Assembly (NCBI GenBank): GCA_021818565.1
Contig: JAKATV010000366.1
Coordinates: forward strand, 1-24,680
DNA length: 24,680 bases
Origin: Planctomycetota bacterium
Lineage (GTDB): Bacteria; Planctomycetota; Phycisphaerae; WQYP01
Reading direction: 5' to 3'
Shown: piece by piece, positions 1 to 24,680 of the stretch
How positions within the stretch are numbered: the first letter of the stretch is position 1
Layout: each line of letters opens with the position of its first letter
Translations under genes and position numbers: made by a program
The notes under the pieces: model-generated
What the model was told of the DNA's origin: nothing
What the model saw: the letters and a program-made list of their open reading frames with translations, nothing else
Databases searched by the model: none

Positions 1-655
1 GATCGCGGGTTTGATCAATCGCGGTTTGCAGACGTGTGTGTGTACCATCTTGCACCAGCATGGACTGTGAATTATCCAAAATAATCACACACGCGGTGGA
101 TTGCCCGTTGAAATGGGTGCCGACATTGGGAAAAAGGCTGTCAGTTCCCAGGCCAAATATAGCTGTGACCGTGGCTGCCAGGCCCACGAGCATAAAAATC
201 ACCGGCCACAATAGACCAGGCCTGCCTGGCACCGAGGCCGGGGATGTTTTTATACTCGCGGATGGTGCTTCCACCGCGCCAGCGCTTTTGCGTTGATCCA
301 ACGCATTGCTGAAAATCACCGTCATCACCGCCAGAACGGCAATGCCGCCCAGCAACAATAACAACATGCCATACGCCGCGAAGGGCGATCCGCCATGAAC
401 CAGGGGGCCGGCTATGGCCATGGCGATCATCGCAAAAACCGCCATGCGCAAAAGCAGAAGCACAAATTGCTGGACCTGCCGTTTGCGTGATGTTTTCTGC
501 GCTGTGACGCGCAAAAAGCGCAACGTCGGAAAGCGTACAATGGGTGATCGCACGCGATTGAGCAGATGCAGCAGCACGGGAATGCCGGCCGCCAGCAGGC
601 CCAGCAGCATGACTGGATCTGAAAAATTCATAGCCGCCAGCGGCAAATCATTCAT
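1..655 (-). CDS. BatA-domain / von Willebrand factor A membrane protein (3'-partial, runs off the left edge; missing from the ORF track)
   Basis: My translation from ATG 655 (SD-like GGAAAGG upstream): MNDLPLAAMNFSDPVMLLGLLAAGIPVLLHLLNRVR..FPTLRFLR..RKRQVQQFVLLLLRMA, the BatA N-terminal double-TM signature. Near the edge it reads CVIILDNSQSM (vWA MIDAS DxSxS). It lies directly downstream of DUF58. Confidence 0.88.
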   Translation of the reverse strand, partial: MNDLPLAAMNFSDPVMLLGLLAAGIPVLLHLLNRVRSPIVRFPTLRFLRVTAQKTSRKRQVQQFVLLLLRMAVFAMIAMAIAGPLVHGGSPFAAYGMLLLLLGGIAVLAVMTVIFSNALDQRKSAGAVEAPSASIKTSPASVPGRPGLLWPVIFMLVGLAATVTAIFGLGTDSLFPNVGTHFNGQSTACVIILDNSQSMLVQDGTHTRLQTAIDQTRD

Positions 656-686
656 GCGCATCCTTTCCAAGCGCTGTTATGCACCG

Positions 687-1613
687 TTAGCGCCGCGAAG
701 TGCGGCGCAGCAATTCACGAATCTGCGCGTCCCATGGCACATCCGTAAAGGCGGTAACATAATCGATGCGGGACTGGCCGCACCGTTTCTTAATTAAATC
801 AAGGAATGCCTGTACTTCCCGGCGATAATCATCGCGAATAAGCTTAGGATCAATCTGCAGGCGCGATCCATCTTCCATATCTTCAAATGTTATGGGCCGG
901 TTATAAGCCAATTCCATTTCTCCGCGATCCAGTACCTGCATAAGTACCAACTGATGCCTGGCGTGGCGCAAATGTTGCAGGGCGCTGGTGATTTTATCCG
1001 GATCATCAAAGAGGTCGCTGATGACAATAACCAATCCACGGCGTGGAATTTTATTGGCCAGCAGATGCAGCGTGCCGGAAATATCTGTCTCCCGGTCGGG
1101 TGAAAGTTTTTCCAGACTCACAAAAATCTGATCCAGATGGGACGGGCCGTTGCCTTGGGGAATTTCCAGCCGGATGGTTTTATCAAACGCGATTAACCCC
1201 ACCATATCCTGCTGATTAGACAGCATATATGCGAGGGATGCCGCCAGAACGGCCCCGTATTCAAACTTGGTGACGCCCTGCAGTGTTTTGCCCTGTGGAT
1301 CAGGCAAGGATGCTGCGCCAAAATTCATTGACGCCGACGCGTCCAGGCAGATGGTGGCCCGAAGATTGGTTTCCTGCTCATATTGCTTGATGTAGTACCG
1401 GTCCGTTTTCGCCAGAACGGTCCAATCCAGATGTTTAATTTCATCGCCGGGCACATATTCCCGGTGTTCCGCAAACTCAATGGAAAAACCCTTGTGCGGG
1501 CTTTTGTGCATGCCCGCGTACACGCCCTCCACCACGCCGCGCACCATCAGTTCCAAACGCCGCAGTTGTGCCGCCTGCGCGGGCTTAAAAAATCGGTATT
1601 GATATGTCGGCAT
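687..1613 (-). CDS. DUF58 family protein (vWA-like, MoxR-associated)
   Basis: Motifs G.HKSPHKGFSIEFAEHREYVPGDEIKHLDW, IKQYEQETN, LDASASM and VIVISDL. ATG at 1613 is preferred over TTG at 1619. Confidence 0.93.
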   Translation of the reverse strand: MPTYQYRFFKPAQAAQLRRLELMVRGVVEGVYAGMHKSPHKGFSIEFAEHREYVPGDEIKHLDWTVLAKTDRYYIKQYEQETNLRATICLDASASMNFGAASLPDPQGKTLQGVTKFEYGAVLAASLAYMLSNQQDMVGLIAFDKTIRLEIPQGNGPSHLDQIFVSLEKLSPDRETDISGTLHLLANKIPRRGLVIVISDLFDDPDKITSALQHLRHARHQLVLMQVLDRGEMELAYNRPITFEDMEDGSRLQIDPKLIRDDYRREVQAFLDLIKKRCGQSRIDYVTAFTDVPWDAQIRELLRRTSRR

Positions 1614-1625
1614 AAACAAAATCCG

Positions 1626-2219
1626 TCATGATGCCGGTAGCGTGCCGGCCACCAGCCAGGTTATCGCCATCGCCCCATAATGTAATTCCCGAACCATCCG
1701 TGGGTAAATCGCCATGTCATCGAGTGTCACCGCCGTAGGATGTCGCAGGATAATCAGGGCGTCCGGTGCCATGGATGTTAACAGCGCACCGATAAGTTCA
1801 TCCACACGCTTACGACCTTCCGGGGTTTCCATGTGGGCATAAGGCGGATCTATAAAAGCCAATCCCAGTTGCTGCCCACGCAGTTTGCCGGAAAGCAGCA
1901 GCCCGATGTGATACGCATCCGCGGAAAGCACATCACACTCCTGCTCAACGCGCAAGGCCCCTATATTGTTGCGAAGACCGTCTAGCGCATTACGATCTCG
2001 CTCCACAAAAATCGCCCGCTTTGCACCCCGCGACAGACATTCCAGCCCCAGACTGCCGGTGCCGGAGAAGCAATCCAACACGACAGAATCGGGAATAGCC
2101 ACAGCGCAGGTTAATGCGTCGAACAGCGATTGTTTGGCGCGATCTGTAATGGGGCGGGTCGTCATAGAGTCCGGCCCGATAAGCCGTCGCGTTCTAAATG
2201 TTCCAGCAATGATTCGCAT
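1626..2219 (-). CDS. rsmD: 16S rRNA m2G966 methyltransferase RsmD
   Basis: MRIIAG..R.RRL, TRPITDRAKQSLF, VLDCFSGTGSLGLECLSRGA (SAM motif I) and FIDPPY (motif IV). Confidence 0.93.
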   Translation of the reverse strand: MRIIAGTFRTRRLIGPDSMTTRPITDRAKQSLFDALTCAVAIPDSVVLDCFSGTGSLGLECLSRGAKRAIFVERDRNALDGLRNNIGALRVEQECDVLSADAYHIGLLLSGKLRGQQLGLAFIDPPYAHMETPEGRKRVDELIGALLTSMAPDALIILRHPTAVTLDDMAIYPRMVRELHYGAMAITWLVAGTLPAS

Positions 2220-2232
2220 ATCCTGTGGAAGT

Positions 2233-2253
2233 ATAACCGCAAAGTGCGGTTAT
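2233..2253. repeat. 8-5-8 inverted repeat ATAACCGC-aaagt-GCGGTTAT just upstream of rsmD
   Basis: Read directly from the sequence; function unknown (operator or 5' hairpin). Confidence 0.55.
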
Positions 2254-2410
2254 CACCGCCGTGGATTAAGTTATAGGCAGACCGGCGTGTGGTATGCCGG
2301 ACCTGTTCGCCGCTGCCCACGGCACTCATCTTGCGGAATCAACGATTAGCTTAAGAACAGATATAAATTGGGGGAGCACACAGTGGCGGCGGTGGCGGAC
2401 CTGCCAATGG

Positions 2411-2428
2411 CCGATGGGGCCCCATCGG
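2411..2428. repeat. Perfect 18-bp palindrome CCGATGGGGCCCCATCGG in the rsmD-dnaB divergent intergenic region
   Basis: CCGATGGGG is the exact reverse complement of CCCCATCGG, with no spacer. Confidence 0.75.
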
Positions 2429-2451
2429 ACGGCTTGAACACGGTTCTTCAT

Positions 2452-2460
2452 TGTGGAAAA
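2452..2460 (-). promoter_or_regulatory. Single DnaA-box consensus match (TTTTCCACA) upstream of dnaB
   Basis: Matches TTWTNCACA. There is only one copy, so it may be a chance match. Confidence 0.25.
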
Positions 2461-2593
2461 CCTGTCGACACAATCTTACTGGCAGGCCGTGCAAAATCGG
2501 ATCAACCGCGTTACATTAGGCGTGGCATACAGGATGTTGCCGCGATCCGGTTTTGTATTGTGAAACCGTAGCTTTAACGCGAGATAAACTTTT

Positions 2594-4009
2594 ATGGAAC
2601 AATCCGCAACAACCGCTCGCCCCCGCCCGCGTGAGGCACCCCTGACGCTCCAGCCGCAAAATGTGACGGACCGCACCCCCCCCCACGATTCCGCATCGGA
2701 AATGGCGCTGTTGGGTTCCATGTTGCTGGATCCGGAAGTCATTGGACCGGTCTGTGCGATTATTGAATCGGGCAATGCCTTTTTCAGTCGGCAGAACCAG
2801 ATTATTTTTGAAGGTATTCTTGAGCTTTTCCAAGCCAGTTCCGCAGTGGATGGTGTTACCCTCACCCACAAACTTAAGCAGAAAAATCTGTACGACGCCG
2901 CCGGCGGCTATGATTATCTTGAGCAACTGGTCAACTGTGTGCCCAGTGCCGCCAACGCCATCGCCTATGCCCAGATTGTGCGGGATAAGGCACTCCTGCG
3001 GCGACTTATCACGGCGTGTGCCCAGACGTTGGAATCCTGCTATGACAATTCCGAAGAGGCCGCGGTCATTTTAGACCGCAGCGAGCGCACCATCTTTGAG
3101 GTGGCCCAATTAAAAGTTACCGGCCAGCCGGTATCACTGACCGATGTGCTGCACGAAACATTTGAAATGCTGGACCGCAACACCGGCAACACCATCACCG
3201 GCGTGCCCAGTGGCTTTGTGGAGCTGGATAATCTTACCAGCGGCCTGCAGCGTGAAGAAATGATTGTGCTGGCCGCCCGCCCCAGTGTTGGAAAAACCGC
3301 GCTGGTTATGAATATCGTTGAGCATGTCGGCGTGGATTTGAAAAAGCCCGTCGCGGTGTTTTCACTGGAAATGTCCAAGCAGCAATTGGCCCAGCGTATG
3401 CTCTGCTCACGCAGCGGCGTGGATTCTCAAAATCTCCGGCGCAATATGCTTTCCCGCGAAGACCGCAACCGCTTGAGTATGGCGGTGGGGGAGTTGTCTG
3501 AAGGAAAAATCTTTATTGATGATACACCCGCATTATCCATTCTGGACCTGCGCACCAAGGCACGCCGCCTGTTAAGTCAGCATGGCATTGAGCTGGTGGT
3601 CATTGACTATCTGCAACTTATGGAAGCCCCGAGGGAGGAAAACCGGCAGCAGCAAATCAGTTCCATCAGCCGCGGCGTTAAGGCACTGGCCCGTGAATTA
3701 AAATGCCCCGTGGTGTGCCTGTCCCAGTTAAATCGCGCCTCGGAAAGTGAAAATCGCCTCCCCCGCACCAGTGACCTCCGCGAGTCCGGCAGCATTGAAC
3801 AGGACGCCGATGTCGTTATGCTCCTGCACCGTGAAGCCGTTATGCACCGCGGCGATCAGGAATGGGCCCAGGCCAACCCGGATAAACTCAATGAGGCACA
3901 ACTGATAATCGCTAAACAGCGCAACGGCCCCTGCGACACAGTCCGCCTGACATTTGTCGCTTCGCACACCCGGTTTGAAACCTATCATCCAGGCTCAGAA
4001 TTTCAATAA
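2594..4009 (+). CDS. dnaB: Replicative DNA helicase DnaB
   Basis: N-terminal PPHD..SE.ALLGSMLL, Walker A AARPSVGKT, FSLEM, Walker B IDYLQL, SDLRESGSIEQDAD and IIAKQRNGP. Length 471 aa, no intein. Confidence 0.98.
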   Translation: MEQSATTARPRPREAPLTLQPQNVTDRTPPHDSASEMALLGSMLLDPEVIGPVCAIIESGNAFFSRQNQIIFEGILELFQASSAVDGVTLTHKLKQKNLYDAAGGYDYLEQLVNCVPSAANAIAYAQIVRDKALLRRLITACAQTLESCYDNSEEAAVILDRSERTIFEVAQLKVTGQPVSLTDVLHETFEMLDRNTGNTITGVPSGFVELDNLTSGLQREEMIVLAARPSVGKTALVMNIVEHVGVDLKKPVAVFSLEMSKQQLAQRMLCSRSGVDSQNLRRNMLSREDRNRLSMAVGELSEGKIFIDDTPALSILDLRTKARRLLSQHGIELVVIDYLQLMEAPREENRQQQISSISRGVKALARELKCPVVCLSQLNRASESENRLPRTSDLRESGSIEQDADVVMLLHREAVMHRGDQEWAQANPDKLNEAQLIIAKQRNGPCDTVRLTFVASHTRFETYHPGSEFQ

Positions 4010-4040
4010 TCCAATATTCGTATTCCCTCCCCCAGACGGT

Positions 4041-4073
4041 CTGTAGCTCAATGCGACAGCGTTGAGTTTGCAG
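4041..4073 (+). terminator. Possible stem-loop between convergent dnaB and the Zn-ribbon gene
   Basis: CTGTAG-CTCAATGC-gaca-GCGTTGAG-t-TTGCAG pairs with G-U wobbles. There is no clear U-tract, so the terminator role is uncertain. Confidence 0.3.
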
Positions 4074-4176
4074 CGCAAATGTATTGTGATGACACGGCGC
4101 GCTTCAGTTCGTCGCGATAAGCACACCACGTGCCCCGCCGGAGCGGACCCGCGCATCCGAGGCCGGAGACAACCCA

Positions 4177-4428
4177 TCACCACGGCGGAGAAAACAGCCA
4201 ACTGATAATAAACATCGCCAAGGCCAAAAATAACAGTGCAATGCCTATAAACTTCACAGTACCTCCGCCACCAAGCAATTGGCGGCTGGTAATATATTCT
4301 CCGCAAAATGGACAACGCGGCGTGTCATCGTAAATGGTCTTTTTGCAGTTGGGGCAGGCCGCCGTGTTGATATGGTTTTGAATTTTCCAGTGTTCATCGT
4401 CATAGCTGTCATCATCCTGGTACGTCAC
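4177..4428 (-). CDS. Small zinc-ribbon membrane protein (about 83 aa)
   Basis: GTG start at 4428 with GAGGA 7 nt upstream. It has an acidic N-terminus (QDDDSYDDE), CPNC..CPFC, and a C-terminal hydrophobic helix (FIGIALLFLALAMFIISWLF). The ORF-track start at 4503 runs through the palindrome and is probably too long. Confidence 0.8.
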   Translation of the reverse strand: MTYQDDDSYDDEHWKIQNHINTAACPNCKKTIYDDTPRCPFCGEYITSRQLLGGGGTVKFIGIALLFLALAMFIISWLFSPPW

Positions 4429-4538
4429 GTGCTTATCCTCCGGAAGAGTGTCAAAGCGTGCCGCTGGGCCAATTGGGCAACAGCCTGTTGCCCAATTGGC
4501 CATGATTGTACATGCGTTATAATAATATGCTTATACAT
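4425..4538 (-). CDS. Candidate 37-aa small ORF MYKHIIITHVQSWPIGQQAVAQLAQRHALTLFRRIST carrying the YhcG palindrome peptide
   Basis: ATG 4538 overlaps the yhcG stop (ATGTATAA), and its TGA overlaps the downstream GTG start (GTGA). There is no SD and no homology support. Confidence 0.25.
   Translation of the reverse strand: MYKHIIITHVQSWPIGQQAVAQLAQRHALTLFRRIST
4467..4501. repeat. 35-bp palindrome (17-1-17) GGCCAATTGGGCAACAG-C-CTGTTGCCCAATTGGCC; copy 1, downstream of yhcG
   Basis: Read directly. Bases 4470-4499 are identical to 5413-5442. Confidence 0.95.
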
Positions 4539-5520
4539 ATGATACATCCGGCATTCGCGCCCGACTGTTGGTCGTTGACGGATTGCGTTTTTTACTCGCG
4601 GCGGGCCGCATTGGCGGCAGTTTCGCGGGCTGCGCCAGTTCCGCCTCAATTTCTTTTATGGACGGCAGACTGGACTTAAGATCTTTCGGCAATGCGCGGG
4701 TAATTTCATACTCAGAAACACCGATGGGTTTCTGCAGGCCGCGCAGGGCGTACTCCGCGACCACCCGATTGCGATCCTGACATAGAATCAGACCAATGGA
4801 TGGATTGTCCGCCGGGTGGCGCAATTTATCATCCACAACGTTGAGATAAAAGTTGACTTTGCCGGCGTACTCGGCTTTGAACGCGCCCTTTTTAAGGTCG
4901 ATGACAACATAACAGCGCAATTGCAGGTGATAAAATAGCAGATCAATATAGAAATCGTCGCCGCCCACCTGAACATGATATTGACGGCCGACAAAGGCGA
5001 AGCCCTGTCCCGCCTCGATCAGGAATTTTTCCAAGTGGCGCAGAAGCTGTGTTTCCAGCTCACGTTCATGAAAAGGCTCAGTCATGGTCATGAAATCGAA
5101 GATGTAGGGATCTTTAAGGGCGTGCGAGACTAAATCAGACTGATGGGCCGGCAACTTATCGCGAAAGTTGGTGACGGCGTTGCCCTGCCGTCGATGCGTT
5201 TCGCGTTTAATCATGAGTTCCAGTACATTGCGACTCCACCCGTGTTGGAGTGTCTCACGCATATACCACAAGCGAATAGTGGGGGACTTTACCCGCTGCA
5301 TCAGCAGCACATTATGCCCCCAGGGCAATTGGGCAACAGCGTGTTGCGTAACTGTAAAATCCTTGTCATGCGAGGGTTTGGTCTGCACATTGCGTGAATA
5401 TTGGCCGGATGTCAATTGGGCAACAGCCTGTTGCCCAATTGGTAGAAGATGGGGATATTCGCGACAGAATTGCGTCATCAATTTCAAATTTCGTTCGGAA
5501 AAGCCTTTCACTTCCGGCAA
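4531..5520 (-). CDS. yhcG: DUF1016/YhcG-family PD-(D/E)XK nuclease, apparently lacking its first about 60 residues (5'-truncated; possibly a pseudogene)
   Basis: GFSERNL, LPWGHN, GWSRNVL, LKDPYIFDF, ERELETQL, FLIEAGQGFAFVGRQ, FYIDLLFYH, VVIDLK, GKVNFY, IGLILC, PIGVSEY and LPSIKEIEAEL. The reading frame begins at the family's ELPEVKGFS motif, right after the ubiA stop. Possible starts are TTG 5520 and GTG 5511. Confidence 0.9.
   Translation of the reverse strand: MPEVKGFSERNLKLMTQFCREYPHLLPIGQQAVAQLTSGQYSRNVQTKPSHDKDFTVTQHAVAQLPWGHNVLLMQRVKSPTIRLWYMRETLQHGWSRNVLELMIKRETHRRQGNAVTNFRDKLPAHQSDLVSHALKDPYIFDFMTMTEPFHERELETQLLRHLEKFLIEAGQGFAFVGRQYHVQVGGDDFYIDLLFYHLQLRCYVVIDLKKGAFKAEYAGKVNFYLNVVDDKLRHPADNPSIGLILCQDRNRVVAEYALRGLQKPIGVSEYEITRALPKDLKSSLPSIKEIEAELAQPAKLPPMRPAASKKRNPSTTNSRARMPDVSYV
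5326..5354. repeat. Degenerate copy 3 of the palindrome (CAATTGGGCAACAGCGTGTTGCGTAACTG), inside yhcG, encoding VTQHAVAQL
   Basis: The first 15 bp are identical to the other copies and the right arm has several mismatches. Its centre is 87 bp from the centre of copy 2. Confidence 0.85.
5413..5442. repeat. Copy 2 of the palindrome (14-1-14, CAATTGGGCAACAG-C-CTGTTGCCCAATTG, plus one further shared G), inside yhcG, encoding PIGQQAVAQL
   Basis: A 30-bp exact direct repeat of 4470-4499, offset by 943 bp. Confidence 0.95.
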
Positions 5521-5525
5521 CTCCT

Positions 5526-6479
5526 TTACCGGTATAACAGAATCGCCGCGATGGTGGTCAATCCGAAAATCAGTCCGACCAATCCATTCATGGTCATAAA
5601 TGCCAGATTCACTTTGGAAATATCATTCGGTTTCACCAGCGATTGTTCAATGACCAAAAGCAGCACTACAATTACAAATCCCAGCCAATAAATCGGCCCC
5701 AGGTGCAAACCTCCGCCGACACCCAGGCCGAAGGCCAGCAGCAGGGCAATCACAAGAAAATGGCAGGCACGGGAAATCCACAGGCTTTCGACAACGCCGA
5801 ATCTCGCCGGCAGGGAAAAGAGCTTCTCCTTGCGGTCAATATCCACATCCTGCAAAGCATACAGAATATCAAATCCCGGCAGCCAGAACAGTACCGCGCC
5901 CGCCAACAAAAGATCCTGCACGCCCAGCACCGGCCCATGCGGCGGCACGATGGCGATCCAGGCGCTGATGGGGGCCAGGCACAGCGAGCTGCCCAGAAAA
6001 AAATGGCACAACCAGGTAAAGCGCTTGGTAAAACTGTACAACGCAATCCACCCCAGCACCGGTACCGCCAGAACCACCGGATATATATTGCCTAGAATCA
6101 GCTCAAATAACAGCGTCGCGCCAATAAACAATAACCCGCAGATCACCAGCGTCCCGATCATAAACGCGACTGATACTTCCCCCGTCACGCTTGGCCGGCG
6201 CATAGCGCGCGGGTTGCGGCTGTCAAAATCCCGATCCACCAGGCGGTTAAACGTCATGGCAAATGTCCGGGCCAGAACCATGCACAGCACAATTAATCCC
6301 AGACGCATCCATCCCGGCCACACCAAATCAATCGCCCGCGCTGCCAAAAATGCCGCGATCAGCGCAAACGGCATGGCAAAAATGCTGTGGGAAAATTTGA
6401 TCATGTCCAGAAAAGTGCCAAAGCGTTTGAGCAAACCGGGTCTGTCCTGGGGCATGGCGGTGTTCGAATCAGTCATCAT
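5526..6479 (-). CDS. ubiA: UbiA-family polyprenyltransferase (4-hydroxybenzoate octaprenyltransferase-like; MqnP-type)
   Basis: MIKFSHSIFAMPFA, ARTFAMTFNRLVDRDFDSRNPR, YSFTKRFT, GFDILYALQDVDIDRKEKLFSLPARFG and many TM helices. This is the subfamily found with ubiX in the futalosine menaquinone pathway. Confidence 0.9.
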   Translation of the reverse strand: MMTDSNTAMPQDRPGLLKRFGTFLDMIKFSHSIFAMPFALIAAFLAARAIDLVWPGWMRLGLIVLCMVLARTFAMTFNRLVDRDFDSRNPRAMRRPSVTGEVSVAFMIGTLVICGLLFIGATLLFELILGNIYPVVLAVPVLGWIALYSFTKRFTWLCHFFLGSSLCLAPISAWIAIVPPHGPVLGVQDLLLAGAVLFWLPGFDILYALQDVDIDRKEKLFSLPARFGVVESLWISRACHFLVIALLLAFGLGVGGGLHLGPIYWLGFVIVVLLLVIEQSLVKPNDISKVNLAFMTMNGLVGLIFGLTTIAAILLYR

Positions 6480-6561
6480 GTATTACCCATCATTGATTTT
6501 AATTTTCAAACGCGACGCCCAGAAAATGCTTTTCATGGTCCGTTGCCACCGTCGCTTTTTA

Positions 6562-7185
6562 CTATATGCCCCGGGATTCTCCCGGATCACTTCTGGCCCC
6601 GGCTCCAGCCCACCGCGTATTCCAATCGTGCGGCACGTCCAGTAAATCCAGCACGCGCCCGGCGACCATGGTCACCAGATCATCAATGGTCTGCGGGGTT
6701 TTATAAAATCCGGGGCTGGCCGGGCAAATTATTGCACCCGCTTCAGCCAATTGGCACATGTTGCGCAGTTCAATTAATCCAACAGGCATTTCGCGGTGCA
6801 GCAGAATCAACGGTCTTCGCTCCTTAAGTGTCACTTGCGCCGCCCGTCCAATAAGGTTATCGCCCAACCCCCGCGAAATTTCCGCCAGTTTATTGCTCGA
6901 ACACGGGGCCACCACCATGCCGTGCGTTTTATATGATCCGGATGCGATACACGCGCCGATATCCTGATATGGCAACGGAATGATGTCATGCGGAATAGTC
7001 ATGGCCAGAATTTCTTCCGGATCAGGATGTTCCACCCCCAGTTCATCATGTAAAAGCCTGCGACCGGCCGGGGAAATAACCAGATACACCCGGCAACTTG
7101 CGCTGGAAAGCCCCTGCAAAATTTTCCGCGCATAAATGGCGCCGGAAGCTCCGGTGATCGCGAGAATAAACGTTTTCTTTGGCAT
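6562..7185 (-). CDS. ubiX: Flavin prenyltransferase UbiX
   Basis: LAITGASGAIY, IGACIASGS, VAPCS, DNLIGRAAQVTLKERRPLIL, REMP and PASPGFY. ATG at 7185. Confidence 0.95.
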   Translation of the reverse strand: MPKKTFILAITGASGAIYARKILQGLSSASCRVYLVISPAGRRLLHDELGVEHPDPEEILAMTIPHDIIPLPYQDIGACIASGSYKTHGMVVAPCSSNKLAEISRGLGDNLIGRAAQVTLKERRPLILLHREMPVGLIELRNMCQLAEAGAIICPASPGFYKTPQTIDDLVTMVAGRVLDLLDVPHDWNTRWAGAGARSDPGESRGI

Positions 7186-7240
7186 CAATATGTCTCTACT
7201 TCCGAGTTGCCCGCGGCTGCCTGATCATCCGCAGTTGGTT

Positions 7241-7567
7241 TTACTGGTCCTCAAGTTCCTCTTCATCGATGAGGGTTTTATGAACCACGGCGTGGTCATT
7301 AAACCAGTTATAGATTTCAATATGGGATAAAAAATCCTTACCATAACGATAGGTTAAACGGTCGGTATAGTCTTCCTTCCGGCAATCACGCAGATGATCC
7401 AGAAGTGCCATAGACGCGAAGAACCAGCTCGGTTTGATCACATTCGGCAGTTTGGCGCAATACAGCGAAATATTTTCTGACCCAAACGGTTGCTTGCAGT
7501 GCCGACACCACCAGTCGCAGCGGACCGTCCGCCGCATGATTTTTTCGCTTTCCACAAGCTTACGCAT
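7241..7567 (-). CDS. Hypothetical Cys-containing protein (108 aa) inside the menaquinone cluster
   Basis: Its ATG overlaps the menG stop by 8 bp and it fills the gap to ubiX. It contains CDWWCRHC and an acidic C-terminus. I do not recognise the family. Confidence 0.7.
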   Translation of the reverse strand: MRKLVESEKIMRRTVRCDWWCRHCKQPFGSENISLYCAKLPNVIKPSWFFASMALLDHLRDCRKEDYTDRLTYRYGKDFLSHIEIYNWFNDHAVVHKTLIDEEELEDQ

Positions 7568-8333
7568 GGCGCATTCCCCTGTAGCAGAAACAGACTCCAG
7601 CCGTCAATGATGTAGCTGTTACATCGGCAAAGCCCGCGTCTTTCATGCGTTGCGTCAGTTGCTGGGGAGAAATAAAGGTGTTCACGCTCTCGGGGAGGTA
7701 TTTATAGGCACCGGTTTTATCCCCGCTGATCAGCGTGGCCGTGCGCGGTAAAATACGCCGAAAGTAAAAATTGTATCCGGCTCGCAGCACCGAATTTGTC
7801 GGCAGAGAAAACTCCAGAATAATCAGTCGCCCGCCCGGCCGCAGTACCCGATAAAATTCATCCACAGCCTTGCCCCAGTCCGATACATTGCGAATGCCGA
7901 AGGCAATCGAAACAATATCCGCGCTCTGATTCCGCAACGGCAGGCGCAGGGCATCGCCCTCATAAAAGGAAATGGCCCGCCCCGTAGAAGCGGCATTTTT
8001 TCCGCAGGCACCCTGCAACATGGCGTGGCAAAAATCAATTCCAATAACCCGCCTCGGGCCCGCTCGATCAAACGCCGCCGACAGATCGCCTGTGCCGCAC
8101 GCAATATCCGCCACGATATCCGAAGCCTTTACCCCCGCGATCTGTACGGCCTTGCGCCGCCAGTAGTGATCCATCCAAAGCGAATGTAAATGATTATTCA
8201 GATCATAAGACGGTGCAATGGCCGAAAACATGCGCTGTACCCGGCCGGCTTTGTCCACGGCCTCATGCGGATTTTTCAGATTGCCCTGATCCCATGCCGG
8301 CGGGGGGGTGGAAGTTGTTGTGGTATCAGCCAT
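7560..8333 (-). CDS. menG: Demethylmenaquinone methyltransferase (MenG/UbiE family)
   Basis: MFSAIAPSYDLNN, DIACGTGD, GDALRLP, SIAFGIRNV, RVLRPGGRLIILEF and AYKYLPESV. Confidence 0.95.
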   Translation of the reverse strand: MADTTTTSTPPPAWDQGNLKNPHEAVDKAGRVQRMFSAIAPSYDLNNHLHSLWMDHYWRRKAVQIAGVKASDIVADIACGTGDLSAAFDRAGPRRVIGIDFCHAMLQGACGKNAASTGRAISFYEGDALRLPLRNQSADIVSIAFGIRNVSDWGKAVDEFYRVLRPGGRLIILEFSLPTNSVLRAGYNFYFRRILPRTATLISGDKTGAYKYLPESVNTFISPQQLTQRMKDAGFADVTATSLTAGVCFCYRGMRHA

Positions 8334-8483
8334 TGCAATGCGGGTCCATTTCCAAACGATATATCAGTGATTATAGCCTAAATCAAGCAGAAATGGATAT
8401 AATGTAATTGTTCGGATGTTTGCCGCGGCCGGGGGATTCGCCTGCAACCCGCGAGGCTTGGATAGTGTAATTGGGTACCCCTG

Positions 8484-9026
8484 ATGCTCTTATTGAAAAA
8501 ACATCTCGTGGAACTGGTGCGAGCCGGTAAAAAGCGACAGACCATCCGTTATTGGACGCGGCCGATAGTATTTGCGGGGCAGATCAGCTTTACGCCCGGG
8601 TTGGGCAAAATGAAAATTTTGCGCGTTGATGAATTGGCGGGGTACGAATCTTTAACCATCAACGACGCCCGCGATGATGGTTTTGATACGCTTGAAGATC
8701 TTCTGGCTGAACTCAAGCGGAATTATCCGGAGGTGCCGCCCGGCAAGCGGCTCTACCGTGTGATGTTCCAATGGCCCCTGGAAGAGCCAAAGGCAGCCCC
8801 TTCTCCAACCGCTTCTCCTATTCCCCACAACGGGGCAAGTACCGCCCCGCCGGCCCCGCTGGTAAAAATTTCCCGAAGACCCAAAGCCCGCACCGCACCT
8901 TCAACCGATCGCCTCGCCAGCCCACCGGCAAAGGCGCTACCCAGTGACGGATGTATGTCCCCACCCCAGCGGGAATTACTGCGCGGCTGGGTGATTGCTC
9001 AGTTGCCCGCAAACCGATCATCGTAA
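8484..9026 (+). CDS. ASCH (PUA-like) domain protein with a Pro/Ala-rich C-terminal tail
   Basis: GKKRQTIR (GxKxxTxR) and LT..DAR.DGF.TLEDLL..L...YP. Confidence 0.82.
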   Translation: MLLLKKHLVELVRAGKKRQTIRYWTRPIVFAGQISFTPGLGKMKILRVDELAGYESLTINDARDDGFDTLEDLLAELKRNYPEVPPGKRLYRVMFQWPLEEPKAAPSPTASPIPHNGASTAPPAPLVKISRRPKARTAPSTDRLASPPAKALPSDGCMSPPQRELLRGWVIAQLPANRSS

Positions 9027-9101
9027 GTCCTCCTAAATCCACTATCGCCATTTAAGTTTCCAAGCCGGTGTGCGGCGGCTGAAATTTTCCTGAAGTATCA
9101 C

Positions 9102-10919
9102 TCACAAAGTCACCTTCAATGCCACTGCGTAATTAAGTGTCGGACGGTATTTAGGCAATTCCACGCGCAGGCCATGGGCGGTCTGTTTCCAGCGTAATTT
9201 TTCATCTGTGCCAAGCAGTTCTACCTGCTGGATTTTTCCCGGGTTGGTGGCTGCGGCTGTACCCAGGGACTTGATCATAAATGCGTCCTTGGGCCACCCC
9301 AACGCCAGAGCATAAACCACTGTATTGGCTTTGTTGCGAGTGAAGCGAATGTCATTGGCCCCCAAATGATTTGTACCACCACCCCGCATGGAACCGGCTC
9401 GCATGACATTGGGACCTTCGCCATACACTTTCCATGGGCGCGTGGCGTAAATGGCCTCACTATTTATGGCCATCCAGTCTCCGATTTTATCAAGTATTAA
9501 CTGCTCCTTGCGGTCAATGGTGCCATCGGGTTTGCCGGGAATATTGAGAATAAACGTTCCATTTTTGCTTACAACATCAATCATCCAGTGAATGATTTTA
9601 TCTGGCGGCATATAGCCGCCGTATTTACCGGGATCATTAAATAAAGCCCGCTGATAGTGCCAATCTCCGATGCAGGTTTCCGATTGCCATGGGTGGGACA
9701 TAATTCCGCTGGTTACACCGCGTTCAATATCCGCCACCACCGCTTTCATCCAATGGCCCGGCACGCCTTTAACATTAATGACACCTTCCATTTTTCCGCC
9801 GTGAAGTTGCAGATTGCGATTATAGAAATACGCACCAATATTCATACCGCCCCAGCCCAGCGGCAAAAGCGGGTTGTCAAAATAGAGTAAATCCGGATTA
9901 TGCTGATCCACCAGATCGCGTGTGCGGTCATAAAAGTTTTTCACATAGGAAATGTCCGGAAGGGCATCGGGCATGTGCTTGGGGCCGTAAAGTTGCTGTG
10001 GATCCAGGCCTTCCCACCATTGGCCTTTTCCCTGGGCTTTGGTCAAATCACCATCATACGGCACACCCGCCAATGGGCCGGCGTGATCAGCTCCGTGGGA
10101 AGTTTGAAACCACCACCAGTTATAAGCCTGATGCACCGTTACACCAAAGCGCATCCCATTAGCCCGCGCGGTTTTGGCCCAGGTGCCAATGACATCGCGA
10201 TGCGGGCCGATATTTTGGGCGTTCCATGGATGATGTTTGGAGTTCCACGTATCAAAGCCATCATGATGATTGGCCAAAGCCAGGAACAGTTTGGCCCCGG
10301 CCCGTTTGTAACTGGCCATCAGCGCTTCGGGTTCCCAGTTCAACAGTGTCCACTGCGGGCAGAGGTCTTTATAACCGAACACGGAGGGGTGGCCATAATG
10401 TTTAAGGTTGTATTTGTATTGCTGCGAACCTTGGATATACATTAAGCGTGCGTACCAATCCCCGTCTTCCGGCACGCACTGCGGACTCCAATGATTCCAG
10501 ATGCCGAACTTGGCATCGCGAAACCATTCGGGACAGTCATATTGCAAAAGAGAATCCCACGTGGGCTTATAGGGGCCATGACCGGATAGCTCAGCAAAGG
10601 GTGATTTCATCGGCACGCCATACCAGGAACCACCGGGAACAGGCAGGCGTGGCACATGCTGCATCTGCTCAATAGTATCAGGCTTCCACGTGGCATCGGA
10701 AAGTTTTTCCGGCACAATGCGTTGTCCGCGTTTCCCGTGCAAAGTATAAAACACCCGTTTATTTGCGGGCGTATTGCAGAATGCGGCATAATTTTCAGTG
10801 AATTTGTCAAAATCAGCCGGGACGCTAAGCGATCTTGCTTCGCTGATTTTAGCCGCCACAGGTAACAGCGCCGCTGCGGCTGCGCCAGCCATGAGTTTGC
10901 AGAAATCGCGTCTTTTCAT
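9102..10919 (-). CDS. Alpha-L-fucosidase, GH29, with Tat signal peptide
   Basis: Start at ATG 10919 (MKRRDFCKL twin-arginine; GAGG SD). PEWFRDAKFGIWNHW, ANHHDGF, nucleophile region LLYFD, PWQSETCIGDWHY, DVVSKNGTFILNI and W...NSEAIYATRPW. Confidence 0.93.
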   Translation of the reverse strand: MKRRDFCKLMAGAAAAALLPVAAKISEARSLSVPADFDKFTENYAAFCNTPANKRVFYTLHGKRGQRIVPEKLSDATWKPDTIEQMQHVPRLPVPGGSWYGVPMKSPFAELSGHGPYKPTWDSLLQYDCPEWFRDAKFGIWNHWSPQCVPEDGDWYARLMYIQGSQQYKYNLKHYGHPSVFGYKDLCPQWTLLNWEPEALMASYKRAGAKLFLALANHHDGFDTWNSKHHPWNAQNIGPHRDVIGTWAKTARANGMRFGVTVHQAYNWWWFQTSHGADHAGPLAGVPYDGDLTKAQGKGQWWEGLDPQQLYGPKHMPDALPDISYVKNFYDRTRDLVDQHNPDLLYFDNPLLPLGWGGMNIGAYFYNRNLQLHGGKMEGVINVKGVPGHWMKAVVADIERGVTSGIMSHPWQSETCIGDWHYQRALFNDPGKYGGYMPPDKIIHWMIDVVSKNGTFILNIPGKPDGTIDRKEQLILDKIGDWMAINSEAIYATRPWKVYGEGPNVMRAGSMRGGGTNHLGANDIRFTRNKANTVVYALALGWPKDAFMIKSLGTAAATNPGKIQQVELLGTDEKLRWKQTAHGLRVELPKYRPTLNYAVALKVTL

Positions 10920-11075
10920 GGCTTTTTCCTCTTTTAAAACCGCTGGTGAACTACAGATTGAACCTGCTAAACCATTTTTCCTGTCAGCGGCACACATAAA
11001 ATCTTACATCCCATGCCAGAAAACGCAATCCACATCCATGGTAATTAAATAATGACTACCGCAATATTTCCGATG

Positions 11076-11103
11076 TTGACTACCTTATTTTCTATGATAG
11101 TGT
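11076..11103 (+). promoter_or_regulatory. Putative sigma70 promoter for the GH2 gene
   Basis: TTGACT (11076-81), 16-bp spacer, TG-a extended -10 and TAGTGT (11098-103). Confidence 0.4.
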
Positions 11104-11184
11104 ATGGCAATAGTCGCGAGCGCTGCGAGTAATCTTGGCGGGCAATGCCTCGGCTTTACGCTTAGTCCCAATTAAGGAAACCGT

Positions 11185-13887
11185 ATGATCAAGCGGTCGG
11201 CTCTCTGGTTATCGGTGTTGGTGCTGATGCTTTTTGCACAATTTGGCATCGTGCAAAACTCCCCTGCGGCGGTTTATGTGCCGCCCGCTTCGGCTCGGAA
11301 AATTTACAATTTTAATCCCGGCTGGAAATTTATCCGCCAAAACGTGCCCGGCGCACAAAAGCCAGATTTTAACGATGCAACCTGGGTCAATGTCTCCACC
11401 CCCCATACCTTCAATGATGTCGATTCTTATGATCATATTATCAGCCACAGCGGCGGCGACCGCCATGCCTGGACCGGCACAGTCTGGTATCGCAAGCATT
11501 TCAAGTTGCCTCAACAAGATGCCGGCGATCAGATTGTTCTGGAATTTGAAGGCATCCGGCAGGCCGCTAAATTTTGGGTCAATGGCCACGCCGTGGGGCT
11601 TTATCAAAACGGCGTCACCGCCTGCGGCCTGAACGTGACCCACTTCGTTACATTCGGAAGCACGGATAATGTCATCGCTGTAAAAGTCGACAACCGCCTG
11701 AACTATAAACAGGTGGCCACGGGCGTGGAATATGAATGGGAATCAAGAGCCTTTAATCCGGACTACGGTGGTTTACATTCGGATGTGCGGCTTATTGTCA
11801 CAGGGGATATCTACCAGACTCTGCCGTTCTATGACACGCTGAAAACCACTGGAATTTATATTTACCCGTCCCATTTTTCCTTCCGTAACAAAACCTGCCT
11901 GGTGCATGTGCATTCCCAGGTCCGCAATGCCACCGCCACACGACAAACGATCACGCTTTCAGCGGTGGTTGTGGATGCGGCCGGGAAAGTATGCGCCACA
12001 TTCCATGGCGGCACAGCCACCCTGCCCGCCCATGGAACCAGTACCCTGGCCGCACAGGGGCAACTTACCGACGCCCATTTCTGGGATGTGCAAAATCCCT
12101 ATCTGTATAACGTCTACTGCATTCTCACTGTCGGCGGAAAAGTTGTTGATGTCCAGAAAATTACCACCGGTTTTCGTCAGGCCCGGTTCAAAGGTGGTGC
12201 CGGTACGGGTGGCGTGTATCTGAATGGGAAATTTATTTATCTCACGGGCTACGCCCAGCGCGCTGTGGATGATTGGGCCGGCCTCGGTGAAGCCTATCCT
12301 GACTGGATGCATGATTACAACGCGGCACTTATCCGCAGTACGCACGCCAATTACATCCGCTGGATGCACATATCACCCCAGCCCGTGGACGTGCGGGCCT
12401 GTGATCGCTTCGGTATTATTGAAATCTGCCCCGCCGGTGATAAGGAATATGATCCCGCCCTGCGACGCGGCTTGCCACACAGGGTAGCGGTGGCACAATG
12501 GCAGCAGCGCGTGGCGGTGATGCGGGATTCCATTATTTTGTATCGCAACGATCCCAGCATCCTGTTCTGGGAGGCCGGCAATTCAGTACTTACGCCGGCC
12601 CACATGCGGCAGATGGTGTCGCTACGAAAGAAATGGGATCCCCACGGCTACCGCGCCATGGGTTATCGCGGTAACAGCGACAATGCCGCCAATCAGGCCC
12701 TGACGCATATCGCCGAATATTACGGCGTCATGATCGGCCAGGACCCCCGGACCGACAAAGTTACCAAACCGGGACAGATGTTTCGCGCATACAGCGTTGG
12801 CCGGCGCAACCGTGCCCCGTTGATCGAATGCGAAGATTTTCGCGATGAAGCCGCCCGACGATTCTGGGATAATTCCTCGCCACCATTTTTCGGCTTCAAG
12901 CCTGGACCGCATGACACATACCACTGGAACTCAGAAACGTTCTGCCTCGCGGCGGCGGTTCGTTATCATGATTATTACATCAACCGCATTTCCAATACGA
13001 ATCCGAAACATTCAAAATGGTCCGGCTACGCTTCCATCTACTGGTCCGACTGTAATGCCGATGGCCGCCAGGACTCCAGCGAAGTTTGCCGCGTCAGTGG
13101 CAAAGTGGATGCGGTGCGCCTGCCCAAGCAGGCCTACTATGTTTACCGCGTCATGCAGGATCCCCATCCGGCCATTCATATCATCGGCCATTGGACGTAT
13201 CCGGCCGGGACGGTAAAAACCATTTACGTGGCGGCTAATCATTGCCGGACCGTGGCGTTGTTCATCAACGGCAAGTTAATTGGAAAGGCGAACCATCCCT
13301 GCAATTTCATCGATACCTTTCATCATCGGGATGATAACTGGGGAAATACCGGATATATATATGCGTTCCCCCATGTAACATTCGCTCCCGGCACAATTCT
13401 GGCCCAGGGCATCATCCATGGCAAAGTCGTGGTACATAATTCCATCCACACCGCCGGCGCACCGGCACGCCTCAAGCTCACAGTGTTCACCGGTCCCAAC
13501 GGTTTGCAGGCGGACGGTTCCGATGTCGCATTTATCGACTTCCAAGTGGTGGATGCCCGGGGCCAACGATGTCCGACCGTATATCAACGGGTCAATTTTC
13601 GCTTGACCGGTCCCGCGGTCTGGCGCGGAGGTTATGACAGCGGCGTGGTTAATTCGGTGGACAAACTGCACCTGATCGCCGAGTGCGGCGTGAACCGCGT
13701 GGCCATCCGCTCCACCGCGCAACCCGGCATCATCACATTAACCGCCTCATGTCCCGGTCTGCAACCCGCGGTGATACACATCCAATCACATGCCGTAAGA
13801 ATCATAAACGGACTGGAACGGCAAATGCCGCAGCGCCTGCCCCGGGCAGCGGCCCGTGCGCTTGTTCAAAAAACATTGAATCAATAA
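11185..13887 (+). CDS. Secreted glycoside hydrolase family 2 (beta-galactosidase-like fold, DUF4982-type C-terminal domains)
   Basis: Sec-type signal peptide, FNPGWKF, GTVWYRKHF, LEFEG, AHFWDVQNPYLY, GFRQ..F, YRNDPSILFW, SGKVDAVRLPK, GHWTYP and LQADGSDVAF. Confidence 0.9.
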   Translation: MIKRSALWLSVLVLMLFAQFGIVQNSPAAVYVPPASARKIYNFNPGWKFIRQNVPGAQKPDFNDATWVNVSTPHTFNDVDSYDHIISHSGGDRHAWTGTVWYRKHFKLPQQDAGDQIVLEFEGIRQAAKFWVNGHAVGLYQNGVTACGLNVTHFVTFGSTDNVIAVKVDNRLNYKQVATGVEYEWESRAFNPDYGGLHSDVRLIVTGDIYQTLPFYDTLKTTGIYIYPSHFSFRNKTCLVHVHSQVRNATATRQTITLSAVVVDAAGKVCATFHGGTATLPAHGTSTLAAQGQLTDAHFWDVQNPYLYNVYCILTVGGKVVDVQKITTGFRQARFKGGAGTGGVYLNGKFIYLTGYAQRAVDDWAGLGEAYPDWMHDYNAALIRSTHANYIRWMHISPQPVDVRACDRFGIIEICPAGDKEYDPALRRGLPHRVAVAQWQQRVAVMRDSIILYRNDPSILFWEAGNSVLTPAHMRQMVSLRKKWDPHGYRAMGYRGNSDNAANQALTHIAEYYGVMIGQDPRTDKVTKPGQMFRAYSVGRRNRAPLIECEDFRDEAARRFWDNSSPPFFGFKPGPHDTYHWNSETFCLAAAVRYHDYYINRISNTNPKHSKWSGYASIYWSDCNADGRQDSSEVCRVSGKVDAVRLPKQAYYVYRVMQDPHPAIHIIGHWTYPAGTVKTIYVAANHCRTVALFINGKLIGKANHPCNFIDTFHHRDDNWGNTGYIYAFPHVTFAPGTILAQGIIHGKVVVHNSIHTAGAPARLKLTVFTGPNGLQADGSDVAFIDFQVVDARGQRCPTVYQRVNFRLTGPAVWRGGYDSGVVNSVDKLHLIAECGVNRVAIRSTAQPGIITLTASCPGLQPAVIHIQSHAVRIINGLERQMPQRLPRAAARALVQKTLNQ

Positions 13888-13964
13888 TCAATGAACAATG
13901 GGCACTGACAATAGCAGCGATGGATTGGACTGCGGCCCAATAGAACAGGTGAATTTAGAGAGTT

Positions 13965-14053
13965 GAGCAGTAGAGCAGATACAGTTGGGATAAAAGAGCG
14001 GCTGTCGCCGAAAGGGGAAACACCTTCTGCAGCCAGTCGGCTATTTACTGCTC
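13965..14053. other. Nested inverted repeats in the GH2-PIN convergent intergenic region
   Basis: GAGCAGTA (13965-72) pairs with TACTGCTC (14046-53). Inside, GGCTG (14000-04) pairs with CAGCC (14030-34), and there is a CC-GAAA-GG tetraloop. Confidence 0.3.
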
Positions 14054-14162
14054 CGAGATTTGTATGATCTGGATTTATTCCGAAAGTTGAAAGATTTTCG
14101 GTTTCGCGTGCTCTCTGATGGACGGTAAATCTCCGCCGTGCGCGCACCGAAGGCGATTGTTT

Positions 14163-14675
14163 CTAATTGGTTCGCACAATGCCCAATAGCCGACCATGAC
14201 GCGCAACAAACTGATCCGGTTTGAGCACCGCAATATTGGCAAGGCGCTGGCGGAACCTTCGGCCCGTGATGCCGCCGTTGTGCGGGAGATCAAGGAGGTC
14301 GCGGTCGGTCGTTACCAGATCACTGGCCGATCCCGCAATCGCAAGCGTAATGAGCTTTTCATCCTTTTTGTCACGCGAAAAATTGAATCGGGTTCGAATC
14401 GTCTGCACGCGCTCTCCAACATACATCAGCCGATCCAGGACGATCTTCACCCGAAAAGGATCCAGCGCCGGGTACAAATCAACAAGGCTCGGGTCGTGTA
14501 GCACAAAACGGTACTCTGAAAGCAGTTCACGGCTGACGAGAACCAGCACCCGGCGATCCTCGCATGCACGAAGGATTCGGCCGGAATCGCTGAGCGGATT
14601 AAGCAACCCGCGTACAAGAATATTGGTGTCCAGAACGACGCGCTGCGATGAAAGAGGCAAGCCATCACTCCACAT
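14163..14675 (-). CDS. PIN-domain toxin (COG1569-like, putative type II TA toxin)
   Basis: RVVLDTNILV, LVSRELLSEY, RDKKDEKLITLAIAGSA and LVTTDRDLL. The start is ATG 14675 (overlapping the antitoxin end) or TTG 14660; the ORF-track start at 14816 is too long. Confidence 0.88.
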   Translation of the reverse strand: MWSDGLPLSSQRVVLDTNILVRGLLNPLSDSGRILRACEDRRVLVLVSRELLSEYRFVLHDPSLVDLYPALDPFRVKIVLDRLMYVGERVQTIRTRFNFSRDKKDEKLITLAIAGSASDLVTTDRDLLDLPHNGGITGRRFRQRLANIAVLKPDQFVARHGRLLGIVRTN

Positions 14676-14934
14676 GCGATTTGTGGAGATGATGTTTGGC
14701 TTTGGATCGCTCAACAAGCTGGTCAATTTCACGCTCGTCGACGTCATGCTTGTTGACGATGAGGCCGCTGAATCGGGTGATTTTCGCTTGTTTTGAGATC
14801 GCAATATCCTCTTCAACCAGGTGCCTTATGTAGCGTTCCGGGGTCATGCCGTTGCCTTTGGCCCGCGCCGCCACCTTGGCCATTTGCCATTTGGCAAGTC
14901 CCCTTATCCGTAACGTGCCACGTTCGGTTGGCAT
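14665..14934 (-). CDS. Putative antitoxin (89 aa, ribbon-helix-helix-like N-terminus)
   Basis: GAGGA SD. It lies directly upstream of, and overlaps, the PIN gene. It reads TLRIRGL (strand), then MAKVAARAKGNGMTPERYIRHLVEEDI (helix-helix). Confidence 0.72.
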   Translation of the reverse strand: MPTERGTLRIRGLAKWQMAKVAARAKGNGMTPERYIRHLVEEDIAISKQAKITRFSGLIVNKHDVDEREIDQLVERSKAKHHLHKSHVE

Positions 14935-14965
14935 AGCATTTTCCTCGACGAATAACCAGTCAATG

Positions 14966-14971
14966 ATTATA
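14966..14971 (-). promoter_or_regulatory. Perfect -10 TATAAT about 30 bp upstream of the antitoxin gene
   Basis: TATAAT on the minus strand; only a weak -35 (TGTACA at 18 bp). Confidence 0.35.
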
Positions 14972-15078
14972 CCGCCATTGCCGGAGCGATGTACAGCGTC
15001 ATTCTGTAAATTATCAATCCAATTCGTGTAATGGCCCAGCTAATTGTGGAGGAACCGATTACAATGGTCACGGGATCA

Positions 15079-15297
15079 GTGTCTGTCCTACGAACCACAT
15101 CTATCGGGGAGATTTTGGATGGGGGATAATCTGCGGGCATGAGGACCGGATTATCAGGCCTGCCGAATCAGAATGCTTTTGTTTTCCGCGAGTTGGCGCT
15201 GTTTCCAGACATCCGGCAGCCATTGGCGGACCTGCGTGATGGGTGTGCAGGGACGGTTGGCCGGCAGTTGAATAATGAAGTACCCACCGCGTGACAT
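15079..15297 (-). mobile_element. Probable IS66-family 3' remnant (end of TnpC plus right terminal inverted repeat)
   Basis: The minus frame 15297-15154 reads ..IIQLPANRPCTPITQVRQWLPDVWKQRQ.., resembling the IS66 C-terminal LP..TP..Q....LPD.WK element. About 55 bp further, GTGTCTGTCCTACGAACCAC (plus strand, 15079-98) resembles GTAAGCGTCC..CGAAC-type IS66 ends. Both resemblances are from memory and unverified. No left end or target-site duplication was found. Confidence 0.45.
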
Positions 15298-15478
15298 CCG
15301 ATAACATTTTTACTATTACGAAGAAGAAAACTTTAGGGTAAAGTGCATCAACGCGCTTGCTGGTGCGTTAGGCCAACTAGAGGGGTTGTTGTTTCCCGGG
15401 TTAGGTGATCCTGAAAAAGGCAATGGGTCACAGGAAATTACGAAGGGTGTTTGACGCAGATTATCACAGGGGTAACGT

Positions 15479-16480
15479 ATGAAAAATGATTCTTCTACCG
15501 GCTGTCCCGCGACAACTGGGATAAGCCGGAAAATTCGGGCTTTTACGCTGATCGAATTGCTGGTGGTTATTTCCATTATTGCCCTGTTGATTTCGCTTTT
15601 GCTCCCCGCGCTGGCTCAGGCCCGGGCGGATGCCAATGCGATTGTGTGTGAAAGCAACATTCGGCAGCTTCTTACCAGCCTGCGGGAATATGTGCAAACC
15701 AATGACAGTACGTTCCCACTTAATGGAATTCTGTTTCCTCATCCCGCAAATAGCGCAACAAACCCGACTGCTCAGGAAACCAGCGTCTGGGACTCCTTAG
15801 CAGATTACAATCTTTATTATGGTGCCTTGTATCCATATCTGGCCGGTGTTCCCCAGGCACCCATGGTGCCGAACCTGCTGGGTTATGGAAGTTCGGCACC
15901 GGCGGGCAGTGTAGCGGCAACCTTAAATCTCAATCCACTGCACAACCGTTTTGCCCGCATTTTCATGTGTCCGGTGGATAACGGCATTCGCACCAGCGCC
16001 CAGGCCCTGCGGCTTGCCCCGGATGGCAGGACTGTATTGTATGGGCCTGGCAATGGCGGATTCTGGAGCTATTCCATCAATTCCCTGCTGAATTCACAAT
16101 CTAAAGTTCTGCCTACCATCTTCGGCAGTGGTGCCGGCGGCGGTTCCGGAACCTACACGACGCCGTGGAGTTACCCTATCCGTGATTCCACCATTACCAA
16201 CCCGCGATTCCTTGTGTTTATTGAAGAATCCGCGCAAAAATCATTATTTAATGATGAGGTCATGGATCCGATCGGCTATAACGCCGGTGATTATTTAAGC
16301 TCTCGGCATAACGGCGGAGGTAACCTCGGATTCTGGGACGGCCATGTTGAATGGATGTCGCAGGTGCAGTATCACAATGCGCCCAACGCCATGGGCGGCG
16401 GAGCTTCGGGTTCGGTAGCCTTTGAAACAGCCATGCAGGATCCGCTGTTTCGCATGTTTGTGCCGGACGCCAATAATTAG
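15479..16480 (+). CDS. Prepilin-type N-terminal cleavage/methylation protein with DUF1559 and H-X9-DG motif
   Basis: AFTLIELLVVISIIALLISLLLPALAQARADA...C.SNIRQL and C-terminal RHNGGGNLGFWDGHV. Confidence 0.93.
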   Translation: MKNDSSTGCPATTGISRKIRAFTLIELLVVISIIALLISLLLPALAQARADANAIVCESNIRQLLTSLREYVQTNDSTFPLNGILFPHPANSATNPTAQETSVWDSLADYNLYYGALYPYLAGVPQAPMVPNLLGYGSSAPAGSVAATLNLNPLHNRFARIFMCPVDNGIRTSAQALRLAPDGRTVLYGPGNGGFWSYSINSLLNSQSKVLPTIFGSGAGGGSGTYTTPWSYPIRDSTITNPRFLVFIEESAQKSLFNDEVMDPIGYNAGDYLSSRHNGGGNLGFWDGHVEWMSQVQYHNAPNAMGGGASGSVAFETAMQDPLFRMFVPDANN

Positions 16481-17157
16481 CGTTTCCGCAGCAGCACCGT
16501 GCTGCCGCCTTTGACTTGCTGCCCGGTTTGCACCAGTGATTCCCACGTATCGGCATCGGGGACAATTAATTCGGTGCGGCTGCCAAAGGCGATCATGCCG
16601 AAGCGTTCACCGCGCTTGAGTTGTGCTCCGATGGTAATGGGGCAGATGATCCGTCGGGCGATGGCACCGACAATCTGCCGGACAACCGCAATCGGCGGAT
16701 GATCAGGAGCCGCGGAGGCTTTAAGTATCAGCGTGTTAGATTGGTTGCGTATTCCGGCCTGCAGGTTGCGGGCATCAAGAAATTCCCCCGGCTCAAAATG
16801 TACAGATGCGACAACGCCATCACACGGACTTCTATTAATATGCACATCCAATACGCTTAAGAATATGCCAATACGCAAAGCCGGGCCGCCGAACGCTTCG
16901 TGACGTTCCAATCGGGTAATTTCAACAACTTTGCCGTCAGCCGGGGAAACCATCAGGCCGGGTTGATCCGGAATATAACGGGGCGGATCGCGAAAAAACA
17001 ACATACATGCCAGCGTTACAAGCGCCATCAAGCCGGAGAGAACCGGCGTGACAAAATAAAGCATCCCGATTAATAACAGGCCGGCAACAAGCATGGGCAG
17101 CCAATAGCGCCAGCCGAAAAGAGAAAGTCCCAGCCACCGCGGATCTTTACCGTTCAT
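16477..17157 (-). CDS. psd: Phosphatidylserine decarboxylase proenzyme (short type)
   Basis: ATG 17157 with GAGG SD, overlapping the speA end. FFRDPPR, VSPADGKV, IFLSVLDVHINRSP and FGMIAFGSRT (G-S pyruvoyl cleavage site). Confidence 0.93.
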   Translation of the reverse strand: MNGKDPRWLGLSLFGWRYWLPMLVAGLLLIGMLYFVTPVLSGLMALVTLACMLFFRDPPRYIPDQPGLMVSPADGKVVEITRLERHEAFGGPALRIGIFLSVLDVHINRSPCDGVVASVHFEPGEFLDARNLQAGIRNQSNTLILKASAAPDHPPIAVVRQIVGAIARRIICPITIGAQLKRGERFGMIAFGSRTELIVPDADTWESLVQTGQQVKGGSTVLLRKR

Positions 17158-19147
17158 GGGGTTCCTCAAGGTAGGTATAACCTTGCAGGCCGGAATCGTA
17201 GAAGCGCAGCAACAGTGCGGATTCTTCAATGGATATGGTTTTTTCCCGCACGGCCCGTTCCACATCCTTGTGCATGCGGGCCATGAGTTCATCGGCATTA
17301 AACTGCACATATTGCAGCACTTCCCGCACCGAATCGCCGCGGACTAATTCATCCACATGAATCTCGCCGTTTTCCGCCAGTTCCACATGCACGGCATTGG
17401 TATCCCCCAGCAGATTATGCAAATCGCCGAGAATTTCCTGATACGCGCCGACCAGAAATGCCCCGATAAAATAATCCGAGCCGTTGTATTCATGCAGTTC
17501 CAAGGTCTTTTTAACGTCCCGCAAGTCGATAAAACAGTCGATTTTGCCGTCGCTGTCGCAGGTAATATCCGCCAGGACTCCCCGGCGGGTGGGTTCTTCC
17601 GCCAGACGGTGAATGGGCATCACGGGGAACAATTGTTTAATGGCCCAGGAATCCGGCATGGACTGAAACAACGAGAAGTTGCAGAAATAGGTATCAGAAA
17701 GCTGTGATTCCAAGGTTTCAAAATCATCGCCGACGTATTCAATTTCCTTAAGCACCTTCAAGATTTTGCCGCACACGCTCCAATAGAGTTTTTCAGTGAG
17801 ACTGCGTAATTCCAGGCTTAAATAACCGAGATTGAACAAGTTCAGGGCCTCATCGCGCTGCTGCGAGGCATCATGATATATTTCCAGAAAATTCTTTTTG
17901 TTGACATCTTTCCACGAATCAAAAAGGTCTTTGACCGGTTGCGGAATATCCTCACCCGCCGGCAATTCATGCGGTACGTCAAAATAGTCAAATCCGCTGA
18001 CGCCCAGGACGTTAAATACCAACAGGCTGTGGTAGGCGACCATCGCCCGGCCGCTCTCGCTGATAATCGTCGGATGCTTGACGCCGCATTCATCGCACAC
18101 CGATTGAATTCGGAAGATCACATCGCCGGCATATTCGCGCAAAGTGTAATTGGTGGAAGATTCAAAATTGGTCTGGCTGCCGTCGTAATCCACACCCAGG
18201 CCGCCGCCGACATCCAGATACTCCATTCCCGCCCCGGCCCGAGCGAGTTCACAGTAGACCCGTGCGGCCTCGTTGAGGGCATTTTTGACGGTGCGAATAT
18301 TGGTGATCTGGCTGCCGAGATGGAAATGCAGCAGCTTCATACAGTCCTGCATGTTGCGTTCTTTAAGATATTCCAAGGCCCGCAATATTTCCGCGACAAA
18401 AAGCCCGAATTTGCTGCGTGCTCCGCCGGAGGACTCCCAGCGGCCGCTGCCGCGCGTTGCGAGTTTTACGCGCATGCCCATTTGCGGGCGCACGCCGTGC
18501 TTTTCACCATATTTAATCAGCAGTTCCAGTTCGGTGAATTTTTCAATGACGGGAATAATTTTTTTCCCCAGCTTTTGCGCCAGGACCACGGTTTCAATAA
18601 ACTCATCATCTTTGAATCCGTTGCAGATAATGGGCGTGTCCTTGCCGTTGGTCAGCGCCAGCACCACCAACAACTCCGGTTTGCTGCCGGCTTCCAGGCC
18701 CCAGCCGTACTGCGCGGCAACTTCCAGAATTTCCTCTACGACATGGCGCTGCTGATTGACCTTAATCGGGTAAACACCGATGTATTTACCCTTGTAATTA
18801 TTTTCCTGAATAGCGCTTTGAAACGCATCATTCATTTCGCCCATGCGGTGCCGCAGAATGCCGCTGAAGCGCACCAAAGTCGGCAATTGAATATCGCGCA
18901 TAATCAATTGATCCACCAGCTTTTTCAGATCAATGGAGCGTTGCGGATTTTTTTCCGGGTGTACGGCGACATTCCCCTGGGGATTAATGGAAAAATATCC
19001 CTTGCCCCAGTTATTGATGCCATAGGTATCAGCGGCATCTTGAAGGGACCATGCTGAAGCGAGATTCATCACCGTGTTGACTCCCGGTTTATGGGCACTG
19101 CCCGTCACCGCATCCGATTTGCCGATTCCCAAGTCTGCGCCAACCAT
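17147..19147 (-). CDS. speA: Biosynthetic arginine decarboxylase
   Basis: YGINNWGKGYF, VYPIKVNQQ (PLP lysine), GLEAGSKPEL, CNGFKD, HFHLGSQI, DVGGGLGVDYDG, NFSLFQSMPDSWAI, DITCDSDG and GAYQEILGDLHNL. The true start may be ATG 19069. Confidence 0.97.
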   Translation of the reverse strand: MVGADLGIGKSDAVTGSAHKPGVNTVMNLASAWSLQDAADTYGINNWGKGYFSINPQGNVAVHPEKNPQRSIDLKKLVDQLIMRDIQLPTLVRFSGILRHRMGEMNDAFQSAIQENNYKGKYIGVYPIKVNQQRHVVEEILEVAAQYGWGLEAGSKPELLVVLALTNGKDTPIICNGFKDDEFIETVVLAQKLGKKIIPVIEKFTELELLIKYGEKHGVRPQMGMRVKLATRGSGRWESSGGARSKFGLFVAEILRALEYLKERNMQDCMKLLHFHLGSQITNIRTVKNALNEAARVYCELARAGAGMEYLDVGGGLGVDYDGSQTNFESSTNYTLREYAGDVIFRIQSVCDECGVKHPTIISESGRAMVAYHSLLVFNVLGVSGFDYFDVPHELPAGEDIPQPVKDLFDSWKDVNKKNFLEIYHDASQQRDEALNLFNLGYLSLELRSLTEKLYWSVCGKILKVLKEIEYVGDDFETLESQLSDTYFCNFSLFQSMPDSWAIKQLFPVMPIHRLAEEPTRRGVLADITCDSDGKIDCFIDLRDVKKTLELHEYNGSDYFIGAFLVGAYQEILGDLHNLLGDTNAVHVELAENGEIHVDELVRGDSVREVLQYVQFNADELMARMHKDVERAVREKTISIEESALLLRFYDSGLQGYTYLEEPHER

Positions 19148-19211
19148 TTCATGACCCCTGTTGCCTGATGCCCTGAACGCTTGAGCACGTACACTTCAGC
19201 GTACCCGCCAT

Positions 19212-19565
19212 CTAAGCGTCATCGCCGCTCCCACAGCCAAAACGCTTGCCTACCTCATCCAGCCAGGCGCGCACCGCCGACTGGTTCACGTAAAAATAAA
19301 CGCTATTGCACTGCCGGCGGCATTTTACCAGACCGGCGGTTCGCAGCAGCTTTAAATGGTGCGAGACCGTGGGCTGGGTCAGCCCCAGTTCCTGGGCTAA
19401 CTCAATGACGTTGTACATATCTTCACAAATAGCCTCACGCGGGAGAATTTCCATGATACGCACACGCGTGGGTTCGCCAAGGGCACTAAAAATTGCGGCA
19501 AAATTCTGATCATCCCATTGAAACCGGGACAACTTCCGCAATTTAGCCGCGATGTGTTTTGCCAT
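19212..19565 (-). CDS. ArsR/SmtB-family transcriptional regulator
   Basis: ATG 19565. FSALGEPTRVRIMEIL, NVIELAQELGLTQPTVSHHLKLLRTAGLV and the wing RRQCNSVYFY. Confidence 0.9.
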   Translation of the reverse strand: MAKHIAAKLRKLSRFQWDDQNFAAIFSALGEPTRVRIMEILPREAICEDMYNVIELAQELGLTQPTVSHHLKLLRTAGLVKCRRQCNSVYFYVNQSAVRAWLDEVGKRFGCGSGDDA

Positions 19566-19581
19566 AACCCAGCTTCCTGCA

Positions 19582-21195
19582 TCACGCCCCCGCCGGCGGC
19601 AACGCCGGCAGGACAAACGTCTTGACCACTTCAATCCCCGAATCTTTCTGCAACGCCGTCAGGCACTCCGCCGTCGGCGACGCATCGAGCTTCAGCAACA
19701 TCAGGGCTTTATCTCCCTTGCGGCTGATGGTCATATCGGCAATGTTGATTTTCTGCTGTCCGAAGGTGTTGCCCACAAACCCAATGACACCCGGACGGTC
19801 TTTGTTGACAATCAGGGCCATAGCGCCTTCCGGCACCATATCCATCCAGTAGCCCTTGATCGCCAGCACGCGCGGCAAATTATCCGCAAATACGGTTCCA
19901 ATCGTGGAATGCCGCTTATCACCTTCCGTGATTTCCAGTTCAATGCTGTGCTGAAGCGTGCGTTGCATCGCCTGCCCCATAGTCTCCTGCCGGATGCTTA
20001 TGCCGCGCTGCTCCGCCAGGTGCAGCACGTTGACGACATTGGGAGTCTGGTCAACATGGCCCTTTAGTAATTCAATGACGGCCAGACGCTGCAAGGTGGC
20101 GGCAATGCGTTTGGGCAATTCGCCGTTGGTGCGCAACGTAATGGAGTTGAAGCCCTTTTCCGCAATCGCCCCCAGAATAATGCCCATACGTTGGGCCAGA
20201 TCAGCATACGCCTTCTCCGGCGCTGAAAGATTCATCTCAATGCCGCCGGCATTCACCGCACCTTCAATGCCCTTGCCCCGCAGGTACAACAGAATTTCAT
20301 TGACCGCATCAATGGATACCGCCGTTTGGGCTTCATTGGTACTGGCACCTAAATGCGGGGTCAGCAGCACTTTATCTCCCAGGGCAAACAGAGGCGAATC
20401 CTTGGCCGGCGGTTCGGTTTCAAACACATCCAATGCAGCCCCGGCCACATGCCCGGAGGCAATGGCCTCCGCCAAGTCTTTCTCACTGATCACGCCACCG
20501 CGGGCACAATTGATAAACCGCACGCCCTTTTTGCACAGAGCGATTTTGGAGGCGTCAATAAGTCCTTTGGTTTTATCCCCCGGTACATGCACAGTGACGT
20601 AATCACACTGCGGCAACAGGGATTCAAGATCATGGGTCATGGAGACTTGGCCATCCAGTGCGTTATTGGCGAAGAAAAATGGATCAAACGCCACAACTTT
20701 CATTTCCAGACCCAACGCCCGCTTGGCCACCGCGCGGCCAATGCGGCCAAAACCAATAATGCCCAGTGTTTTGCCCGCCAACTGCGTGCCCATATATTTG
20801 TTGCGTTCCCACAATCCCGCCCGAACGTGGGCATCCGCCGGGGCCAGCTTCCGCGACAGGGCCATCATCAGCCCTATGGCATGTTCCGCCGTGGTAATGG
20901 TATTGGCGTCCGGCGTATTCATTACCAATACGCCCGCTTTGGTAGCGGCTGTGACGTCCACATTATCAACGCCAACTCCGGCCCGGGCGATGGCTTTGAG
21001 CCGACCGGGATTTTCCAGCTCGGCCGCTTTAATTTTCACGCCGCTACGGATAATGGCTCCATCGTGCTTGCCGATTTCCGCCGCCATTTCTCCGGGATTC
21101 CACTTGGGTTTATTGGTCAACTCCACATCCGGTTGCGCCTTTAACAGTTCCAGGCCCTCTTCGGCGATTTTGTCTGCTACGAGAATTTTAATCAT
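19582..21195 (-). CDS. serA: D-3-phosphoglycerate dehydrogenase (long form with ASB and ACT domains)
   Basis: IIRSG, ARAGVGVDNVD, NTITTAEH, LGIIGFGRIG, INCARGG, ALDVFETEPP, TPHLGASTNEAQ and NKDRPGVIG. ATG at 21195. Confidence 0.96.
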   Translation of the reverse strand: MIKILVADKIAEEGLELLKAQPDVELTNKPKWNPGEMAAEIGKHDGAIIRSGVKIKAAELENPGRLKAIARAGVGVDNVDVTAATKAGVLVMNTPDANTITTAEHAIGLMMALSRKLAPADAHVRAGLWERNKYMGTQLAGKTLGIIGFGRIGRAVAKRALGLEMKVVAFDPFFFANNALDGQVSMTHDLESLLPQCDYVTVHVPGDKTKGLIDASKIALCKKGVRFINCARGGVISEKDLAEAIASGHVAGAALDVFETEPPAKDSPLFALGDKVLLTPHLGASTNEAQTAVSIDAVNEILLYLRGKGIEGAVNAGGIEMNLSAPEKAYADLAQRMGIILGAIAEKGFNSITLRTNGELPKRIAATLQRLAVIELLKGHVDQTPNVVNVLHLAEQRGISIRQETMGQAMQRTLQHSIELEITEGDKRHSTIGTVFADNLPRVLAIKGYWMDMVPEGAMALIVNKDRPGVIGFVGNTFGQQKINIADMTISRKGDKALMLLKLDASPTAECLTALQKDSGIEVVKTFVLPALPPAGA

Positions 21196-21236
21196 GTTAG
21201 AAAATCCCATTCCAATTCAACAACTACCAATACCAA

Positions 21237-21264
21237 TCCGGAAGTCGGTAAAAAGCTCTTCCGG
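21237..21264. repeat. 8-12-8 inverted repeat TCCGGAAG..CTTCCGGA in the serA leader
   Basis: Read directly; it lies between the putative -10 and the serA start. Confidence 0.5.
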
Positions 21265-21271
21265 AATCAAG

Positions 21272-21299
21272 GAGTATAGGCCAAAATACGCCCACGGCA
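21272..21299 (-). promoter_or_regulatory. Putative sigma70 promoter of the serA operon
   Basis: Minus strand TTGCCG, 16-bp spacer, TATACT. Confidence 0.45.
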
Positions 21300-21405
21300 A
21301 AGCGACTTGCAGCACGCAATGTGCCGGCGCGCTTGCGGCACTCAACTTCCTCCCATGCAGGGCCATATTTTTAGCCGACCCACCAACAATGGGCGGGTGG
21401 CTGGG

Positions 21406-21807
21406 TTAATACCGACGAACCGTCTGATCCACCAGTAAGCTCCACGCTTCAATGCCCCCGGCCATAGACTTAACCCGCGCGAAGCCGGCCTGCCGCAACC
21501 AGGCTGCAGCCCGCAAGGACCTTGCCCCGTGATGGCAATGCACCACCATGTGCTTATCGCGCAGGCTTTCCAGTTCGGAGAATCGTGCCGGCAACTGATC
21601 CAATGGGATCAGTAAAGCGCCGTCAATGCGTGCCATATCCCATTCTTTCTGTTGTCGCACATCCAGTATGAATATCTCGGTTCCGGAATTTTTCATTTGA
21701 TGTACATCCAATGGATGCACCTCCCATTCCGGGTTAATCGTGATCTTTGGTGCGGCGGATGTGGAGCCGCCGTGAAACCGTGTGGAACCGGGCAGTGAAT
21801 CAGCCAT
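21406..21807 (-). CDS. Rhodanese-like domain protein (similar to the MoeZ/MoeB C-terminal domain)
   Basis: ILDVRQQKEW..ARIDGALLIPL, active loop VVHCHHGARS and SMAGGIEAWS..VD..VRRY. ATG 21807 with GGAG SD. Confidence 0.92.
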   Translation of the reverse strand: MADSLPGSTRFHGGSTSAAPKITINPEWEVHPLDVHQMKNSGTEIFILDVRQQKEWDMARIDGALLIPLDQLPARFSELESLRDKHMVVHCHHGARSLRAAAWLRQAGFARVKSMAGGIEAWSLLVDQTVRRY

Positions 21808-21839
21808 ACTATTTTCTCCAATTCTTCGCGCCAATAAAC

Positions 21840-24680
21840 TTACGCGTCGTCACGATTATTATAGCTTATGGAACCACTATTCTTAAGTAAATCCCGGTCA
21901 ATGGCTCCGACCAAATCCGTAAGCGCCTGTGTCCATTGTTCCATATCATCCACTCCTACCCGTTCCAAATGATGATCGTAGCGCTGATGCATCCATTGGT
22001 GTCGGTTAGCAGCAATTTTAAATTCCGCGAGTTCTCCATAACGCCCGCGCCGGAGGTCAAACCATTTGGTCAGCAAACACTCCGCCATAGGTAGTACCGT
22101 CCAGCGGCCTAAATCTTCACCATCATTTTTCCGCATAAGCCGGAGTTGTTGGGCGCGGGCTACCTGAAATGCCAGCAGTGGCAAATCTTCCGCGGGATAA
22201 ACCGGTGGCCAGATTGCGGCGGTCAGCTTCAGACTGGAAGCCCAATGTATGAAGTCGTTCTGCGGCATAGGTTTGCCCAGTAAGTGCCCTTGAATTCGCT
22301 GGCCCCCCAAACGCAGCCATGTGGCCAGTTCCTGCCTGGTTTCCACCCCCTCGGCAATCGGCGACACCTGGCATAGCGTGGCGAACTGCATCATCGAGAT
22401 GGCCACCGCGAGATGCGACGGATCATGGAGCAACCCGCGAATAAATTCCTGGCCCAGCTTTAATTCCTGCACGGGAAGGGAAGCGGCATAAAGCAGCGAG
22501 GTATAACCGGTGCCAAAATCGTCCAGACTGGTGGACATCCCGCGTGATTTTATGCCCGCAAGATGCCGCGCGGCCAACGGAAGATTCCGCAATGCCAGGC
22601 TTTCGGTCACCTCCAGCCGCAGGAACGATCGATCTTTCAAATCGCCGATCAATGTATCCAGATCTTCGAGAAAATCGGGTCGCAGCAGATGCATAGCTCC
22701 CACATTGACACTAAGCTTAATGTCCATGTCGGCGTTCAAGAATTTTTGCCGTAACATCAAAGCCGCGGAAATCGCCGACCGATCCAGCGCCCGCATTAAG
22801 TCCGGATCTCCTTCGACAACAGAAATGAATTCTCCAGGTGATATCCAGGTGTCACCTTCGCGCCAGCGGGCCAGGAGTTCTACTCCCTCCAACTTGCCGG
22901 TGCGCATGTCGGCCTGCGGCTCAAGAAAAAATTCAATGCGCCCCGCCGCCAGTGCGGCTGGAAAGTTCTGACGAATGCGAAAGCGGTTTTCAATTCGTTC
23001 CGCCAGCGCGGATTCAAAAATTTCTATTGAATGCGGCCCTTCCTTGGCGTTATACAGTGCCGCGTCCGCATGGCGCAATAAGCTGGCGCGGTCGGCCTTG
23101 TCCAATGGGTAAACGGTGAACCCCAACCGCGCTGCGACCGAGATATTCTCTCCATTCCAGTCTATGGGTTGCTGCACGGCCTCAAGCAACCGGTTAGCCG
23201 CTTCCGTAAGGTTGTCCGGCGCTTTAAGATTTAAGAGAAGACTGAACTCGTCGCCGCCGAGCCGGGCCGCGGCATCTCCCGATCTCAGGGTCGCGACGAT
23301 TCGCGCCGCCACGGTTTTCAACAGGTCGTCGCCGGCCGCATGGCCGAGGGTATCATTAACTTCCTTGAAATTATCCAAGTCCATCATGCCGATTGCCAGA
23401 AAATTCCCGGTCCGGTCCACCCGTCCCAGCGCGGCGTTGGTTGTTTGTTCAAAGTAGGCCCGGTTGGGCAGCCCGGTAAGCGGATCATGGATCGACAAGT
23501 GTTCCAAACGGTTTCGCTGGCGGTGGGACCGCAGCGCCACGCCGGCGTTATTTGCCAATTGCGTCAGGAGTTTCTTTATATCCGGTGTAAAAAAACTGCC
23601 CTGCCGCGCTATCACCACCAGTACAGCTTCCGGTCGGCCGTCCAGGCCCGGAATTGGAAAACCCCCAAATCCGCCTTGCCGATATTTTCTGACATTATCT
23701 ATCCAAGGCGTCAGATGCGGATCATGTCGGGCATCGGCGATGGTGACACACGCGTTGAGTCTGTAGACCTGTCCGGTAACACCCCATCCCTCGGGTTTTG
23801 TTGGATCAATACTGACCGTTGCCGGCAAATGGCAGCTCTTATCTGAACCGCTGCTAACAATACGCGCCAACGTATGTTGCGCGTCAATGACGCTCACATA
23901 CGCCAAAACCGCGTCCGTGGATTGCATAATGATTTCCGAAAGCAGTTTGTATATCTCTTCCGGAGCCGGCGCGCTAAGCAACATTTGATTGACCTTCTCC
24001 AGGGCCTGTTGGCACCGCTGTAACCGTTTTAAAGCGCGATCGGTTTGAATCCGCGTGAGCGCTGCGCCAATATCCGCAGCCAAGCGGGGGAGCAATTCTT
24101 CGGCTCCAAACGGAAAGGGAGCGGCTTGAGTGCGATAAATACTTAATAAGCCGCGAAGTCCGTCGTGGGTTTGGAACGGCGCGGAGATCGAACCGGTAAT
24201 ACCAAAGTGCCGAATGCGCGCAACCCAGGGACTGAAAGAAGGATCCGGATTGCTCCAATCACAGACCACTACCTGGCCTGTCGCCAGGGCAACGCCGCCA
24301 GGTCCGTGTCCCTCCGCCCGCGTGGGCAAACTGTATATGCGCAACTTTCGAGCATAAGCCGCCACCGGGCCCGCCGCCGCGCGGATACGCAGCCAGTGTG
24401 TGTGCGAATCAACTGTTCCCACCCACACCAGGGGCAATTGGAGCCGCTTTTCCAGCGTATGAACCGCCGCATGGAGCAATGTGGATACGGATGTGGAGCT
24501 GCTTAGTACCTGATTGGTAATTCGCAGGGCGTCATAAAATCCCTCGCGCAATTGGATTCCAGACAGGTGTGCCCGGCGGTACCCCGCCAATTGCCAGCCC
24601 TCGTCAAGGTGTATCCGCTTGTAAATCGCGCTGCGGAGAAGTTCTCGATCCTCCGGGGGTATTTTCAGTAACGTTCGATT
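21840..24680 (-). CDS. Diguanylate cyclase/phosphodiesterase: (possible globin-like)-GAF-GAF-GGDEF-EAL-(CZB-like); 5'-partial
   Basis: HDPLTGLPNR, MDLDNFKEVNDTLGHAAGD, RLGGDEF, VELLARW, DDFGTGYTSL and IAEGVET. The frame has no stop from 24590 to the window edge (NRTLLKIPPEDRELLRSAIYKRIHLDEGWQ...), so the gene starts outside the window. Confidence 0.92.
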   Translation of the reverse strand, partial: NRTLLKIPPEDRELLRSAIYKRIHLDEGWQLAGYRRAHLSGIQLREGFYDALRITNQVLSSSTSVSTLLHAAVHTLEKRLQLPLVWVGTVDSHTHWLRIRAAAGPVAAYARKLRIYSLPTRAEGHGPGGVALATGQVVVCDWSNPDPSFSPWVARIRHFGITGSISAPFQTHDGLRGLLSIYRTQAAPFPFGAEELLPRLAADIGAALTRIQTDRALKRLQRCQQALEKVNQMLLSAPAPEEIYKLLSEIIMQSTDAVLAYVSVIDAQHTLARIVSSGSDKSCHLPATVSIDPTKPEGWGVTGQVYRLNACVTIADARHDPHLTPWIDNVRKYRQGGFGGFPIPGLDGRPEAVLVVIARQGSFFTPDIKKLLTQLANNAGVALRSHRQRNRLEHLSIHDPLTGLPNRAYFEQTTNAALGRVDRTGNFLAIGMMDLDNFKEVNDTLGHAAGDDLLKTVAARIVATLRSGDAAARLGGDEFSLLLNLKAPDNLTEAANRLLEAVQQPIDWNGENISVAARLGFTVYPLDKADRASLLRHADAALYNAKEGPHSIEIFESALAERIENRFRIRQNFPAALAAGRIEFFLEPQADMRTGKLEGVELLARWREGDTWISPGEFISVVEGDPDLMRALDRSAISAALMLRQKFLNADMDIKLSVNVGAMHLLRPDFLEDLDTLIGDLKDRSFLRLEVTESLALRNLPLAARHLAGIKSRGMSTSLDDFGTGYTSLLYAASLPVQELKLGQEFIRGLLHDPSHLAVAISMMQFATLCQVSPIAEGVETRQELATWLRLGGQRIQGHLLGKPMPQNDFIHWASSLKLTAAIWPPVYPAEDLPLLAFQVARAQQLRLMRKNDGEDLGRWTVLPMAECLLTKWFDLRRGRYGELAEFKIAANRHQWMHQRYDHHLERVGVDDMEQWTQALTDLVGAIDRDLLKNSGSISYNNRDDA

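Follow-up and report, generated by a model that had tools for sequence, protein, structure and literature searches.

A position-locked palindromic element of YhcG/DUF1016 genes, with a duplicate copy beside a 5'-truncated yhcG

Introduction

Among described systems, ParB-parS, KorB-OB and Noc-NBS, in which an HTH protein binds palindromic sites that may lie inside or beside its own gene, resemble the locus reported here. They share with it a palindromic, locus-specific site that occurs in several nearby copies, including copies inside coding sequence, and the DNA-binding domains of ParB, Spo0J, KorB and SopB are the best matches of a structural model of the YhcG N-domain. However, the fold match reaches only Z 5-7, and YhcG has neither a CTPase nor the ParB N-terminal domain. 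ParB and KorB sites are even-centred and 13-16 bp long, whereas the putative YhcG site is odd-centred, spans 27-35 bp, occupies a fixed codon position throughout the family and shapes the encoded peptide; the partner domain in YhcG is a nuclease.

In lac O2 and other auxiliary operators, as here, a palindrome is tolerated within an open reading frame and a second site lies some hundred base pairs away. In contrast to lac O2, the putative YhcG site lies in the gene of its own regulator, is conserved throughout the family and takes precedence over the peptide sequence. Quasi-palindromes can also act as template-switch hotspots that drive imperfect palindromes to perfection, as formulated in the Ripley model and followed with E. 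coli reporters. The centre flips, changes clustered in one arm and gain or loss of tandem units that mark such hotspots are all seen here, but the hotspots lie in arbitrary genes, whereas the YhcG element holds a single position in one family across phyla and has a consensus.

Integron attC cassettes are similar in that the DNA inserted at our locus is a promoterless open reading frame that begins 14 nt after the upstream stop codon and ends in a folded palindrome. Unlike an integron, the window encodes no integrase (IntI), the palindrome measures 29-35 bp instead of 57-141 bp and has no extrahelical bases, its copies are perfect, and it also lies inside the reading frame. By inspection, its GGGCAAC and GTTGCCC do not fit the attC R''/R' consensus RYYYAAC / GTTRRRY. 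REP/REPIN-RAYT systems and Rickettsia palindromic elements (RPEs) are likewise short, duplicating palindromes, and RPEs occur in frame inside genes. The YhcG palindrome differs from them in its fixed, orthologous position as opposed to scattered insertion, and from REP/REPIN-RAYT in having only two copies in an 80%-complete assembly, none of them away from DUF1016 loci, and no RAYT.

YhcG/DUF1016 is a very widespread, uncharacterised family of nucleases, with an enrichment at defence and restriction loci. A DNA palindrome that dictates the encoded protein sequence, always at the same position, offers a way to study how nucleic-acid constraints shape coding sequence, and the presence of the element in E. 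coli K-12 gives a directly testable handle on the function of the family.

The yhcG locus and its palindromes

The window, by which we mean the whole analysed stretch of 24,680 nucleotides, carries yhcG as a 5'-truncated allele on the minus strand (4531-5520; 329 codons from TTG 5520, with a better-placed GTG at 5511). Its upstream neighbour is the prenyltransferase gene ubiA (5526-6479, minus strand), and downstream lies a small gene for a zinc-ribbon/membrane protein (4177-4428, minus strand). The PD-(D/E)XK nuclease domain of YhcG is intact, with the motifs FYIDLLF and VVIDLK, and Pfam YhcG_C matches it at profile positions 3-157 of 157 (1.2e-65; 220.6 bits, cut-off 32.5). The DUF1016_N domain is incomplete, with a Pfam match only at profile positions 62-137 of 137.

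A full-length orthologue of 419 amino acids is found in the sister species G006. It contains three near-perfect palindrome copies and 298 bp more at the 5' end than the window allele, and dN/dS between the two genes is 0.27. The window allele has since been shortened by these 298 bp. The deletion junction (5518-5528, minus strand) lies directly after the ubiA stop codon and is common to G002 and G009. Truncated and full-length alleles coexist in the same metagenomes: contigs are interrupted at 5522/5523, where their loose ends resemble the full-length 5' part of G006, and one contig from X9 has about 300 extra bases at this point.

Two identical palindromes in the same orientation, one of them inside yhcG, lie 943 bp apart start to start, as an earlier note on this DNA had reported; the identity covers 30 nt (4470-4499 = 5413-5442). 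The internal copy P1 (5413-5441, like the other copies without assigned strand) is a 14-1-14 palindrome that encodes PIGQQAVAQL on the minus strand, its centre being the first base of the Ala codon. The extragenic copy P3 (4467-4501) extends to 17-1-17 and includes the 29-nt palindrome at 4470-4498. Both copies share CAATTGGGCAACAG-C-CTGTTGCCCAATTG, 29 nt in each. P3 sits at the 3' end of the insert that separates ubiA from the zinc-ribbon gene. It begins 29 nt past the yhcG stop codon (4531-4533), about 38 nt ahead of the likely start of the downstream gene, and the AT-rich 29-nt spacer between stop codon and P3 (4502-4530, minus strand) belongs to the inserted DNA.

A third, degenerate copy, P2 (5326-5354), encodes VTQHAVAQL directly before PWGHN. 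It has four mismatches and lacks a stable predicted hairpin, and four substitutions are clustered in one arm. The same copy is near-perfect in G006, and the region holds five clustered amino-acid differences between the window and G006. The earlier note had missed this copy, the 5' truncation and the occurrence of the element throughout the family.

When the window was dinucleotide-shuffled 100 times, no match to the palindrome arose. The longest perfect arm of the window yhcG is 14 nt, whereas its 1000 synonymous-codon shuffles give a mean of 6.1 nt and never more than 12 nt. A covariance model of the element (R1) scores P3 at 47.5 bits, P1 at 45.8 bits and P2 at 22.2 bits. P3 is predicted to form a DNA hairpin of -20.2 kcal/mol (z = -6.6). 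Between species it is identical at 33-34 of 35 positions, whereas its 60-nt flanks agree at 46-48 of 60. Its centre base, 4484, is polymorphic (C/G) among metagenome contigs. The further copies that the earlier note proposed to look for in this genome did not turn up: in the whole 3.19-Mb assembly (80% complete), P1 and P3 are the sole copies at up to three mismatches.

A family-wide element

The palindrome is not confined to this gene but characterises the family as a whole. The longest perfect arm has a mean of 11.2 nt over 65 DUF1016 loci that span many phyla, compared with 5.2 nt in synonymous-codon shuffles, and at 47 of the 65 none of 200 shuffles reaches the observed arm. Archaea-derived DUF1016 loci also carry the element. 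Its position is locked: in 452 kb from 76 loci, 62 of the 114 perfect palindromes with arms of at least 9 nt fall within the 260 bp ahead of PW.HN, a region that makes up 4.4% of the bases, and the centre lies at codon phase 0 in 61 of 61 cases. YhcG/DUF1016 genes have one to four copies, and tandem 39-nt units occur. P1 is odd-centred, precedes PW.HN, has its centre at codon phase 0 and matches R1, and the palindrome in the window is a local copy of this position-locked nucleic-acid element.

Watson-Crick pairing reaches about 97% at arm positions 3-12 family-wide and is relaxed only at positions 1-2. Compensatory changes on both sides occur at 11 of the 12 pairs of arm positions; 94% of cells are paired, compared with 72% after shuffling. 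The mismatches (15 GT vs 25 AC) show no G-U excess. The consensus has an invariant C/G at arm position 3 and AATT in the outer arm. Matched substitutions in the two arms keep the element symmetric, with the peptide sequence following that of the DNA.

Copies are confined to YhcG/DUF1016 genes and the DNA next to them. The 46 kb that lie no more than 250 bp from the genes hold five family-like extragenic copies, and the 363 kb beyond hold none; R1 matches in the three genomes searched are confined to DUF1016 loci. With these matches and only two copies in the assembly, a genome-wide repeat was rejected. Extra copies lie alongside about 5% of DUF1016 genes and the yhcG of E. coli K-12, upstream, downstream or on either side. 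The four palindromes of E. coli K-12 lie at 3360631, 3368129-3368240 and 3368969 of NC_000913. Pairs of an internal and a downstream copy recur in a G002 paralogue (C109), in Dyadobacter and in E. coli K-12; the distance from the stop codon to the outer copy is 12-50 nt in the window, Dyadobacter and E. coli. The copies of the G002 paralogue are 973 bp apart and also share a 9-nt flank, which is not palindromic and so indicates plain duplication. The earlier note's reading of the palindrome as a DNA-level feature is supported, both by a palindromicity far above that of synonymous shuffles and by extragenic copies that recur at other loci. Our search for literature on a palindrome in DUF1016/YhcG genes found no paper describing the element.

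Insertion and deletions at the locus

The same palindrome arrangement is present in four independent metagenome-assembled genomes (MAGs) and several metagenome runs, which rules out the assembly artefact that the earlier note had named as a risk. yhcG entered between ubiA and the zinc-ribbon gene in the ancestor of four species of the genus and brought P3, a duplicate of the internal copy, along. In G004 and G007 the locus holds neither yhcG nor a palindrome, and ubiA directly adjoins the zinc-ribbon gene. A search of 301 genomes of the class gave no close donor for the insert. A candidate target duplication of 8-9 bp (GCCGTGGCC-like), seen at the ends of the insert when G004 is compared with G006, is too diverged to call.

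G009 is missing precisely the 943 bp that separate P1 from P3 and retains a single palindrome and a 5' stub of yhcG. This is the product expected from deletion between 30-bp direct repeats, and it arose in an allele already without the 5' part of yhcG. In another species of the genus, the 87 bp separating the two internal copies, P2 and P1, are gone. The genus series fits repeat-mediated deletion between direct copies, and the direct copies act as deletion end-points. Of the empty sites that the earlier note had predicted, a single-palindrome allele thus exists in G009, but the true empty sites in G004 and G007 lack the palindrome.

E. coli haplotypes show comparable events. An 8.3-kb indel is bounded by two palindrome copies, one yhcG breaks off at a copy, and a deletion of 78 bp has taken out two palindrome units. 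A single copy lies between the convergent genes gltD and nanQ in 946 of 5426 complete genomes, with yhcG absent from that locus, so the copy survives without the gene in cis. Together with the genus series, these haplotypes illustrate how short palindromic repeats serve in nature as end-points of deletions and indels. We have high confidence in the joint picture of the element, its locus specificity, the duplication and arrival of P3, the 298-bp loss and the deletion end-points.

Interpretation of the element

The palindrome-encoded peptide maps to a loop of the N-domain that is predicted to be disordered (pLDDT below 50 in a model with a mean of 85); the full-length AF2 model is poor (pLDDT 55). 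VIA-wide, the top matches of the N-domain model are ParB-parS, Spo0J, KorB-operator and SopB-DNA structures at Z 5.0-6.8 (6s6h, Z 6.8; 1vz0, Z 6.3 and rmsd 2.8 over 88 residues; 8qa8/1r71, Z 6.2-6.3; 3mkw, Z 5.0), below the Z of 8-13 needed to trust helical domains. Foldseek found nothing significant with the full-length and N-domain models (E > 1 for the N-domain), and the sequence has no match in the PDB.

As a whole, we consider it moderately probable that the palindrome is a position-locked element containing a putative binding site for the gene's own protein. The binding role itself is a tentative suggestion: the palindrome may be a double-stranded DNA site for the ParB/KorB-like N-domain of YhcG, which would serve autoregulation or hold the nuclease at its own locus. 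The extra copies beside the gene would then be auxiliary sites, and template switching or gene conversion may reinforce the perfect symmetry and the identity between copies. Among the readings of the earlier note, a cognate site for YhcG is retained as the best functional guess, with modest fold support, whereas cleavage and homing-like spread are unsupported. Several observations weigh against the binding site, namely the fold scores, the odd centre and greater length compared with ParB/KorB sites, and outer arm positions that differ among copies of one gene. The solo copy of E. coli persists at a locus without the protein's gene, and template switching alone would also give strict Watson-Crick symmetry on both strands.

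The latter point leads to the rival that survives best, which we nevertheless regard as rather unlikely: a functionless by-product, in which a quasi-palindrome in a tolerant, loop-coding stretch was perfected and duplicated by intrastrand or intermolecular template switching and by gene conversion. Tandem duplication and occasional copying to nearby sites would explain the additional copies, and the deletions would be ordinary repeat-mediated events. Consistent with this, the symmetry is strict and equal on both strands without wobble bias, the centre base is C in some alleles and contigs and G in others, and the four substitutions of P2 are clustered in one arm. The tandem 39-nt units, two of which are lost in E. 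coli, the disordered loop and the E. coli solo copies also agree with it. However, a neutral origin leaves unexplained why the element keeps one codon phase in one family across phyla and archaea-derived loci, why the consensus at arm position 3 and in the AATT outer arm persists, why P3, although non-coding, is much more conserved than the sequence around it, and why copies are absent elsewhere in the genomes.

Alternatively, the palindrome could be extruded as a hairpin or cruciform and cut by the gene's own PD-(D/E)XK domain, making the locus a recombination-prone module with the breakpoints as products. The nuclease domain has been placed nearest to archaeal Holliday-junction resolvases and YraN (PMC1189080), rearrangements have independent end-points at the copies in both the genus and E. 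coli, and pairing is relaxed at only one or two central positions, as a loop requires. Arms of 12-17 bp, however, extrude poorly unless supercoiling is strong, and 30-bp repeats give breakpoints without any nuclease. In addition, the G009 deletion occurred in an allele already missing the 5' part of the gene, and an intact copy survives in E. coli genomes that lack yhcG. We judge cutting improbable. We are similarly doubtful that YhcG and its in-gene palindromes form a self-contained module in which the palindrome is recognised by the N-domain and acted on by the junction-resolvase-like domain. If they did, the copies would be working sites that drive rearrangement, loss or spread of the gene or license the nuclease, and E. 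coli K-12 would harbour an undescribed nuclease-plus-site system.

Less probable still is a function in mRNA, where the hairpin could determine RNase III cleavage or stability, pause translation or, in the outer copy, protect the 3' end. The predicted hairpin is strong, the short distance of the outer copies from the stop codon fits a 3' hairpin, and the E. coli solo copy lies between convergent genes. However, G-U-type mismatches are not in excess over the A-C type, and pairing persists until only 1-3 nt remain for the loop, closer to the centre than RNA folding requires. No U-run or T-run follows the P3 stem on either strand, a scan of 4300-5700 found no intrinsic terminator, and a permissive Rfam search of 4000-6000 found no relevant family. 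The existence of upstream copies and copies on either side also argues against this function. Of the hairpin forms suggested in the earlier note, RNA is thus unlikely, whereas a single-stranded DNA hairpin is possible.

We attach very little probability to attL/attR-like scars from which, as the earlier note proposed, a 943-bp circle with the nuclease domain excises and re-inserts at a single palindrome: G009 is the exact predicted product, the G002 paralogue, Dyadobacter and E. coli have a comparable bracket of internal and downstream copies, and P3 lies at the edge of inserted DNA, but the empty sites of G004 and G007 have no palindrome, the unit present or absent is the whole gene, no such cassette was found elsewhere in the genus, the G002 repeat extends into non-palindromic flank, the supposed 7-bp core is itself symmetric down to a 1-nt centre and leaves no asymmetric 6-8 bp overlap, Pfam scans of the large ORFs agree with the earlier note that the window encodes no recombinase, and neither a circle nor a 4470/5442 junction appears in the Logan contigs of four metagenome runs, an absence that carries little weight since contigs break at the palindromes. 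For this window, the reading as a self-targeting mobile cassette should not be kept.

Other features of the locus

PADLOC places the window yhcG in the candidate defence family PDC-S02. A search for YhcG/DUF1016 homologues returned at least 8000, and among the matches listed the closest outside the genus are P0003 and P0010, at 72-73% identity. A contig join, 4535>5212, skips 676 bp in runs X3 and X8; one side spans only 27 nt, too weak to interpret. For the zinc-ribbon gene, GTG 4428 is a likelier start than ATG 4503 inside P3; it has GGAGG upstream and was placed by comparison with the insert-less G004.

A palindrome inside and downstream of yhcG

The window, part of a Phycisphaerae MAG, consists of housekeeping DNA with dnaB, a gene for a small zinc-ribbon protein, yhcG, ubiA, ubiX, ubiE and others. 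The YhcG/DUF1016 gene occupies 4531-5520 on the minus strand. A 29-nt palindrome, CAATTGGGCAACAG-C-CTGTTGCCCAATTG, is present twice, as an internal copy (5413-5441, 14-1-14 arms) and an outer copy (4470-4498, palindromic over 4467-4501 with 17-1-17 arms) that starts 29 nt past the yhcG stop. The two share 30 identical nt, run in the same direction and lie 943 bp apart. A third, degenerate copy with four mismatches lies within the gene at 5326-5354, and the internal copies encode the peptides PIGQQAVAQL and VTQHAVAQL of YhcG. The longest perfect arm in yhcG is 14 nt, against at most 12 in 1000 synonymous-codon shuffles of the window's gene, and no dinucleotide shuffle of the window contained a palindrome match. 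Genome-wide there are two copies, both in the window (3.19-Mb assembly, 80% complete). Between species, the outer copy is identical at 33-34 of 35 positions and its 60-nt flanks at just 46-48 of 60.

Insertion and decay within the genus

In two genomes of the same genus (G004 and G007), ubiA adjoins the zinc-ribbon gene, and yhcG and the palindrome are both absent. Set against the filled loci of the other genomes, these empty sites show that yhcG and the downstream palindrome form one insertion, whose 3' edge coincides with the outer copy or lies no more than a few bases from it. This copy duplicates the internal element and travelled with the gene. The sister species, G006, has an intact 419-aa yhcG that starts 14 nt past the ubiA stop, and three near-perfect copies; two of these lie within the coding sequence, the third downstream of it.

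Deletions between palindrome copies occur. Exactly the 943 bp between the internal and outer copies are gone from G009, which keeps a 5' stub and one palindrome. G002 has lost ~395 bp within yhcG and the 87 bp between the two internal copies. Both share with the window's genome a 298-bp 5' deletion of identical junction (window 5518-5528, corresponding to 1213-1510 of locus sequence L005), though the closest relative, G006, is intact. Full-length and truncated 5' alleles co-occur in contigs of the same metagenome runs. The four-species deletion series, including the exact 943-bp loss, is new in this work.

The window's own allele is decayed. It is 5'-truncated, the Pfam DUF1016_N match starting only at profile position 62, and differs from the G006 gene by 16 amino-acid changes (dN/dS 0.27), five of them clustered in the degenerate copy. 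There, four substitutions relative to G006 fall in the left arm and centre (5341-5354) and none in the right arm, giving the five changes within eight codons. The junction of the 298-bp deletion places AAGGAG 9 nt upstream of an in-frame GTG, so that translation of a truncated protein may still be possible. In contigs of two metagenome runs, 4535 is joined to 5212, which leaves out 676 bp of yhcG, with only 27 nt on one side; this joint could reflect either another deletion allele or the assembly.

A family-wide element

A conserved, covarying and gene-specific palindrome exists in the DUF1016 family. The analysis covered 80 DUF1016 loci spread over many phyla. Perfect palindromes with arms of at least 9 nt numbered 114, and 62 of these lie within 260 bp before the PW.HN motif, in 4.4% of the bases. 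The longest perfect arm before this motif has a mean of 11.2 nt, compared with 5.2 nt in synonymous-codon shuffles, and the observed arm was reached by none of 200 shuffles in 47 of 65 loci; the earlier note proposed this comparison with codon shuffles, and its outcome is positive. All 61 palindrome centres fall on the first base of the same codon. Watson-Crick pairing reaches ~97% over arm positions 3-12 and is looser at the two innermost, 1-2, and changes on both sides are seen in 11 of 12 pairs in an alignment of 61 copies. The peptide tracks the DNA, reading IVPQxVAQL, IGKQxVSQL, ILSQPVREL or IISPPLVAKL. Each gene carries one to four copies, often with a 39-nt period; several have two to four units at exactly this 13-codon spacing (L105 1789-1942; L035, L038, L041, L045, L049, L053).

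Matches to R1, a covariance model of the element, are restricted to DUF1016 loci (in the window's genome, G006 and a Dyadobacter genome), save one fossil copy in G006. This solo palindrome (L100 2254-2290; G006:C233:30253-30289) reads ILAQPVREL and lies outside any DUF1016 gene, adjoining a nucleotidyltransferase-like ORF. We found no paper describing the DUF1016 palindrome, and no Rfam family covers it.

Extragenic copies near DUF1016 genes, also raised by the earlier note, are present: at 98 loci, five family-like copies outside the ORF lie within 250 bp of the gene (46 kb), against none farther away (363 kb). The nuclease domain is bracketed by an internal and a downstream copy in three other places, a recurrence that is new in this work. 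In a G002 yhcG paralogue (50% identical), the copies are 973 bp apart, and this pair is probably a plain duplication, since a 9-nt non-palindromic flank is also shared. The downstream copy lies 49 nt past the stop in Dyadobacter, which has another copy upstream, and 12 nt past the stop of yhcG in E. coli K-12.

Rearrangements at the E. coli locus

The K-12 genome carries four copies in all, of which one directly follows gltD, two are scored within yhcG and one comes after that gene. Its yhcG also contains a third palindrome, which has a different arm sequence. In 946 of 5426 complete E. coli genomes, a count new to this work, gltD and nanQ are separated only by the same left flank, a single palindrome and the flank found to the right of the yhcG-distal copy. 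A palindrome copy therefore persists without yhcG at this locus. K-12 differs from these genomes by an 8.3-kb indel bounded by two copies and comprising gltF, the yhc fimbrial genes and yhcG. The palindromes of this region are at L097 2956-2982, L101 232-258 and L096 6969-6993. O157 lacks 78 bp relative to K-12, equal to two 39-nt units, and in another strain yhcG is broken at the end of a copy and followed by foreign DNA. Together, these alleles show that the copies are recurrent rearrangement end-points. In one strain group, yhcG stops exactly where its third palindrome does (L098 2003-2040), and the next ~470 bp are unrelated DNA annotated as a small 'transposase'.

Possible roles of the palindrome

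We propose that the element is a candidate double-stranded site to which YhcG's own N-domain would bind, and that template switching would keep the palindrome perfect. An N-domain model built with a 75-sequence alignment has a mean pLDDT of 85, with the palindrome-encoded peptides in its only disordered stretch (pLDDT ~49). Foldseek returned nothing significant for this model. A Foldseek-independent structural search gave Z 5.0-6.8 for ParB-parS, Spo0J, KorB, a KorB-operator complex and SopB-DNA, all within its top eight, and near Z 4 for P1 ParB and VirB; these scores are below the level trusted for helical domains.

Alternatively, the palindrome may be a functionless product of template switching. 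The centre base of the outer copy is C/G polymorphic in metagenome contigs, and a flip between C and G at this single base is seen among copies, species and contigs (window 4484; L005 1600 and 2543), as loop inversion by template switching would produce. The palindrome might also form a cruciform cut by YhcG's own nuclease, whose domain Kosinski et al. 2005 (PMC1189080) put close to archaeal junction resolvases, or act as an mRNA hairpin; mismatches of the G-T type (15) are not in excess of the A-C type (25). Weakest is the earlier note's excisable cassette, in which the two copies would be attL/attR-like sites of a 943-bp circle: the window encodes no recombinase or transposase, the site has no asymmetric core, true empty sites are palindrome-free, it is the gene as a whole that is present or absent, and the circle was not seen in metagenome contigs, which break at palindromes.

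PADLOC lists the YhcG/DUF1016 family as candidate defence gene PDC-S02. Just after dnaB, a stretch of ~75-90 bp (window 4044-4135) without an Rfam match is a dispersed short repeat, with dozens of matches (75-90% identity) across the genus and on other contigs of the window's assembly. A sigma-70-like match, TTGGCC-16-TATAAT (10/12; 4496-4523, plus strand), a consensus match only, begins in the right arm of the outer copy and is directed antisense into the 3' end of yhcG.
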